64,000 bases of DNA from Escherichia phage vB_EcoM_LMP33. Positions 1 to 64,000 of this stretch are shown here, in pieces (position 1 is the first letter of the stretch; each line of letters opens with the position of its first letter). The stretch is taken from sequence record MK482689.1. One strand, given 5' to 3'. The notes under the pieces were generated by a model that saw nothing but the letters and a program-made list of their open reading frames with translations, ran no database searches and was not told where the DNA came from. The translations under genes were made by a program, and so were the position numbers.

Positions 1-1786
1 CAGAGACGACGTTAGTACCTTCTTCACAAATCCACACTGCCCTCATTGGTTCCCCATAGACAGCAGCACCAGACGGTACGTTTACAATACCATATTGTGT
101 CATACGTCCAGTTGAAGTACCAAACACCATTGCACCAGCACTAAGGCGACCATCAGGACGAATCTGGTTCAACCAACCTTTTTCATCATCCTTTGAGTTC
201 TCAATAGTTCTACGTCGGTGCATCAAAGTATAGTATTTAGCAATCTTCTGTCCAAGCTCGCCTTCAATCGTATCATAAGATGATTCAGTAAGTTTTGGTG
301 AAGTACGGATTAAGCAAGGCTCAAGCAAATCTGTGTACTTCTTCACAGACCAGTTATGCTCAATGTACTGGACACCTTCATGTTCAACATAACTCAAGCC
401 ACACCGTTCAACCATCTCCTGCCACTTAGGATGCTTTGTAATCATCTTTTTGTTGTCTTTGAAACGACAAACTTTGACAGGGCGACCATCTGAGTCTTTC
501 TTGTAGTTCCAGTCATCTGGAATCCAACCAACTGATTTCAAGTAGTCTTTAACAACTGCTACCTGAGTCATACGAGAAACTTCGAACTCAATTGGTGTAT
601 ATGGTGCATCAATCAAACCTGTATAGCGACTTGACTCAAGTTCAAAGTGGTTAACAACATGACTGTTGTAGTACTTCACAGTTTTGACTGTTTTTACTGG
701 CTTCCAGTCTTTGCATTTCTTACCAATCTTTGCATTCAACTCATTGCAAATTGCACGAGCATCCTTCATTGCTACAAAGCCTTCCTTGTACTCTTCACCA
801 GTTACAGAGTTGGTTGGTGTATAGCAATTTCTCTTTTCAATGTTAAAAATCTTTGTAGTTGGCTTACCAAATGGCTTGATTTCATATGTCTGCATCTCAC
901 CGTTACGTACCTGCTGACGGTACTTTGTCTTAGGGTACTTGGTAATTCTCTTCAGTCCATCTGCATGACCGAACGATTCAACATACTCATTCCAAGCTTT
1001 TGCAAACTCTTCTCCAGTGACTTTACCTTTAGTCTTAATAGTTGGAGGTAGATGTGGTTCAACCTCTGAAGCAAGCTCATTAGTCAACTTGTCAAGTTCC
1101 TTTACATGGAACTCCATAAGCTCTTTATCAGCTTTCCAGCCATTGATAGCTTGTTGACTCATCCAGAAAGATGTTTCTTTAGCTCGCATGTAGGTTTCAT
1201 AAGTGTCTATGCCACACTTCTTAAGCTTGAGATATTCATTATCAAGTGCCCGTTTAGTTTTGGCGTTAATACGGATATCTTCTACAACACGAGTGAAGAT
1301 TTCTGCATTCCACACACCCCAATGTTCAATCTCTGGTTTACGAACACCAACACGAGCACCCCATGCAGCCAAACCATGAGCACCTTTATAACCCTTTGGA
1401 GTTGGTCTATCCATCCACTGAACACGAGACTGGATAAGAGAATCCTGAAAGAAATTACTCCACGGTTTACACTTTGGATTATCAAAGTTCCATAAATCAG
1501 GTGCAATGTGATTGAAAACCCACCAGTCATAACCGAGGCCGTTATGGATGCAAAGTCGTTTTGCCTTTAACGCAAACTCAACACCTTCACGTAAACCACC
1601 CTTGATGTACTTAGTGTACTTGTGACCGAGGATAGGCTCATCTGTAAAGACCCATACAGGTGGCTCTTCATCGTCAGATTTATAGTCTGCGAAAGCCATT
1701 ACGTGCACTTTAGTGAACTCAAGGAGTAAACCATCAGTTTCTGTATCACCAACTAAATGTAAGTTTTTAAAATCTACGTTTTCCAT
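1..1786 (-). CDS. DNA polymerase, family A (T7 gp5-like), N-terminal exonuclease domain plus start of polymerase domain; partial, continues beyond window start
   Basis: Minus-strand ORF from ATG (plus-strand CAT at 1784-1786) with upstream GAGGGAG RBS and no stop before the window edge. Translation has DTETDG (Exo I), HNGLGYDWWVF (Exo II-like) and segments resembling T7 gp5 (GAHGLAAWGARVG; PDGRLSAGAMVFGTSTGRMT). Confidence 0.85.
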   Translation of the reverse strand, partial: MENVDFKNLHLVGDTETDGLLLEFTKVHVMAFADYKSDDEEPPVWVFTDEPILGHKYTKYIKGGLREGVEFALKAKRLCIHNGLGYDWWVFNHIAPDLWNFDNPKCKPWSNFFQDSLIQSRVQWMDRPTPKGYKGAHGLAAWGARVGVRKPEIEHWGVWNAEIFTRVVEDIRINAKTKRALDNEYLKLKKCGIDTYETYMRAKETSFWMSQQAINGWKADKELMEFHVKELDKLTNELASEVEPHLPPTIKTKGKVTGEEFAKAWNEYVESFGHADGLKRITKYPKTKYRQQVRNGEMQTYEIKPFGKPTTKIFNIEKRNCYTPTNSVTGEEYKEGFVAMKDARAICNELNAKIGKKCKDWKPVKTVKTVKYYNSHVVNHFELESSRYTGLIDAPYTPIEFEVSRMTQVAVVKDYLKSVGWIPDDWNYKKDSDGRPVKVCRFKDNKKMITKHPKWQEMVERCGLSYVEHEGVQYIEHNWSVKKYTDLLEPCLIRTSPKLTESSYDTIEGELGQKIAKYYTLMHRRRTIENSKDDEKGWLNQIRPDGRLSAGAMVFGTSTGRMTQYGIVNVPSGAAVYGEPMRAVWICEEGTNVVS

Positions 1787-1845
1787 TTTTACTCCCTCTA
1801 AAATCATTAACCTCATACATTACTGCAAAAAATTATAAAAAGCAA

Positions 1846-1871
1846 GTTGACAATGTACTTGACAAGGTGTT
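1846..1871. promoter_or_regulatory. conserved 24-bp dual-TTGACA motif (TTGACAATGTACTTGACAAGGTGT), copy 1
   Basis: In the divergent intergenic region between the DNA polymerase gene and the plus-strand cluster; near-identical copy at 47687-47710. Confidence 0.5.
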
Positions 1872-2043
1872 AATCTTTGCGAAGTGGGTTTTTACTTAAA
1901 AGGTTACTTAACAGTTTAACTATACAGATACTTTAAAACTCTTAAAAGATTATTTAATAGCTTTTAAAAAGCTTTAAAGTATAACGTATAGAATACGTTA
2001 AGATAAAAGATTAAAACTTAATAGTTACTTAAAAGAGGCTTAC

Positions 2044-2466
2044 ATGCAGAAAATGTTTGTTCACCCAGACATAGCTGACTTTGTTAGAGCTTTGCAGAAG
2101 TTGGAAGAACTTGACATTGCTGCTCAACGGGAATATGCTCACCATCACAGGAGAATGGTTGATATACAACATGAAATAGAGTTGTCTGAAAACTATGAAG
2201 ATGACTTAAAATGCTCTGTATTTGAGCATATGAAAGATGTTGCTACAGCGAGACGTAAAGCTAAAGACACAGTTGCTTTACTAGATTCTCTTAAAAAGAG
2301 GTTGCAAAGTGGTACAGACCTGTGTAATCTAGCGTCACTGATTAATGATGTTGAAACTTCTTGGGATAGACATTACTATCCACGTTCTGAAAAGACACTT
2401 GACTTTTCTTCATCCGAAAACTTAAAATGTTCTAGAAAGAAACTTAACCAACTGAGAGAGAAATAA
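2044..2466 (+). CDS. hypothetical protein
   Basis: 140-aa ORF, first gene after divergent promoter region; no recognisable motif. Confidence 0.4.
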   Translation: MQKMFVHPDIADFVRALQKLEELDIAAQREYAHHHRRMVDIQHEIELSENYEDDLKCSVFEHMKDVATARRKAKDTVALLDSLKKRLQSGTDLCNLASLINDVETSWDRHYYPRSEKTLDFSSSENLKCSRKKLNQLREK

Positions 2467-2467
2467 T

Positions 2468-3280
2468 ATGAATACTACTGTAGACCAGATGCTTGAAGAA
2501 AAAGGTATTGACGAAGCATTCTTAATCAATGCCGTAGAAAGCATGGCTATGATTCTTCGTGGAAACAACTACACAGAACAGTTTATGCCTGCAAGCTATA
2601 ACCTGCCTAAAGACAAGTCTGATAACGGTGCTTTTGCAGAACAGGTTAATATGATGCTGTGTGACAAAACACTTGCTTTAGCATCTATTGTTGTAGGTGT
2701 TGATGCTCTTGCAGAGTTCATTTTTTATGAGATGCAGAAAAATGACTATATTGCCATGACCTCTGAAGAAAAAGACTCGCTACTGCTCTTAGATAATAAT
2801 GAGCTAGTTGACCTGTTAATTTCGTCAACGAGTGCTGTTATGGCTGCTCTTGAGAAGCGAATGGAAGAGAAGCTGTCACGATATGAAAAGCTTGATTGGG
2901 GTGTAGAGGAATTAAACCCACGAATCAAAGAGATTATCCAGCAAACCAAAGATTCTCTAGAAGAAGCTGTGAAAGATGATTCTGTAGCTGATGTAGAACC
3001 ACTTCAGGTGAAAGTTGCATTGATGATTCCAGCCATCTCTACGATGATGAATATCGTTGCACTAATCCAGCTTTCACAGATGATGGGCACAAGCATTGAG
3101 TTCATTGAGAGTATGACTGGTGGTGTGAGTATGCAAGCAATCAATGATGTTCTGGTGAGCATTGGTGCTTCAATCATTGAAGAGAAGCTGCGCATTAACT
3201 TTGGTGATGATTTTGTGAAGCAAATCTCAGCTATGGCTGAAAAAGAGTATTCACAGACTAATACTGACCAACTGCACTAA
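2468..3280 (+). CDS. hypothetical protein
   Basis: 270-aa ORF tightly coupled to upstream ORF; followed by hairpin plus T-run terminator. Confidence 0.45.
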   Translation: MNTTVDQMLEEKGIDEAFLINAVESMAMILRGNNYTEQFMPASYNLPKDKSDNGAFAEQVNMMLCDKTLALASIVVGVDALAEFIFYEMQKNDYIAMTSEEKDSLLLLDNNELVDLLISSTSAVMAALEKRMEEKLSRYEKLDWGVEELNPRIKEIIQQTKDSLEEAVKDDSVADVEPLQVKVALMIPAISTMMNIVALIQLSQMMGTSIEFIESMTGGVSMQAINDVLVSIGASIIEEKLRINFGDDFVKQISAMAEKEYSQTNTDQLH

Positions 3281-3300
3281 GTCTTTATAAAAACTTACAA

Positions 3301-3323
3301 GCCTCCTTAGTTGGGGGCTTTTT
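3301..3323 (+). terminator. intrinsic terminator (GCCTCC..GGGGGC hairpin + TTTTT)
   Basis: GC hairpin followed by T-run immediately after stop of 2468..3280. Confidence 0.5.
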
Positions 3324-3342
3324 AGTAATTAAGGGAGATAGA

Positions 3343-4086
3343 ATGAGTAATATTATCGCATTTACTGGAAAGGCGCGTTCTGGAAAAGACACCTCATGTT
3401 CTATTGTTAAGAATATTCTAGAAGATGAGTATGGCTACAATGTTGCAGTAATGGCCTATGCAGACAACCTTAAACTCTCTGCATCAAAGATATTTGACTT
3501 GACTTGGAATGACCTGTACGGTGAAACTAAAGAGACTCCACAGGTTTTTGATTTATCATACCCTGAACTGATGTTCAAAGTCACAGAAGCTATGGAGTTT
3601 ACTTTCAGAGGTGAACGTTATCATACGGACTTTAAACTTATGTCAGAGTTAACCGGACGACTGATTATGGAACTAAAGAAGGTTGCTAAACCAACTTTAT
3701 TAACACGTCTGGGGTTTAGTAAAAAGTATAAATTCTCATCAAGACAGGTTCAACAGATTTGGGGTACTGAAGTTATCCGTAAAGTTATGGGTGACAAATT
3801 CTGGGCTAAAGACCTCGAAAAACGAATGGCAAATTTCTTTGACGTTTGCTCACTTAAGAATCAATACGGTGTTGTTTTAATCAGTGACTTAAGGTTTGAC
3901 TCTGAAGCTGAGTGGCTGAGCAGATTTGCACACCAAACTATCGAAGTAAAAAGAGACAATGTGGATAAGGTTTCGTCACATGTTTCAGAAAATGGGATTT
4001 CTACCAAATATGCGCGTGACATTATTCATAATAATGGTACTCTTGCAGACCTTGAGAACAAGCTAAGAGCCATCATTAAAGTTTAA
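3343..4086 (+). CDS. deoxynucleoside monophosphate kinase (T4 gp1-like)
   Basis: N-terminal P-loop FTGKARSGKDT resembling T4 dNMP kinase SGVKRSGKDT; length about 247 aa; sits in the nucleotide-metabolism module. Confidence 0.55.
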   Translation: MSNIIAFTGKARSGKDTSCSIVKNILEDEYGYNVAVMAYADNLKLSASKIFDLTWNDLYGETKETPQVFDLSYPELMFKVTEAMEFTFRGERYHTDFKLMSELTGRLIMELKKVAKPTLLTRLGFSKKYKFSSRQVQQIWGTEVIRKVMGDKFWAKDLEKRMANFFDVCSLKNQYGVVLISDLRFDSEAEWLSRFAHQTIEVKRDNVDKVSSHVSENGISTKYARDIIHNNGTLADLENKLRAIIKV

Positions 4087-4094
4087 AAGAGAGA

Positions 4095-4295
4095 ATGAAG
4101 ATGAGAGTAAAAGACAATTTTAAAGTTATTGACCACCGTTTAGTGGAACTCTCATCTCTTTCCAATGAGGTAATGATTGAACGTCTTAAGAGAGTTGAAT
4201 CAAGAAGGAAAGAGATTGCAGATGAAATTCATGAACTGGACAAGATTGAAAATGGATTGAAGGCAGAACTACAACGAAGAGGTGCTAATGTCTAA
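4095..4295 (+). CDS. hypothetical small protein
   Basis: 66-aa charged ORF overlapping start of primase-helicase. Confidence 0.3.
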   Translation: MKMRVKDNFKVIDHRLVELSSLSNEVMIERLKRVESRRKEIADEIHELDKIENGLKAELQRRGANV

Positions 4296-6273
4296 AGGTC
4301 GTAAATTGAAAGAGGCTGGTCAGTTTGTTGGTCATTGCGCATGTCCACGTTGTGGTTCATCAGATGCTGGTTCAATCTATCATCATGACGATGGTTCTTA
4401 TTCAATGACTTGCTTTAGTTGTAACAAAGGTTTCCCAGAGTGGGATTTTGATAAAGGACAAATCGTGAGCACTTATTCTACTGGTTCAGACAATAAAAAC
4501 CGTACTTTCCGTGGAATGGATTTAGACGATGTGAAAGAAAACCTTGAAGCAATGGACTTAAAGGACAGGAAGATTCCTGCAAAAGTTCTTGAGCGTTTGG
4601 GTATCAAGGTTGACATTGACAGTGATGGTGAAATTGACGCGCATTTCTACCCAACTTACAAACGCAATGAAGATGGCAAGCTAGAGCATGTTGGCTACCG
4701 TGTTCGTCACCGTTACCCAGAAGACCATCCAAAAGAGCACCTACGAGGTAAGTTAAAAGACTTTTCTGGTGGTGTTGGAGACATTAAAGGTGAACTGGCA
4801 ATGTTCGGTTCATGGATTGCTCCAGAAGGTGGTAACCGTCTATTCATCTGGGAAGGTGAGATGGAATGTGCGACAGCAATCTATATGACTTCTCTTGCGA
4901 TTAAGGACAAATCTCGTCGTAAGAATTACTGTCACGTATCTGTTCCATCAGGTGCAAACATCAAGTCTATCAAAGATAACTATCAGTACATTACATCATT
5001 TGATGAGATTTACTTGTGCTTTGATAACGATGAAGCAGGTGCTAAAGCCACTAAAGAGGCTGCTGGTATCCTACCTATTGAGAAGGTTCGTTTATTCCAG
5101 TATCCAGAAGGCGTAAAAGACCTTAACGAGTGGTGGACAAAGTTCTATAAAGAGAAAGATACAGTTCTGGAAGGATTTAAGCAGCGTATCTACAATGCAC
5201 CTCGTTACTGTCCTGCTGGTATCAAGAACTTTGCAGATGGTTTTGAGGCAATGAAGAATCGTGGTCAGATTCCATTGATTCCTTTCCCAGAATCTTTCGG
5301 AGATTTGAACAGGCTGACTTATGGTGGTTACGGTTTAGGTGAGATTACAACTATTGCAGCACCATCTTCAGTAGGTAAGTCAGCTTACACTCGTGAGATG
5401 ATTTACTCAGCTTGGAAAGAAACTGATTATAATATCGGTGTAATTCCTGTAGAAGATACCTATGAAGAGTTGATGGAGATGCTCTGTGCAATCCACCTGA
5501 GCAAGCAGATTTCTGAGATTCCTTATGATGAACGGGATTGGGATGAATTAAAAGGAGCACACGCAGAACTATCTAAAGGCCGTCGTATCCATATCGTTGA
5601 CCATCAAGGGGCAATTGACCAAGATAACCTGCTAGAGTTTGTTGACTATCTTGTTAACAGTTTAGACTGTAAGATTATCATTCTTGACCCTATCACGTTA
5701 GCCCTGTCACGTTCTGATACGGATGAAGAAGAAGTTTTGTCTGAGCTATTGCGTCGTTGCAAACGCTACCAGTATGCGCAGGTAAACGTATGTCACGTTC
5801 GTAAGAGTGCAGGTGGTCAGAAAGCTAACTCTGAAGGTGGAGATATCTCTGAAGAGGATATCAAAGGTTCTGGTGCGTATTTTCAGATTTCTATGAATAA
5901 CATTCTGTTAATGCGTAACAAGGTTGACCCAGACCCAGTTAAGAAAAACTTGACAAAAATCAAGTTAACTAAGTGTCGTCGTCATGGTAAGTCAACTGGT
6001 ATTGCTGGTCATACTTGGTACAATCCAGATACAGGACGTCTCATCAAAGCATCTGGTTGTGGAGTTGACATTGATGGTGCAGCAGAAAACATTCGCCAGC
6101 AGTTTGGTATTGGTGAAGCTGAAGACCATTATGATGACTCTTTGCCACATTATGAGGATGAAGTGTTTGACCGTGAGACTGGTGAAGTCTATACTGAAGA
6201 GCAGCGTCAAAGCTCAACGATTCCACCTGTATTAAGTGAGGATGCAGATGACTGCCCGTTCGAAACTGAGTGA
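4282..6273 (+). CDS. DNA primase-helicase (T7 gp4-like: zinc finger + TOPRIM + DnaB-like helicase)
   Basis: N-terminal CxxC..CxxC zinc ribbon (CACPRCG...CFSCNKG), TOPRIM-like EGEMECATA and FDNDEAG, Walker A GLGEITTIAAPSSVGKSAYT in the helicase domain. Confidence 0.85.
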   Translation: MLMSKGRKLKEAGQFVGHCACPRCGSSDAGSIYHHDDGSYSMTCFSCNKGFPEWDFDKGQIVSTYSTGSDNKNRTFRGMDLDDVKENLEAMDLKDRKIPAKVLERLGIKVDIDSDGEIDAHFYPTYKRNEDGKLEHVGYRVRHRYPEDHPKEHLRGKLKDFSGGVGDIKGELAMFGSWIAPEGGNRLFIWEGEMECATAIYMTSLAIKDKSRRKNYCHVSVPSGANIKSIKDNYQYITSFDEIYLCFDNDEAGAKATKEAAGILPIEKVRLFQYPEGVKDLNEWWTKFYKEKDTVLEGFKQRIYNAPRYCPAGIKNFADGFEAMKNRGQIPLIPFPESFGDLNRLTYGGYGLGEITTIAAPSSVGKSAYTREMIYSAWKETDYNIGVIPVEDTYEELMEMLCAIHLSKQISEIPYDERDWDELKGAHAELSKGRRIHIVDHQGAIDQDNLLEFVDYLVNSLDCKIIILDPITLALSRSDTDEEEVLSELLRRCKRYQYAQVNVCHVRKSAGGQKANSEGGDISEEDIKGSGAYFQISMNNILLMRNKVDPDPVKKNLTKIKLTKCRRHGKSTGIAGHTWYNPDTGRLIKASGCGVDIDGAAENIRQQFGIGEAEDHYDDSLPHYEDEVFDRETGEVYTEEQRQSSTIPPVLSEDADDCPFETE

Positions 6274-6526
6274 TAGCTATAAAAGAGAGGGGTTCACACC
6301 CTTCTTTGAAGAAAAAAGTTTAAATAAATTTCAGGAAGAGTGTTTGACAAAGGTTGATAGGTTCTATAGAATGCTCTACATGAAATGTGATGGAGGTGTT
6401 GAGGTAGAAGAAAAGTTCCATCACAGTATTATCACAGTCACTATTACTATACCTGAACATAATATTGGTTGGCTGTTTGTAATAAAAGAAAATGTGTTTG
6501 AATATCAAGTATATCGGAGAATATCA

Positions 6527-6676
6527 TGAAACACTCTAAAGCATTTGAAAAAGTTTTTGGGGATTCCTTAAAAGCCACTGCTGGAAAACCAGCAAAATAC
6601 TATGAAGAGAAGCGTGTAAGAACTGGAAAAACTGCACGTAAAGCAGCTTCTAAAGATAAGCACAACTTCCAGTAAT
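6527..6676 (+). CDS. hypothetical small basic protein (49 aa)
   Basis: ATG..TAA ORF (MKHSKAFEKVFGDSLKATAGKPAKYYEEKRVRTGKTARKAASKDKHNFQ) in the gap between primase-helicase and SSB; below the 60-aa track cutoff. Confidence 0.2.
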
Positions 6677-6682
6677 TAATAT

Positions 6683-6711
6683 TTGACAATAGAGTATCAA
6701 CAAATTAGAAT
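6683..6711 (+). promoter_or_regulatory. sigma70-like promoter (TTGACA-N17-TAGAAT)
   Basis: TTGACA at 6683-6688, 17-nt spacer, TAGAAT at 6706-6711, upstream of SSB gene. Confidence 0.45.
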
Positions 6712-6747
6712 TGGTACTCTTCATAAATTGAGATAGAGGTTTAAATA

Positions 6748-7605
6748 ATGTCTAAAGTTGTTAAAATGAAAGCTCCGGTAGAGAAGTACAACGGTACTGA
6801 ACGTCAAACTCTGCGTTACCTTCTGAAAGATGTCTGGTTTTATTACCTGAACACTTCACCACGTCCGGGAAAAGGCAAGTCCATTGATAAGAAATTCCCA
6901 GGCAAAGACTGTAACTACAGCGTTTCAATTCTGGCAGAAGATGGTAACAAGCTGTTTAAAGAGTTTACTAAGTCTAAGAAAAACCCAGAAGGTTGGGATA
7001 AAGTTACCACTGAAGCAGTTGATGCAGATGACTTCGAAGAGAAGTTTGGTTGCAAACCACCATTTGAAGCAGACACTTACTACATCTTGAAAGTAAGTCG
7101 TGCAGCAGCTTATAAAGATGGTGCTGTATGGACAGCTAAACAGTCATTCCCTGTAATGCTGATTGAAGAAGTAAATGGTAAGCGTGTAGCTGTTAAGCAG
7201 CCGATGAAGAAAATCAAAGCTCAAGCATCTGACAAACATGAAGATGATAAGAACTATGATGTAATTCATCCAGATATTGCAGTTGGTAACGGTTCTTTTG
7301 GTAGTGTGATTCTTTCTACTCACTTCTACACTTTTGAGAACAATGTCTTGACAAAGCCTATTCAGGAACAGTTTATCATTGATACTCTTGTACCTTACAC
7401 TGGTGGTAACGGTGCTAACGGTGAACCTGAACTGGATGAAGATGAACTGGCTATGCTTGGTCTTGATGGTGTCGAAGATAACGGTGAAATCACTGAAGAA
7501 GACGCAACAGACCATAAATCTTCGAATGATTCTGATGATGGTGACGATGAAGACTTGCCAGACCCAGATGACGAAGAAGATGAAGACTTCGATACAGAAG
7601 ACTAA
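6748..7605 (+). CDS. single-stranded DNA-binding protein (T7 gp2.5-like, acidic C-terminal tail)
   Basis: 285-aa ORF ending in a strongly acidic tail (DDGDDEDLPDPDDEEDEDFDTED) with aromatic residue; located between primase-helicase and exonuclease as in T7-like replication modules. Confidence 0.5.
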   Translation: MSKVVKMKAPVEKYNGTERQTLRYLLKDVWFYYLNTSPRPGKGKSIDKKFPGKDCNYSVSILAEDGNKLFKEFTKSKKNPEGWDKVTTEAVDADDFEEKFGCKPPFEADTYYILKVSRAAAYKDGAVWTAKQSFPVMLIEEVNGKRVAVKQPMKKIKAQASDKHEDDKNYDVIHPDIAVGNGSFGSVILSTHFYTFENNVLTKPIQEQFIIDTLVPYTGGNGANGEPELDEDELAMLGLDGVEDNGEITEEDATDHKSSNDSDDGDDEDLPDPDDEEDEDFDTED

Positions 7606-7623
7606 TCTCTAAAAGTTACTTTA

Positions 7624-7651
7624 AAGCCCTGTACTTAGTATGGGGCTTTTT
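7624..7651 (+). terminator. putative intrinsic terminator
   Basis: AAGCCC..GGGCTT hairpin followed by TTTTT after SSB stop. Confidence 0.4.
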
Positions 7652-7667
7652 CATATGGAGAGCCATA

Positions 7668-8708
7668 ATGGAGAAGTACACATTAACAAAGCTTCCCGAT
7701 TCAGTTACACATGTCTTTATTGACTCTGACAGCATTGCCTATAAAGGTGCTTGTGTAGTTGAGAAAGCAAAGTATAAATACGTTAATAAGCTCACAGCAG
7801 AAGAATCTGAATCATTTGATAATGCAAAAGATGCTGCAAGATGGTTAGCAGACCAGAGAATCCTTGTAGAAGAGCTTGGCCTAGCATTTGATGAAGATGA
7901 ATGGGAAAGACAGACTTGGAAAGAAGCTAAGAGTGAAAAAGAAGCTATCATGGCTACTCAGCAGGTTCTTCAGGAATGGCTTAAGGTTGTTGGTAAAGAA
8001 AGAACTTGGGTAGGTTATTTAACAGAGAAGGGTGTGCATAAACATAAAGATGTGAAAGGTCTTGAGCACCAATATCAAGGTAACCGTAAAGATGCTGTCA
8101 CACCAACACATTTAGTCGCTTGTCGTGAGTATCTTCTGTCAAGACCAGAGTTCAAACTCTTAAAGGGAGGATTCGAAGCCGATTCAATTGTAATTGCTAA
8201 AGCTGAAAAGATGGGTAAGAAGGCTGCTCTCATGAGTATTGACAAAGACCTTCGACAAGCTGAAGGGACTTATTGTATTGATATGACTTATGAAAAGTCA
8301 CCACTAATTTTTATTGCTGATAATAATGTTGGTGATATCTGGGATTGTCCTATCAAATCAAAACCAAAAGCTGCAAAAACAGTTGGTGTAGGTTTTAAAT
8401 TTTTGTGTTATCAGGCTGTTGCTGGAGATAATGCAGACAACTACTTCGGCCTTAAAGGTGCTGGTAAAGTAGCTGTGATGAATGCTTTAGAGGGTAAAGA
8501 GACCTATAAAGAGTGTCTTGATGCTATCTATGAACTCTATGCTAAAAAAGACTCTTACACCTATGTATCATGGGATGGACAGACTGTTACCAAAACACCA
8601 TTAGAGTTAATGGAACAGCATTTCTGGATAGCATATCAAGAGAGAAATCCAAAAGACAATTTCTCTTTCAAGAAATATAATTGGGAGCCGTGTATGAATG
8701 AAGATTAA
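7668..8708 (+). CDS. 5'-3' exonuclease (T7 gp6-like)
   Basis: Segments resembling T7 gene 6 exonuclease (MSIDKDLRQ cf. ISCDKDFKT; YQAVAGDNADNYFGLKGAG cf. FQTIKGDITDGYSGIAGWG). Confidence 0.6.
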   Translation: MEKYTLTKLPDSVTHVFIDSDSIAYKGACVVEKAKYKYVNKLTAEESESFDNAKDAARWLADQRILVEELGLAFDEDEWERQTWKEAKSEKEAIMATQQVLQEWLKVVGKERTWVGYLTEKGVHKHKDVKGLEHQYQGNRKDAVTPTHLVACREYLLSRPEFKLLKGGFEADSIVIAKAEKMGKKAALMSIDKDLRQAEGTYCIDMTYEKSPLIFIADNNVGDIWDCPIKSKPKAAKTVGVGFKFLCYQAVAGDNADNYFGLKGAGKVAVMNALEGKETYKECLDAIYELYAKKDSYTYVSWDGQTVTKTPLELMEQHFWIAYQERNPKDNFSFKKYNWEPCMNED

Positions 8709-9195
8709 AGGATTTGGCAATTGCCCTACCTACGGTCATTGGGTATCTTTATGTGGGGAAGTTGACCCCACTAAACATTTTGGCTTTGTCTATTTAGTGC
8801 ACTGTAAGAAGACTGGACAATATTATATCGGAAAGAAACAGCTTAACAGTGTGACAAAAAGAAAAGTTGCTGGGAAGACTCGGAAGAAGGTAGTCACTAA
8901 GGAGAGTGATTGGATGACTTACGAAACCTCTTCTGAGTATATTAAAAAAGATATTGAAAGCTTTGGAAAAGAATCTTTTGATTTTTACATTATTCAAACC
9001 TACTACACAAAAGGTGGTCTAGTCTATGGTGAAGCAAACCTTCAACATAAATTCGATGTAATGACAAAAAGGATTGACTCGAAGCTCAGGCTCTTCTACA
9101 ATGCCAATATTGCAGCAATTAAGTTTATTACTAAAGAAACTTATGAAGATGCTGAAAAAAGAATCCATAAGGTAATGAAAGCAAACTGTGCTTGA
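8698..9195 (+). CDS. GIY-YIG-like nuclease domain protein (putative)
   Basis: FGFVYLVHCKKTGQYYIGKK resembles the GIY-(x10)-YIG motif; basic stretch downstream. Confidence 0.3.
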   Translation: MKIKGFGNCPTYGHWVSLCGEVDPTKHFGFVYLVHCKKTGQYYIGKKQLNSVTKRKVAGKTRKKVVTKESDWMTYETSSEYIKKDIESFGKESFDFYIIQTYYTKGGLVYGEANLQHKFDVMTKRIDSKLRLFYNANIAAIKFITKETYEDAEKRIHKVMKANCA

Positions 9196-9201
9196 TAACT
9201 A

Positions 9202-9465
9202 TTGAGAGAGAATAAAATGTTTAACAAAAGTAAAGCTGTGAGTCATGTAGCAAAAGTTGACAGCAAGATTGAAGAACTTGAGCGCATTCTTGCAAATGCC
9301 AGAGAGTCAATAATTAAAGAGGTTGAAGCTGTTGAATCTCAAATGCAGCACCTAATGCTTAAACGTCAAGAGCTACGTGAACATCTGGAATATATTGAAA
9401 CACGAGAGCTAAAGGTTAACAGATATTTTAAGGAGTCCAAATGTTTAACTCAAGAGAATCAGTAA
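9202..9465 (+). CDS. hypothetical coiled-coil protein
   Basis: 87-aa charged, helical-looking ORF. Confidence 0.3.
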   Translation: MRENKMFNKSKAVSHVAKVDSKIEELERILANARESIIKEVEAVESQMQHLMLKRQELREHLEYIETRELKVNRYFKESKCLTQENQ

Positions 9466-10196
9466 AAAACTGGAATCTTCGTTGTGGAAACACTCAAAAG
9501 CAACCTTACAGTGATGAGTATTGGGAGTCTTTGAAATCTCAATCTCTATGTATGCTTGAAGAAGCAAAAGAGCTTGTAAAAGCAATTGAAGAGAAAGACC
9601 CCATTGAGACACTGGATGCTCAGGCAGATTTGCAATATGTTCTTGACGGTCTGATTTATCTGTCACAGCATGACCACAATGGCGCTATGGAAGCCGTTTG
9701 CCATAATAATGACCTGAAGTACACAGACGACTATGAAGAAGCTTTAAAACGTCTTGCAGATATTGAGAAGCGTACTGGTCAAGAGTGTATCATCAGAATG
9801 TCAGTAGTTGATGGTAAAGAGTGGTATGCAATTGTTCGCGCAGCCGATGGGAAGGTTATGAAGCAATCTAATCTCCCTAAAGTTCAGCTTGGTGAATACA
9901 TTGTAGAACTTGAAAGCCAAGAACTTTTTGTGGTAGTATCTGACACATGCGTTATCTGCAAAGGTATTGTATGTAGCTTAAAGGATTTGGGTGTAGATGG
10001 TTTTGTAGAAGTTAATCCAATTACCTCTAAAGCAGATAAAGACTTCTGTAAAGAGAATGGACTATGGATTGCAGATATTGTCTACTATGATGGTGAGCAG
10101 TTCCATGTAACCTCATACCCGAAACTGAATTATGATGCTAATAACCTGAAGTGCTGGTTAAAAGGGGTTGGTTATAATGGATTCACAGAACATTAA
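9441..10196 (+). CDS. MazG-like nucleotide pyrophosphohydrolase domain protein (putative)
   Basis: N-terminal EEAKELVKAIEEKDPIETLDAQADLQYVLDGL matches the EExxE..D..E..D helix pattern of MazG/HisE-type NTP pyrophosphohydrolases. Confidence 0.4.
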   Translation: MFNSRESVKNWNLRCGNTQKQPYSDEYWESLKSQSLCMLEEAKELVKAIEEKDPIETLDAQADLQYVLDGLIYLSQHDHNGAMEAVCHNNDLKYTDDYEEALKRLADIEKRTGQECIIRMSVVDGKEWYAIVRAADGKVMKQSNLPKVQLGEYIVELESQELFVVVSDTCVICKGIVCSLKDLGVDGFVEVNPITSKADKDFCKENGLWIADIVYYDGEQFHVTSYPKLNYDANNLKCWLKGVGYNGFTEH

Positions 10197-10500
10197 TAAA
10201 GAAGGTGTGGCTCAGAAGAGCCACTTCTCAAACTACAATATCTCTATGACGGTGTTTATGAATGACCCGTTACTTGAGAAGTATGGTGAGACTCCAGATA
10301 CACTTCTGGATAATGAACAAGTTTTAAAAGCAGTCCTGTACAAATACGGGATTGATATTGAGAAAGAGTATTCTTTTGAAATCTGTCAACACAGGAATAC
10401 TTTTGGTAAAGTTGTAATGGCTCCACTCTTCATGGGTGTAGAAAGAACTGACTATGGTTGGTTATATCTAAAAAGAAACTTGGAGAAATACCGTGTCTAA
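10168..10500 (+). CDS. hypothetical protein
   Basis: 110-aa ORF in operon context. Confidence 0.3.
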   Translation: MVIMDSQNINKEGVAQKSHFSNYNISMTVFMNDPLLEKYGETPDTLLDNEQVLKAVLYKYGIDIEKEYSFEICQHRNTFGKVVMAPLFMGVERTDYGWLYLKRNLEKYRV

Positions 10501-10828
10501 AGCAAAAAAGCTATCTTATGATGACATTATCTCAGGTGCTAAATTAGGTGTTGATAGTATCGGACAAGATGTTAAGCACGGAGACACAGTTATGTACTGT
10601 GACGACAGAAGAGGCAGAAGTGCAATCTTGTTTGGAAGAATTGTTTGCAAGATGCGAGGCAATTACGTTGTTGCAGACATGGATGTGAATGTCACACAAA
10701 AACTTGAAACAATTATGGATGCTAGTACACCGTCATGGTTCCTAAATTGTATGCACGCCTCTTCAGTCACAAAAGTAAGTGATAAGTTTTACGATATGTG
10801 GCAGAATGAGCAAATTTTCAAGATTTAA
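10493..10828 (+). CDS. hypothetical protein
   Basis: 111-aa ORF followed by a strong terminator. Confidence 0.3.
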   Translation: MSKAKKLSYDDIISGAKLGVDSIGQDVKHGDTVMYCDDRRGRSAILFGRIVCKMRGNYVVADMDVNVTQKLETIMDASTPSWFLNCMHASSVTKVSDKFYDMWQNEQIFKI

Positions 10829-10834
10829 ACTAGG

Positions 10835-10857
10835 GAGCCTCTTCGGAGGCTCTTTTC
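10835..10857 (+). terminator. intrinsic terminator (GAGCCTC-TTCG-GAGGCTC + TTTTC)
   Basis: Perfect 7-bp stem with UUCG tetraloop and T-run. Confidence 0.65.
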
Positions 10858-10874
10858 ATCTGTAGGATTCAAAA

Positions 10875-13109
10875 ATGATTAAGACAATTAAAAAATCAAA
10901 CGGTACAGTAGTAAGCTTTGACCCAGAAAGACTGAATAAGTGGGCATCATGGGCAGATAAGCGCGGAATCATCTGGTCAGAAGTCACTATGGAAGCCATG
11001 AAACGTGTCTATGAAGGTTGCACTACAAAAGAGATGCACCAAGCCATGATTGATGTTTGTGTTGATAAACAAACTCAAGAGTACTCAGATATGGCTGGAC
11101 GGCTACTTCTGGGAATTATCTACAAAGAAGCCTTTGGAGGTTTTACTAAGGTTCCTACGCTGGTTACCTTCGTTAAAAATATGGAGAGAGCAGGACTTTG
11201 GGAGAAGATGGACTATTCTCAGGAAGAGCTTGAATACCTGCAAGGGTACATTGTGCACTCAAAAGATATCTCTTATGGTTATGCAGTCCTGAAACAGTTC
11301 AGAGACAAGTATGGTATCCGTGATATTAAAACGGGAAGACTTTTTGAGTCACCACAATTTATGTTTATGGGTATGGCTATGAAAGCCTTTGAGAAGCAAC
11401 CAAAGCACCGTAGACTGCAAGATGTTATCAAGCTGTACACTTACCTATCTGACCTGAAGATTAACGCTCCTACTCCTTACCTGAATGGTTTAAGAGCCAC
11501 TAAATCAGGTTATGCGTCATGCTGTTTGATTAAGGCGAATGATACCGCTGAATCTCTCGGTATTGCTGCAAAGGTTGCTTATGATATGACTACAAAGCAA
11601 GCTGGTATCGGGATGCTGATGGAGACTCGCACTATTGGTGATGGTATCCGTCAAAATACTATTGAACACATGGGTAAGCTACCTTATTACAAGCTTGTAC
11701 GTTCATCTGTAGAGGCAAACAAACAGAAGAGTCGTGGTGGTTCAGCTAACAACTTCTACACTGCTCTAGACCCGCAGATTGAAGATTTACTGCGTTTGAA
11801 GCACCCTACAACGGTTCCTTCTAAACGTATTAATGAGATGGACTACTCATTCGGCACAAACGATTACTTCTGGCAGTGTGTTCAGTATGATACAGATTGG
11901 TTGCTATTCTCTTACAAAGATGCACCAAAACTCTATGACATGTTCTACACAGCATCTGCTGATGAGTTTGCTATGGCAGTTGGTCACGCAGTACATTCAG
12001 GAGTTAAGCACAGACGAGTCAAGGCTCGTGAAATTGCTAAGCTGTTTATTCAACAGCGTTATGCTACAGGTCGTGTGTATCCATTCTTCACTAACAATGC
12101 AAACACACATACACCATTTAAAGAACCATTGAAGATGTCAAATCTTTGTATGGAAATTGTATTGCCAGTGTATGGTTTTGAGAAAGAGACAGACCTTTAC
12201 AGAGACGATGCTGTGAAAGAGGATGGTGAGGTGGCTCTTTGCTTCCTAGCTAGTTTGGTTGCAGGGAGAATTTCAGAAGATGAATACGCTGACGTTGCTT
12301 ATTATGCTCTTGCAATGGTTGACTCCGTTATTGACCTTATGGATTATCCGTATCCGTCGATGCGTAACCATGTTCAGAAGCGTCGTTCTGTTGGGATTGG
12401 CCTTACAAATGTGGCTCATTACCTTGCGAAGAACTATGTGAACTACTCTTCACGAGCAGGTAAAACGAAACTTCATGAACTGGCAGAGATGCACTCTTAC
12501 TATCTGCATGAAGCCTCTCTGAGACTTGCTAAAGAGCGTGGCGTTCCAGAGTACATGAAGTTCACTAAGTATCCTGAAGGCTGGGTTCCTCCAAAGACAG
12601 CTAACAAGAAGATTGATGAAAAGCATGATGCAAAACTACGATATGATTGGGATGACTTAGCACAACGTATCAAAGAAAATGGTGGAATCCGAAACTCTGT
12701 ATTAGAAGCTTACATGCCTAATGAGAGTTCTTCACTAGCAACTAACACGACAAATGGCTTGTACCCAATTCGTGACTTTATTTTAACTAAAAAGTCTGCA
12801 ACTGGTAACGTACTGTTTATTGTTCCAGATTATGAAGAGTTGAAGTATGTTTATGAAATTGCTTGGGATATTGACACCTTTGACATGATTGATTGTTATG
12901 CAATTGTTCAAAAGTTCACTGGTCAAGCTATTTCTTCAGACTTCTATGTTGACTATGCAAAGTCTAAGAAGGTATCATTGGCTCAAGCTCTGAAGTACAT
13001 GATTTATGCCAACTCGGTAGGTATGAAAACCATGTACTACCTTAATAGTCGCATTGGTGTAGGTAAATCTGCACTGCAAGATGCTTATTGCGAGGGTTGT
13101 GGTGTTTAG
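10875..13109 (+). CDS. nrdA: ribonucleoside-diphosphate reductase large subunit (class Ia)
   Basis: 744 aa; N-terminal ATP-cone-like region, C-terminal CEGCGV tail typical of class I alpha subunits; followed by the small subunit. Confidence 0.9.
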   Translation: MIKTIKKSNGTVVSFDPERLNKWASWADKRGIIWSEVTMEAMKRVYEGCTTKEMHQAMIDVCVDKQTQEYSDMAGRLLLGIIYKEAFGGFTKVPTLVTFVKNMERAGLWEKMDYSQEELEYLQGYIVHSKDISYGYAVLKQFRDKYGIRDIKTGRLFESPQFMFMGMAMKAFEKQPKHRRLQDVIKLYTYLSDLKINAPTPYLNGLRATKSGYASCCLIKANDTAESLGIAAKVAYDMTTKQAGIGMLMETRTIGDGIRQNTIEHMGKLPYYKLVRSSVEANKQKSRGGSANNFYTALDPQIEDLLRLKHPTTVPSKRINEMDYSFGTNDYFWQCVQYDTDWLLFSYKDAPKLYDMFYTASADEFAMAVGHAVHSGVKHRRVKAREIAKLFIQQRYATGRVYPFFTNNANTHTPFKEPLKMSNLCMEIVLPVYGFEKETDLYRDDAVKEDGEVALCFLASLVAGRISEDEYADVAYYALAMVDSVIDLMDYPYPSMRNHVQKRRSVGIGLTNVAHYLAKNYVNYSSRAGKTKLHELAEMHSYYLHEASLRLAKERGVPEYMKFTKYPEGWVPPKTANKKIDEKHDAKLRYDWDDLAQRIKENGGIRNSVLEAYMPNESSSLATNTTNGLYPIRDFILTKKSATGNVLFIVPDYEELKYVYEIAWDIDTFDMIDCYAIVQKFTGQAISSDFYVDYAKSKKVSLAQALKYMIYANSVGMKTMYYLNSRIGVGKSALQDAYCEGCGV

Positions 13110-13165
13110 TTTTAACAACTATGGGGGGTCGTAAAAGACCCTCTAAAAATAACTTTGGAGAGACC

Positions 13166-13423
13166 ATGAAAGATTTAATAGAAAAACATGAGCGACCTAT
13201 ATACTTGCTCCATAAGCCTCGGAAAACGATGTACTATGTGAGTAGCACAGACATGATGATAAAACAAAATGATGACTCATGGGTTGCTGGTATCTCTTAC
13301 ATCTCTACAGCAGATGGTAAAATCTACGCAAGACCTTATGAGATGTTTAACAAAGAAAATTGGGAAGTTTTAGACAGAAAACAAGCCTTAGAAATGATAA
13401 AGAAAGGAGAAATCACGCTATGA
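13166..13423 (+). CDS. hypothetical protein
   Basis: ATG at 13166 with GGAGAGA RBS; the track's longer ORF from 13088 overlaps the nrdA end and is less likely. Confidence 0.3.
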   Translation: MKDLIEKHERPIYLLHKPRKTMYYVSSTDMMIKQNDDSWVAGISYISTADGKIYARPYEMFNKENWEVLDRKQALEMIKKGEITL

Positions 13424-14493
13424 TTAACCAGCACCCAATCTTTTTAGGTGGTGAGAGAAAAACTTTTGACTCACTCAATAAGCACTACCCAAAAATCTTT
13501 GAACTTTATAAACAACAAAAAGCACAAGACTGGTCAGAAGATGAGTTCCCTTTTGAACAATCACGTCTTGATTTTGAGAGTGTCCCAGCATCAATGTCAG
13601 GTGTAATGCTTGAGATTCTTAAGTGGCAATGGGAAGCAGATACTCAAGTTGCTAAGAGCTTGGCATTTGCCTTTGCACCCTTTATCTCTGATGACATCTA
13701 TGCAACTGCAATTATGAAGCAGTCTGAGATTGAAAACCTACATGCTCTTACTTACTCAGAGATTGTAAGACAATGTATTAAAAACCCTGAAACAATCTTA
13801 GATGAGATTAACCAGAATGTTGCTGTGCAAGACCGATTAAAAACTGTGAATCGTGTTCTTGAAGAATTACTGGATGAAGGTATAAACTACCGTCTGAGTT
13901 ATGTACGTGATTCACTTCTGGACAAAGACCCTTTGCACTTCCATAAAGTGATTCTGAAAGGGCTGTTTGCAGTGACTGCACTTGAAGGCATATCTTTTAT
14001 GGCATCCTTTGCATGTACTTTTGCACTTGATGCTCAAGATAAATTTCAGGGTATTGCTCAAGCTGTCCAGAAAATTATGCTTGACGAAATCCTTCACACT
14101 AAAATTGATATTGAAGTTTTAAAAGAAACTTTAAGAGATGATGAATGGCAGAAAGCTTTTCAACAAATTCTTCCAGAGATTAAAGTAATCTTAGATGAAG
14201 TAGTTGAAAGTGAAGAGAAATGGTCGTATTATATCTTCTCCGAAGGACGTGCTGTAGTTGGCTTGAATACAAAGCTTCTTCATGAGTGGGTTTACTATAA
14301 TGCTGCCCCACTGTATGATATGTTTGGCATTCCCAGAGATTTTGTAGCTCCTAAAGAACCACCTTTGAAGTACATGATTAAGAAGATGGAAATTGATAAA
14401 GAGCAGAATGCTAATCAGGAGCAACAGAACGGTGCGTACCTGTTGAATACTGTTGTAGATGATTTGAATAGTGGATTTTTAGAGGTTCCTTAA
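13421..14493 (+). CDS. nrdB: ribonucleoside-diphosphate reductase small subunit
   Basis: Start MINQHPIFLGG preceded by AAGGAG RBS; ferritin-like small-subunit sequence; adjacent to nrdA. Confidence 0.85.
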
Positions 14494-14735
14494 TGACTTA
14501 TGTAATTTACTCCAAAACTGGATGCCCTCAGTGTGAGACTGCAAAGAATTTTGCAAAAGCTCGTGGTATTGACCATGTTGTGAGAATGTTAGGGCAGGAC
14601 TATGAACTATCAGACCTGATGGATATTGCACAGATGCCAGTTCGTCAGATGCCATTCATCATGAAAACTGATGGACAAAACCTAAAACCTGTTGGAACGC
14701 TACAGAATTTTATGGCAGAGGTGAATAATGCTTAA
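14493..14735 (+). CDS. glutaredoxin-like protein (NrdH/thioredoxin fold, CPQC)
   Basis: 80 aa with redox motif TGCPQCETAK; translationally coupled to nrdB. Confidence 0.7.
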   Translation: MTYVIYSKTGCPQCETAKNFAKARGIDHVVRMLGQDYELSDLMDIAQMPVRQMPFIMKTDGQNLKPVGTLQNFMAEVNNA

Positions 14736-14934
14736 ACGCCTTTGGGAAGGTCTGGTTGTTGATGCACCAGCCATTGTGATTGGTATGCTTGTTGTTAACC
14801 TATTTACTGATTTTGAACAAGGTTCATTGTTTGGAGCCATGTTACTATGGGTTATCTTTGAAATATTAGAGATACAGTTAGGCATCACTGAAAAACTGAG
14901 AAAACTCGTTTCTAAGTTTTCTAAAAAGATTTAA
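14728..14934 (+). CDS. small membrane protein (hypothetical)
   Basis: 68 aa with two hydrophobic helices. Confidence 0.3.
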   Translation: MLKRLWEGLVVDAPAIVIGMLVVNLFTDFEQGSLFGAMLLWVIFEILEIQLGITEKLRKLVSKFSKKI

Positions 14935-14941
14935 AATGAAA

Positions 14942-14963
14942 GGGTCTCTTCGGAGACCTTTTT
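14942..14963 (+). terminator. intrinsic terminator (GGGTCTC-TTCG-GAGACC + TTTTT)
   Basis: Hairpin with UUCG loop and T-run. Confidence 0.6.
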
Positions 14964-14982
14964 AGCATGTAAAGGGGCAATA

Positions 14983-17127
14983 ATGAACAAAGTACAGATT
15001 ATTAAAAAGAATGGCTCACTTGAAGAACCTGATATCAAAAAAGTTTTAGCAGCAGTCACAAAGTCAGCTAACAGAGTTGGTTATAAAGAGCTTCCACCAG
15101 ATGTTACTCAAGCTCTTGAGTCAGCATTTATGAGGATTCTGGTAAAGTCCACTAAGCAGAATAATTTGCTAATTTCGGTAAATGATATTCACAGTATTGT
15201 TGAGGGTGCTTTGGCAGAAGTCAATCACGAGATTTATGAGTCTTACTCAACATATAGAAATTACCGTAAAGAGGTTGCTCAAAATTGGGATGAACTCTAC
15301 CAGAAGACTAAAGATACACTCTTCTTAGGTGACCGTGAAAATGCTAACTTTGACAGCAGTTTAATTTCTACGAAAGGTTCAATTATCCGTGGTTACCTGA
15401 CTAAAGAAATCTTTAAACAGTATCATCTAACACCAGAGGAACTTGAAGCCATTGAGAAAGGCTTTATCTATATCCATGATTTAAGAGACCTGATTTTTGG
15501 TGGTATTAACTGTTGCCTGTTTGACATTGGTAAAGTACTAAAAGGTGGCTTTGAAATGTCCGGCATTGAGTACTGTGAACCTAAATCTGTACTGTCAGCG
15601 TTGCAGGTTATTGGTGACGTAGTACTTTCAGCAACTGCACAGCAATTTGGTGGTTTTACTTTAGCAGAGATTGATAAGGTACTTGTACCGTATGCTAAGA
15701 AGTCTCTACGCTATCATGCTGAGAAAGCATCATCTTATGGTATTCCTAAAGAGCATTACCACAATTATGTAATGGAGCAGTTACAAATTGAACTGACTCA
15801 AGGTTTTCAGTCACTTGAGATGAAACTAAATACCGTGCCTTGTAGCCGTGGTGATTTTGCATTCACAACTTTGACATTCGGGTTACTTGACTCAGATATG
15901 TCCAATGAAGATAACCGACTGCAATATATGATTGCAAGTACTCTCCTAGATGTTCGTATGAATGGTCAAGGTAAGAGCAAGAAACCTGTTGTATTCCCTA
16001 AACTGGTTTATATTTATGACCAGAAGAGACACAATGAGAATATCTGTCAAGGTCACCTGTACAGTAAAGCTATTGAGTGTTGCTCTAAAGCAATGTATCC
16101 AGATTTCTTAAGTGTATCTGGTCATGGTGCTGTAGCAGAGGCTTTTGAGCGTTCTGGTAAGGTAATTTCACCGATGGGTTGCAGAGCCTTCTTATCTCCG
16201 TATCTTAACGAGAATGGGGAAGAGTTCTACGTTGGTCGTGCTAACATTGGTGCTGTATCTTTGAACTTACCAATGATTTACCAGTATTCTAAAGAGAGTG
16301 GTTTAGATTTCTGGAAAGAGCTTGATAAGTACCTAGAGATGATTCGCAGCTTCCACAAGAAACGCTACGAAATGATTGCTAATATGCCAGCAAGTTCTAA
16401 CCCTCTTGCATTCACACAAGGTGGTCTGTACAAAGGGACTAAGAAACCTACTGACAAGGTTGGTTGGGATATCGTGAAGTCCTTCACAGCTTCTTTTGGG
16501 GTTACTGCTCTTGATGAGCTATCTGTTCTTGCTGAGGGTAAACGACTTCATGAAGTTGGAAGCTATAGTTTTGCATACGATGTTCTGGCGTACATCAACA
16601 TGAAAACTGAAGAGTTTAAAAATGAAGATGGCTTCTTGTATGCAGTATATGGTACTCCAGCAGAGTCATTGTGTGGAACTCAGCTAAAACAGTTCAGAGA
16701 TATGTTTGGTGTTATCAAAGGCGTTTCTGACAAGGAATACTTTACAAACAGTTTCCATATGAATGTTGCAGCAAACATCTCACCATTTGAGAAGCAGGAC
16801 TTAGAAGAACCCTTCTTCCATATCTGTAGAGGCGGTAGAATCCAGTATGTAAGAGTAGCTAACCCAGAAAACTTATCAGCACTTAAGAGCTGTATTACAA
16901 GAGGAATGTTGAAAGGTTTCTATCAGGGACTTAACTTTGACTTAGCAATCTGTGAACATTGTGGTAACAGGCCAAAGGCTGATGTTGAAGAATGTGAAGT
17001 TTGTCACTCACATGATATCTCTGTGATTAACAGGGTGTGTGGGTATCTTGGATGGACTAAGATTAAAGGTGAATCCCGAATGAACGATGCAAAAATCGCT
17101 GAGATTCGTGACAGAGTTTCTATGTAA
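14983..17127 (+). CDS. nrdD: anaerobic ribonucleoside-triphosphate reductase
   Basis: 714 aa; C-terminal zinc ribbon CEHCG...CEVCHSHD and glycyl-radical motif RVCGYLG. Confidence 0.9.
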   Translation: MNKVQIIKKNGSLEEPDIKKVLAAVTKSANRVGYKELPPDVTQALESAFMRILVKSTKQNNLLISVNDIHSIVEGALAEVNHEIYESYSTYRNYRKEVAQNWDELYQKTKDTLFLGDRENANFDSSLISTKGSIIRGYLTKEIFKQYHLTPEELEAIEKGFIYIHDLRDLIFGGINCCLFDIGKVLKGGFEMSGIEYCEPKSVLSALQVIGDVVLSATAQQFGGFTLAEIDKVLVPYAKKSLRYHAEKASSYGIPKEHYHNYVMEQLQIELTQGFQSLEMKLNTVPCSRGDFAFTTLTFGLLDSDMSNEDNRLQYMIASTLLDVRMNGQGKSKKPVVFPKLVYIYDQKRHNENICQGHLYSKAIECCSKAMYPDFLSVSGHGAVAEAFERSGKVISPMGCRAFLSPYLNENGEEFYVGRANIGAVSLNLPMIYQYSKESGLDFWKELDKYLEMIRSFHKKRYEMIANMPASSNPLAFTQGGLYKGTKKPTDKVGWDIVKSFTASFGVTALDELSVLAEGKRLHEVGSYSFAYDVLAYINMKTEEFKNEDGFLYAVYGTPAESLCGTQLKQFRDMFGVIKGVSDKEYFTNSFHMNVAANISPFEKQDLEEPFFHICRGGRIQYVRVANPENLSALKSCITRGMLKGFYQGLNFDLAICEHCGNRPKADVEECEVCHSHDISVINRVCGYLGWTKIKGESRMNDAKIAEIRDRVSM

Positions 17128-17189
17128 AACTTGACATGGTGGTGTGAGTCTTGATAGGCTTACATCACCTTTTTTATTGGATGTTAGAT

Positions 17190-17306
17190 ATGGCAGAGAG
17201 TATTATTGGGTTGTTCATAGGTTCTGTCTTACTAGGGTTCTTTTTAGGACTCTCTTATTGTGAATTGAAAGGTAAGTTAAAATGTTTAAGATATCAAAAG
17301 CGTTGA
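17190..17306 (+). CDS. small hydrophobic peptide (38 aa), hypothetical
   Basis: MAESIIGLFIGSVLLGFFLGLSYCELKGKLKCLRYQKR; single transmembrane helix; between nrdD and nrdG. Confidence 0.2.
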   Translation: MAESIIGLFIGSVLLGFFLGLSYCELKGKLKCLRYQKR

Positions 17307-17482
17307 TATACATACTCCATATTCTAGTCTTCTTCTTTGGGGTTAGTGTTATGGTATGGGGTTTTTCAGACCCACAATGGAGTTTCTCATATCATGGTCA
17401 GATGGATTTATGGTCATGCTTCAAACCATTTTTAGGGTTAGTCATAGCATTCAGTGCATTACCAACTAAGGTGAAATTATGA
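17282..17482 (+). CDS. small membrane protein (hypothetical)
   Basis: 66 aa, two predicted TM helices. Confidence 0.3.
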   Translation: MFKISKALIYILHILVFFFGVSVMVWGFSDPQWSFSYHGQMDLWSCFKPFLGLVIAFSALPTKVKL

Positions 17483-17874
17483 TTAAGTTGAGCCAAAAAC
17501 AGTTAGAGTGGATTAAAGATTATGCCTCAGAGTGTGGCTCTTGTGAAAAGAATCACGTAAGATACTCAACATTCCACACGGTCTTCACATTGTATATCGG
17601 CGACAATGTTCTAAGTGATTCTGTAGAAGATGGTGTAGCATTGCCTAATGAATTGCTTGACAAATTAGCTGTAGTCACTGGAACTTGGTCTGAAGAAGAT
17701 GGTCACGAACTATCTGATGATGTTGTCTTCTACAGTCTTGAAAACATCATGAATCCAGAGTACATTATGCTAATGACTTGCGCACAAGATTGTGTACCAT
17801 TACAAAACTTCATTAAAGAGCACTGTGAAGAATTTATTACTAAACAGGTTCCTTGTCAGGTGGTGTTTGAATGA
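17479..17874 (+). CDS. hypothetical protein (Cys-rich N-terminus)
   Basis: 131-aa ORF, coupled to neighbours. Confidence 0.35.
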   Translation: MIKLSQKQLEWIKDYASECGSCEKNHVRYSTFHTVFTLYIGDNVLSDSVEDGVALPNELLDKLAVVTGTWSEEDGHELSDDVVFYSLENIMNPEYIMLMTCAQDCVPLQNFIKEHCEEFITKQVPCQVVFE

Positions 17875-18170
17875 GTAAAACAATTCGAAGAAAAGGTTTA
17901 AAGAACGTTCATGGACTCTATGAGTGGAGAAATGAGGTACGTAACAGAGAAAATGCTTCAGATGTCTACTTCCATTCTGATATGATGTCCAGAAAAGGTG
18001 GCTCTTATGACTTTACAAGTCAACCTTGTAGGGAGATTAAGAAGGCTACTAAACGTCTTACAAGAACACAAATCAGGCAGCTTTCTAAGACATCCTTCTT
18101 AGATGAAGACTTTGACATTGATAGCAAGTCTCCAAAGAAAGCCGCTAAGAACACTTATATGTATTGGTGA
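17871..18170 (+). CDS. hypothetical basic protein
   Basis: 99-aa ORF. Confidence 0.3.
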   Translation: MSKTIRRKGLKNVHGLYEWRNEVRNRENASDVYFHSDMMSRKGGSYDFTSQPCREIKKATKRLTRTQIRQLSKTSFLDEDFDIDSKSPKKAAKNTYMYW

Positions 18171-18179
18171 GGTAACTAG

Positions 18180-18665
18180 ATGAATTACATGGAGATTCGA
18201 CCATTTGACACAGCTAATGGTGAAGGGGTTCGTGTAAGCCTCTTCGTAGCTGGTTGTAAGCATCACTGCGAAGGCTGCTTTAACAGGGAGTCTTGGAAGT
18301 TTAATGCTGGTAAAGTGTTCACTTATGCAAACCTATATGGAATCATCCAGTTAATGGGTGACGATGCTGTCAGTGGGTTGTCAATACTTGGTGGAGAACC
18401 TCTGGATGATAGAAATATTCAAGAGGTTACCAATATATGTAAACGTATTAAAACTGTTTACCCAGAGAAGTCTATCTGGCTCTGGACAGGTTTTCAGTTA
18501 CACGAAAAAATTCACCTAGATGTAATGAAATATGTTGACGTGGTGATTGATGGTAAGTATGATTCATCTAAACCAACAGTTAAACCGTATCGTGGTTCTG
18601 ATAACCAAAACCTCTGGAGAAAAGAGTATGGGTGGCAAGGTGATTGTCAGTGGCGAGCCGAGTAA
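18180..18665 (+). CDS. nrdG: anaerobic ribonucleotide reductase activating protein (radical SAM)
   Basis: N-terminal FDTANGEGVRVSLFVAGCKHHCEGC (CxxxCxxC-type cluster site) as in NrdG; downstream of nrdD. Confidence 0.8.
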   Translation: MNYMEIRPFDTANGEGVRVSLFVAGCKHHCEGCFNRESWKFNAGKVFTYANLYGIIQLMGDDAVSGLSILGGEPLDDRNIQEVTNICKRIKTVYPEKSIWLWTGFQLHEKIHLDVMKYVDVVIDGKYDSSKPTVKPYRGSDNQNLWRKEYGWQGDCQWRAE

Positions 18666-18790
18666 GTCTCGTCGTAAAGTAGGTTATCGGTAAAGGCCAC
18701 TTTACAATGTTCTACAGAACAAACTTAACCGTTTGGTGTCACTGAAGAAGAACTTAAAATCTTTTGTGAAAAGATTGAGAGAGATATGAA

Positions 18791-19048
18791 ATGGGACTCT
18801 GGAATAGTTTTAAATCAAAAGTAAAAGCAGCACTAGCTTCATTAGGTATGCTCACTGGTGTTGATGTGACTCATCTTATGCAGAACTTTAAGATGGATGA
18901 GAAGCTGGCTAATGAGATTATGAAAAGTATCTATGTAGGCCGTGGCAAAGGTGGTAAGAAACAAGCCCACCGTCCGTCTGGTGCAGCAGCTATTAAACGA
19001 GCAGCTAAGAAAGCTCGTAACCGTAAACGTAATAAGAAGGCTAAATAA
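18791..19048 (+). CDS. hypothetical protein with basic C-terminus
   Basis: 85-aa ORF ending KKARNRKRNKKAK. Confidence 0.3.
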   Translation: MGLWNSFKSKVKAALASLGMLTGVDVTHLMQNFKMDEKLANEIMKSIYVGRGKGGKKQAHRPSGAAAIKRAAKKARNRKRNKKAK

Positions 19049-19050
19049 TC

Positions 19051-19371
19051 ATGAGCAAAGTTTATAACACTCGTAAATTACAGATTTTCGTACTGTGCCA
19101 GTTTATGGCTAAAGAATATAACTTCTACTATTGTGGTACAGGTTTTATTAGCGATGATGATGGCTCATACCTACCATTCAAAGAAGCTGTAAAACTCTTT
19201 AATGAAGAGAAAAGCTCTAAGAAAGATATTGAAAAGGTTAAGCTAACCTACAGCAAGAAAGATAAGAAGATTATCTGCCTAGATAACTTTGTAAAAGTTA
19301 CTGGGGAAGCAAAAGAGTTTATGGATGAGAGTGAGATTTCATTCACAAGCATCTTGAAAGTAGCTCAGTAA
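19051..19371 (+). CDS. hypothetical protein
   Basis: 106-aa ORF followed by terminator. Confidence 0.3.
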   Translation: MSKVYNTRKLQIFVLCQFMAKEYNFYYCGTGFISDDDGSYLPFKEAVKLFNEEKSSKKDIEKVKLTYSKKDKKIICLDNFVKVTGEAKEFMDESEISFTSILKVAQ

Positions 19372-19384
19372 ACAGATACTATAA

Positions 19385-19412
19385 GGGAACTGTAAAGGTT
19401 CCCTTTTATTTT
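19385..19412 (+). terminator. intrinsic terminator (GGGAAC..GTTCCC + T-run)
   Basis: Hairpin plus TTTTATTTT. Confidence 0.55.
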
Positions 19413-19421
19413 GGAGATGAT

Positions 19422-19937
19422 ATGTATCTGTCAAACCTAAAACGTTCTGCTGCAATGTCAGTTCTAAGACTCAGCTTTGATGAGCGTCAAGAGTTTATAG
19501 ACTCCCACAAATATGACCCTTCAAATTCTAATCACATGGTTCTTTGGAATCGTGATAACTTCCGTGAAAGAGCACTTGTCCGTTATTACCCACACTACAC
19601 AATAGATAACCTGTATGAATGGTGTGTTGTGAAGAACACCATTGCAACACTGAACAATCTTTGCAGGTATACGGGTAAGCAAACATTTACATTAGGTCAT
19701 CACAAACCTGTTACAAAAGGTGGTGAACACCACTGTGCAAACTGGTTTATCCAAACTAAAACTGATAACCAGAAGCAAGGAGATAGCCTCCTAAGTATCC
19801 CCAAGATGACCTATGAAGAGCAAGAGAAATATATCAAAAATAATATGCCAGATGTGCTTGACAACAACTATACAGATTTGGCAATATCTCTCCTGTTGAA
19901 GTTCGAGACAGTTTATAGGGCAACTTATAATGGCTAA
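19422..19937 (+). CDS. HNH endonuclease-like protein (putative)
   Basis: GHHKPVTKGGEHHCANWFIQTKTDN resembles the HNH core (HH...GG...N). Confidence 0.35.
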   Translation: MYLSNLKRSAAMSVLRLSFDERQEFIDSHKYDPSNSNHMVLWNRDNFRERALVRYYPHYTIDNLYEWCVVKNTIATLNNLCRYTGKQTFTLGHHKPVTKGGEHHCANWFIQTKTDNQKQGDSLLSIPKMTYEEQEKYIKNNMPDVLDNNYTDLAISLLLKFETVYRATYNG

Positions 19938-20208
19938 AGAAAAGTGGGAGATTTTACCATTAGTCAGTGAAGGAGGTAATGGTTGTGAAATGTACATGAT
20001 ACGTGGTCATGTTCCAGAGCCAATTGCACTTGAGATGGTAAACAACTTTACAGATGGTTCTTACAAAGACTTAGGCGAACCAACTGTCAAGCAACAATGG
20101 GTTAAACCTGTACCAGACAGCACAGGTAACTGTAGTGTACTTTATCACGTTGTAGACCCTGCAAAATGCAAATCTGCAATGGCAGTAACAAACGTAACTT
20201 TTGATTGA
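19930..20208 (+). CDS. hypothetical protein
   Basis: 92-aa ORF. Confidence 0.3.
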   Translation: MAKEKWEILPLVSEGGNGCEMYMIRGHVPEPIALEMVNNFTDGSYKDLGEPTVKQQWVKPVPDSTGNCSVLYHVVDPAKCKSAMAVTNVTFD

Positions 20209-21101
20209 GAGAGAAAACTATGAAAACATCTATCCGTGTTACAGTTCATTCACCAACTAAAGGAACTCATGAAGAAGAGTTTAACATCATCCAATTTCCT
20301 TCTGGTGAGATTGGTGGGCACTTTTCGCCAGAGTTTGTTGATTTCACTGCTTATGCAGCATCATCCATCAACAATGTGATTATGATTGTAAAAGGTTATG
20401 ATAAGGATACATTGTTTGCTGTGGCACTTGCTAAAGAAGCAATTGATGATTTAATTCCTCATGATTATGCTTTAAAGACTGTCATCTTTTACTACTTACC
20501 AAATGCACGTTATGACCGTCACATGTTTAAAGGCGACGCAGCAGCTTTAAAGGTTTTTGCTAAACAGGTAAATGCAATGGGATTTGGTGCAGTCTGTGCA
20601 GTTGACCCTCACAGTTACGTTCCAGATAACCTGTTTAACTGCTTCCAGAGTATTCCTCAAAAGGAGATTGCAGTTCACTACGCAAATGACCCACTGATTG
20701 ATTACTTAGTAGCCCCAGATGCAGGTGCTGCTAAGAAGATTGCAGAGACTGCTAAAGAGGTGGATAAACCATACATCACAATGTCTAAGGTGCGTAACCT
20801 TAAGACTGGTGAAATTACTGGTATGCGAATCCTTGACGATGTTGATTTGACAGATAAAACTGTCATGATTCTGGATGATATTTGTGATGGAGGTCGAACC
20901 TTCATAGAAGCAGCCAAACATCTTCGTGAAGCAGGTGCAAAACGTGTGGAACTCTATGTAACTCATGGTATTTTCTCTAAAGATGTTGAAAACTTGCTTG
21001 ACAATGGTATTGACCATATCTACACTACAAACTCTTTAGGGGAAGCTAAAGACCGTGGCTTAACACATTATAGCCAAGTTACTGTAGCAAACCTTGATTA
21101 A
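20205..21101 (+). CDS. ribose-phosphate pyrophosphokinase-like protein (PRPP synthetase family; possible ADP-ribose pyrophosphokinase)
   Basis: 298 aa with a PRTase-type nucleotide-binding motif VMILDDICDGGRTF; directly upstream of a NAMPT-like gene. Confidence 0.6.
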   Translation: MREKTMKTSIRVTVHSPTKGTHEEEFNIIQFPSGEIGGHFSPEFVDFTAYAASSINNVIMIVKGYDKDTLFAVALAKEAIDDLIPHDYALKTVIFYYLPNARYDRHMFKGDAAALKVFAKQVNAMGFGAVCAVDPHSYVPDNLFNCFQSIPQKEIAVHYANDPLIDYLVAPDAGAAKKIAETAKEVDKPYITMSKVRNLKTGEITGMRILDDVDLTDKTVMILDDICDGGRTFIEAAKHLREAGAKRVELYVTHGIFSKDVENLLDNGIDHIYTTNSLGEAKDRGLTHYSQVTVANLD

Positions 21102-21146
21102 AACTTTATAGGGGCTTCCAAGCCCCATTTTGAGAGAGATTAAAAG

Positions 21147-22928
21147 ATGACTAAATCACTTTATGCAGTACCAGCAGGTTTAAATGCAGATGCTTACAAA
21201 TCTGGTCATGTTTACCAGTATCCTAGCGCAACAGAGTACTTGATGTTCAATCTGACACCACGTAGCGACAAATGGTTTAACAGCCCCTTAGCAATTGACG
21301 GTGTAGTGGCTTTTGGTATTCAACGTTTTGTTAAAGATTACTTGATAGACCACTGGAATGCCACTTTCTTTGAACGTGATAAAAAAGAAGCCATTGATGA
21401 AATCTTAGAAGTCATGAATGGTGTTCTGGGTAAAGATGCTATCGGTCGAGAGCATTGGGAAGCACTTCACGACTTAGGTTATCTACCAGTTGAAGTATAC
21501 GCTGTAGAAGAAGGCACAGTTGTTCCAATGCGTGTCCCGATGATTGTCTTTCAGAACACTGTTTCAGGTTTTCATTGGGTAGCAGGTTATCTGGAAGATG
21601 CTTTCTCTGCTGAAATTTGGAAGGCTTGCACCATTGCAACTATTGCATTGCATTACAAACGCATCTGTAAGAAGTGGGCTGACCTTACTTGTGACAATGA
21701 CTTACATTTACCTTATCAGTGCCATGATTTTGCTATGCGTGGTATGTCCGGCTTTACTGATGACGCATTTAACGCTGTAGGTCACTTAACCAGCTTTAAA
21801 GGGACTGATAGCTTCCCTGCTGTATACACGGCTAAACGAATCTATGGACAGTCCTACCCAATCTCTGATATTGGTAGTTCTGTACCAGCCACTGAGCACT
21901 CTGTAATGTGTGCAAACATTGCTTGGGAAGGTGGTAATGAGTTGATTGAAGAAGAAAGACGCTTTAAAGGTGAGTTACAAACCTTCCGTCGTTTCTTAAC
22001 AGAAACTTACCCAACAGGTATTGCAAGCATTGTTTCAGACACTTATAACTTCTGGAGAACTGTGTCAGAAATTTTACCAGCACTCCGTAAAGAAATTATG
22101 GAACGTGATGGCAAACTGGTAATTCGTCCTGACTCTGGAGACCCTGTACATATTGTCACAGGTTATAAAGCAATCCACTTAGAATGTGCTAAGAAGGCTT
22201 ATTACGAGCACCTAAGCAAGCTGGAAGCCAGTGACACAATGTTGAATGCTGTTCTTAACATGAAGCTTGAAAACATCAACTATGGTATTGCTGGATGGCT
22301 ACTGTCAGAAGGCTACGAAATGGTTGTTGATAGAGAAGACTTTGAAGTTGCTGACACAGTGATGTTGAAGAACGCTTATATGGTTGGCTCTGCAAACGTT
22401 GTAACACGCCCTGTAGCAGAGATTGATGGAGCTATTAAGACCTTGTATAACATCTTTGGAGGAACTATCAACTCTAAAGGTTTTAAGGTACTGGATGAGC
22501 ACATTGGCCTTATCTATGGCGACTCTATCACGTTGGAACGTGCAAACGAAATCCTGAAGCGCCTGTATGAAATGGGTTTTGCAAGCTCTAACGTAGTGTT
22601 TGGCGTAGGCTCTTACACTTACCAGTACATGACTCGTGACACCTTTGCATTTGCTGTCAAAGCAACCCTTGCAAGCATTGGTGGTAAAGAGATTATGCTT
22701 GCAAAAGACCCTAAAACAGATAGTGGTGTTAAGAAGTCTGCTTTTGGTGGTGTAGCACCTATGTGGGATGGTGAAAATCTGAAAGCTGTAGATGGCTATG
22801 GGTTCCAGAGCTTTGCAGATGCACTTGAACATCCAGCTTGTGCTTTACGTCTAGTCTTTAGTGACTCTGAGCAGTTCGGCTACACAACTCTTGGTGATAT
22901 TCGAAATAATATTGACAAGCAGCTTTAA
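21147..22928 (+). CDS. nicotinamide phosphoribosyltransferase-like protein (NadV/NAMPT family)
   Basis: 593 aa; N-terminus NADAYKSGHVYQYP resembles the NAMPT TDSYKxxHxxQYP signature; length fits. Confidence 0.65.
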   Translation: MTKSLYAVPAGLNADAYKSGHVYQYPSATEYLMFNLTPRSDKWFNSPLAIDGVVAFGIQRFVKDYLIDHWNATFFERDKKEAIDEILEVMNGVLGKDAIGREHWEALHDLGYLPVEVYAVEEGTVVPMRVPMIVFQNTVSGFHWVAGYLEDAFSAEIWKACTIATIALHYKRICKKWADLTCDNDLHLPYQCHDFAMRGMSGFTDDAFNAVGHLTSFKGTDSFPAVYTAKRIYGQSYPISDIGSSVPATEHSVMCANIAWEGGNELIEEERRFKGELQTFRRFLTETYPTGIASIVSDTYNFWRTVSEILPALRKEIMERDGKLVIRPDSGDPVHIVTGYKAIHLECAKKAYYEHLSKLEASDTMLNAVLNMKLENINYGIAGWLLSEGYEMVVDREDFEVADTVMLKNAYMVGSANVVTRPVAEIDGAIKTLYNIFGGTINSKGFKVLDEHIGLIYGDSITLERANEILKRLYEMGFASSNVVFGVGSYTYQYMTRDTFAFAVKATLASIGGKEIMLAKDPKTDSGVKKSAFGGVAPMWDGENLKAVDGYGFQSFADALEHPACALRLVFSDSEQFGYTTLGDIRNNIDKQL

Positions 22929-22942
22929 AAGTATATGATAAG

Positions 22943-22965
22943 AGGCTCCTACGGGAGCCTTTTTA
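22943..22965 (+). terminator. intrinsic terminator (AGGCTCC-TACG-GGAGCCT + TTTT)
   Basis: Perfect hairpin and T-run after the NAMPT-like gene. Confidence 0.6.
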
Positions 22966-22981
22966 ATTTCTGGAGAAGATT

Positions 22982-23317
22982 ATGAAAATCAAAGAGATGA
23001 ACATCAACATCGTCTTAGAGGAACGTTGGGAGAACATCAAGAAACCTGAAAATGGTCATAAGTTCCTTAACAAAATTTTAGTAGCAGCTAAAGAAGAACT
23101 GACTGGTAAGATTGCAGCAGCAATCACAATAAAGGTCTGTGTAAAAGGTCTTCCAGACAATCACCAATTTGCACTTGACGAGTTTAAAGAAAGCTTCTAC
23201 AATCCAAATAAACAGATGCTTGAAAGTAACTTTGCAGTATCTACAAGTATCGTCCATGACAGAAGCTTTATCCTTTACAAGAATATGAGAGGTGAGTCAT
23301 GCAAGCATATTGGATAG
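22982..23317 (+). CDS. hypothetical protein
   Basis: 111-aa ORF. Confidence 0.3.
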   Translation: MKIKEMNINIVLEERWENIKKPENGHKFLNKILVAAKEELTGKIAAAITIKVCVKGLPDNHQFALDEFKESFYNPNKQMLESNFAVSTSIVHDRSFILYKNMRGESCKHIG

Positions 23318-23475
23318 AAATTTTACTGTCACTCGGTAGTGTAGCAGTTCTTGTTTATCTTCTTTGTAAGTACTTTGCAGAACACAAGAAGTGTGACTAC
23401 TGTAACGGAGAAGGGTATACAAGAGCAGGTTGTTGCCCTATGTGTGGTGGTTCTGGTAAAATGTTTAATAAGTAA
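23299..23475 (+). CDS. small membrane-anchored protein with DnaJ-type zinc-finger repeats (58 aa)
   Basis: N-terminal hydrophobic helix then two CxxCxGxG repeats (CDYCNGEG, CPMCGGSG); below track cutoff. Confidence 0.3.
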   Translation: MQAYWIEILLSLGSVAVLVYLLCKYFAEHKKCDYCNGEGYTRAGCCPMCGGSGKMFNK

Positions 23476-23503
23476 TTTAACAGTAAACTAAGAGGAAAGT
23501 ATT

Positions 23504-25870
23504 ATGCGCATGGTAAATGACCACGCAGAAGTGATTAAGAGTTCAACTTCTTTAGAGACGTCTCAAGCACAGATTACAATGACACCTGAAATGTTCAGCC
23601 TTTTGAGTTCTGGTGTATATACCTTTAAAGAAAGGGCAGTGATTCGTGAACTGTCATGTAACGCAGTAGATGCTCAGAAAGAAGCTGGAAAAGAGAATAT
23701 CCCGTTCCATGTGCATTTACCTACTCGTTTTGAACCTTACTTTGAAGTCCGTGATTTTGGAACTGGATTGACTCATGATAAAGTTATGAGTTTGTACCTA
23801 AACTACGGGGCTTCTACGAAGAATGACTCTAATGACTACATTGGTGCAATGGGTATCGGCTCAAAATCTCCATTTGCAATTGCTCAGTCATTCACAGTGT
23901 CTAGCTATGTTGACGGTGTTGTTAATAAGTACTCTGTTTATCTTGAGAATGGTATCCCTCAAGTAACTAAGCTTACCACTAACCCAACAAAAGAACCTAA
24001 TGGTTTAGCTGTACGTGTGGCAGTTGCTGACCACCGTATTTCAAAGTTCTTTGAAGAGGCTGGTAATGTATACTCATACTTTGCTGTAAAACCAGAGAGT
24101 AATGTGGAGTATAATGATATATTAGCAGATATGGATGTGATTGCTCGTGAAGAAGGTGTCTATGATGCCATGACTCATAAGCATAGCTGGCGTTCAAGCA
24201 GCAATAGAACAGAGTTTAACGTGGTTATGGGTAATATTGCCTACCCAGTTAATATGGAGGCATTACTTGGTGATGATTTCTTCAAAGTATTACCAGAATT
24301 TTTCCGCAGGAGCGTAGACCTTGTAAACATCTACATGCCTATTGGTTCAGTTGCTATTGCAGCTTCTCGTGAAGCATTGCAGATGAATGACACGACAAAA
24401 AATGTTATCATTGAGGCTACTAAAAAGATAACTGAAGCCATTACAAAGGATGTTATCAAGAAAGTTAATAGCCAACCTACACTCATGGATGCTGCACAGG
24501 CTTATGCTGAGTTACGTTTGAACTCACGAGAGATGTTTAATGCTGTGTGTCCAAAGCTAGAGTGGGGTGGTGTTAAGCTTGATTCTCTGGAAGAAGAATT
24601 ACTAAACATTCGTCGTGGAATTATCTACGCAGAAGACGGCTCAGTCATTTATGAACGTGACGGTAAAGGTAATATTAAGGTTGATAGGAACGGGAACAAT
24701 ATACCTAAAGTAGATTATCTTTATGACCCAGTTGCTTATGTCAAGTTCAACTCTTTAGAGAGTAAGATTCGTGCAACATCGCTTTCCTACACTCAAGAGG
24801 CAAGTATGTTCAATATCTTTGGCGCAATGCGTAAAAGCCAAATTGAACAGTTTTTGTTTGTTATAAATGACCGTCGCAATAAAAATGGTACTGAGAAAAC
24901 TGTAGGACGCAATCAAATCTTGCGTGGTGCATGTCGAGACTATGCCAGTGAGTCTAGTCTGTTTCACAGATACAATGGTATTGTCTTTGTATTCTCGACT
25001 GAAAAAGAGTTAGACGACCTAATCAATCTGCACAAACTTGATAAAAGCTTGTTAAAGATTGTGAAGATGTCTGATAAGGAACACCATTATCAGCGTAAAG
25101 AAGCTGTAAGAGGTGTTGTAAAACTCTGGAAAGCTGTTCCAGCAGAAGGTGTAGCTTCCTATAAAGAGGTTTCAGAGGACTTTGATACAATTGAAGAACC
25201 TCAGCTTTACATTAAGGCAGTTGGTGACACAGTTGATGGCGAATGTTTTTGCTCATCTCCAGAAGATGTAGCTAAGTCAGTTGCTAATGTTACAGGTAAG
25301 ACAGTCTATGTTTTCCGAAAAGCAAATTGGAAAAAGATACCAGAAGACTGGATTGAAGTAGATGAGAAGCTCTTGAACGACAGCTTAACTGATGTTCATT
25401 GGATTAATCATAACAGGTATATGACACGTATCTATATGAATGGTGTCCTCGACCTTACAAGCAGTTGGATTATTGCCAGAAACTTTACGTTCAATAACAG
25501 GAAGATTTCTCGTGGCTATTGTTATTCACGGGATACAAACAAAACTATCTTCTTAGAAGGCAATGAAGATGCTGTAGAGGCAATGTTTGGTAAAATCCAA
25601 TACGTTGCTGCACCGTTTGCATATACTTACACTATTAGTAGGTTGCAAACTTTGAAAGACTGCCTTGACAATGATACAAAGCTGTACAAGAAAATTAAGA
25701 AAGCTGGTGACCGTATGGTCATTAAGGTGACAAACTACCTTTCAAAAAGAAAACAAGAAAACTTCTTGCTTTCTCATTTAGATTGGAATAAAGTGTCACC
25801 CATCGAAGTGAGTAAGTTCTTAGGCTTTGATGTGAAGTGTGTTCCAGAAGGGACTACAATTTACGATTAA
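23504..25870 (+). CDS. rIIA: rIIA-like protein (GHKL/Bergerat-type ATPase N-terminal domain)
   Basis: 788 aa immediately upstream of a clear rIIB homolog; N-terminal region has GHKL-like motifs (ELSCNAVDA; RDFGTGLT; GAMGIGSKS). Confidence 0.6.
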   Translation: MRMVNDHAEVIKSSTSLETSQAQITMTPEMFSLLSSGVYTFKERAVIRELSCNAVDAQKEAGKENIPFHVHLPTRFEPYFEVRDFGTGLTHDKVMSLYLNYGASTKNDSNDYIGAMGIGSKSPFAIAQSFTVSSYVDGVVNKYSVYLENGIPQVTKLTTNPTKEPNGLAVRVAVADHRISKFFEEAGNVYSYFAVKPESNVEYNDILADMDVIAREEGVYDAMTHKHSWRSSSNRTEFNVVMGNIAYPVNMEALLGDDFFKVLPEFFRRSVDLVNIYMPIGSVAIAASREALQMNDTTKNVIIEATKKITEAITKDVIKKVNSQPTLMDAAQAYAELRLNSREMFNAVCPKLEWGGVKLDSLEEELLNIRRGIIYAEDGSVIYERDGKGNIKVDRNGNNIPKVDYLYDPVAYVKFNSLESKIRATSLSYTQEASMFNIFGAMRKSQIEQFLFVINDRRNKNGTEKTVGRNQILRGACRDYASESSLFHRYNGIVFVFSTEKELDDLINLHKLDKSLLKIVKMSDKEHHYQRKEAVRGVVKLWKAVPAEGVASYKEVSEDFDTIEEPQLYIKAVGDTVDGECFCSSPEDVAKSVANVTGKTVYVFRKANWKKIPEDWIEVDEKLLNDSLTDVHWINHNRYMTRIYMNGVLDLTSSWIIARNFTFNNRKISRGYCYSRDTNKTIFLEGNEDAVEAMFGKIQYVAAPFAYTYTISRLQTLKDCLDNDTKLYKKIKKAGDRMVIKVTNYLSKRKQENFLLSHLDWNKVSPIEVSKFLGFDVKCVPEGTTIYD

Positions 25871-25949
25871 AGTGTTTGACAAGGGGCTTCAAAGCCCCTT
25901 AGAATAGCATTACAAAATGATTTATTAACTAACAAGAGAGAGTAATAAG

Positions 25950-27059
25950 ATGACTACTAAAACTAAAGCACAGATTGACGCAGAAATTTACGAACTGGTT
26001 AAAGAAGGTAAGCTGACTAAAACAGCTATCGCACAGAAGTTCAATACTTCAACCCGTTCAGTTGGTCGTGCTGTAGAGCGTCATGAAGCAACCTTAAAAG
26101 GTAAGAAAAAGGCAACTTCTAAGCCAGCTAAGAAGACCCTAAAGCAAGTTGCTAAGTCAGTTAAAAAGAAAACTGGCAAACCAGTTGAAAAGGTTGTTAA
26201 AGAGGCTGTACAGAAAGCTCCAGTAAATAAACTGCATGAAGCTATGCAGAAAGATGACAAGATTGAGTACATGATTACTGGTGACTCTGTAATTATGACT
26301 TACGGTTCAGAGTCTGAAATTGTTGAATCTACTCATCCGAACTATCAAGAGATTGTAGTTCATGTTGTGAAAGGTGAGTTTAAGAAAGCCTTTGAACTGA
26401 TGAACATTCGTAAGTCTATCGAAAACTTCACTCAGGGTGCTATCACAATCAAAGGTGACAAGCTATTCTACGGTGCTGTTGAGATGCGTTCTACTCTGGT
26501 TGACCGTATTCTTCACATGATGAAAACTGGCGATAAAGGTTTTGAACGACTTGTAATGTTCTTCGAAAAACTGATGGAAAACCCATCTAAAGATTCTGTA
26601 GAACAACTTTGGGGATTTGTATCTCACCTTGATGTTGAGATTGATGAAGAAGGCTACATCATTGGTTGGAAGAAAGTCTCTACTCGTGAAGGCAAGCTGG
26701 TTGACTCTCACACCTACAAAGTGCCTAATGATTTGGGTAACATTGTAGAAATGCCACGTTGGATGGTTGATAATAACCGTAACGTAACTTGCTCTCAAGG
26801 TCTTCATGTTGGTGCTTGGGATTATGTTCGTTGCTTCTCAGGTGATACAATCCTGAAGGTTCGCGTACATCCACGAGATGTTGTATCTGTTCCAACTGAT
26901 TACAACGATATGAAGATGCGTTCCTCTCGTTATGAAGTTGCAGCAATCGTTGATAATCAACGTAAAGTGCTGGAAGCATGGGACGGTAAGACTGAAGCTT
27001 TGCATGTCATCGTTGGCACTGCTGGTGAACTCATCTCTCAACGTAAACGTGAAATCTAA
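25950..27059 (+). CDS. rIIB: rIIB-like protein
   Basis: Strong resemblance to T4 rIIB as recalled from memory (GLHVGAWDYVRCFSG...VRVHPRDVVSVPTDYNDMKMRSSRYEV cf. T4 VKVHPRDVVSIPIDYNDAKMRTCQYEV). Confidence 0.7.
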   Translation: MTTKTKAQIDAEIYELVKEGKLTKTAIAQKFNTSTRSVGRAVERHEATLKGKKKATSKPAKKTLKQVAKSVKKKTGKPVEKVVKEAVQKAPVNKLHEAMQKDDKIEYMITGDSVIMTYGSESEIVESTHPNYQEIVVHVVKGEFKKAFELMNIRKSIENFTQGAITIKGDKLFYGAVEMRSTLVDRILHMMKTGDKGFERLVMFFEKLMENPSKDSVEQLWGFVSHLDVEIDEEGYIIGWKKVSTREGKLVDSHTYKVPNDLGNIVEMPRWMVDNNRNVTCSQGLHVGAWDYVRCFSGDTILKVRVHPRDVVSVPTDYNDMKMRSSRYEVAAIVDNQRKVLEAWDGKTEALHVIVGTAGELISQRKREI

Positions 27060-27076
27060 TAAGTAATTTCTTAAAA

Positions 27077-27098
27077 GGCTGCTTCGGCGGCCTTTTTT
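27077..27098 (+). terminator. intrinsic terminator (GGCTGC-TTCG-GCGGCC + TTTTTT)
   Basis: Hairpin with UUCG loop and T-run after rIIB. Confidence 0.6.
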
Positions 27099-27159
27099 AT
27101 TTGTATTTTGTGCAGAGTGCTGTATAATTGTTGTCACGATAAACTAAACAGGAGAACCA

Positions 27160-27708
27160 ATGAAGAAATTGATTCTAGGTTTGTGCTTAATGTTTACAGC
27201 ACACTTATCTTATGCAGTTGACTGCCCAGAGCTATCAATTAGCCAAAAAGTAAACATGTTAAAAGCTTACCAGTATGGTGAGAATAACATGGGTAAAGGT
27301 TGGGGTATCACTCTAGCTGCTATAGCCTTACAAGAGTCAGAGTTAGGTCTGAAGGTAGAGAATAAAAAGACACATGATTATGGTATTTTCCAGAATCACT
27401 TGAAGACTGTTGTAAAGCGTAACAAAATTAGTCCTAATGTGGCTAAAAAGAAACTCTTAAGAGACTTTGACTATGCTGCAAAGGAAACGCACAAAGAACT
27501 TGAATTTTGGACAAAGGTGCATGGTCAGCCAAAGTCAAAGAAAACTTTACAAAAAGTTTTAGCATCATATAATGCTGGGTATTCGTACAGAATCCCTAAA
27601 GCTAAGAAATATTCTCAAGATGTCTATAACAACATGAAAGTTATTGCTCAATGTGAATTTGCAACAAACATTTCTAAGGTAAATCATGAAAAAATTAAGA
27701 AAGTCTGA
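27160..27708 (+). CDS. secreted protein with lytic transglycosylase (SLT)-like motif
   Basis: Signal-peptide-like N-terminus MKKLILGLCLMFTAHLSYA; AIALQESELG...DYGIFQN resembles the SLT catalytic E-S...G-x-x-Q region. Confidence 0.4.
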   Translation: MKKLILGLCLMFTAHLSYAVDCPELSISQKVNMLKAYQYGENNMGKGWGITLAAIALQESELGLKVENKKTHDYGIFQNHLKTVVKRNKISPNVAKKKLLRDFDYAAKETHKELEFWTKVHGQPKSKKTLQKVLASYNAGYSYRIPKAKKYSQDVYNNMKVIAQCEFATNISKVNHEKIKKV

Positions 27709-28381
27709 TGAAGTACTGTGTCATGCTTATGACTTACATCCTCATGAGTTAGGTCTTGATTCCTGTGTATGGACTCCAGAACAGTGTAGGGATTTTGAAG
27801 ATACCGCAAGAGAAGTTGTATGTTCACTCGAAGAGTTCCACACATTAGAGACAATTGTGAATGTTGTAGATAAAGAGACTGGACAAACTATAGGTGTAAG
27901 GCGTGACAGCTTAGTCATAGTCAATAAAGACCTTGTAGAAAAAGGTAACCTTATCTTAGCAGACATTGATGGTGTTCTTACAAATTTTAATCACGAAGAT
28001 TACTCAACGGAATTGATTGATGGGTCATTTTCACAGTACACTAATTTGCTTGACTCTGTAAGAGCAAAACCAACGTATGTTTTCAATATTATTGATGCAA
28101 TTGCTAATCATGCCGCCATTGGACTCTTGACAGCGAGAGGTGAATCTCAGAGAATACCTACTGAGATGTTTTTAAGGCATTACATAGAGCATGATTACAT
28201 GCTTTTTATGCGTGGTTTTGGGACTAACTCTATAAGTGCAGAAAGTTTGAAAGTGAGGATGATTCAGTCTTGCATTCTGCCTTACTTTAATATAGTATGT
28301 TTTATAGAAGACACAGAGAAGAATGTGCAAAAGGTGAACAGAATCCTTCCACACATTAAAACCATGTTAGTTAAACATTGA
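27686..28381 (+). CDS. HAD-superfamily-like hydrolase (putative phosphatase/nucleotidase)
   Basis: LADIDGVLTNF resembles HAD motif I (DxDG[TV]); weaker motif II/IV candidates. Confidence 0.3.
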   Translation: MKKLRKSDEVLCHAYDLHPHELGLDSCVWTPEQCRDFEDTAREVVCSLEEFHTLETIVNVVDKETGQTIGVRRDSLVIVNKDLVEKGNLILADIDGVLTNFNHEDYSTELIDGSFSQYTNLLDSVRAKPTYVFNIIDAIANHAAIGLLTARGESQRIPTEMFLRHYIEHDYMLFMRGFGTNSISAESLKVRMIQSCILPYFNIVCFIEDTEKNVQKVNRILPHIKTMLVKH

Positions 28382-28391
28382 GAGAAAACTT

Positions 28392-28856
28392 ATGAACAAT
28401 ATCATTACGGTAGCACTGGACGATACGGTAAACAAATCCGCAGTAGTTCGTAAAATGATTCAAGGTAACTTTGAAGGTAAAATTTTTCGTGCTGTTAATG
28501 TAAAAGCTGATGGCAGCATTCGTGAATATCGTGCATTGTTGAACGTTAAGAAGCACGTAAAAGGTGTTGGTTCAACGACTGCACACAAAGAAAACCTGAT
28601 GACTATCTATGATATGGGTAAGGCTTCAGAGTTAGGTGCTGAAGGTATCGTTAAAGAAGGTGCTCCGTATCGCTCTTTCAATCTGGAAACTACTCTTATG
28701 CTTTCCTTTACAAGTGGTTCCAAAACAATCACTTATCTCTTTACTGATGCTGCAACGGTATCTGCTATTAAGGATAGCACTGTCAAAGCTGGCGTAGTTG
28801 CTGCTGCAAAAGCTTCTTCGATGGCTGCGAATATCCTTGCTAAAGTCCTCGGTTAA
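28392..28856 (+). CDS. hypothetical protein
   Basis: 154-aa ORF followed by terminator. Confidence 0.35.
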   Translation: MNNIITVALDDTVNKSAVVRKMIQGNFEGKIFRAVNVKADGSIREYRALLNVKKHVKGVGSTTAHKENLMTIYDMGKASELGAEGIVKEGAPYRSFNLETTLMLSFTSGSKTITYLFTDAATVSAIKDSTVKAGVVAAAKASSMAANILAKVLG

Positions 28857-28867
28857 GGTTAAGATAC

Positions 28868-28890
28868 AGGCTCCTTCGGGAGCCTTTTTC
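28868..28890 (+). terminator. intrinsic terminator (AGGCTCC-TTCG-GGAGCCT + TTTTT)
   Basis: Perfect hairpin and T-run. Confidence 0.65.
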
Positions 28891-28908
28891 ATTTCAGGAG
28901 ATTGTTAA

Positions 28909-29256
28909 ATGACATTTAAAGAGTTCTGTCAAGCTACTTTCATAATTGTTTTCTTAGTTGGGGCGGGTGTCTGGGGAGGGTACTCTTACAGAGACTACCA
29001 AGTTGCTGAAACTGAGCTAAACAATCAAAAGCTCATAAGTGTTGCTAAAGATGCTTATCAGGAAGGATTAGTTACACTGAGCGCCAATTACAAAAATGAT
29101 TTGAAAGATGTGCTTGCTAAGAATAAGCACACAAAAGAGGTACTAACATATGAAAAAACTAAGCCAGAGTTTTATAATGTTTGTGTTACTGATAATTATG
29201 TCAGGATGTTCAACGAACAAAGTGAACAGTACATTCAAAAACTCCCAAGTAAGTGA
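28909..29256 (+). CDS. candidate i-spanin (type II inner-membrane protein)
   Basis: 115 aa, single N-terminal TM helix (FIIVFLVGAGVWGGYSY) then charged helical region; its 3' end overlaps a lipoprotein ORF in another frame. Confidence 0.35.
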   Translation: MTFKEFCQATFIIVFLVGAGVWGGYSYRDYQVAETELNNQKLISVAKDAYQEGLVTLSANYKNDLKDVLAKNKHTKEVLTYEKTKPEFYNVCVTDNYVRMFNEQSEQYIQKLPSK

Positions 29257-29419
29257 GAGTGATAAGTACACTCAAGAAGAATCACGGTATATCATCAAAG
29301 GCAACACAGGCAGTGATGTAGCAGCAGCACTTGAGTTCTACCGTGACGGCTTTTACCAGTGTACAATTAAAGCTAATAACCTTATTGACATGATTTTATT
29401 AGGGAATAAGCAGCAATGA
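29150..29419 (+). CDS. candidate o-spanin (outer-membrane lipoprotein), overlapped architecture
   Basis: 89 aa starting MKKLSQSFIMFVLLIIMSGCSTN (signal peptide with lipobox-like MSGC); starts inside the i-spanin candidate in a different frame. Confidence 0.35.
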   Translation: MKKLSQSFIMFVLLIIMSGCSTNKVNSTFKNSQVSESDKYTQEESRYIIKGNTGSDVAAALEFYRDGFYQCTIKANNLIDMILLGNKQQ

Positions 29420-29685
29420 CAGAGAATCAAGACACTTTCTATGTAGAAGGTTACTTACTGTTGCCACGACCAAAAGAAACTTATATGCGAATCGATTTCT
29501 TACCAACCATTATGGATAATGTGATGTGTCATATCTTTATGCAAGGTGTCACAGCACAGCTTAAGCATGTTGGTAAAGATTGCAAAATAAAGGTTGACAC
29601 TCATCCAGAAATCAAAGAGAATCACTACACATGGTTCTTACCAGATTCTAAAGAAATCTTAGCAGTTCTTAAAACGAGGAAGTAA
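29416..29685 (+). CDS. hypothetical protein
   Basis: 89-aa ORF. Confidence 0.3.
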   Translation: MTENQDTFYVEGYLLLPRPKETYMRIDFLPTIMDNVMCHIFMQGVTAQLKHVGKDCKIKVDTHPEIKENHYTWFLPDSKEILAVLKTRK

Positions 29686-29687
29686 CT

Positions 29688-30014
29688 ATGCAGATTAATG
29701 GAAGAGACTTTGTAGCCGTTTACTACGAGAAAGATAAAGAAGTTGGCGTAGCACAAGTAACTTACGGCAATGGTAAGTGGCTATATGGAACAATTGCAGT
29801 GGTCGGAACAAGAAGTGACACAAAAACTTTTAAAGATTGTGTTGACCTTCTTGAAGAATCCATTCAGAATCATTGGTGTCTGATATGGATGACTGACAAC
29901 GAAGTGATAGAACGCTTCAAAAAGATTGATATCAACATTGATAGTATTGAGCATGTTGATTTATATGAGCTAACTGAGAAGGTAAACTATGAAAGTAATA
30001 CTAGCCAGAGATAA
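29688..30014 (+). CDS. hypothetical protein
   Basis: 108-aa ORF. Confidence 0.3.
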   Translation: MQINGRDFVAVYYEKDKEVGVAQVTYGNGKWLYGTIAVVGTRSDTKTFKDCVDLLEESIQNHWCLIWMTDNEVIERFKKIDINIDSIEHVDLYELTEKVNYESNTSQR

Positions 30015-30216
30015 AAAGACACGAAAGCTTATCAGGTCAGCAGTGTTCATTGGACGAAATGAGGTCATCCCATTTACAGCAAATGATGTGATAGCTTACA
30101 GGAAGAACTTAGTATTCACTGACTGCTTACGTGGCTTCATCTCTGAACCATTGGAAGACTTTAAAAGTCGTTGTGGTAAAGGTATCATCATTCAAGAGGC
30201 AATTATTCATGGCTGA
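29989..30216 (+). CDS. hypothetical protein
   Basis: 75-aa ORF. Confidence 0.25.
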   Translation: MKVILARDKKTRKLIRSAVFIGRNEVIPFTANDVIAYRKNLVFTDCLRGFISEPLEDFKSRCGKGIIIQEAIIHG

Positions 30217-30409
30217 CTTCTGTAAAGATTGTTCTATCGAAATGTTCGGACGTGATACAGGTGACTTAAAAGGTCTTATCACTGAAGATGACTTTAAAGC
30301 TGGCTACGCAATGCCAGTAATCTGTGAAGGTTGTGGGTGCATCTGGGTAGACCACGAAGGGCAACGTGTAAAACCTTCAGAAGATAAAGAATCTTGGGAG
30401 AGATGTTAA
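30209..30409 (+). CDS. hypothetical Cys-rich small protein
   Basis: ATG at 30209 (MADFCKDCSIEM...CEGCGC); the track's longer version from 30131 is less likely. Confidence 0.25.
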   Translation: MADFCKDCSIEMFGRDTGDLKGLITEDDFKAGYAMPVICEGCGCIWVDHEGQRVKPSEDKESWERC

Positions 30410-31195
30410 ATGGGTATTGTAAAAATCATCAATGGCGATATCTTTGCAGCATTTGATAAAGGTAAGTTTGACATCATTGGTCACGGTTGCAACTGTATGA
30501 ATTTAATGGGTGCAGGTATCGCTGACAAGATTTCTAAACTTTACCCAAAAGCATATGAGACCGATACAGAAGTTTACCTCTATGCAGGTGGTATAGGTCA
30601 CAAACCCTGTGAAAATCTACTGGGTAATTTCTCTGTAGCACGTTTAGAACAAGGCCGTATAGCTAACCTTTACACTCAGCTTAAGACTGGTAAAGATGCC
30701 CGATACAGTGCTTTAGAGTCATCTTTGAAACAACTTAACAGATACTGTGAAGTCAATCAGTTGAAGAAAGTTGGGTTACCTATGATTGGTGCAGGTATCG
30801 GTGGACTAGACCCTCAAGCCGTCACAGTTATCATTAATCAGGTGATGAAGAGTGTAGATGTGTATCTTTATGTCTACGAAGGAGAGATGTACCACAAGTT
30901 ACGCTCAGGTTGGAAGAACTACTGTGAACCAGAATACTTTGCAGGTGTAGCAGTGTTCACAGATAACGCAGTTACCCTCTTCAGACGAAGAAAAGGTAAG
31001 ATACATCAAAGTAACCCTCCGGTTGAAAAGATGTCTCTAAGTAACGCTCTAGTTACCCACCTGTCGAAGAGCAATCACAGGATTGCAGTAACATTTGGCA
31101 GTGATGCAGATACTTATATCTATGCAAGAACTGATGAGGATATCGAGACAGTTTTCTCTTCACCAGAAGTTACCTTCTTAGACGCAAAGAACTAA
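30410..31195 (+). CDS. macro-domain protein (ADP-ribose binding/processing), putative
   Basis: N-terminus IINGDIFAAFDKGKFDIIGHGCNCMNLMGAGIA matches the macro-domain pattern (GDI...IVN.AN...G.GVA.AI). Confidence 0.45.
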   Translation: MGIVKIINGDIFAAFDKGKFDIIGHGCNCMNLMGAGIADKISKLYPKAYETDTEVYLYAGGIGHKPCENLLGNFSVARLEQGRIANLYTQLKTGKDARYSALESSLKQLNRYCEVNQLKKVGLPMIGAGIGGLDPQAVTVIINQVMKSVDVYLYVYEGEMYHKLRSGWKNYCEPEYFAGVAVFTDNAVTLFRRRKGKIHQSNPPVEKMSLSNALVTHLSKSNHRIAVTFGSDADTYIYARTDEDIETVFSSPEVTFLDAKN

Positions 31196-31264
31196 GAAAC
31201 TCTGTAGGATATTCACAATAGCCTAAGCCTTTCTTATCTGGTAAATTTTTCAGGTAAGGAGGGC

Positions 31265-31448
31265 TTTTTCATTTCAGAATTGTGCAGGTAGAGTTCTGTA
31301 GAGAAATCTGTAGAGAGAATTTTGAACTCCAAAGAGAAAATTCATTTTCAAACTGTGCAGATAATCTCCAAAGAGCTTTTTCATTTTCAAAACGTGCAGA
31401 CCACACTCAGGTCGGGCAAGAAAAATCATTTTAGATTTGTGCAGGTAG
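31265..31448. repeat. four direct repeats (A/T-run)TCATTT(T)CA(A/G)A(A/C)(T/C)(T/G)GTGCAG, plus interleaved TCTGTAGAGA and CTCCAAAGAG duplicates
   Basis: Copies ending in GTGCAG at about 31287, 31360, 31400 and 31446; no credible ORF in the region. Confidence 0.6.
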
Positions 31449-31460
31449 GTTTTTATAGAG

Positions 31461-31503
31461 AGCCAGACCAACCCCTCTCCCCCTCTTACTCCCCCTCTCC
31501 CCA
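31461..31503. other. polypyrimidine C-rich tract (CCCCTCTCCCCCTCTTACTCCCCCTCTCCCC)
   Basis: Unusual C-rich low-complexity run in an AT-rich genome, immediately after the repeat cluster. Confidence 0.5.
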
Positions 31504-31654
31504 AAAGTCAAGAGAAAAATTTGTAGCGGATTGAAAAATAATTCTTGATTTGTGTTCTGTTTTGTGGTAGTTGTGTGCGCCCGTTTCATTACAGTTTTGC
31601 CAAAAATATTTTTAAAATTTTTTCTTGACTCTTTGAACGTGGTTATCTAGTATT

Positions 31655-31716
31655 TGCATCAACGGGGAGGGAATGACCTTCCCCACTAAATAAAGTCCTA
31701 AACTGGAGATTCAAAA
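31655..31716 (+). promoter_or_regulatory. type A leader element (hairpin GGGGAGGG-AATGA-CCTTCCCC + conserved RBS), preceded by TTGACT-N17-TAGTAT
   Basis: Conserved CAACGGGGAGGGAATGACCTTCCCCACTAAATAAAGTCCTAAACTGGAGATTCAAAAATG; one of 7 copies. Confidence 0.55.
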
Positions 31717-32100
31717 ATGGCATATCGTGCACCTAAATTCATCAACAAAGACAACTTTCGCAACGCACTGGAGAAGTCACTTGATGAGAATTTTAAAGGT
31801 AACATTATCGTTGTTCACGCATTCAATTTTAAGTATGATGTAAACGGGAATAGAATCAACCATTACACGGCAACCATGTTAGATGGTACACTTTCAAGTG
31901 AAAAAGCCGTACTAAATGCACTGGCAGGACGTGGAAAGGTATTAGTAAGATGTGATAAGAGACGTTATCAGGGCGGCGCATATGGTTATGATGATGCTGT
32001 TTACCATCTTGAAAATATGGGCTATCAAGTAGAAAAAGCTGGAGCATCACAAATCATCGGCAGCGATGGTTATGTAACTATCTTCAAAATTAACAAATAA
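31717..32100 (+). CDS. hypothetical protein (cassette ORF 1)
   Basis: 127 aa; ATG 7-8 nt after conserved GGAG RBS of a type A leader. Confidence 0.45.
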   Translation: MAYRAPKFINKDNFRNALEKSLDENFKGNIIVVHAFNFKYDVNGNRINHYTATMLDGTLSSEKAVLNALAGRGKVLVRCDKRRYQGGAYGYDDAVYHLENMGYQVEKAGASQIIGSDGYVTIFKINK

Positions 32101-32186
32101 AGTACTTTACAAGGGGCTTATAGTTCGATAAAGTAAGCCCCAGATAAAGAGCTTTACCACTCAATCCTAAATTGGAGAACTTAAAA
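32101..32186 (+). promoter_or_regulatory. type B leader element (hairpin GGGGCTTA..TAAGCCCC + AGATAAAGAGCTTTACCACT + conserved RBS)
   Basis: Begins within the stop region (..AATAAAGTACTTTACA) of the upstream ORF; possible TTTACA-N17-TAAAGT promoter overlapping the hairpin; one of 6 copies. Confidence 0.5.
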
Positions 32187-32480
32187 ATGGCTATTATCAA
32201 AAACGTTGTAATTACTGCAAAGACTCGTGATGACGCTCGCGTTATGGCTAAAAAGTTATGCGGGAAAGTGGTTGACAACGGAAAACAATCTGCTGTAAGG
32301 TGGGGCGTGAAGGTTGATAAACAGTTGAAGTTAAAAAATTCACCGATAAACCTTTTTACATGTGTAAACACTATCGGGAAGACAAATGTATACACGAAAA
32401 AGGCATACATTAGACGCGTAGCATTAACATCCCCCATTCGTACAATGAGAAGTTATGCAAAGCTGAAAATTAACAAATAA
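32187..32480 (+). CDS. hypothetical basic protein (cassette ORF 2)
   Basis: 97 aa from ATG at 32187 (MAIIKN...), the start conserved within the leader repeat; track start at 32172 is a TTG. Confidence 0.45.
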   Translation: MAIIKNVVITAKTRDDARVMAKKLCGKVVDNGKQSAVRWGVKVDKQLKLKNSPINLFTCVNTIGKTNVYTKKAYIRRVALTSPIRTMRSYAKLKINK

Positions 32481-32565
32481 AGTACTTTACAGGGGGCTTA
32501 AAAGCTGATATCTTAAGCCCCAGATAAAGAGCTTTACCACTAAATCCTAAACTGGAGATTCAAAA
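32481..32565 (+). promoter_or_regulatory. type B leader element
   Basis: AGTACTTTACAGGGGGCTTAAAAGCTGATATCTTAAGCCCCAGATAAAGAGCTTTACCACTAAATCCTAAACTGGAGATTCAAAAATG. Confidence 0.5.
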
Positions 32566-33078
32566 ATGAAAACTGTAGACGCTACCTTTGAAGTTGTAAA
32601 AGAAAAATTTTCCATCATTTACGAAGCAGTTAATTGCTTTGAAGCAAGCCATAATCTTGATAATTGGGAATTTACAGATGACCATCAAGGCGGTGTGACG
32701 ATTAAAAATCCTAGCTGTCAGCGTAATGAATTTAAATATGCAATCCCTTTACATTACAGCCTTAAACAGCTTTCAAGTGACTATGCAAAACAAGGCCGGG
32801 AAAACCCATCAAAAGAGGCTTACATCAGCTTACAGAAAGAACTAGAAAGAGATTTAGAGGCTTCAGAATATAACATCGCCGCGAAAGTTGTAGATGCAAA
32901 CGGTAGCACGGTTTTAGAGAGTTTTTATATTGGTTATGCTTTCGATTGGTGCTATCGTGACGGCGATGATTTAGAGGATAGACTAAAAGAAGAGGTGAAC
33001 AACGCAGACGCAGAATCTGAAGTATTAGAACGTTTGGAATCGTTGAAAGACTCAGTGATGAATATCTTTAAGAACTAA
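32566..33078 (+). CDS. hypothetical acidic protein (cassette ORF 3)
   Basis: 170-aa ORF after type B leader. Confidence 0.45.
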   Translation: MKTVDATFEVVKEKFSIIYEAVNCFEASHNLDNWEFTDDHQGGVTIKNPSCQRNEFKYAIPLHYSLKQLSSDYAKQGRENPSKEAYISLQKELERDLEASEYNIAAKVVDANGSTVLESFYIGYAFDWCYRDGDDLEDRLKEEVNNADAESEVLERLESLKDSVMNIFKN

Positions 33079-33170
33079 ATAGATTTCTTTACACGGGGTT
33101 ACCAGACTGATAAGATAGCCCCAGATAAAGAGCTTTATTCAAATCAACCCTTAAACTAGGAGATTCTAAA
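33079..33170 (+). promoter_or_regulatory. type B leader element (divergent variant)
   Basis: ..CACGGGGTTACCAGACTGATAAGATAGCCCCAGATAAAGAGCTTTATTCAAATCAACCCTTAAACTAGGAGATTCTAAAATG. Confidence 0.45.
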
Positions 33171-33467
33171 ATGAAATTATCAAATAAAGTCCGTGAAAAT
33201 TTAAGCAAGTTACTTAATAAAATTGATTTCATTGAAACATCAAGGAATAGTCATGATGTTATGGAATGGTTACACGGAAAAATCAAAGGCCGTCGTGTAG
33301 TGATTTGCTTATGGAACAGTTGCAGGGAGTATAAAAAACCTGTATTGCAAGTCAATATTTATGATGATACTTTTAAAAGTCCTGTAAAGTCTAAAAGCGA
33401 TTTATTAGAATCCTATGAGATAACTGTAAATGGCAAAGTATCACGTAAAGAGGAAACACCATGTTAA
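33171..33467 (+). CDS. hypothetical protein (cassette ORF 4)
   Basis: 98-aa ORF. Confidence 0.4.
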   Translation: MKLSNKVRENLSKLLNKIDFIETSRNSHDVMEWLHGKIKGRRVVICLWNSCREYKKPVLQVNIYDDTFKSPVKSKSDLLESYEITVNGKVSRKEETPC

Positions 33468-33793
33468 TGACTGGTATCACTGCAATCATTGCCATTTTCG
33501 CGCTATATAAGGCATATAAAGCCTATAATCTGGCAAGTAAGGCAATCACACAACAGGTTAATAATAACCTTGTAATGAGCTTTCTAGAGCGTTTAAGTGA
33601 TGAACAATTAAAACGGCTAGAAATGAGCTTTAGATTCAGGGCGAGAACTTATCAAATCAGTGACATTTTCAAAGATAATTTTCAATTAGTCGATGATTAT
33701 AATTCTCTGATAAATGCTTTAAATATTAGTGACTTAAAAGATTATCACGCTGTAATTGTTCAAGAATTGAGCAAACGAAAACAAAACTGTTGA
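33461..33793 (+). CDS. hypothetical membrane protein (cassette ORF 5)
   Basis: 110 aa, N-terminal TM helix (MLMTGITAIIAIFALY); start overlaps the upstream stop; no leader repeat. Confidence 0.4.
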   Translation: MLMTGITAIIAIFALYKAYKAYNLASKAITQQVNNNLVMSFLERLSDEQLKRLEMSFRFRARTYQISDIFKDNFQLVDDYNSLINALNISDLKDYHAVIVQELSKRKQNC

Positions 33794-33882
33794 CACTGAT
33801 TTTTAGATAGATTAAATTACACATCAACGGGGAGGTAATAACCTCCCTACTAAATAAAGTCCTTAAACTAGGAGATTCAAAA
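33785..33882 (+). promoter_or_regulatory. type A leader element with sigma70-like promoter (TTGACA-N17-TAAATT) + hairpin + RBS
   Basis: TTGACA 33790-33795, TAAATT 33813-33818, hairpin GGGGAGGTAATAACCTCCC, then conserved TAAACTAGGAGATTCAAAAATG. Confidence 0.6.
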
Positions 33883-34155
33883 ATGTATACTACTAACAAC
33901 GGTCGTACTTTAAATGTCACTCTACGTCACTATGTTGATGGTGTAATGTGCTTTGATGATTTACAAGCTGAGCAACACATCTTAGATTGGCAAGTAGCAG
34001 GACTCCAAAAAACTGCTACCGGATACGGGAAAAAGATTCCAACTAGCTGGAAAGTACACTATGAAGGCCGTTTGCGCAGAATTTATCAAGATGTGCAAAG
34101 CAATAGCGCATCGAGTTACATTATAGTAAAAGGCAAAAAACTGCATTTAATGTAA
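33883..34155 (+). CDS. hypothetical protein (cassette ORF 6)
   Basis: 90-aa ORF. Confidence 0.4.
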   Translation: MYTTNNGRTLNVTLRHYVDGVMCFDDLQAEQHILDWQVAGLQKTATGYGKKIPTSWKVHYEGRLRRIYQDVQSNSASSYIIVKGKKLHLM

Positions 34156-34241
34156 AGTACTTTACAAGGGGCTTATAGTTCGATAAAGTAAGCCCCAGAT
34201 AAAGAGCTTTACCACTAAATCCTAAATTGGAGAACTTAAAA
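34156..34241 (+). promoter_or_regulatory. type B leader element
   Basis: Near-identical to the copy at 32101-32186. Confidence 0.5.
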
Positions 34242-34646
34242 ATGGCTATTAATAACCGTGAATTATCAATTTTAAAAGCACGTTTGACCGTTAACCGGAT
34301 TAATGTTATCACGTCATCAGCACCAGATGAAACACTGCAAAACATTATTGGGAAGATTCAAAGTGTTATCTTAGACGTTGAAAGCGTAAAAAATTCATTG
34401 GCTGACGTTGCAGCAGGTATCACACTAGACGGTGCGCAATATGAAATGTCCGACATGTTAGGCAAATCTAAGGTAATGAATAAAGAGTTAGATTTGAAAA
34501 TGTTCCGATTTGCTGTTAAAGTGTGGCTATCTGTCGAGTATGATGCTAACTTTGCAATCGCTGACTTTTTCGCCACTTGGTTGCAGCGTAATTTGACTAA
34601 TCATGACTTCCGCGATATCTGTGATGCAATTTATGCAGAACTCTAA
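34242..34646 (+). CDS. hypothetical protein (cassette ORF 7)
   Basis: ATG at 34242 (MAINNREL...); track start at 34227 is a TTG. Confidence 0.45.
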   Translation: MAINNRELSILKARLTVNRINVITSSAPDETLQNIIGKIQSVILDVESVKNSLADVAAGITLDGAQYEMSDMLGKSKVMNKELDLKMFRFAVKVWLSVEYDANFAIADFFATWLQRNLTNHDFRDICDAIYAEL

Positions 34647-34655
34647 AAAATTTTG

Positions 34656-34747
34656 TTGACACTGGTTTTTAGATAGATTAAATTACACATCAACGGGGAG
34701 GGAATGACCTTCCCCACTAAATAAAGTCCTAAACTGGAGATTCAAAA
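34656..34747 (+). promoter_or_regulatory. type A leader element with sigma70-like promoter (TTGACA-N17-TAAATT)
   Basis: TTGACACTGGTTTTTAGATAGATTAAATTACACATCAACGGGGAGGGAATGACCTTCCCC... Confidence 0.6.
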
Positions 34748-34951
34748 ATGGCTATTATTAATGGTTTAACCATTGAAACTACACACATCAAAGATATCAA
34801 AGTTGGTGATATAGTCCTTTCCCACGGCGTAGAAAAAACTGTCACTGCAAAGGATATCAAAGAGGATTCTTTCATGGGTAGGACTCTCTTCGGTGATTCT
34901 TATTGCTTAGGCTATCTTGCAGTTTTAAAAGTTGTCAAAAATAACAAATAA
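34748..34951 (+). CDS. hypothetical small protein (cassette ORF 8)
   Basis: 67 aa (MAIINGLTIE...). Confidence 0.4.
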   Translation: MAIINGLTIETTHIKDIKVGDIVLSHGVEKTVTAKDIKEDSFMGRTLFGDSYCLGYLAVLKVVKNNK

Positions 34952-35037
34952 AGTACTTTACAAGGGGCTTAAAAGTTGATAACTTAAGCCTCAGATAAAG
35001 AGCTTTACCACTAAATCCTAAACTGGAGATTCTAAAA
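34952..35037 (+). promoter_or_regulatory. type B leader element
   Basis: AGTACTTTACAAGGGGCTTAAAAGTTGATAACTTAAGCCTCAGATAAAGAGCTTTACCACTAAATCC... Confidence 0.5.
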
Positions 35038-35286
35038 ATGATGAACTACTTTAACATTCCCGATACCTGTAGATTATTGACACAAGAAGAAAATTTGGGT
35101 AAACCTTTCATTTACCACATGCCAGATAACACGGCAAAAACTTATAGTTACAATGTTAACCGTTTCACCGCATACGCTGCAAAGAACGGCTATAGGTTGG
35201 TTACTCAAAAAGTGATGCTGGTTACAATCGCTGACGAGGTTCCTACGGTTGCAGTTAAACTAATTTTCTCAAAGAAAGTTAAATAA
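35038..35286 (+). CDS. hypothetical protein (cassette ORF 9)
   Basis: 82-aa ORF. Confidence 0.4.
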   Translation: MMNYFNIPDTCRLLTQEENLGKPFIYHMPDNTAKTYSYNVNRFTAYAAKNGYRLVTQKVMLVTIADEVPTVAVKLIFSKKVK

Positions 35287-35373
35287 AGTACTTTACAAGG
35301 GGCTTATAGTTCGATAAAGTAAGCCCCAGATAAAGAGCTTTACCACTAAATCCTTAAACTAGGAGATTCAAAA
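35287..35373 (+). promoter_or_regulatory. type B leader element
   Basis: Near-identical to 32101-32186 and 34156-34241. Confidence 0.5.
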
Positions 35374-35916
35374 ATGAAATGCTATCACGGAACTACTCAA
35401 GAAAATTTCCTCAACCTGATTAATAACGGTGATAAACCATCAGGCGCATGGAATTGTTCGGATATGGACGGCAATTTTTACGTGTATCCAGAAAATAAAA
35501 TCTATGGCGACGATGAGGAAGAAATAGCATCAGAGGGCATTCAGCAAGCTCTAGGCAATGCCACTATCACCGCAGCTTTTCAGATGAAGACTCAAAATAT
35601 TGTTATCTTAGAACTCGATATTCCAGAGGATGAGCTAAATGATGATTATTCTTGTGATAATATGTCGAGTGTAGCAAGTTTTACAGAGTACTTTGATGTA
35701 AATTGGATTAAAAAGGTCTATACAACAGAGTTTAATGCGATGTTTTCGCCTTTTTGTCTTCCTTCATTGGATAACCCAAATTTAAACTATCTTGACGAGT
35801 CTCTGGAGCTTCTTGCTAAAAGTGTACAACAGTCGGACAGTATTCATGTTTTTTGTGACATCATGGATACACTGACAGGAAACATTGCAGAAGAGGATTT
35901 AAAGAGCTTTTTCTAA
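35374..35916 (+). CDS. hypothetical acidic protein (cassette ORF 10)
   Basis: 180-aa ORF. Confidence 0.45.
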   Translation: MKCYHGTTQENFLNLINNGDKPSGAWNCSDMDGNFYVYPENKIYGDDEEEIASEGIQQALGNATITAAFQMKTQNIVILELDIPEDELNDDYSCDNMSSVASFTEYFDVNWIKKVYTTEFNAMFSPFCLPSLDNPNLNYLDESLELLAKSVQQSDSIHVFCDIMDTLTGNIAEEDLKSFF

Positions 35917-35982
35917 AAACCTATGCAATCACCTTATAAACACTAATCAGCCCCTTGTAGGGGCTTTTAGAGGGCTTAAATC

Positions 35983-36216
35983 ATGCTTACAACCGTTTAT
36001 CTCATCCTCTCAATTTGTAATGGCCATTCATGTGACTTTAAAGGGCTTGAAGAGTTTACAGGAAGTAAAGAAAATGCTATTCAAGTTTGCCAGATAGCAA
36101 GGAAAGACTATCCCGCTAGTGATGATATACAATGTTACTTTAAGACAGAAGATGACGACGGAATCTATTTCGACAGTGTTGACGGTCAGTATGAAATTAT
36201 CATTGAAAAAGACTAG
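35983..36216 (+). CDS. hypothetical small protein (cassette ORF 11)
   Basis: 77 aa; preceded by a different hairpin (AGCCCCTTGTAGGGGCT), not a type A/B leader. Confidence 0.35.
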   Translation: MLTTVYLILSICNGHSCDFKGLEEFTGSKENAIQVCQIARKDYPASDDIQCYFKTEDDDGIYFDSVDGQYEIIIEKD

Positions 36217-36229
36217 ACAAGCCTGATAA

Positions 36230-36308
36230 AAATCTGTAAATTGTCAATCAACGGGGAGGGAATGACCTTCCCCACTAAATAAAGTCCTTAAACTAGGAGA
36301 TTCAAAAA
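36230..36308 (+). promoter_or_regulatory. type A leader element
   Basis: CTGTAAATTGTCAATCAACGGGGAGGGAATGACCTTCCCCACTAAATAAAGTCCTTAAACTAGGAGATTCAAAAAATG. Confidence 0.55.
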
Positions 36309-36650
36309 ATGGCTTATGTAACCGTAATTACCGATAAAGCTGGCGCATCTTGGTCAACTCAGGTTAGTGATAAGATGTCACCTATGCAGTGCCTAAAATA
36401 CTTTGAACAGTGGAACAAAGGCGAGGACACAAGCCCCTTTCAAGTGATGCAGATTATCCATGTAGACAACGAAGGGAATAAAACGACGCTGAATAGTGAG
36501 TACTATGCAAGCCGTTTTGAAACGAGAAGTAAAACAATGAAACTTTTACGTGAATCCGGTTATGCCCATATCGCCGCGTTAATCTGGGATGACCTGCTAA
36601 AAAGTCAGCGTATCAGCTATGTAAAACCTGAAAAAATATTCATCAGTTAA
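36309..36650 (+). CDS. hypothetical protein (cassette ORF 12)
   Basis: 113-aa ORF. Confidence 0.45.
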   Translation: MAYVTVITDKAGASWSTQVSDKMSPMQCLKYFEQWNKGEDTSPFQVMQIIHVDNEGNKTTLNSEYYASRFETRSKTMKLLRESGYAHIAALIWDDLLKSQRISYVKPEKIFIS

Positions 36651-36805
36651 TCAATAACTTACAAAAAAACTTTTAAAAAAGTGTTGACAATACCCATTGA
36701 CATTGGTAACTTTGTTCGAGGGGGTTATCTAAAAGGGATTCACTTAAAAGATTCTTTATAGATAAGCTCAAAAAATTACTTGCAATCAACTATCAAAACA
36801 AGTAA

Positions 36806-36870
36806 ATTACTAATCAACGGGAAGGCAATAACCTCCCCACTAAATAAAGTCCTAAACTGGAGATTCTAAA
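36806..36870 (+). promoter_or_regulatory. type A leader element (variant hairpin GGGAAGGCAATAACCTCCCC)
   Basis: Preceded at 36685-36710 by tandem TTGACA boxes (TTGACAATACCCATTGACA). Confidence 0.5.
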
Positions 36871-37401
36871 ATGAACAAATTTCAAGCTATCAACTTCATT
36901 CGTTCAAATGCTGTAATGTCTAAGCCTGTAAAAGATACATACGAATTCCGTTGTAATGGGGTACATTTCGCAACAATCACCAAATCAGAAAACGGGGCTT
37001 ATTACGTTCATCGTCGTAATGTTTCAACCGTTGTAGTCTCTCACTTTATGCAAGCTGTAGCGGAATTATTACCGTTATTCTTAGAGATTTACTTAGATGA
37101 GTGTAAAAACGTTCACAACCACGTTAAAAGCCTTTTAAACGGTTATAAAATGGCTTATGAACGCTCTATCAAGTCCTTAAACAAGTTTTACAATGCACCT
37201 GCAAATACTGTTTCAATGGCTTATGATGTAAACGGTGAGTTAGTTAGTCTCTTTAAAGTGGAAGAAATTAAGCTGTATAATTTACGTCCTAGTGGTTACT
37301 CTAAGACTCTTGGTGAAGGTTTATCCTTTAATATCAAGAACTTAGAAAAAACTTTAAAAGACATTGAAAAAGATATTGACGAGACAATCAAAAGTCTGTA
37401 A
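36871..37401 (+). CDS. hypothetical protein (cassette ORF 13)
   Basis: 176-aa ORF. Confidence 0.45.
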   Translation: MNKFQAINFIRSNAVMSKPVKDTYEFRCNGVHFATITKSENGAYYVHRRNVSTVVVSHFMQAVAELLPLFLEIYLDECKNVHNHVKSLLNGYKMAYERSIKSLNKFYNAPANTVSMAYDVNGELVSLFKVEEIKLYNLRPSGYSKTLGEGLSFNIKNLEKTLKDIEKDIDETIKSL

Positions 37402-37467
37402 ATTGTCAATCAACGGGGAGGGAATGACCTTCCCCACTAAATAAAATCCTAAACTGGAGTTATCAAG
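37400..37467 (+). promoter_or_regulatory. type A leader element
   Basis: CTGTAAATTGTCAATCAACGGGGAGGGAATGACCTTCCCCACTAAATAAAATCCTAAACTGGAG... Confidence 0.55.
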
Positions 37468-37731
37468 ATGGAAAACGTAGAATTAACCACACTTTTACAA
37501 ATTGCAACCGACAAAGAAGATGTAGCATTATTTCACCGTATCGAAAGTGATTTGTTCAATGGTGAAATCATCAAAGAATCTTACGAAGTTGTCGGATTCA
37601 AAGATGGTAAAGCGTTTGGCTTTTTTGACCTCGATAAAGGCAACGCTGTTACAAAGTATGATGTTGTATCTTGTGAGATTCTTACAAAATACAACGAAAA
37701 AAGGCTTGCAACATACGCCAATATGCAGTAA
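37468..37731 (+). CDS. hypothetical protein (cassette ORF 14)
   Basis: 87-aa ORF. Confidence 0.4.
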   Translation: MENVELTTLLQIATDKEDVALFHRIESDLFNGEIIKESYEVVGFKDGKAFGFFDLDKGNAVTKYDVVSCEILTKYNEKRLATYANMQ

Positions 37732-37797
37732 ATTACTAATCAACGGGGGATGACCTCCCCCCCACTAAGTAAAGTCCTAAACTGGAGAATCTAAATT
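37731..37797 (+). promoter_or_regulatory. type A leader element (variant hairpin GGGGGATGACCTCCCCC)
   Basis: TAAATTACTAATCAACGGGGGATGACCTCCCCCCCACTAAGTAAAGTCCTAAACTGGAGAATCTAAATTATG. Confidence 0.5.
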
Positions 37798-38046
37798 ATG
37801 TCAACTATCCGCGTAACTGTTAATGCTTATGGCTGCCACGAACTTGATGCAAAATTCGATATCGGTGGAACAGATAACACCTTTGACCTTATCAAAATGC
37901 TGATTCAGCAGGTGCTACCAGATTATAACCCTACCGATGACTTTTGGAAGGACGCTGTAAAAGAAGCCATAAACGAGGAATATCACTACCACTACTGGGG
38001 AGAAAAAATCGTCTCCCTATACTACAGCAAACAAGGTTACAACTAA
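37798..38046 (+). CDS. hypothetical protein (cassette ORF 15)
   Basis: 82-aa ORF; last gene before the long noncoding region. Confidence 0.4.
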   Translation: MSTIRVTVNAYGCHELDAKFDIGGTDNTFDLIKMLIQQVLPDYNPTDDFWKDAVKEAINEEYHYHYWGEKIVSLYYSKQGYN

Positions 38047-39694
38047 TCGACGCAACGGGGCTAAATAGCCCCAGATACCTGAAAAGCTCCTTCTCATAGG
38101 GGCTTTTTTACGTCTATGTAATAGCCTCTATACAACCCTTTCCCTTTCCTTCCTAGAATCTATCCCACTAATTCGATAGAATCTATCTCATACCTTAAAA
38201 AGCAATAACTCTATAGTCTACTCTATAACCTTTTATCAAATCAACTTAAATAAAAGCCAATAACCCCAGAAAGGGGATGGCCCATTTAAATGCTCTATAA
38301 AGCTCTATAACAGCCTTATCAACCTAACTTAAGGGATTGCATTAACCAACCTTAAAAAGCTCTTTACAGGGCTTTATAGAGGCTTAAAAGAATCTTATAA
38401 GGTTATAAGCTTTATTATCTCGTTAGCTATCTTGTGAATATCTAAAAAGGGCTTGTTAGTGTCTTAAAAGTATGTTATAGGGGCTATAAAGTTACTTTGA
38501 AGTTGCTTAAAAGTTACGTAAATGCTAGCCCCCTTAACATTTTCTTAACAATTTCTTAACAATCCCTACATAGTTATGCTTGTTAGCAACTTGTTAGCCC
38601 CTTGTTAAATCTCTGTTAAGACAACGTAAAAGCCTTGTAAGAACCTTTGACATAGCCTTTAAAGCCCCTGTAAAGCCTTATAAAGAGGTATCTGTACAGT
38701 TGGGGTGTAATTACTAGGAAGAGGCTTAAAAGAGCTTATAAAGAGCTATAGAGAGCTTTTAAGAGGTATGTTTAGAGAATCACTAAGAGGGAAAGGGAAC
38801 GATAAGAAAAGAGTAGTGACCATGTTAATAGCTTGTTAAAAAGATTAAACACTTGTTAGAAACTTGTTAATTATCTTAACAAAATAACTCTTAAAAATTA
38901 ACTTGTTAGCTCTTGTTAGTCATCTGTTAAGATTCTGTAAAGCCTATGTATCAACTGTTAAGAACTTGTTACAACCTTGTTAGTTCTGTTAAGAATCTGT
39001 TAAGACCTCTGAAGAGATGTTAAGAACTTGAGAGAGTTGTTAAGGAATTGTTAATGATATTTAAAATTTTGCAAAGTACTTGTAAGGGAGTTGTTAAGGG
39101 CTACCAAGCAGATATACATCTTCTACAGATATTTTTCAGTTCCTTCAAAGACCCTAAAAAATGACTTGATAGTCCTATTTTATAAAAATTTTAAGATTCT
39201 GAATAATTACCTATACAGCCTTTCTAAAATACAGGTAATAACAGGCTTATAAGATACCTTGTTAGTACCGTGTTAGACCTTGTGAGATAAGGTCTGTGAA
39301 GATATTCCTGTTAAGTTTGTTAAAACAGTCTATATAGAGGCTTAGTAATACCTAGTGAACACCTATAGAGAGTGTCATAGCTAACCTAGAGATTAAGAGG
39401 TGTATAGGAGCTTCTAAGAGGGTATAGAGAGGTGGTTAAGGTGATTGTATAGGTTGTTAAGAAGGCTTGTTAGAGGGCTTGTTAGAAGGGTTATACAGAG
39501 GGCTATTAAGACCACTAGATAGATACTAAGATACTATATAGTACTATATAACTATATATAGAGAGTAAGCTTAAGAAGGTTGTTAAGAAGGGTAGATATT
39601 TTGTTCACATATGATGGTGACCCAGAGGTTGGGACAACCGATAAAATTTTATAAAAATTAAAAAGCCCCCAATTAAGGAGGCTCTTAAGATATT
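38047..39694. repeat. about 1.65-kb ORF-free region dense in short degenerate repeats ((C)TTGTTA(G/A), CTGTTAAG, TATAAAG, CTTAAAAG; tandem TTCTTAACAA x2 near 38543-38564)
   Basis: No ORF of 60 aa or more on either strand; dozens of TTGTTA(A/G)-type motifs; lies between convergent plus and minus gene clusters. Confidence 0.7.
39661..39686 (-). terminator. intrinsic terminator for minus-strand cluster
   Basis: On minus strand: AGCCTCC..GGGGGCT hairpin + TTTT just downstream of the stop at 39695. Confidence 0.45.
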
Positions 39695-40288
39695 TTAAAT
39701 CAGTGTTTCCAGAACTGTCTTCAGTGATGACTTGGTTGTCTGATAAAAATGAGTAAATCCATTGTTGTTATCGAATACCTGCATCATGATATCATCTCCC
39801 TTGATTGGGTACACTCGGATATCATAGTGAAAACCATTAAAGACACAAGAACCACTACAGAATGCTCTAAAGTCATCCACTGAGATATACTCTTCGTGAC
39901 CTGTGATTTTTATACAAACACCTTTACTCGGTCTCTTAGGGTTGATATCTTCCATCACAGACATACTCTGTCCACCAAGAGATACCATAGTGACCACTTT
40001 ACGGTTCTTCTGTCTAAAGTACATCTTAACTTTCTGCAAAGTATCTTCATAGAACGGATAAGACCTTTCTACAAAGATTCCTTCAAGCGGCTCTTTACCA
40101 TTTTCAACTTCTCTGTTATGCCGTACTGCAAAGATAATTTGTTCGAACCAGTCAAGATTTTCTTCGGAGAGTGCTTCCCGAATATCACTCCAGTCAAGGA
40201 CTAGATAGTTACCTTCAACTTCTTTTAAGTTATCTTTTCCCATAGTTATCACACCATTATCGTAAAACTTGGTAAGCTGGAACTGCAA
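39695..40288 (-). CDS. hypothetical protein
   Basis: 197-aa ORF, last gene of minus-strand cluster. Confidence 0.45.
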   Translation of the reverse strand: MQFQLTKFYDNGVITMGKDNLKEVEGNYLVLDWSDIREALSEENLDWFEQIIFAVRHNREVENGKEPLEGIFVERSYPFYEDTLQKVKMYFRQKNRKVVTMVSLGGQSMSVMEDINPKRPSKGVCIKITGHEEYISVDDFRAFCSGSCVFNGFHYDIRVYPIKGDDIMMQVFDNNNGFTHFYQTTKSSLKTVLETLI

Positions 40289-40721
40289 ACTTGTTGCCGT
40301 TGTTCTTAATGAGGTCTTCTTCTGTTACTAAGAATGTAATCCCACATAAGTGTGTGTAGTGGCTATCATACTCAAATATTTTAAGTAAGTATTTACCATC
40401 GTGATAAACAGATTCTACTACACCTTTTGCAACAATCTTTCCAGTCTTGAAGTCTTTAAGACGGTATACATTACCAACTTTGGGGACTGTTTTCACTTCA
40501 GGTTCTTTTAGCTTCTCACCAACTTCTACATCACCTAGTAAGTGAGAACTCTCAAACGCTACATATTGCATATAAGCTTCTGAGCATTCCCAGATAAAAC
40601 AATGTACAAGAACCTTAGCAGCATGTCTTGAGCAATTCAGCTTATCACAAATTTCTTTGTACATTTCATCTTTAGTTGAGTTGTCAAGCATTGCTTTTCG
40701 AACTGTTTCTTTAATTTTCAT
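40257..40721 (-). CDS. hypothetical protein
   Basis: 154-aa ORF. Confidence 0.4.
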   Translation of the reverse strand: MKIKETVRKAMLDNSTKDEMYKEICDKLNCSRHAAKVLVHCFIWECSEAYMQYVAFESSHLLGDVEVGEKLKEPEVKTVPKVGNVYRLKDFKTGKIVAKGVVESVYHDGKYLLKIFEYDSHYTHLCGITFLVTEEDLIKNNGNKFAVPAYQVLR

Positions 40722-41139
40722 AAGCTCTCCGAATAACCCTATTAAGCATCTCTAAAGTCAGCTTTCCAGATTCTAAATGTGGCATAACAAGCTTTAAAGC
40801 TTTTTCAACATCATGCACAACATCTATTATACCTTCTGCATAGGCTTCTACAAGGATATCTTTTACATTTTGTGATTTACCTTTTTGTGGTATCACTAGA
40901 CGCATATCAAACTCATTTGCTTGAGGATGGTTCTTACCACGCCAGAGACCGTCCTTATCAAAGCTTATAAAGTTATCCTCATTAAAATTAATACCACAAG
41001 CAACAAACTTATCTAGCACTATGCAGTTGAGAGGGTAATCATCATTTGCATCATTCATTCCGAGAAACTTAACAGTAGAGATATATCTCTGTGTCTTTGC
41101 ATCTACAACGTCAAGTTCTTTACCTATGTACTCTTTCAT
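40711..41139 (-). CDS. hypothetical protein
   Basis: 142-aa ORF. Confidence 0.4.
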   Translation of the reverse strand: MKEYIGKELDVVDAKTQRYISTVKFLGMNDANDDYPLNCIVLDKFVACGINFNEDNFISFDKDGLWRGKNHPQANEFDMRLVIPQKGKSQNVKDILVEAYAEGIIDVVHDVEKALKLVMPHLESGKLTLEMLNRVIRRAYEN

Positions 41140-41142
41140 CTC

Positions 41143-41415
41143 TTAAATCCTATCAATTTGAAATTCTTCAGGCAACTCAGCCACCACTTTTAAATAGTAA
41201 GCATCAGAGATTGTATGCTTTGTCTCATAGCTACCATTCTTAATCCAGTTATAGTTTTCTGGTATTCCATCATCATTACAAAAACCTGAGTACATAATTG
41301 CTCTGTGGATTATATTTTTATTAGAGTATGCAACATCTACAATATAGTATGTTTTTTCTTTCCAACCACCTTCAGGCTTACAGATACCTGAGATACCCTC
41401 TAATTCTGGTGTCAT
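41143..41415 (-). CDS. hypothetical protein
   Basis: 90-aa ORF. Confidence 0.35.
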   Translation of the reverse strand: MTPELEGISGICKPEGGWKEKTYYIVDVAYSNKNIIHRAIMYSGFCNDDGIPENYNWIKNGSYETKHTISDAYYLKVVAELPEEFQIDRI

Positions 41416-41468
41416 TTCGCTACCTTTTAAGTTTCTACAAAGGGGCTATCAAATAACCCCTCAAGCTA

Positions 41469-41693
41469 CTACTCAGACTTTTCAGTCTTTTTATCGGATT
41501 TCTTACTAGTCTTCTTCTCAGCTTTCTGCTCAGGTTCCTTCTCAGAAGTTGCCTTGATAACCATATCAAGAAGCTCTGATAAGTCACTCTTCAGCAAAGT
41601 AACAGGCTGCTCATTGTAGAAGTTTTTGTCAAGATAAACTTTGAACTCTTCAATAGAAGGAAATCCAAAAATTGGTACAGGTGTCTTAATCAT
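41469..41693 (-). CDS. hypothetical protein with lysine-rich C-terminus
   Basis: 74-aa ORF ending EQKAEKKTSKKSDKKTEKSE. Confidence 0.35.
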   Translation of the reverse strand: MIKTPVPIFGFPSIEEFKVYLDKNFYNEQPVTLLKSDLSELLDMVIKATSEKEPEQKAEKKTSKKSDKKTEKSE

Positions 41694-41769
41694 TACTTAG
41701 TTTCTCCATAGGCATCTTTCAAGATTGCCTTGTTAATCATTTCAGCGATTGCAAAACGAACACATACAG

Positions 41770-42273
41770 CTATAATTGTAGGTTGCATTCTTTACTTACC
41801 TCTTCAAGTTTAACCTCAGAGTCCTTAAGTCGTTTCTTATGAACTCTGAATCTTAGTAGTGAGATGATGATACCAGCTAAAGGAACAGCATACAAGTACC
41901 AAACATCATATACCTTTGCAGTAATCTGTGTGATAGTCAAGTCTTGAGCTATGTAGCTGATTGCTGATACGGCTAGTAATGTTGCTAAGAAAAAAACCAG
42001 TATCATAGCAATATTCAGACAACCTCTAGCATGGTATTCATGCTTAATGCACTTATTCTTCTCTTCAACAACACTGTTGTAGTCATTTGTAAAGTCTCTG
42101 TAGAAAGCTTTCAAGTATTCTTGAGTGTAGCCCTCAAAGCAACCTGTACCGTACCAATAATCACCACCAAAGTGTGCTATGATACCGGTATCCCCATTTG
42201 GTTTGGTTACTCTCAAAGAGGTGTGATGACGAGTATCCTGATAATCTATCTTATATCTTTCTTCGTAAATCAT
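41770..42273 (-). CDS. membrane protein, two TM helices (hypothetical; holin candidate not excluded)
   Basis: 167 aa with hydrophobic segments LNIAMILVFFLATLLAVSAISYI and LYAVPLAGIIISLL. Confidence 0.35.
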   Translation of the reverse strand: MIYEERYKIDYQDTRHHTSLRVTKPNGDTGIIAHFGGDYWYGTGCFEGYTQEYLKAFYRDFTNDYNSVVEEKNKCIKHEYHARGCLNIAMILVFFLATLLAVSAISYIAQDLTITQITAKVYDVWYLYAVPLAGIIISLLRFRVHKKRLKDSEVKLEEVSKECNLQL

Positions 42274-42503
42274 TTTCCAATCCCTCTCAATCGTTTATTC
42301 CACTCAAGGTCAACAAGTCTTTGCAGGACTCTCCCTCTAGGTGTTACGCCTTTTAAATCTGCATCGTAGCAACGGTAAAAGTCACCTTCAGCGTGTTTAC
42401 CATAGCACTTTCTTATATTCTGACTTCTACGATATTGCTCTAACAGGGACAGTTTGTAGTAATCTTCAACTGTAGTTAGTTTTTTCATTCTTTCACCACG
42501 CAT
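42270..42503 (-). CDS. hypothetical basic protein
   Basis: 77-aa ORF. Confidence 0.3.
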   Translation of the reverse strand: MRGERMKKLTTVEDYYKLSLLEQYRRSQNIRKCYGKHAEGDFYRCYDADLKGVTPRGRVLQRLVDLEWNKRLRGIGK

Positions 42504-42571
42504 CTTCTTGAGAAACTAAAAAGGGAACTACCTCTCGATAGCTCCCATCATAGTTAACATTGTATATTCGG

Positions 42572-43153
42572 TCAAGAGTATTTTTTAGGCAGTAATGCGC
42601 TACGTTTGTTACTCTCTTCACTCAATAGTGCGATAAAATCGTCACCTTTGCCTTTCCACGGGCTGAATGAAGGGATATGTTCACGAATAGCTTCAATAAC
42701 CGTCTTAAGTGCTGTATTCTTCATCCACCAACCAGAATCTGCTGATGCTACAACATAGTACCCGCCATCATCAGTAAGGATTGGCTCTGAGATACACGGT
42801 GAAATCAGAGTGGTTATAATTGAACCATTGTTCATGTAGTATGTACGCTTAATAACCTTTTCAAGAAGCTTGTGAAGGTCACCAAACAGTGTTACAAGCT
42901 CTTTATGGTCAATGTCTTTTTCAAGATTGGCTCGATACTTCAAAAGTGCAGCATCAACTTCTCTATCATTAAACTTGAAGTACTGGACTTCCTCAACAAG
43001 ACAAACACTGATGTTGTTGACATTCATAGTCAACTTACAGACTTTTGCAGGAGAATTGATACTTGGTTGAAAAAGTGCAATACACCCTTCGATGTTTCCA
43101 AAATGTTGTACTAAGGTCACTTGTGGAGTGATACTCTGTTGCTCTTCGGACAT
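42572..43153 (-). CDS. hypothetical protein
   Basis: 193-aa ORF. Confidence 0.4.
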   Translation of the reverse strand: MSEEQQSITPQVTLVQHFGNIEGCIALFQPSINSPAKVCKLTMNVNNISVCLVEEVQYFKFNDREVDAALLKYRANLEKDIDHKELVTLFGDLHKLLEKVIKRTYYMNNGSIITTLISPCISEPILTDDGGYYVVASADSGWWMKNTALKTVIEAIREHIPSFSPWKGKGDDFIALLSEESNKRSALLPKKYS

Positions 43154-43497
43154 TACAGTTTCCTCATTAAATACTTTTTAAGTTGTGTGTTAGGTTTCTC
43201 AAAAACTTCTACAGAAGATATCTTGACAGACTCACCACGCATACCAGTATGTTTGAATATGTAGTACTCTAACATCCCTATATACTTTGCTGGTAAGTCA
43301 TATTTTACATACACCGTCACAGAATCTTCAAACTCAACAACCTTTGTACCATCTTTGTAGTTAAACTCTTTAGGATGGTTGTAGTTGTCTATGTCATACA
43401 TTAAAAAGAGTCTTTTCCGTTGCATATCAAGCTTGTTTGTTAAAGACTCTTTGATATCTGAGAAGTTTTTGTACACTGTGACATGGAGCTTACTCAT
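43153..43497 (-). CDS. hypothetical protein
   Basis: 114-aa ORF. Confidence 0.35.
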   Translation of the reverse strand: MSKLHVTVYKNFSDIKESLTNKLDMQRKRLFLMYDIDNYNHPKEFNYKDGTKVVEFEDSVTVYVKYDLPAKYIGMLEYYIFKHTGMRGESVKISSVEVFEKPNTQLKKYLMRKL

Positions 43498-43783
43498 CGT
43501 TAAACTCTCTGACGAAGAAATAGTTGACTTTGTTATTACCTACCATAAGGTCAAAGCAGGTATTTTCAAAAGGTTTGTTATAGGCATCATATGAAACGTA
43601 TGTATCAGCTACTTGCTTAGTGCTTAACTTCTTACTTGATGGGTTTAAGAGGCCACCATACAGCTTCTTGATAGCCTCTTCTACAACAGACCAGATAATT
43701 TCGTCAGTAATTTCTTCGTACAGGTCAAGTTCACGCTCTAGTGAGAAGTCACAAATAGGGAAAACAACCTGTACTTTACTCAT
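43490..43783 (-). CDS. hypothetical protein
   Basis: 97-aa ORF. Confidence 0.35.
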   Translation of the reverse strand: MSKVQVVFPICDFSLERELDLYEEITDEIIWSVVEEAIKKLYGGLLNPSSKKLSTKQVADTYVSYDAYNKPFENTCFDLMVGNNKVNYFFVREFNDE

Positions 43784-44172
43784 TAACGAATAACCTGTGA
43801 GACTTGAATTGCTTCAGTTACAGACAAATCACCAACTTTCTCTTCTTTGATAAAAGTGAATGTGAGTTCAACAGGCTCTTGCTCTTCTTGCTCAACTGGA
43901 ATGCCATTAAGCTCATCTCGGATTGATTGAGTTGTCCAGTCTTCTCCACCATCTGGATAATGGATGGCGTAAAGAGGAAACTCCATGTCATACCAGCCAA
44001 ATACAGGGCAACCATCTGCATCATCTCGCATTCTGCGAAGGGTGCTACCTGAGCCTGTAAAGCGAAGACTAATATTTCCATTACACTCAAAAATCACTGC
44101 GTCAGCAAGTCCAGCATCTTCTCGACCATCATGGCCAAAGGTGTCAACTTTTACTTGAATCTCTTTATTCAT
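43783..44172 (-). CDS. hypothetical protein
   Basis: 129-aa ORF. Confidence 0.35.
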   Translation of the reverse strand: MNKEIQVKVDTFGHDGREDAGLADAVIFECNGNISLRFTGSGSTLRRMRDDADGCPVFGWYDMEFPLYAIHYPDGGEDWTTQSIRDELNGIPVEQEEQEPVELTFTFIKEEKVGDLSVTEAIQVSQVIR

Positions 44173-44563
44173 AAAAACCTCTCTCTGCTTGTTCTATTTT
44201 TGCTCTTAAAGCTTCGCAATGTTGTAAATGATAGTTAGCTTCTTGTTCATGTGTTGCTAACTGCCTTTCCAGAACAGTTTTATAATAACTTGCGAGTTGC
44301 TCTTTTGTCAATGGGTGCTCTGAAATAATATCAAGTCCACTTTCACCAAGAGGGTTGAATTGTCCATGTTCGTTGACATTGTAAGTCTCAAACTTAAACA
44401 GGCCATTGTTCACAGACTCAATAGGTGACAGCTCAACAAGCTCTACAGTAAACCGTGTATATACCTTGTCACCTCTTGAAACCACATTGTTCCCGACAAT
44501 GCGTACAAGCGAGCCATTACGAGTGTACTTAAAAGTTCCAAAGTCACTAGCCCAAAGTTTCAT
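44165..44563 (-). CDS. hypothetical protein
   Basis: 132-aa ORF. Confidence 0.35.
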   Translation of the reverse strand: MKLWASDFGTFKYTRNGSLVRIVGNNVVSRGDKVYTRFTVELVELSPIESVNNGLFKFETYNVNEHGQFNPLGESGLDIISEHPLTKEQLASYYKTVLERQLATHEQEANYHLQHCEALRAKIEQAERGFYE

Positions 44564-44582
44564 AGCTTTCTCCTTAGAAAAT

Positions 44583-44604
44583 AAAAAAGGCTCCCGAAGG
44601 AGCC
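44583..44604 (-). terminator. intrinsic terminator (GGCTCC-TTCG-GGAGCC + TTTTTT on minus strand)
   Basis: Perfect hairpin with UUCG loop downstream of the lysozyme gene. Confidence 0.55.
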
Positions 44605-44614
44605 TATGAAGATA

Positions 44615-45079
44615 TTACTTTGGGTATACACTGTCAAGATAAATGTCAGCTTCCATTCTACGTCTGTTTTTCAGACCGTTTGAAGTGACCTTCTTACCTT
44701 TGACTGTAACCTTGTTCCACCACTGCATAGCTTCTGCACAACCTACCTTATTACCAGCATTGTGGCGCTTGATAAATGTGGAATCCTGCATAGCTGTGAT
44801 ACCGATGTTGTATGTTTCACTTACAAGTGCATCGAACTCATTCTGAGTAGTTGGAACCTTGATAGCTTTGTTCACTGCTGCAACAAACTTCTCAACATCC
44901 GCGAGAAGATACTGTTCAGCTTGTTCAGCAGTAATTTTCATACCCATCTTAACAGGTTTTCCGTCAATACGGATTGTCCCATACCCGATTGTTGGGATTC
45001 CGGCAGAATCTTCGTAAGCCTCTAACTCCAGACCTTCGAAGAACTTAATAGCATCTAAACCTTTTCTTGAGAGTTGCAT
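44615..45079 (-). CDS. endolysin, lysozyme (glycoside hydrolase family 24-like)
   Basis: 154 aa; N-terminus GLDAIKFFEGLELEAYEDSAGIPTIGYGT is the T4/lambda-type lysozyme catalytic region. Confidence 0.75.
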   Translation of the reverse strand: MQLSRKGLDAIKFFEGLELEAYEDSAGIPTIGYGTIRIDGKPVKMGMKITAEQAEQYLLADVEKFVAAVNKAIKVPTTQNEFDALVSETYNIGITAMQDSTFIKRHNAGNKVGCAEAMQWWNKVTVKGKKVTSNGLKNRRRMEADIYLDSVYPK

Positions 45080-46212
45080 TACGCCTCCCCTGCTGGGTTA
45101 ACTGTAACTGTTGCTGCATTGGATGTTACAGAGCCACCTGCACCAGTAACTACACAGGTGTAGCTTCCTGCATCAGCAGCGGTTGCACCTTCTTTGGTGT
45201 AAGTTGCAGTAGTTGCATCGAGGATGTCTTCCTCACCTTTCTTCCATTGGTAACCTGTCGCACCTGTTGCCACAACATTCAGCGTTAAGGTCTCACCTTC
45301 AGTGATTTCTTGATTGGTTGGCTGTTGAGTGATAACTGGTAAAGCTTTCACAGTAACGGTTGCAGGGTTAGAAGTGACAGAACCACCTGCACCTGTTACA
45401 ACGCAAGTGTATGAACCTGCATCTGCTGGCAGAGCACCAGACTTACTATAGGTTGCATCTGTAGCCGAAGGAATGTCAGAGCCATCTTTCTTCCACTGAT
45501 AACCTGTTGCACCTGTTGCAGTCACTTCCAAGTTGATGTTTCCACCCTCATTGACGGTCTGGCTAGAAGGTTGTTGTGTAATCACAGGCAGTGTGTTGAC
45601 AGTAACTGTTGCCGCATCTGAGGTAACGCTTGTCCCAGCCTCTCCAGATACAACACAAGTGTATGAACCGGCATCAGAAGGTTCTACAGACTGTTTTGTG
45701 TAGGTTGCAGATGTGGCGCTAGTGATATCCTCACCATCCTTTTTCCATTGATATCCAGTGGCATTAGTTGCAATAACGCTTAGGGTAAGTGTACCACCTT
45801 CATTTACTGTTTGATTGGTTGGTTGCTGAGTGATTGATGGTGGCTTGATAGCGCCCTTCAACTTAGCATTCAACATTGAGAATGGTTTAACTCTTGCCAG
45901 CCATTCACAATAAACTGTATCAACGTCTTTACCATTGATAATTGCATATTGTAAGTCCATGAAGAAGTCAGAAGTTCTCATTTGAGCACCAACACTGTAA
46001 AGCAACTCATCACTAAATGGAACTTTGTAGTCTGGTTTATAGTCAAACTTCTCAACTTCTGCAATATCAGCTTCAGGCCAATACGAGCTATAGGTAAGTG
46101 GTAAAATAGCCTCTTGATATGTTCTAAAATCATATCTCTTACCAGCCTTTACGTTTGCAATGAAGCCCTTCACAAACTCTTTGAAGTCTGGGTAAGTCTT
46201 TGCTTTAATCAT
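45079..46212 (-). CDS. protein with N-terminal domain plus three tandem Ig-like domains
   Basis: Three repeats of about 85 aa (ITQQP..Q.VNEGG...ATGYQWKKDG...AGSYTCVVTGAGGSVTS..ATVTV), immunoglobulin-like; N-terminal 120 aa paralogous to the adjacent 123-aa protein. Confidence 0.55.
   Translation of the reverse strand: MIKAKTYPDFKEFVKGFIANVKAGKRYDFRTYQEAILPLTYSSYWPEADIAEVEKFDYKPDYKVPFSDELLYSVGAQMRTSDFFMDLQYAIINGKDVDTVYCEWLARVKPFSMLNAKLKGAIKPPSITQQPTNQTVNEGGTLTLSVIATNATGYQWKKDGEDITSATSATYTKQSVEPSDAGSYTCVVSGEAGTSVTSDAATVTVNTLPVITQQPSSQTVNEGGNINLEVTATGATGYQWKKDGSDIPSATDATYSKSGALPADAGSYTCVVTGAGGSVTSNPATVTVKALPVITQQPTNQEITEGETLTLNVVATGATGYQWKKGEEDILDATTATYTKEGATAADAGSYTCVVTGAGGSVTSNAATVTVNPAGEA
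45100..45850. repeat. three tandem DNA repeats of about 250 bp encoding the Ig-like domains
   Basis: Nucleotide-level repetition underlying the three Ig-like units. Confidence 0.55.
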
Positions 46213-46580
46213 TTCTTTTCAGCCTCTAAATGTGCGTTTAGTCTAAAATAACCTTTGTGATTCGGAGATACATCACCAACGACAATACCTTTAACCTTAT
46301 AGCCTTTACCAATTACATACTGGATATCCATAAGGAATCTTCCAAGACCAACAATATGGAACATTGGGTATAATAGATTCTCAGAGTCTGGAATATTGAT
46401 TTCAGGTTTGTAGGTACGCTGTTCGCTTGTTGGTGTAATATCTTCTTCAGGCCATTTACTGAGTCTCCATGTCAAAGGTGTTGGGATAACATCATTAAGG
46501 TTGTACCTTTCACCATTTTGCACGGAATTGATATAGGATTGTAGGAAGCAATAAAAGTCTTTTGCACTCTTAGCTTTCAT
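46209..46580 (-). CDS. hypothetical protein, paralog of N-terminal domain of the Ig-like protein
   Basis: Shared motifs with the downstream protein N-terminus (DF..F...I..V..G.RY; Y.W.....L...E....YKP...P.S..LLY; MD(L/I)QY(A/V)I..GK.V). Confidence 0.4.
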   Translation of the reverse strand: MKAKSAKDFYCFLQSYINSVQNGERYNLNDVIPTPLTWRLSKWPEEDITPTSEQRTYKPEINIPDSENLLYPMFHIVGLGRFLMDIQYVIGKGYKVKGIVVGDVSPNHKGYFRLNAHLEAEKK

Positions 46581-46627
46581 TAAATATCCTTATAAATAGT
46601 TAAAGGGGCATAAGCCCCTATTCACAC

Positions 46628-47218
46628 TTAAGCTTTGGTCTTAAGTAGGTTCTTAAGTTTTTTAAGATTCATACTCTCATCAAACTTAAAACCAAATCCA
46701 TTGACATAATCAATGAACTCGGATTTCTTACTGAGTGACAATGCGTAACTCATATCAAAGTTCTTACTTGTTTCTGCGTCTGGACTAGAGTTCACATCAA
46801 ATGAAATTTCCGTAGGCTCTTGCTTACTTTTTCTCATATTATCAACCAACAAACATGTATAGTTTGCTGGATAGAAATTTACACTACCATCAACGTAGCT
46901 GTACTTATTATTATGGATAAGGTTGGAAAATACCTTAAGGAATGTTTCTGAGTCGTGGCAAACAAGTTTGAATTGGCTGCTCTCTCCAAGCGCAACTAAT
47001 GAATACGGACTTTCACTATCAAAGTCATAATTTGGATTCGATGCCGTTACTGTTACACGCATCAAGTTATTAGCAATAGTCTTCTGTTTAAAAGAATTTT
47101 GAACATAGTGAAGACCTCTACCACACTGATTGACTAGCTCTTTAAGTAGGTCATTTGCATATGGTGAATTAATTGATACAGAGCCATCACTATTGTAATT
47201 AAAACTTACTGTTAACAT
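46628..47218 (-). CDS. hypothetical protein
   Basis: 196-aa ORF. Confidence 0.4.
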   Translation of the reverse strand: MLTVSFNYNSDGSVSINSPYANDLLKELVNQCGRGLHYVQNSFKQKTIANNLMRVTVTASNPNYDFDSESPYSLVALGESSQFKLVCHDSETFLKVFSNLIHNNKYSYVDGSVNFYPANYTCLLVDNMRKSKQEPTEISFDVNSSPDAETSKNFDMSYALSLSKKSEFIDYVNGFGFKFDESMNLKKLKNLLKTKA

Positions 47219-47445
47219 TTTTCAGTTCTCCTGCGATTTATAATTTTGCTGCAATAGAGAAACGAAGTAAACTCACTGGAAGAAACCATTAAGTGTTGTT
47301 CACTAGATTGAGCCATTGCCCTGAAATACATTCCAGTCAAAGCATCGTAGTGACTATTCTTTCCAATTGAGGTTATATAGCCATGACTCTTTGCAGTTTT
47401 ATATAAATCTATAATATCTGCGATTTCTAATTGGGAACTACACAT
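47212..47445 (-). CDS. hypothetical protein
   Basis: 77-aa ORF. Confidence 0.3.
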   Translation of the reverse strand: MCSSQLEIADIIDLYKTAKSHGYITSIGKNSHYDALTGMYFRAMAQSSEQHLMVSSSEFTSFLYCSKIINRRRTEKC

Positions 47446-47609
47446 AGATAATCCTCTTGTCTTCTGTAATTTTGAAAGAACAGGTACAGACCAATTTCAG
47501 AGGATGAATAGTAGAGTAACTCTACCCTTTTTGATTCCTTACAGTGATTGGTATTTTTACCTTTCTTCGGGTTGTTTGATTTTCTCATTAAGTCTCCTTT
47601 GTAGAACAA
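47427..47609 (-). CDS. hypothetical small basic protein
   Basis: 60-aa ORF, first gene of minus-strand cluster. Confidence 0.3.
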   Translation of the reverse strand: MFYKGDLMRKSNNPKKGKNTNHCKESKRVELLYYSSSEIGLYLFFQNYRRQEDYLCVVPN

Positions 47610-47686
47610 GGCAGACCTACAGCTTAAGTAAGATGGTACAGTAATCCATACAACAAGTCAAGAACTATTGCAAGTTAAAAAAGTTG

Positions 47687-47710
47687 TTGACAAAGTACTT
47701 GACAAGGTGT
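47687..47710. promoter_or_regulatory. conserved 24-bp dual-TTGACA motif (TTGACAAAGTACTTGACAAGGTGT), copy 2
   Basis: In the divergent intergenic region between the minus-strand cluster start and 47837; 23/24 identity with copy 1. Confidence 0.5.
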
Positions 47711-47836
47711 AGGCTTATAAATACTTAGAAGATAACTTAAAAGGTTCCTCTAAAAAGGCTATTTAAACAGATATCTTTCTGGATATCTATCTTTTATCTT
47801 AAAAGCCTTTTAAGAGGTCTTATAAGAGGCATACCA

Positions 47837-54036: not shown

Positions 54037-54771
54037 ATGAAAGAGATGACAGAACAAGGTAAGGAGATTTTTAATCTCTTAAAAACCGGTAAAGGGTTTT
54101 CTAACCCACTTATTACTGGTGCAGCAGTTCTCGGTGGAACCGTAGCTGCCTCTACATCACTTGTAAGCTCTATTAGCTCTGTAACAGACCCTACAATGAA
54201 GGAGAAACTTGTTGCTGCTGGACTTACAACAGTCCTTCTAAACAGCTTTACAACAAGCCTTACAAGCACTACAGCAACTACTAAAACTCTGACAGACTAC
54301 GGTCAAAAGTCTATTGATGAGTTTTCATCACGTATGCAGGTAGCAAAGGGGTATTCCAATGTTATGGGTGCAGCAGGAGAACAAGTTGGTTGTACACCAT
54401 TCAGTGGTATCATGGGTGTTGCTACAGAGTATGGTCAAAAAGCTATTGACATGATGAACAGTACACTAGATAGTGTTAATGGTGTGTTAAGTGACTTACA
54501 AGATGCTATTGATAAGGGTCTTGATACTGTTTCTGATTTAGCTAATCAGGCTGTTAGTAAGATTAATGAAGGTATTTCAAAGATTACAGCTTATGCAGAT
54601 GAAGTTGTGCAGATGATTGAAGAAGAAGCTTCCCTTATTGCAGAGTACCTTAAAACGAATATCAATGGGTTCTTAGCAGGTATCTTACCAGACTGGTTTG
54701 ATGATGCCTGTAAAACTGGTGTGATTGACACTATTGCAACACCAGAAATGAAGAGCGCATTACAGAAATAA
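54037..54771 (+). CDS. hypothetical Ser/Thr-rich protein
   Basis: Start placed at ATG 54037 (MKEMTEQG..., after AAAGG) because the track start at 53974 overlaps tRNA-Phe; about 244 aa. Confidence 0.4.
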   Translation: MKEMTEQGKEIFNLLKTGKGFSNPLITGAAVLGGTVAASTSLVSSISSVTDPTMKEKLVAAGLTTVLLNSFTTSLTSTTATTKTLTDYGQKSIDEFSSRMQVAKGYSNVMGAAGEQVGCTPFSGIMGVATEYGQKAIDMMNSTLDSVNGVLSDLQDAIDKGLDTVSDLANQAVSKINEGISKITAYADEVVQMIEEEASLIAEYLKTNINGFLAGILPDWFDDACKTGVIDTIATPEMKSALQK

Positions 54772-54773
54772 AT

Positions 54774-54866
54774 GGAAGATTAACCCTAAAAGGTAAGGGA
54801 GCAGTTTGCTAAACTGCCAGTAGCTGAGAAATCGGTGTACCAGTTCAAGTCTGGTATCTTCCTCCA
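54774..54866 (+). tRNA. tRNA-Ser (anticodon GCU), long variable arm
   Basis: Acceptor GGAAGAT/ATCTTCC, anticodon arm GCAGT-TTGCTAA-ACTGC, long variable arm, T-arm ACCAG-TTCAAGT-CTGGT, CCA. Confidence 0.6.
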
Positions 54867-54870
54867 ATTT

Positions 54871-54946
54871 GAATCCGTGACAGAAATGGCTATGTGCCTG
54901 TCTGCAAAACAGGTTTATAAGGGTTCGAGTCCCTTCGGATTCTCCA
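54871..54946 (+). tRNA. tRNA-Cys (anticodon GCA)
   Basis: Acceptor GAATCCG/CGGATTC, anticodon arm CCTGT-CTGCAAA-ACAGG, T-arm AAGGG-TTCGAGT-CCCTT, CCA. Confidence 0.65.
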
Positions 54947-55168
54947 AGTTATTTTACTCTCTCTCAATTAAAATAATAATAATGCCCTGCTATAAGTATT
55001 CTTCCTTTCGCTACCGAAGAGTATTTTTAGACAGGGCTTTTTTACAGAGTTATACTTTATAAGAAGACTTATACAGTATGTCTCTGACGTACATTGTGGT
55101 TTCTCCTTGACGGTCTCTGTACCGTCTTTTTTAAGGGGAAACATGGTTAACTATTTGGAGAAAACATA

Positions 55169-55369
55169 ATGAGCGAGACCGTTTATAAAGAACTTTATGA
55201 AGCTAATAAGAAGCTAGAATTTATGCAGAACACTATCATGGCAATTGCAGACAGATTATCTGTAGCAACAGGTATTGATATTAAAGAAGCATCTATGGAT
55301 GCACTTCTTGATGCTGTTGATGCAAAGTTCGAAGTTAAGAAAGAAGAGACTGCTACAGACTCTGAATAA
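55169..55369 (+). CDS. hypothetical small protein (possible small terminase subunit by position)
   Basis: 66-aa acidic helical ORF directly upstream of the large terminase; positional inference only. Confidence 0.25.
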   Translation: MSETVYKELYEANKKLEFMQNTIMAIADRLSVATGIDIKEASMDALLDAVDAKFEVKKEETATDSE

Positions 55370-55375
55370 TTCTAT

Positions 55376-56992
55376 TTGCGGAGGTGCTTAATGGACTTAA
55401 ATGCTGTTAAGCAGAAGCGAGTGGAAGATGTTAGGAAAGTCCTAGCTGGAGAGTTGGGGCTTTCTGATGAAGTAAAAGAAATTATCAAATCATTCGGTAA
55501 AGACCCCTCTAAATTCCTTCCAACTCAAATTCTGACTTTATTAAGATACACACCAGACCAAGTTAGACTTATCTTCAAATTGATGACTGATAAGAACTAT
55601 GTAGCCCCTCAGCCGGGTTCTCAAGAGGTCTTTTTAAATACTAATGCTGACTTGGTTCTCTATGGTGGTGCTGCGGGTGCTGGTAAGACTGCTGCATTGT
55701 TAATGGACTCTTTAAGGTTTATTGACGACCCTAATTATAACGCTGTATATTTCCGTCGAAATACAACACAGTTACAAGGTGGTTTGTGGCCTGCTGCAAA
55801 GAAACTATTTGGTAAGTTTGGTGGGGTTCCTCACGAGCAGAAGATGACTATCACATTCCCTTCTGGGGCAACTATCAAGTTTACCTATCTAGAACTTGAA
55901 AAGCACGCTGAAGGTCATCAGGGTATTGAATACTCAGCTATTTACTTTGACGAAGGTACACACTTCTCTGCTTCACAGATTTCATACCTACAAACCCGTC
56001 TACGTTCTGGTGCTGAAGGTGATTCATACATGAAGATTTCCATGAACCCAGACAGAGACCACTTTATTTACGATTGGGTAGAGCCATTCTTAGATGAAGA
56101 AGGCTATCCAGACCCTGAAAAATGTGGTCGTATTCGTTGGTATGTAATGAACGATGGTGTGATGGTTTCTGATTGGGAGAGAGACAAGATTCTTGAAATG
56201 TTCCCTCTTGAGATTCCTCAAACATACACCTTTATCTCTGGTACGATTGATGATAACCCAATCCTTGACTTCTTAGAGCCTAAGTACCGTGGTAAGTTGG
56301 AAAACAACACCCCTGTAAACGTTGCAAGACTTCGTTTCGGTAACTGGAAGGCTCGTGCAGAAGGTTCAAACTATTGGCAAAGGCAATGGTGTGAGATTGT
56401 TGATTCACTCCCAGAAGATGTATTTGATGTTAGAGCATGGGACTTAGCAGCAACTTTACCATCTGAGATTAACCCTAATCCAGACTGGACAGCAGGTGTT
56501 AAGATGGGTAAATCTAAAAAAGACGGTTGCTATTATATCATTGATGTAGTAAGATTTAGAGATAGACCCTCTGGAGTCGAAACACAAATTAATTTGACTG
56601 CTGAAAGTGACGGTAAGCGAACTGGTATTTTTATCCCTCAAGACCCAGGCGCTGCTGGTAAATCCTACGCAACATCCCTCATCAGGAAACTTGCCGAGAA
56701 AGGTTATCGAGCAAGAGCCAAACCAACAAATAAAGATAAAGTTACCCGCTTTGCGGGATTTTCTGCTGCTTCTGAAGCTGGACTTGTAAAAGTCTTGAGA
56801 GGTAGTTGGAATGAAGCTTACTTTCAAGAACTTGAAGGTTTTTGTGGTGACGGCAAAACTAAAGATGACCAAGTGGATGCTACCAGTGATGCTTTCAACA
56901 GTCTTAACGAAGTTAAATTATTCAAGCCACCATCAATGGGTGCTCACACAGACTTAGTGAGAGGAAACCCATATGAGGGGCTTAGACGTTGA
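55376..56992 (+). CDS. terminase large subunit
   Basis: Walker A LVLYGGAAGAGKTAALL; Walker B-like AIYFDEGTH; C-terminal nuclease-like acidic motifs; size and position before portal. Confidence 0.8.
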   Translation: MRRCLMDLNAVKQKRVEDVRKVLAGELGLSDEVKEIIKSFGKDPSKFLPTQILTLLRYTPDQVRLIFKLMTDKNYVAPQPGSQEVFLNTNADLVLYGGAAGAGKTAALLMDSLRFIDDPNYNAVYFRRNTTQLQGGLWPAAKKLFGKFGGVPHEQKMTITFPSGATIKFTYLELEKHAEGHQGIEYSAIYFDEGTHFSASQISYLQTRLRSGAEGDSYMKISMNPDRDHFIYDWVEPFLDEEGYPDPEKCGRIRWYVMNDGVMVSDWERDKILEMFPLEIPQTYTFISGTIDDNPILDFLEPKYRGKLENNTPVNVARLRFGNWKARAEGSNYWQRQWCEIVDSLPEDVFDVRAWDLAATLPSEINPNPDWTAGVKMGKSKKDGCYYIIDVVRFRDRPSGVETQINLTAESDGKRTGIFIPQDPGAAGKSYATSLIRKLAEKGYRARAKPTNKDKVTRFAGFSAASEAGLVKVLRGSWNEAYFQELEGFCGDGKTKDDQVDATSDAFNSLNEVKLFKPPSMGAHTDLVRGNPYEGLRR

Positions 56993-56999
56993 TAGCTAG

Positions 57000-58475
57000 G
57001 TGAGAAGAATGGCAGATATTACAGAAACACAAGAAAGCTTACCACCATTTAGAATGGGTGAAGTAGGTTCTTTGGGTCTGAAGGTTAAGAATGGAAGAAT
57101 CTATGAAGAACCTCGTCAGGCACTAAGGTTCCCTGAAAGTATTAAAACTTTCCAATTAATGATGCGTGACCCTGCTGTAGCAGCATCTGTAAATATTATT
57201 AAGATGTTTGTCAGAAAAGTCAACTGGAGATTCGTACCTCCAAAGGGAAAAGAGCAAGACCCTAAAATGCTTGAAAGAGCAGACTTCTTTAATTCTTTAA
57301 TGGATGACATGGAGCATGATTGGGCAGATTTTATTAACTCTGTAATGTCATTCTGCACTTATGGGTTCTGTGTTAACGAAAAGGTTTATAAGAAACGTCA
57401 GGGTAAAAAAGGAAAGTACCAGTCAAAATTTGATGATGGTCTAATTGGATGGGCTAAATTACCAATCAGAAACCAATCAACACTTGATAAGTGGTATTTT
57501 GACGAAGACTTTAGAAAAGTTACTGGTGTCAGACAGAATCTGAGAAATGTTTCACATATTGCTGGAGCAATTAATCTTGGAGAAAGACCACTAACAAGAA
57601 AACTTCCACGAGCTAAATTCATGCTGTTTAAGTATGATGATGAATATGGAAACCCAGAAGGTCGTTCACCATTACTTAATGCTTATGTACCGTGGAAGTA
57701 TAAAGTCCAGATTGAAGAGTACGAAGCTGTTGGTGTTTCAAGAGACTTGGTAGGTATGCCAAAGATTGGTTTGCCACCAGATTATCTGGATGAAAATGCA
57801 GAACCTGAAAAGAAAGCTTTCGTACAATACTGCAAAACTGTTGTTAATGATATGATTGCTAATGATAGAGCAGGTTTAATCTGGCCTAGATATATCGACC
57901 CAGATACTAAAGAGGATATTTTCGAGTTCTCATTAGTTTCTAGACAGGGTGCTAAAGCATACGATACAGGTTCTATTATTGACAGATATTCCAAGCAGAT
58001 TATGATGGCATTTATGTCAGATGTTCTTGCTATGGGTCAGTCAAAATACGGTTCATTCTCTCTTGCAGATTCTAAGACGAGTTTACTAGCAATGTCAGTA
58101 GATATTCTGCTGAAGCAAATTAAGAACGTAATTAACCGTGACTTAGTTGCACAGACTTATGCTCTTAATATGTGGGATGATGAAGAACATGTGCAAATCA
58201 CATATGATGATATCGAAACTCCAGACCTTGAAGCAATTGGTTCTTATATTCAGAAGACTGTTGCAGTAGGTGCTTTGGAAGTTGACAAAGAGCTATCTAA
58301 CAAACTTAGAGAGCATATTGGTCTCCCTCCTGCTGATGAGTCTCAGCCAGTATCTGAAAAGCTTTCTCCAAATAGCCAAAGCCGCTCAGGAGATGGTTAT
58401 AAGACCGCTGGGGAAGGCACTGCAAAGACACCTTCAGCGAAAGACCCAAGCACAGCAAATAAGGCAAATAAATAA
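57000..58475 (+). CDS. portal protein (putative)
   Basis: 491-aa ORF directly after the large terminase and before the protease/scaffold; assigned by synteny and size. Confidence 0.55.
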   Translation: MRRMADITETQESLPPFRMGEVGSLGLKVKNGRIYEEPRQALRFPESIKTFQLMMRDPAVAASVNIIKMFVRKVNWRFVPPKGKEQDPKMLERADFFNSLMDDMEHDWADFINSVMSFCTYGFCVNEKVYKKRQGKKGKYQSKFDDGLIGWAKLPIRNQSTLDKWYFDEDFRKVTGVRQNLRNVSHIAGAINLGERPLTRKLPRAKFMLFKYDDEYGNPEGRSPLLNAYVPWKYKVQIEEYEAVGVSRDLVGMPKIGLPPDYLDENAEPEKKAFVQYCKTVVNDMIANDRAGLIWPRYIDPDTKEDIFEFSLVSRQGAKAYDTGSIIDRYSKQIMMAFMSDVLAMGQSKYGSFSLADSKTSLLAMSVDILLKQIKNVINRDLVAQTYALNMWDDEEHVQITYDDIETPDLEAIGSYIQKTVAVGALEVDKELSNKLREHIGLPPADESQPVSEKLSPNSQSRSGDGYKTAGEGTAKTPSAKDPSTANKANK

Positions 58476-58975
58476 TGGCTGAAGTTATCTCTATTTCAAA
58501 TGCTACACGAGTGCATTCGTATAGAGGTGTTCTTATTATCACTGACAAATTATCTGTAGGGGCTGGCTCAAGGGTCAGCCTTTCAGGTTATGTAAGTGAT
58601 GGTGGAACCTCTGACGTTTTCACTATTTGTAGGTTACTTGATGCTCCAATGAGTGGAAAACCGTTTATTTCAGGAAATTGTAGTGAAATTGTTAAAATTC
58701 CATTTGACAGTTCATGCCTTTTGGGTGTAAAGTTATATAACTGCGAGAATAAACGTATCAATGTTAATAGCATTGAAGCCGCTTTCATTACCCTCGACAC
58801 TGCATTTCAATCTCCAATGACAGTTAATAAAGAAACAAACAGACTTGAATACATTTTTTCACAAAATGATTACAAAGTACTTGTCAAAGGTAAAGTATAT
58901 GATATGATTGTAAATGTGGTAGATGAATCTGGTAACCATTCAACAGTCCTTAAACAAAAAGTAAGGTTTAATTAA
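58475..58975 (+). CDS. hypothetical protein (head module)
   Basis: 166-aa ORF. Confidence 0.35.
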   Translation: MAEVISISNATRVHSYRGVLIITDKLSVGAGSRVSLSGYVSDGGTSDVFTICRLLDAPMSGKPFISGNCSEIVKIPFDSSCLLGVKLYNCENKRINVNSIEAAFITLDTAFQSPMTVNKETNRLEYIFSQNDYKVLVKGKVYDMIVNVVDESGNHSTVLKQKVRFN

Positions 58976-59307
58976 TGGGAACATTAACTATTGATGGTAA
59001 GAATAAAATCCTCGCCACGCTAACCCCAACGACTATTATTTTACACAATGTAGACCCAACGGCAGACCCTACAGCAAATAAGGTTACTCAGCCAGTGGCT
59101 ATTTATTTTTCTGAACCGGATAATGGCTTAATTGCCTCAGAAGATACAGTTAATATTACTGTTCCAGCTTCTGCAACGGTCTCACACTATAGCTTGTGGG
59201 ATGCTAACGATAAATGCGTGGCAACTGGTGCTCTTAGCAAACCTCAATTCTTCGCTGAAGAAGGTATCTATGTTATCTCTTCAGTCTCTGTAGATTTAAA
59301 CAAATAG
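58975..59307 (+). CDS. hypothetical protein (head module)
   Basis: 110-aa ORF. Confidence 0.35.
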   Translation: MGTLTIDGKNKILATLTPTTIILHNVDPTADPTANKVTQPVAIYFSEPDNGLIASEDTVNITVPASATVSHYSLWDANDKCVATGALSKPQFFAEEGIYVISSVSVDLNK

Positions 59308-59318
59308 GGTGAGTAAAA

Positions 59319-60665
59319 ATGAGTTCGAATATCTTCAGACTTGCTGATAGATTATTCAACCAACCTTTACTAGCCACTGAATCATTAGCTCACTCAGCAG
59401 CAACTTATGTGAATAACAGATTGCTGGGTGATGTCCAAGCAGCAGTAAACTTTGATAAACCCAAAGGTGAAGCAAGAAGTCTTTTAAAAGTGAAAGATGA
59501 CATTGCTATTATCCCTATTATGGGTGGTTTAACCCATCGTATGACATTCATTGATGCAATGTGTACAGGTGGATTAAGCTCTTATGAAGGTTTGCGTAGA
59601 GGCTTTGACGAAGCTTTAGCAGATGAGTCAATTAAGACTATCGTTCTGCATATTGATTCTGGTGGTGGTGAAGCTTCAGGTTGCTTTGAATTAGCACGTC
59701 ACATCATGGCTTCAAGAGGCCAAAAGAAAATTATTGCTTATGTAGATGAGTTCGCTTGTTCCGCTGCATATGCTCTTGCATCTTCTGCTGAAGAAATTAT
59801 TGCATCACCAGATGCAGATGTTGGTTCTATCGGTGTAATCATGGTTCATCAGGAATTAACTAAGGCATTTGAAAAGAATGGCGTAACAATTAACGTCATT
59901 AAAGCTGGTGAATTTAAAGGGATGGGTTCACCATTCCAAGCACTCTCAGAAGAAAGCAAAGAAAGACTTCAAAAGAGAATTAATGATACCTACGCAACCT
60001 TTACAGGTTTTGTAGCCGAATCTCGTAATCTCTCTGAAGAAGCTGTAAAGAATACTGAGGCGAATGTTTATTCTGCTCAGGAAGCTCTTGAACTTGGTTT
60101 AATTAACTCAATCATGTCTCAAGATGATTTCTTAAATTACTTACAAGGTTCTGAAGAGGCTCCTGTAAGTTTAAACGTTAACAATTCAGGTGAAGAAATG
60201 ACTGAACAAGAAAAGCAAGAACTAGAAGCTTTGCGTCTTCAGGTTGCTCAAATGAAAGCTAAAGAACAGGAAGCTGCTTTGTCAGATTTGACTAATAAGA
60301 TTTCTGCTTCTGCTGAAGCTTTTGGATTTGATGCAAAAGAAGCTGCAACGACTATTTTAGGTGCTGGTCTTGATAACCCTCTGAGTGTTCTGTTTATGAA
60401 TGCTATGGAAGGTGCTAACCAGAAACTTAATGAAACTATCGCGTCCCATGCTTCTGCAATGGAAGAAAAAGAATCAGAAATTACCAAGCTGAAAGAAACT
60501 GCTGGTGCTGTCCTTGAACATTCTAATGCTATGGAAGAAATGGGTAATGACGGCGAAGCTGATTTGGTTGAAGAAGAAAAAGAACCAGCTAAGAATGCTT
60601 CCGAAGACACCGCTGAACAACGCAAACTGGCTCTCCAGAATGCTCTCAAATCTCTTATCAAATAA
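59319..60665 (+). CDS. prohead protease (S49/SppA-ClpP-like) fused to scaffold-like coiled-coil C-terminus
   Basis: IAIIPIMGGL...TIVLHIDSGGGEASG...VDEFACSAAYALASSAEEI...GSIGVIM resembles S49 head-maturation proteases; C-terminal 150 aa is Ala/Glu-rich coiled coil. Confidence 0.6.
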   Translation: MSSNIFRLADRLFNQPLLATESLAHSAATYVNNRLLGDVQAAVNFDKPKGEARSLLKVKDDIAIIPIMGGLTHRMTFIDAMCTGGLSSYEGLRRGFDEALADESIKTIVLHIDSGGGEASGCFELARHIMASRGQKKIIAYVDEFACSAAYALASSAEEIIASPDADVGSIGVIMVHQELTKAFEKNGVTINVIKAGEFKGMGSPFQALSEESKERLQKRINDTYATFTGFVAESRNLSEEAVKNTEANVYSAQEALELGLINSIMSQDDFLNYLQGSEEAPVSLNVNNSGEEMTEQEKQELEALRLQVAQMKAKEQEAALSDLTNKISASAEAFGFDAKEAATTILGAGLDNPLSVLFMNAMEGANQKLNETIASHASAMEEKESEITKLKETAGAVLEHSNAMEEMGNDGEADLVEEEKEPAKNASEDTAEQRKLALQNALKSLIK

Positions 60666-60676
60666 GGAACACAATA

Positions 60677-61054
60677 ATGGCATATCAAGGTTTTACTAAG
60701 TTAGGTAACAGAGAACCTCTGAATGATATCATTCTTTGGGAACAGATTACCCCAACAGGTCACTCTCGTAAAGAGTACACTCCAGTTGCTTCAACAGAAT
60801 ACCGTGTAGGTGAAGTTCTGAAAGCAGACGGTACTAAAGTTGCAGCAGGGGAAGAAGCTCAGGCTGACTCTGTGTGTATCGTTAACTTCTACGCAGACTC
60901 ACAACTGTCTTATCATGGTCAGTTGAAAGTGGTAGGCATCTACCGTGATGCAGAACTGAAAGACATGCTTACTCTTGAAGCAAGTGTTAATGCTGAGAGT
61001 GTTAAGGCAGCTCTGGCTGCTAAAGGTATTGATTTCGTACCAACTGGCCTGTAA
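60677..61054 (+). CDS. head decoration protein (lambda gpD-like), putative
   Basis: 125-aa ORF between protease/scaffold and major capsid gene; size and position as for gpD-type decoration proteins. Confidence 0.35.
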   Translation: MAYQGFTKLGNREPLNDIILWEQITPTGHSRKEYTPVASTEYRVGEVLKADGTKVAAGEEAQADSVCIVNFYADSQLSYHGQLKVVGIYRDAELKDMLTLEASVNAESVKAALAAKGIDFVPTGL

Positions 61055-61087
61055 TAACAATAATAAGACATTCTGGAGAATTTTACA

Positions 61088-62197
61088 ATGTTGACTAATT
61101 CTGAAAAAAGCAGATTTTTCCTTGCTGACCTGACTGGTGAAGTCCAGTCTATCCCAAATACTTATGGGTATATTTCCAACTTAGGTCTGTTCCGTTCAGC
61201 ACCAATTACCCAAACTACTTTCCTTATGGACTTGACTGATTGGGATGTTAGTTTGCTTGATGCGGTAGACCGTGATAGCCGTAAAGCAGAGACTAGCGCA
61301 CCTGAGCGTGTTCGTCAAATCAGCTTCCCAATGATGTACTTCAAAGAAGTTGAAAGCATTACTCCTGATGAGATTCAGGGTGTACGTCAGCCAGGCACTG
61401 CAAACGAACTGACTACTGAAGCTGTAGTACGTGCTAAGAAGCTGATGAAGATTCGTACCAAGTTCGATATTACTCGTGAGTTCTTGTTTATGCAAGCTCT
61501 GAAGGGTAAAGTTGTTGATGCTCGTGGTACTCTGTATGCTGACCTGTACAAGCAGTTCGACGTTGAGAAGAAGACTGTTTACTTCGACCTTGACAACCCT
61601 AATGCTGACATTGACGCTTCTATTGAAGAACTGCGTATGCACATGGAAGACGAAGCTAAGACTGGCACTGTAATCAACGGTGAAGAAATTCACGTAGTTG
61701 TTGACCGTGTATTCTTCAGCAAACTGACCAAGCATCCTAAGATTCGTGACGCTTATCTTGCACAGCAGACTCCACTGGCTTGGCAACAGATTACTGGTTC
61801 TCTGAGAACTGGTGGTACTGACGGCGTTCAGGCTCATATGAACACCTTCTACTACGGTGGTGTTAAGTTTGTCCAGTACAACGGTAAGTTCAAAGACAAG
61901 CGTGGTAAAGTTCACACTCTGGTTAGCATTGATGGTGTTACTCAGGATGGAACTGTAGGTGTAGGACATGCTTTCCCTAACGTTTCTATGCTGGGTGAAG
62001 CAAACAACATCTTCGAAGTGGCATATGGCCCATGTCCTAAGATGGGTTATGCGAATACACTTGGTCAGGAACTATACGTATTCGAATACGAAAAAGACCG
62101 TGACGAAGGTATCGACTTTGAAGCTCACTCTTACATGCTGCCATACTGTACTCGTCCTCAGTTGCTGGTAGATGTTCGTTCTGACGCTAAAGACTAA
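61088..62197 (+). CDS. major capsid protein
   Basis: 369-aa ORF after protease/scaffold and decoration gene; strong RBS; canonical head-module order. Confidence 0.6.
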   Translation: MLTNSEKSRFFLADLTGEVQSIPNTYGYISNLGLFRSAPITQTTFLMDLTDWDVSLLDAVDRDSRKAETSAPERVRQISFPMMYFKEVESITPDEIQGVRQPGTANELTTEAVVRAKKLMKIRTKFDITREFLFMQALKGKVVDARGTLYADLYKQFDVEKKTVYFDLDNPNADIDASIEELRMHMEDEAKTGTVINGEEIHVVVDRVFFSKLTKHPKIRDAYLAQQTPLAWQQITGSLRTGGTDGVQAHMNTFYYGGVKFVQYNGKFKDKRGKVHTLVSIDGVTQDGTVGVGHAFPNVSMLGEANNIFEVAYGPCPKMGYANTLGQELYVFEYEKDRDEGIDFEAHSYMLPYCTRPQLLVDVRSDAKD

Positions 62198-62218
62198 TAT
62201 TCTTAAGGAGGGTTATGA

Positions 62219-62668
62219 ATGTGTTATACAGGCGACCCAGCCAATAACCCTCTTGATAGAGTAAGAATCCTCTGCACAGACACCAATAATGACGAAATTC
62301 TTATTGAACAGTCTGTGCTAGAGTGGTTCTACCTAGAATCTGGAAAGGATGAAAAGAAAGCAGCCATCAAAGCTCTTAAATATTTACTCTTTCAAGTAGC
62401 CAAGATGGGAGATGAGAAAGTTGGTGGTGTTTACTTACGTAACTCTTCCAGATTCAAATCTCTGAAAGCTGTTTATGACGACCTTGTTAAAAGCTCTGTT
62501 TCAGGACTACCCTATGCAGGTGGTATTAATCAGTGTGATATTGACATGCGTCGTCATAATCCTTGCTCTGTCAAGAAATACACAGAATATGGTGATGCTG
62601 CCAGATACGAAGGCAGAGATTACTGCAACCGTGTTAATGGCGTATTTATTATCGAGCGAGATGAATAA
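62219..62668 (+). CDS. hypothetical protein (head completion/connector region)
   Basis: 149-aa ORF after the capsid gene. Confidence 0.35.
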   Translation: MCYTGDPANNPLDRVRILCTDTNNDEILIEQSVLEWFYLESGKDEKKAAIKALKYLLFQVAKMGDEKVGGVYLRNSSRFKSLKAVYDDLVKSSVSGLPYAGGINQCDIDMRRHNPCSVKKYTEYGDAARYEGRDYCNRVNGVFIIERDE

Positions 62669-63150
62669 TGGTTAAAAGGGTTATTCACCCCGCTAGAGCA
62701 AAATTAGTCGGGGCTATGAAGAACTTGCAAACGGCTAATGCTCAAGTTGGGTATTTTCAAGAACAAGGTCAACATAGCTCTGGTTTTTCTTATCCTGCTT
62801 TAATGTATTTACAAGAAGTTATTGGGGTTCCTTCAGCTTCTGGTAAAGTATATCGTAGGTTGTTTGAAATCACTATGATGCTAAACAAACAGACCTTGTT
62901 AGAGCAGACTAAGAAGAATCTATATAAGCAACTTAGCAGTCTCAACACAGACCCTTCAAATACCTTAGAAGCATTTGCAAAGAATACTCAAAAGGCAATT
63001 AAAAGGGGTTTTGGTAATTCTGCTATCCTCCCTCCTAACGCACCTTCCACAGTCAAGAAAAAAGGCTTTAACGCACCTCTTGTTGAGACAGGTGACTTAA
63101 GAGATAACCTTGCTTATAAAATTTCTACTAAGAAGGGTATTAAAAAATGA
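62668..63150 (+). CDS. hypothetical protein (head-tail joining region)
   Basis: 160-aa ORF, overlapping start/stop. Confidence 0.35.
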   Translation: MVKRVIHPARAKLVGAMKNLQTANAQVGYFQEQGQHSSGFSYPALMYLQEVIGVPSASGKVYRRLFEITMMLNKQTLLEQTKKNLYKQLSSLNTDPSNTLEAFAKNTQKAIKRGFGNSAILPPNAPSTVKKKGFNAPLVETGDLRDNLAYKISTKKGIKK

Positions 63151-63548
63151 GACTCTTAAACAGACACAGCTTTGTAGTAAAGCGTAAAGTCTCTGAAGAC
63201 GGTTATTATAATGATGATGGTGATTGGGTAGCTTCACAAGATATTGTAGAGGTTAACTGCAAAGGTAATATCCAGCCATATATCAAAGGTTCTGTAAAGA
63301 ATGGTACACAGATTGCTTTACCGGAAGGTATTAGGCTTACCGATACAAGAATCCTGTATACCACATATAAGCTTAGAACTTCAGATGATGTAGAGTGGAA
63401 TGAGTCTGATATTGTTATGATTGATGGTCATGAGTATGAAGTATTTATGACTATGGATTGGTCACAGCAATTAGCCCATACATCCCATTATGAATATATC
63501 ATTATTAGAAGGGATAAAATGAATGCAGTTAGAAACAGCAGAACTTGA
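63147..63548 (+). CDS. hypothetical protein (head-tail joining region)
   Basis: 133-aa ORF. Confidence 0.35.
   Translation: MRLLNRHSFVVKRKVSEDGYYNDDGDWVASQDIVEVNCKGNIQPYIKGSVKNGTQIALPEGIRLTDTRILYTTYKLRTSDDVEWNESDIVMIDGHEYEVFMTMDWSQQLAHTSHYEYIIIRRDKMNAVRNSRT

Positions 63549-64000: not shown

Follow-up and report, generated by a model that had tools for sequence, protein, structure and literature searches.

Gene organization around the locus

The region at 38047–39694 is exactly the gap between two convergent gene clusters in the window, that is, the whole 64-kb stretch of DNA that was analyzed; in the list of open reading frames (ORFs), a plus-strand ORF stops at 38046 and a minus-strand ORF stops at 39695. 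No ORF of at least 30 aa is listed from 38100 to 39047, and the remainder of the region holds three small ones (33–53 aa). The source phage is a Felixounavirus with 100% identity to phages LMP34 and LMP25. The plus-strand cluster ends at a Rho-independent terminator at 38083–38110 (plus strand), which reads GCTCCTTCTCATAGGGGCTTTTTT and has annotated counterparts in the equivalent position of AYO145A and Moogle. The corresponding terminator of the minus-strand cluster was located by a terminator scan at 39661–39686 (minus strand) and is also annotated in AYO145A and Moogle. A second hairpin is found at about 38054–38073, just before the terminator of the plus-strand cluster. The GC content is 34% over the whole region and 27.6% in the segment at 39106–39250.

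Sigma-70-like promoter matches in the region occurred at chance (8, against 7.0 ± 3.0), which rules out a promoter array, and CTTGTTA was ruled out as a general promoter word of the phage, as it is not enriched elsewhere in the 64-kb window. An Rfam E-value search detected no known RNA family, the sole match being a terminator at a sub-threshold 26 bits (gathering score 55), and a pattern search found no Chi sites within the region. The main text of the PhageMaP study of Felixounavirus Bas63 reports nothing on the homologous intergenic region.

Repeat arrays and their spacing

The region contains 36 TGTTA cores, 30 on the plus strand and 6 on the minus strand. In 1000 dinucleotide-preserving shuffles, the number expected on the plus strand was 3.1 ± 1.7 and the maximum was 11. 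Shuffles of the same kind gave 0.26 for CTTGTTA and 1.1 for YTGTTAR, compared to the 14 and 25 copies seen in the region; in the remaining 62 kb of the window, CTTGTTA occurs just 11 times with both strands summed. The density of TGTTA reaches 18 and 13 per kb in the region, while it is 0–4 per kb per strand elsewhere in the window.

The spacing of the cores is also regular. An exact 11-bp spacing was found in 11 of the 29 gaps between successive TGTTA cores, where the null value is 0.6 and none of 20000 random placements reached 11. The longer-range distances group at 20–22, 31, 42, 51–53 and 60–63 bp, and the coherence of the phasing peaks at 10.25–10.5 bp, which corresponds to the helical repeat. 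There are 13 TGTTA-N6-TGTTA pairs in the region. According to the site list and the spacings, the plus-strand TGTTA(A/G) clusters with 11-bp spacing extend over 38581–39054, where they are located at 38581–38618 (four units), 38823–38869 (four), 38904–38929 (three), 38956–39002 (five) and 39018–39053 (three).

The direct terminal repeat (DTR) described below contains 24 of the 36 cores; about a third of the TGTTA units and the entire second class of motifs lie outside it. The left flank (38111–38525) consists of 10–11-bp units of this second class, namely CTCTATAA, CTTAAAAG, CTTATAAG and AGTTAC/AGTTGC, which correspond to the repeat families D2, D8, D9 and D15 and the TRF rows; the pattern CT..WWAR was seen 60 times on the plus strand, where 13.3 were expected. 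The right flank (39255–39600, plus strand) carries TGTTA pairs and triplets at 39260/39271, 39309/39318, 39455–39480 and 39581, TATAGAG units, and an AT-rich tandem repeat with a period of about 8 at 39519–39560. The initial annotation had described a 1.65-kb noncoding stretch between convergent clusters, dense copies of a short motif and AT-rich tandem repeats; the ORF ends with the flanking terminators, the shuffled sequences and the repeat at 39519–39560 bear out these three points.

Position of the chromosome ends

The chromosome ends of several relatives map to this region. The record of Pr103Blw opens within it and carries an annotated 581-bp PhageTerm terminal repeat, identical in its two end copies, which maps to 38528–39105 of the window. 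The annotated 618-bp DTR of UAB_69 maps to 38526–39107, and its sequence has 100% identity with UAB_Phi87, a phage for which Bal31 digests and run-off sequencing located the ends in published work. The single SpeI fragment of UAB_Phi87 that spans the site, 6568 bp, amounts to 7186 bp together with the DTR, and the two published Bal31-sensitive fragments (4322 + 2819 bp) amount to 7141 bp; the sizes agree roughly with the DTR placement, with a misfit of 45–115 bp. Record breakpoints fall at the same positions, as NBEco005 begins at 38528 and pEP20 breaks at 39105, and the NJ12 record ends near 39114, about 9 bp past the right DTR boundary. The DTR of Erwinia phage M7, a member of another genus, is perfect and 444 bp long, with 100% identity between its two copies, and its boundaries are homologous; Hafnia phage SPARTY has a 439-bp DTR designated "T7-like". 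Termini in the tRNA cluster 14 kb away, which a 542-bp overlap between the ends of the UAB_Phi87 GenBank record would suggest, were rejected as an assembly artefact because the UAB_69 DTR annotation from the same laboratory (100% identical to UAB_Phi87) and the SpeI map fit the present placement.

As shown by homology to these mapped relatives, which are 87–90% identical to the LMP33 phage, the DTR of about 580 bp is placed at approximately 38526/8–39105/7 of the window (38526–39107 at its widest), where the DTRs of Pr103Blw and UAB_69 map. In virion DNA, the DTR would be duplicated at both ends, and the window sequence would represent one collapsed copy, as in a replicative concatemer. The ORF list and homology thus mark the whole noncoding region, 38047–39694, as a collapsed terminal-repeat (concatemer-junction) region, and the AT-rich segment at 39106–39250 adjoins the DTR. 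A physical terminus or concatemer junction linked to packaging was the role listed first in the initial annotation, and the ends of Pr103Blw, UAB_69/UAB_Phi87 and M7 support it. The initial annotation had also named what would speak against its claim, namely termini located elsewhere and a motif without enrichment; in both respects the opposite was found, since the ends in relatives map here and the motif is enriched.

The two DTR boundaries are inverted copies of TAGCCC(CC)TTAACA, each reading inward. The left boundary and presumed left cut site (38526–38562, minus strand) reads TAGCCCCCTTAACAttttCTTAACAatttCTTAACAA, contains three minus-strand TGTTAAG units and coincides with the record starts of Pr103Blw, NBEco005 and M7. 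The right boundary (39069–39107, plus strand), which ends in CTTGTAAGGGAGTTGTTAAGGGCTACCAA and includes the inverted repeat I4, falls where the DTRs of Pr103Blw and UAB_69 end and where the pEP20 record stops. Each boundary is adjoined by TGTTAAG units, which are inverted at one relative to the other, and such units also occupy the space from one boundary to the other. Just outside the right boundary lies GCAGATATACA (39108–39118, plus strand). At this side, CAGATATACA is identical in 12 of 12 genomes compared, Erwinia phage phiEa21-4 among them, and M7 has GTAGATATACA at the place of GCAGATATACA. The DTR boundaries and the outside GCAGATATACA are kept in four genera.

Conservation among relatives

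Homologues of the region were found in 255 phage records of Felixounavirus, Suspvirus and Mooglevirus, with a coverage of at least 80% in 192 of them. Ten such noncoding regions delimited by the flanking genes have a length of 1.59–1.74 kb and 22–31 plus-strand TGTTA copies; that of KMM4 is 2.05 kb, but it is cut at its record end. In nine relatives, the TGTTA cores are 95.7% conserved compared to 82.4% at the non-core positions inside the DTR. The right flank shows an identity of 73–97% in relatives, and the conservation of the DTR and the right flank is generally at least that of the neighboring genes. Over four genera, the region equals or exceeds the genes beside it in conservation. The region of the Erwinia phages is otherwise diverged beyond nucleotide alignment, yet it contains the same TGTTAAG arrays; in the left flank of phiEa21-4, TTCTAAG arrays take the place of the second motif class. 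When IMG/VR was scanned for TGTTAA in three phased units, many single matches were obtained, and dense arrays occurred only in contigs that, to judge by their length, are Ounavirinae; there is thus no sign of a motif common to unrelated enteric phages.

Interpretation of the arrays

The kind of element is essentially known, and it is real and functional. We assign a probability of about 60% to the reading that this region provides the genome ends and the packaging site of a Felix O1-like phage, with phased arrays that guide the terminase and a DUF5681 protein as the candidate reader. Judged from its sequence, an array of sites for a DNA-binding protein is very plausible, as the TGTTA cores are helically phased and conserved beyond the other positions. 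A pure cut-site role does not explain the TGTTA units and the second motif class outside the DTR.

The reader may instead be a host protein. In the published site of ArcA, a TGTTA core is directly repeated at a centre-to-centre distance of 11 bp, with 2–5 repeats per site and additional ones at 11 or 22 bp (PMC3798270, PMC4173790), and this architecture matches the arrays found here. The arrays could accordingly be sites of ArcA-P, a host response regulator of the OmpR/PhoB family, recruited or titrated by the terminal repeat. End protection, packaging/replication or the expression of host respiratory genes would in this way be coupled to anaerobiosis in the gut host; we regard this as improbable. 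In a position weight matrix built from 115 ArcA boxes (Park et al. Table S3), where the criterion for a box is at least about 9–10 bits, seven of the nine boxes of at least 15 bits in the 64-kb window fall within the 1.65-kb region, which holds 13 boxes of at least 12 bits. The top scores of 22.7, 22.5 and 21.1 bits are about equal to or above that of the best E. coli training site (21.5 bits), and the first two, the best of the window, are located at the left DTR boundary. The simple consensus patterns of PmrA, PhoP, CpxR and PhoB had zero matches in the region; moreover, all known hosts of the subfamily are Enterobacterales, and the phage carries an anaerobic ribonucleotide reductase (NrdD and an activase domain).

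The likeness to ArcA boxes was, however, spotted post hoc, so it is no independent test, and any reader of TGTTAA direct repeats would score equally on this matrix. The motif belongs to the conserved inverted boundaries of the cut sites, which points to the packaging machinery of the phage itself, and the dense arrays are confined to apparent Ounavirinae contigs and absent from the other viral contigs scanned. There is also no promoter signal for ArcA to regulate, as the sigma-70-like matches are at chance and the region sits between two terminators. The degenerate units in phase drift to T/A-rich words of the CTTAAAAG type and not to variants tolerated by ArcA, although this drift is uninformative as a substitution test. 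A literature search returned no paper tying ArcA to Felix O1, and Felix O1-like phages are routinely propagated in ordinary laboratory culture. A terminal repeat that forms a dense platform of ArcA-P boxes, through which a virulent gut phage uses or titrates the host redox regulator at its chromosome ends, has a low probability in our estimate. If true, the platform might gate packaging/replication or protect the ends in anaerobiosis, or the genome, once amplified, might soak up the regulator like a sponge and so derepress the respiratory metabolism of the host. The array sequence is indistinguishable from strong ArcA-P sites, and such a role, if real, would be a new kind of phage-host coupling.

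The repeats might also have no sequence-specific reader apart from the two cut sites. They would then be a tandem array that has decayed, or a spacer that is bent and stiff, and would be tolerated here since duplication at the ends keeps this DNA from encoding genes. The units of the arrays are degenerate and interspersed with others of 10–11 bp, and slippage easily generates short repeats. We give this explanation little credence, as the TGTTA cores are better conserved than the adjacent bases, the arrays are kept in a genus whose surroundings have diverged, and the strand bias is strict (30 vs 6) with a helical phase held over 60 bp.

A replication origin, in the region or as an additional part of it, would make the repeats iterons and the AT block at 39106–39250 an unwinding element. 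The region is noncoding, strongly conserved and rich in repeats and AT, and the cumulative GC skew turns at it; the turn is, however, accounted for by the switch in gene orientation. DnaA boxes and IHF consensus sites are absent from the region, which leaves the origin option of the initial annotation without support. The five nearest genes on each side match only PHROG families of unknown function and carry no Pfam domain, and none of them is recognizable as an initiator gene. The units of 7–8 bp at one-turn spacing also differ from iterons of 17–22 bp, and the function mapped in relatives for the homologous DNA is that of a chromosome end, so that an origin here seems quite unlikely.

Candidate terminase proteins

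In the packaging reading, cleavage at the DTR boundaries is expected of the large terminase (TerL). Its gene is located at 55376–56992 (plus strand) and matches Terminase_6N, Terminase_6C and phrog_979. The published annotation of the Felix O1 genome found no small terminase (TerS), and none is annotated beside TerL in 291 records. A 66-aa ORF upstream of TerL and a 265-aa DUF7217 protein were considered as a TerS adjoining TerL and rejected, both being without a functional match.

The candidate TerS is a DUF5681 protein of 123 aa (47837–48205, plus strand; Pfam PF18932, E = 2e-14) with an invariant N-terminal arm, FKKGQSGNPxGRPKGSRNK. Its gene lies 7 kb from that of TerL, with a Ro60-like gene and the tRNA cluster in between. 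In two unrelated contigs, a DUF5681 gene lies directly upstream of a gene with large-terminase Pfam domains. In two further unrelated contigs, it directly precedes an ORF of 470–624 aa in the TerL position, one of which has an MJ0330_N match and the other no Pfam match. On this synteny, which is the sole basis of the assignment, the DUF5681 protein appears to be the small terminase that had been "missing" from Felix O1-like phages and is the best candidate for the reader of the arrays. A search of PDB sequences, NCBIfam and named homologues gave no support for it, and its AlphaFold model is poor (pLDDT 66, pTM 0.36).

Proposed packaging mechanism

The terminators shield the 1.65-kb gene-free zone from the two convergent transcription units. 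In the proposed mechanism, the terminase complex would be assembled by the phased arrays. Because the boundary motifs are inverted, the terminase would recognize each boundary in the opposite orientation and nick opposite strands about 580 bp apart, the cut sites being the symmetric boundaries on either side of a T7-type concatemer junction. The repeat would then be duplicated by strand-displacement synthesis, a step already proposed for T7-type DTR phages. The approximately 36 TGTTA(A/G) units, which would lie on one helix face and are clustered in and beside the DTR, are most likely bound cooperatively by an oligomeric protein that initiates packaging and has the DNA wrapped around it, and this wrapped assembly may bring TerL to the boundaries. 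The gene product of 47837–48205 is the best candidate for the initiating protein.

The true chromosome ends are thereby located for a group of phages used in therapy and biocontrol that has been sequenced very widely (>250 records), where most records open arbitrarily and the region is unannotated or labelled "hypothetical protein". The cis-acting packaging signal of the Ounavirinae appears to be a helically phased TGTTAAG array between inverted cut sites, and DUF5681 provides a concrete candidate for the small terminase reported missing in the Felix O1 genome paper.

Comparison with known systems

The T5 "injection stop signal" is a noncoding repeat region inside a 10-kb terminal repeat, with DnaA boxes and palindromes. 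The present region resembles it as a long, noncoding, repeat-rich stretch tied to the terminal repeat of a virulent enterobacterial phage; however, it contains no DnaA boxes or palindromes, and Felix O1-like phages are not known to inject their DNA in two steps.

In P1, lambda and SPP1, an oligomeric small terminase reads repeated words and bends or wraps the DNA, the words being the hexamer clusters that flank the cut at P1 pac, the R sites of lambda cosB and the pacL/pacR boxes of SPP1. As in these systems, a short word is present here in many copies clustered on both sides of the cleavage positions. This likeness is drawn from the sequence, and the copies here are far more numerous (about 36) and spread over 1.2 kb; furthermore, two cut sites generate a DTR instead of one pac or cos cut.

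The E. coli ArcA box (Park et al. 2013, Park and Kiley 2014) shares the TGTTA core, direct repeats, 11-bp spacing and multi-repeat sites. The match is one of sequence, and the chromosomal sites have 2–5 repeats that overlap promoters, whereas dozens of promoterless repeats are found here in a phage terminal repeat.

A close likeness is seen in the T7-type DTR of T7, T3 and SP6, with fixed, non-permuted ends, an identical noncoding repeat of a few hundred bp at either end, one repeat copy per concatemer junction, and short imperfect repeat arrays adjoining the terminal repeat. Heptamer arrays named SRL and SRR beside the T7 terminal repeat were reportedly described by Dunn and Studier in 1983. 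The PhageTerm class of the present phages is "DTR, T7-like", and the published DTRs are 581–618 bp in Felix O1-like phages (UAB_Phi87, UAB_69, Pr103Blw) and 439–444 bp in Kolesnikvirus. Compared to T7, the repeat is 3–4 times longer and the gene-free zone around it, at 1.65 kb, is much larger, the genes on both sides point toward the ends, and TerL is of a different lineage (Terminase_6N, with a T4/Mu-like neighborhood). The arrays, moreover, fill the repeat itself, are helically phased, and have their core in common with the inverted boundary motif.

Results

The last plus-strand ORF ends at 38046 and the last minus-strand ORF at 39695, each of the convergent transcription units being closed by a terminator, and the exact gap of 38047-39694 contains only three ORFs of 33-53 aa. 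The 1.65-kb non-coding gap described in the initial annotation was thus confirmed, as was its saturation with short motifs when enrichment was calculated against dinucleotide-preserving shuffles. TGTTA occurs 30 times on the plus strand and 6 times on the minus strand, where the shuffles give 3.1 ± 1.7, and CTTGTTA occurs 14 times against 0.26 expected; the rest of the 64 kb holds 11 copies of CTTGTTA, two strands summed.

The spacing between successive TGTTA cores is exactly 11 bp in 11 of 29 cases (0.6 expected), a number reached by none of 20000 random placements. The pairwise distances peak at 11, 20-22, 31, 42, 51-53 and 60-63 bp, which indicates that the units lie on one helix face, and the coherence of the phasing is maximal at a period of 10.25-10.5 bp. 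The flanks are occupied by a second, looser class of units of 10-11 bp (CTTAAAAG, CTTATAAG, CTATAAAG and TATAGAG).

The region is 100% identical to that of Escherichia phages vB_EcoM_LMP34 and LMP25, and 255 records of Felix O1-like myophages (Felixounavirus, Suspvirus, Mooglevirus) are homologous to it at 74-95% identity, with at least 80% of its length covered in 192 of them. The Felix O1-like identification agrees with the surrounding gene map, which shows 25 tRNA genes, a large terminase, a Mu-like portal, a major capsid protein, and aerobic and anaerobic ribonucleotide reductases. The plus-strand cluster at 2000-38000 encodes both the aerobic class I enzyme and the anaerobic NrdD, the latter bearing a 4Fe-4S activase domain, which is consistent with growth in anaerobic gut hosts. 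GATC is absent from all 64 kb (1-64000; about 224 expected from base composition), as are many 6-bp palindromes (e.g., ATGCAT and AGATCT, 0 against 21 expected for each), and CCGG and CGCG stand at 0.2 of expectation. The pattern resembles an extreme case of restriction- or Dam-site avoidance.

In the related virions, the chromosome ends lie at two boundaries within the homologous region. The record of phage Pr103Blw starts within it and carries at each end an annotated, PhageTerm-determined "short direct terminal repeat" (DTR) of 581 bp, the two copies of which are identical and map to 38528-39105. UAB_69 has an annotated DTR of 618 bp, located at 38526-39107, which matches the UAB_Phi87 sequence with 100% identity; the laboratory that UAB_69 comes from mapped the ends of UAB_Phi87 via Bal31 digestion and run-off sequencing. 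A single SpeI fragment of UAB_Phi87 spans the DTR site, and the predicted terminal fragments total 7186 bp, which is close to the reported 7141 bp (4322 + 2819). The NBEco005 record starts at 38528, the pEP20 record starts at 39105, and the NJ12 record ends near 39114. The record of Erwinia phage M7, from the distant genus Kolesnikvirus, opens with TTAGCCACTTTTACATTTCGTTAACA and has a perfect 444-bp repeat at each end, with boundaries aligning with those of Pr103Blw and UAB_69; "T7-like" terminal repeats of 439 bp have been reported for Hafnia phage SPARTY. These ends of relatives indicate that 38047-39694 is, as judged by homology, the terminal-repeat or concatemer-junction region, with boundaries at 38526/8 and 39105/7, in support of the leading idea of the initial annotation. 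The window would accordingly hold one collapsed DTR copy.

A terminus inside the tRNA cluster was first adopted, when a 542-bp overlap of the UAB_Phi87 record ends was taken for the published 608-bp repeat, and was rejected in view of the Pr103Blw and UAB_69 DTRs. The overlap in this record (JN225449), corresponding to 53253-53794 within the tRNA cluster, is an artefact of the assembly and could be confused with the published repeat, the true place of which is at record positions 15150-15767.

Read inward, the DTR starts with TAGCCCCCTTAACAttttCTTAACAatttCTTAACAA at its left end and with TTGGTAGCCCTTAACAactcCCTTACAA at its right end, which indicates that the two boundaries are inverted copies of one motif containing the TGTTAA unit. 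Directly outside the right boundary lies GCAGATATACA, the last ten bases of which, CAGATATACA, are identical in 12 of 12 compared genomes, including Erwinia phage phiEa21-4. The 580-bp DTR contains 24 of the 36 TGTTA cores: three minus-strand units are located at the left boundary, and plus-strand clusters of 3-5 units each extend from there through to the right boundary. The right flank has four further small TGTTA clusters and a block of 27.6% GC.

In comparisons with relatives from three genera, conservation of the DTR and of the right flank generally equals or exceeds that of the adjacent protein-coding genes; against Felix O1, the identity is 87.8% for the DTR and 95.3% for the right flank, and 71.6% and 90.0% for the two flanking genes. 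Within the DTR, conservation reaches 95.7% at TGTTA cores and 82.4% at other positions, although repeat alignments favour core matches. In Erwinia phages, the boundary words are kept along with phased arrays of CTGTTAAG/TTGTTAAG, whereas the surrounding sequence has no nucleotide-level alignment. These three lines of conservation argue that the region is functional. The syntenic non-coding region of phiEa21-4 (record positions 16472-17912) retains TGTTAAG arrays and boundary words, and its left flank carries a different word, TTCTAAG, repeated every 10-11 bp in at least 14 copies, a difference suggesting that the motif of the flank co-evolves independently of the DTR motif.

Units resembling those of the flanks are also found in two divergent intergenic regions, at ~1846-1870 and ~47686-47710, where near-identical tandem -35-like boxes, GTTGACA..GTACTTGACAAGGTG, are each followed by phased CTTAAAAG/CTTATAAG units. 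Both are probably strong early promoters, and possibly also sites for a shared regulator. Two copies of an intergenic element of ~57 bp, CTTTACA(G/A)GGGGCTTAAAAG...CTTAAGCC(C/T)CAGATAAAGAGCTTTACCACTAAATCCTA, with the hairpin GGGGCTTAA/TTAAGCCCC, are located at ~32450-32545 and ~34920-35015; the element, which the Felix O1 genome paper records as a direct repeat, probably serves as a terminator or a site of processing.

Discussion

The arrays might be read by the host regulator ArcA-P, since they share unit and spacing with the E. coli ArcA-P site, which consists of 2-5 TGTTA-core direct repeats at 11 bp centre to centre (PMC3798270, PMC4173790). With a PWM built from 115 ArcA boxes (Park et al. 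Table S3), seven of the nine window boxes of at least 15 bits fall in 38047-39694, three of them at 21.1-22.7 bits, equal to or above the best training site, and simple consensus patterns of PmrA, PhoP, CpxR and PhoB have no match there. The resemblance is real, and ArcA-P would probably bind such DNA. However, the match was spotted only after the motif had been seen, the motif belongs to the phage's own cut sites, and no promoter was found in the region. Moreover, dense arrays among IMG/VR matches are confined to contigs resembling Ounavirinae, and the literature search yielded no paper tying ArcA to Felix O1-like phages, so that ArcA-P is a rather improbable reader. A decayed repeat without any reader is unlikely because of the core conservation, strand bias and phasing. 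The replication origin considered in the initial annotation is not supported, as 38047-39694 has no DnaA or IHF consensus sites and no adjacent initiator gene was found, the units are unlike iterons, and the GC-skew turn at the region is due to gene orientation.

Small terminases are oligomeric DNA-wrapping proteins, and helically phased direct repeats are what such a protein would require. In the Felix O1 genome paper, the large terminase (TerL; here 55376-56992, plus strand) was the sole terminase found, and none of 291 records has a small terminase (TerS) annotated near TerL. A Pfam scan of 90 window ORFs revealed one DUF5681 protein (47837-48205, plus strand, 123 aa, E = 2e-14), whose N-terminal arm, FKKGQSGNPxGRPKGSRNK, is basic and invariant and leads into long helices. 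In two unrelated contigs (metagenomic or prophage), the DUF5681 gene lies directly upstream of, and overlaps, a gene with Terminase_6N, Terminase_3 and Terminase_3C domains; in two more, it is preceded by a ParB-methylase gene and adjoins, on its downstream side, an ORF of 470-624 aa in the TerL position. In the window, it is the first gene of an operon running through the tRNA cluster to TerL, from which it is separated in this lineage by the cluster and a Ro60-like gene, and gp42 of phiEa21-4 matches it in size and position, just before the tRNA cluster. The synteny points to DUF5681 as a family of small terminases. From this synteny, we propose the protein as the TerS "missing" from Felix O1-like phages and as the candidate reader of the arrays. 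Comparison with PDB, NCBIfam and source names gave no informative match, and the predicted structure is a poor-quality model. A weaker second candidate for a packaging accessory is an acidic, helical 66-aa ORF (55169-55369, plus strand; phrog_4397, unknown function), which stops 7 bp short of the TerL start.

No published description was found of the phased TGTTAAG arrays, the inverted boundary motif or the DUF5681 TerS candidate. By its homology, the element is assigned as a T7-type short-DTR junction, which has already been documented in a few Felix O1-like phages. Given that one boundary is an inverted copy of the other, the terminase would bind the two in opposite orientations and place its nicks on different strands, after which displacement synthesis through the 580 bp would provide each daughter with a full repeat. 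The scheme proposed here corresponds to the classical T7-type scheme.

Follow-up and report, generated by a model that had tools for sequence, protein, structure and literature searches.

The decoration protein of Felix O1-type phages has been described and solved as Hex-Dec of Bas63 (JohannRWettstein; 9NCF, chain S) and as gp20 of Sf14 (9C2D and 9C3A, chain S). Its capsid-binding domain (CapBD) consists of the N-terminal ~118-120 amino acid residues, arranged in two pseudo-symmetric lobes, and is followed by Ig-like domains, which are flexible and unresolved in the Bas63 and Sf14 maps and number from 1 to 4 per protein across the genus (PMC12609058, PMC11821841). Each edge (pentamer-proximal) hexamer of the T=9 head, 60 in all, is plugged in its middle by one monomer, and the facet-centre hexamers are empty. 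In Sf14 gp20, Arg79 and Arg107 are salt-bridged to capsid protein residue Asp221, and the decoration gene is located more than 10 kb away from the structural module (PMC12609058, PMC11821841). Sf14 gp20 was found by mass spectrometry, and the Bas63 and Sf14 homologues were both seen by cryo-EM (PMC12609058, PMC11821841). The Felix O1 homologue, gp36, was detected in purified virions at 44% coverage.

The DNA analysed here (the window) is a stretch of 64,000 nucleotides from Escherichia phage vB_EcoM_LMP33 (MK482689.1), a member of Felixounavirus. At the locus described here, Escherichia phages vB_EcoM_LMP34 and LMP25 share 100% identity with it, and wV8 and many other Felixounavirus genomes 94-97%. 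A first-pass annotation of the sequence had pointed out a protein with three Ig-like repeats, a separate gene for a copy of its N-terminal domain immediately upstream, and an adjacent endolysin gene. The open reading frames and their coordinates were confirmed, as was the neighbouring lysozyme gene. The features of the locus, together with the gene for the predicted binding partner, are as follows.

44578..44605, minus strand: predicted intrinsic terminator behind the endolysin gene, a 7-pair stem followed by TTTTTATTTT (terminator scan; wV8 annotation)
44615..45079, minus strand: endolysin of the T4-type lysozyme family, 154 aa (PF00959, E 4.5e-41)
Junction of the two genes, minus strand: TAATG overlap of the Hex-Dec stop codon and the endolysin ATG (sequence)
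45079..46212, minus strand: Hex-Dec, 377 aa, predicted Hoc-like decoration protein of the head, at hexamer centres (9NCF_S, 9C2D_S, phrog_3995)
45082..45852, minus strand: three Ig-like (I-set/Ig_3) domains, Hex-Dec residues ~121-377 (Pfam, repeat identities)
45853..46212, minus strand: predicted CapBD, Hex-Dec residues 1-120, with Arg79 and Arg107 (sequence)
46209..46212, minus strand: ATGA overlap of the paralog stop and the Hex-Dec start (sequence)
46209..46580, minus strand: stand-alone CapBD paralog, 123 aa, phrog_4463, without Ig domains (homology to CapBD)
46590..46612, minus strand: GC-rich hairpin, GGGGCTTATGCCCC then TTT, just upstream of the paralog (sequence)
61088..62197, plus strand: major capsid protein, predicted binding partner of Hex-Dec, Asp221 present (9ncf_A, 9c2d_A)

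Our main reading, to which we assign a probability of about 0.9, is that the 377-aa protein is Hex-Dec, and that the 123-aa protein is an old, Ig-less CapBD paralog, which would be no stable component of the virion but a dispensable late accessory protein.

The 377-aa protein could be aligned from residue 1 over its full length with 9NCF_S (E 4.8e-299) and with 9C2D_S (E 1e-167), and it matches phrog_3995 with an E value of 3e-208. Both Arg79 and Arg107 are present, and these two residues are invariant across 23 distinct CapBD sequences. The major capsid protein of the window matches 9ncf_A (E 2e-244) and 9c2d_A (E 4e-234), being near-identical to that of Bas63 with few mismatches, and Asp221 is kept in the alignment (KIRD(221)AYL). 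With full-length matches to both solved proteins, the two arginines, the capsid aspartate, a number of Ig domains within the range of 1-4 and the adjacent endolysin, the locus thus carries all sequence-level features of the family. As judged from these comparisons, the 377-aa protein is assigned to the Hex-Dec/Sf14 gp20 type of decoration protein. Since its N-terminal 120 residues correspond to the capsid-binding domain, the protein is predicted to sit on the head. Each of the 60 edge hexamers on the T=9 head would hold a single monomer in its middle, anchored by salt bridges from Arg79 and Arg107 to Asp221 of three capsid subunits, and the flexible string of three Ig domains would point outward from the capsid. 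By analogy with T4 Hoc, the Ig-like domains probably mediate weak adhesion or aggregation. Weak adhesion had been suggested in the first-pass annotation, and the same role has been proposed, on the same analogy, for the homologues in the Bas63 and Sf14 papers (PMC12609058, PMC11821841). Of the checks that the annotation had listed, the search for the larger protein in virions is answered through its homologues by the proteomic and cryo-EM data described above.

Most GenBank records call this protein a tail protein, in line with the label 'tail' of phrog_3995 and with the occurrence of Ig domains on major tail proteins elsewhere among phages. The label, however, derives only from similarity in the Ig domains, the homologues are located at capsid hexamer centres by cryo-EM, and the Bas63 paper explicitly calls the tail annotation wrong (PMC12609058, PMC11821841). 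For these homologues a tail identity is refuted by the 9NCF and 9C2D structures, and for the window protein we give it practically no credence. The Hex-Dec identity corrects a label still found on many GenBank records.

The first-pass annotation had also placed the gene outside the structural module, in agreement with the gene map. The genes for terminase, portal, protease and major capsid protein start at 55376, 57000, 59319 and 61088, on the strand opposite to Hex-Dec, and a cluster of 25 tRNA genes lies between the Hex-Dec region and this module. Both this location and the variation in Ig number (1-4) are already published.

The Ig-like nature of the region following CapBD was supported by Pfam, with three stretches matching Ig_3 (E 2e-34) and a match to I-set (E 1.4e-26), so that the repeats are genuine domains and not low-complexity sequence, which had been one part of the refuting condition named in the annotation. 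Their description as three near-identical repeats held for the number but not for the similarity: any two units of the protein are ~70% identical in protein sequence (58/83, 59/81 and 58/83) and ~70-73% identical in DNA, and each of the motifs quoted for the repeats is missing from one of the three units. No repeat was reported for the region by Tandem Repeats Finder, because the units are too diverged. We then divided the Ig region of each of 28 homologues into its units and compared these by position. The window units are 95%, 95% and 98% identical to units 1, 2 and 4 of a four-Ig homologue, and units at corresponding positions are orthologs, with 1-2-3-4 in the four-unit form, 1-2-4 in the window and 1-4 in the two-unit forms. 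An equivalent unit is 86-100% identical between Felixounavirus phages, as compared with ~70% among the units within one protein, indicating that the copy number shifts as entire old units are lost or gained. On these identities the Ig duplication is old, and the recent domain shuffling that had been proposed was not borne out, either for the Ig units or for the upstream copy of the N-terminal domain, which is 37% identical and occurs in three genera.

The CapBD paralog, Hex-Dec and the endolysin are encoded in this order, with overlap of stop and start codons at both junctions. The order is conserved, and the overlap between paralog and Hex-Dec is 4 nt in 28 of 30 loci and 8 nt in the other two; the ATGA overlap suggests translational coupling of these two genes. 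The terminator at 44578..44605 is predicted to close the three-gene unit, and hairpins flank the unit on both sides. The upstream hairpin at 46590..46612 was left uncalled by a terminator consensus scan because its T-run is weak; the equivalent site is a rho-independent terminator in the wV8 and Felix O1 annotations. A scan for a late promoter upstream of the paralog detected no sigma-70-like site, and AACTATTTATA, located between the hairpin and the paralog ATG, is unenriched in the window (36 matches vs 44 expected). An Rfam search of 44000-48300 gave no match. Synthesis of a fused paralog/Hex-Dec protein by frameshifting was also considered and rejected, with no canonical slippery heptamer at the ATGA and no library protein containing two CapBDs. 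In Felix O1, the transcripts of ORFs 36 and 37 were both maximal at 60 min by RT-PCR, although this timing is coarse, the endolysin of the same unit being placed at 25 min.

The small gene upstream is known elsewhere as Felix O1 ORF37, wV8 gp42, Sf14 gp021 and SUSP1 agp126; in UniRef its product is labelled 'tail protein' as well. That the N-terminal domain is duplicated there, as the first-pass annotation had claimed, was confirmed by BLASTP (37% identity to the CapBD of Hex-Dec over 101 residues, E 9e-17), the level of identity indicating a diverged paralog and no recent copy. The paralog also matches residues 3-117 of 9NCF_S (E 1.2e-11), and a Pfam search gave no match. Prediction of its structure, another of the checks listed for the shared domain, was carried out with AlphaFold. 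The model from the single sequence was unusable (pLDDT 46), while that from a 52-sequence alignment was moderate (pLDDT 60, pTM 0.63). In a Foldseek search of the PDB with the latter model, only 9c2d_S and 9ncf_S were matched (TM 0.61-0.65), and the next match had an E value above 1. From homology and from this model, the paralog is predicted to have the CapBD fold.

Both capsid-anchoring arginines are lost in the paralog according to the alignment: the Arg79 position is occupied by Gly in all 22 distinct paralogs, and the Arg107 position by Q, H, N or K. Where CapBD carries Arg79, the paralogs share specific conserved residues (PMFHIVGLG.FLMDIQY), and long stretches of their sequence are invariant. 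The frame is intact at 30/30 loci analysed from Felixounavirus, Mooglevirus and Suspvirus, and since the paralog is common to these three genera it is older than their split. Estimates of dN/dS were 0.12 (paralog, mean dS ~0.8), 0.04 (CapBD), 0.11 (Ig unit 1) and 0.08 (endolysin). By these measures the paralog is a real, constrained gene under purifying selection. The paralog could instead be a decaying duplicate without function, as it is missing from ~19 of 252 sequenced relatives, its constraint is about 3-fold weaker than that of CapBD, and its knockdown in SUSP1 was without fitness effect (PMC11879866). The dN/dS ratio at this level of synonymous divergence, the intact frames in three genera, and the invariant stretches together with the conserved overlap with the Hex-Dec start codon all argue against decay, which we consider very improbable.

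The domain itself is narrowly distributed. When a profile made from the paralogs and CapBDs was compared with 1.84 billion cluster representatives, only 13 proteins were matched at E <=0.001: two clusters from this phage group, the stand-alone protein P0097, a 153-aa protein with a charged tail (P0103), CapBD-Ig fusions including Erwinia phage proteins, and P0104, which was rejected as a repetitive chance hit. Word-indexed protein searches detected close relatives only. By these searches, the CapBD domain occurs only in this phage lineage and a small number of relatives.

For the paralog, the published data argue against a place in the virion. The Felix O1 virion protein list does not include it, and it is not among the proteins that the main text on VpaE1 names as additional to that list. 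Bas63 carries the paralog gene (H153), and neither density nor product has been reported for it, the central facet hexamers being empty (PMC12609058, PMC11821841). The first-pass annotation had missed that the 120-aa N-terminal domain is a capsid-binding domain and that the paralog is apparently no virion component.

One alternative is that the paralog serves as a second, Ig-less decoration protein, which fills the 20 facet-centre hexamers or some of the 60 edge sites and thereby sets the density of Ig fibres. In its favour, the paralog shares the CapBD fold, exactly one class of hexamers is left unoccupied by Hex-Dec, the Felix O1 transcript peaks late alongside that of Hex-Dec, and the stop codon of the paralog overlaps the Hex-Dec start. 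The residues conserved in the Arg79 region suggest a binding surface that is altered rather than lost. Detection might also have failed, as 20 copies per virion of a 14-kDa protein could escape shotgun proteomics with a coverage cut-off of at least 25%, and threefold averaging at the facet centres could blur a paralog monomer in cryo-EM maps. Against this assignment, the facet-centre hexamers are empty in the Bas63 map and likewise in the Sf14 map, the paralog is unreported in the Felix O1 virion proteome and in the main text on that of VpaE1, and both salt-bridge arginines are replaced. We therefore regard a second decoration protein as improbable; most likely, the paralog is no stable component of the virion.

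Natural mutants and a knockdown screen bear on whether the paralog is needed at all. Among 252 matching phage records, ~19 are without the paralog. The deletion was examined in three of these records, REP11, Z31 and vB_CECAV_041, all of which have the same internal deletion of ~228 nt that pseudogenises the paralog and leaves the Hex-Dec gene intact; in the two sequences inspected for it, REP11 and vB_CECAV_041, the start region of the paralog is altered as well. A genome-wide dCas13d knockdown screen of SUSP1 gave scores of -0.91 for the paralog (agp126), -0.39 for Hex-Dec (agp125) and 0.82 for the endolysin (agp124), and all three genes were called 'Not Fit' (PMC11879866), the inclusion of the endolysin indicating that the screen has false negatives.

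Absence from mature virions would also be expected if the paralog were a non-virion assembly factor, either a placeholder on the hexamers of unexpanded proheads or a mask that covers CapBD until the head expands. The stop/start overlap, which suggests co-production with Hex-Dec at a fixed ratio, the late peak of the Felix O1 transcript and the purifying selection on the paralog are all consistent with such a role. On the other hand, Erwinia Kolesnikvirus has a fused decoration protein beside the endolysin without a stand-alone paralog, and the natural deletion mutants retain an intact Hex-Dec gene, indicating that assembly help by the paralog is not required; a dedicated assembly factor is rather unlikely. 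The wider proposal, that the paralog works together with the decoration system as its functional partner, acting as a blank plug or competitor that tunes the number of Ig fibres or as a transient chaperone of proheads or Hex-Dec, is possible but doubtful.

We return to the paralog as a late accessory protein that the phage can do without. The fold it has kept might act only transiently or weakly on the capsid, on proheads or on Hex-Dec, or it might have another role; with such transient or weak action the explanation is at its weakest. What is left to explain is a conserved CapBD copy without the arginines, transcribed late in Felix O1 as measured by RT-PCR and apparently off the capsid. If the paralog modulates decoration, it would help to account for the presence of Hex-Dec on only 60 of the 80 hexamers, and it would be relevant to scaffolds for phage display and vaccines that employ binders of hexamer centres. 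The two genes would then constitute a decoration module that the cryo-EM papers on Bas63 and Sf14 do not mention, as neither their text nor their supplements refer to the paralog or to a neighbouring gene (PMC12609058, PMC11821841).

Among known systems, the closest are Bas63 Hex-Dec and Sf14 gp20, to which the window protein is orthologous over its full length. The same Arg79 and Arg107 in CapBD, the same capsid Asp221, the endolysin neighbour and the upstream paralog are found in all three. The difference lies in the Ig units, of which the window protein has three (1, 2 and 4) and Bas63 four, while the three units of Sf14 gp20 are more diverged, with 59-71% identity to the Bas63-type units. 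A more distant relative is the 'tail protein' of Erwinia Kolesnikvirus (P0099; vEam_PM_6 gp008), a CapBD homologue (E 6e-10) which, like Hex-Dec, is encoded directly upstream of the endolysin. Its CapBD, in contrast, is fused to a single Ig-like domain of another type, and the locus is without a stand-alone paralog.

Like Hex-Dec, T4 Hoc binds singly at the hexamer centres, carries several Ig-like domains in a row, is dispensable in the laboratory and has a proposed role in adhesion or aggregation. The order of domains is, however, reversed, the capsid-binding domain being C-terminal in Hoc and N-terminal in Hex-Dec; the two capsid-binding domains differ in topology and have minimal sequence similarity (PMC12609058, PMC11821841). 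Hoc also occupies all hexamers of a prolate head. Membership of the window protein in the Hoc family was rejected because of the reversed order and because the PHROG 'Hoc-like' matches cover only residues 122-290 of the Ig region. [quoted passage not shown] It differs in having one Ig domain and a capsid-binding domain unrelated in sequence to CapBD, and the match of the window protein to 5LXK (E 2.8e-11), on which pb10 membership was rejected, is confined to the Ig domain (query residues 216-292).

The intact Ig-less paralog of the head decoration protein Hex-Dec is missing from about 19 of the 252 phage records. The paralog genes of REP11, Z31 and vB_CECAV_041 have all lost the same internal segment of about 228 nt. 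The start region of the gene is likewise changed in the two isolates for which the sequence was read, REP11 and vB_CECAV_041. In the deletion-bearing isolates a 192-nt paralog remnant is followed directly by Hex-Dec, the REP11 locus being located as follows.

2305-2498 of the REP11 locus (L004): deletion-bearing paralog locus

The Hex-Dec homologue of Shigella phage Z31 (L005, 2498-3070) is annotated as two short ORFs of 134 and 55 aa; the gene is either a pseudogene split by a frameshift or has been misread in sequencing. In the CRISPRi-ART screen of SUSP1, the endolysin (AVU07_agp124) was scored 'Not Fit' (0.82, p 0.14; PMC11879866, supplement file 16), and negative results for the neighbouring genes should therefore be treated with caution.

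The profile of CapBD, the N-terminal domain of Hex-Dec and the stand-alone domain of the paralog, also matched a short stretch of P0104 (E 6e-4), a 632-aa protein composed of about ten near-identical 50-aa repeats. This match is probably a chance hit to repetitive sequence.

Many GenBank records still label Hex-Dec (locus at 45079-46580 of the window) as 'tail protein', the original Felix O1 record names it 'HK97 major tail subunit', and the UniRef name for the Ig-less paralog is likewise 'Tail protein'. By the evidence of the cryo-EM papers, both labels are wrong. The record titled 'Staphylococcus phage SA1' contains this Felixounavirus locus, and its paralog shares 99% identity with the VpaE1 copy, suggesting that this entry is mislabelled or contaminated.

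The decoration and lysis unit (paralog, Hex-Dec and endolysin) is flanked in the window by the following features.

46628-47218, minus strand: gene for a 196-aa protein (phrog_4034, wV8 gp43), upstream of the unit
48290-49705, plus strand: 471-aa 'RNA-binding protein' (phrog_850; DUF2828 in the note of the Sf14 record)
49871-54946, plus strand: cluster of 25 tRNA genes

The 'RNA-binding protein' gene is transcribed divergently from the unit, and the tRNA cluster is located directly downstream from this gene. The phrog_4034 gene is conserved in Felixounavirus, Mooglevirus and Suspvirus. In Erwinia Kolesnikvirus a 206-aa gene, a possible counterpart, stands at the equivalent position.
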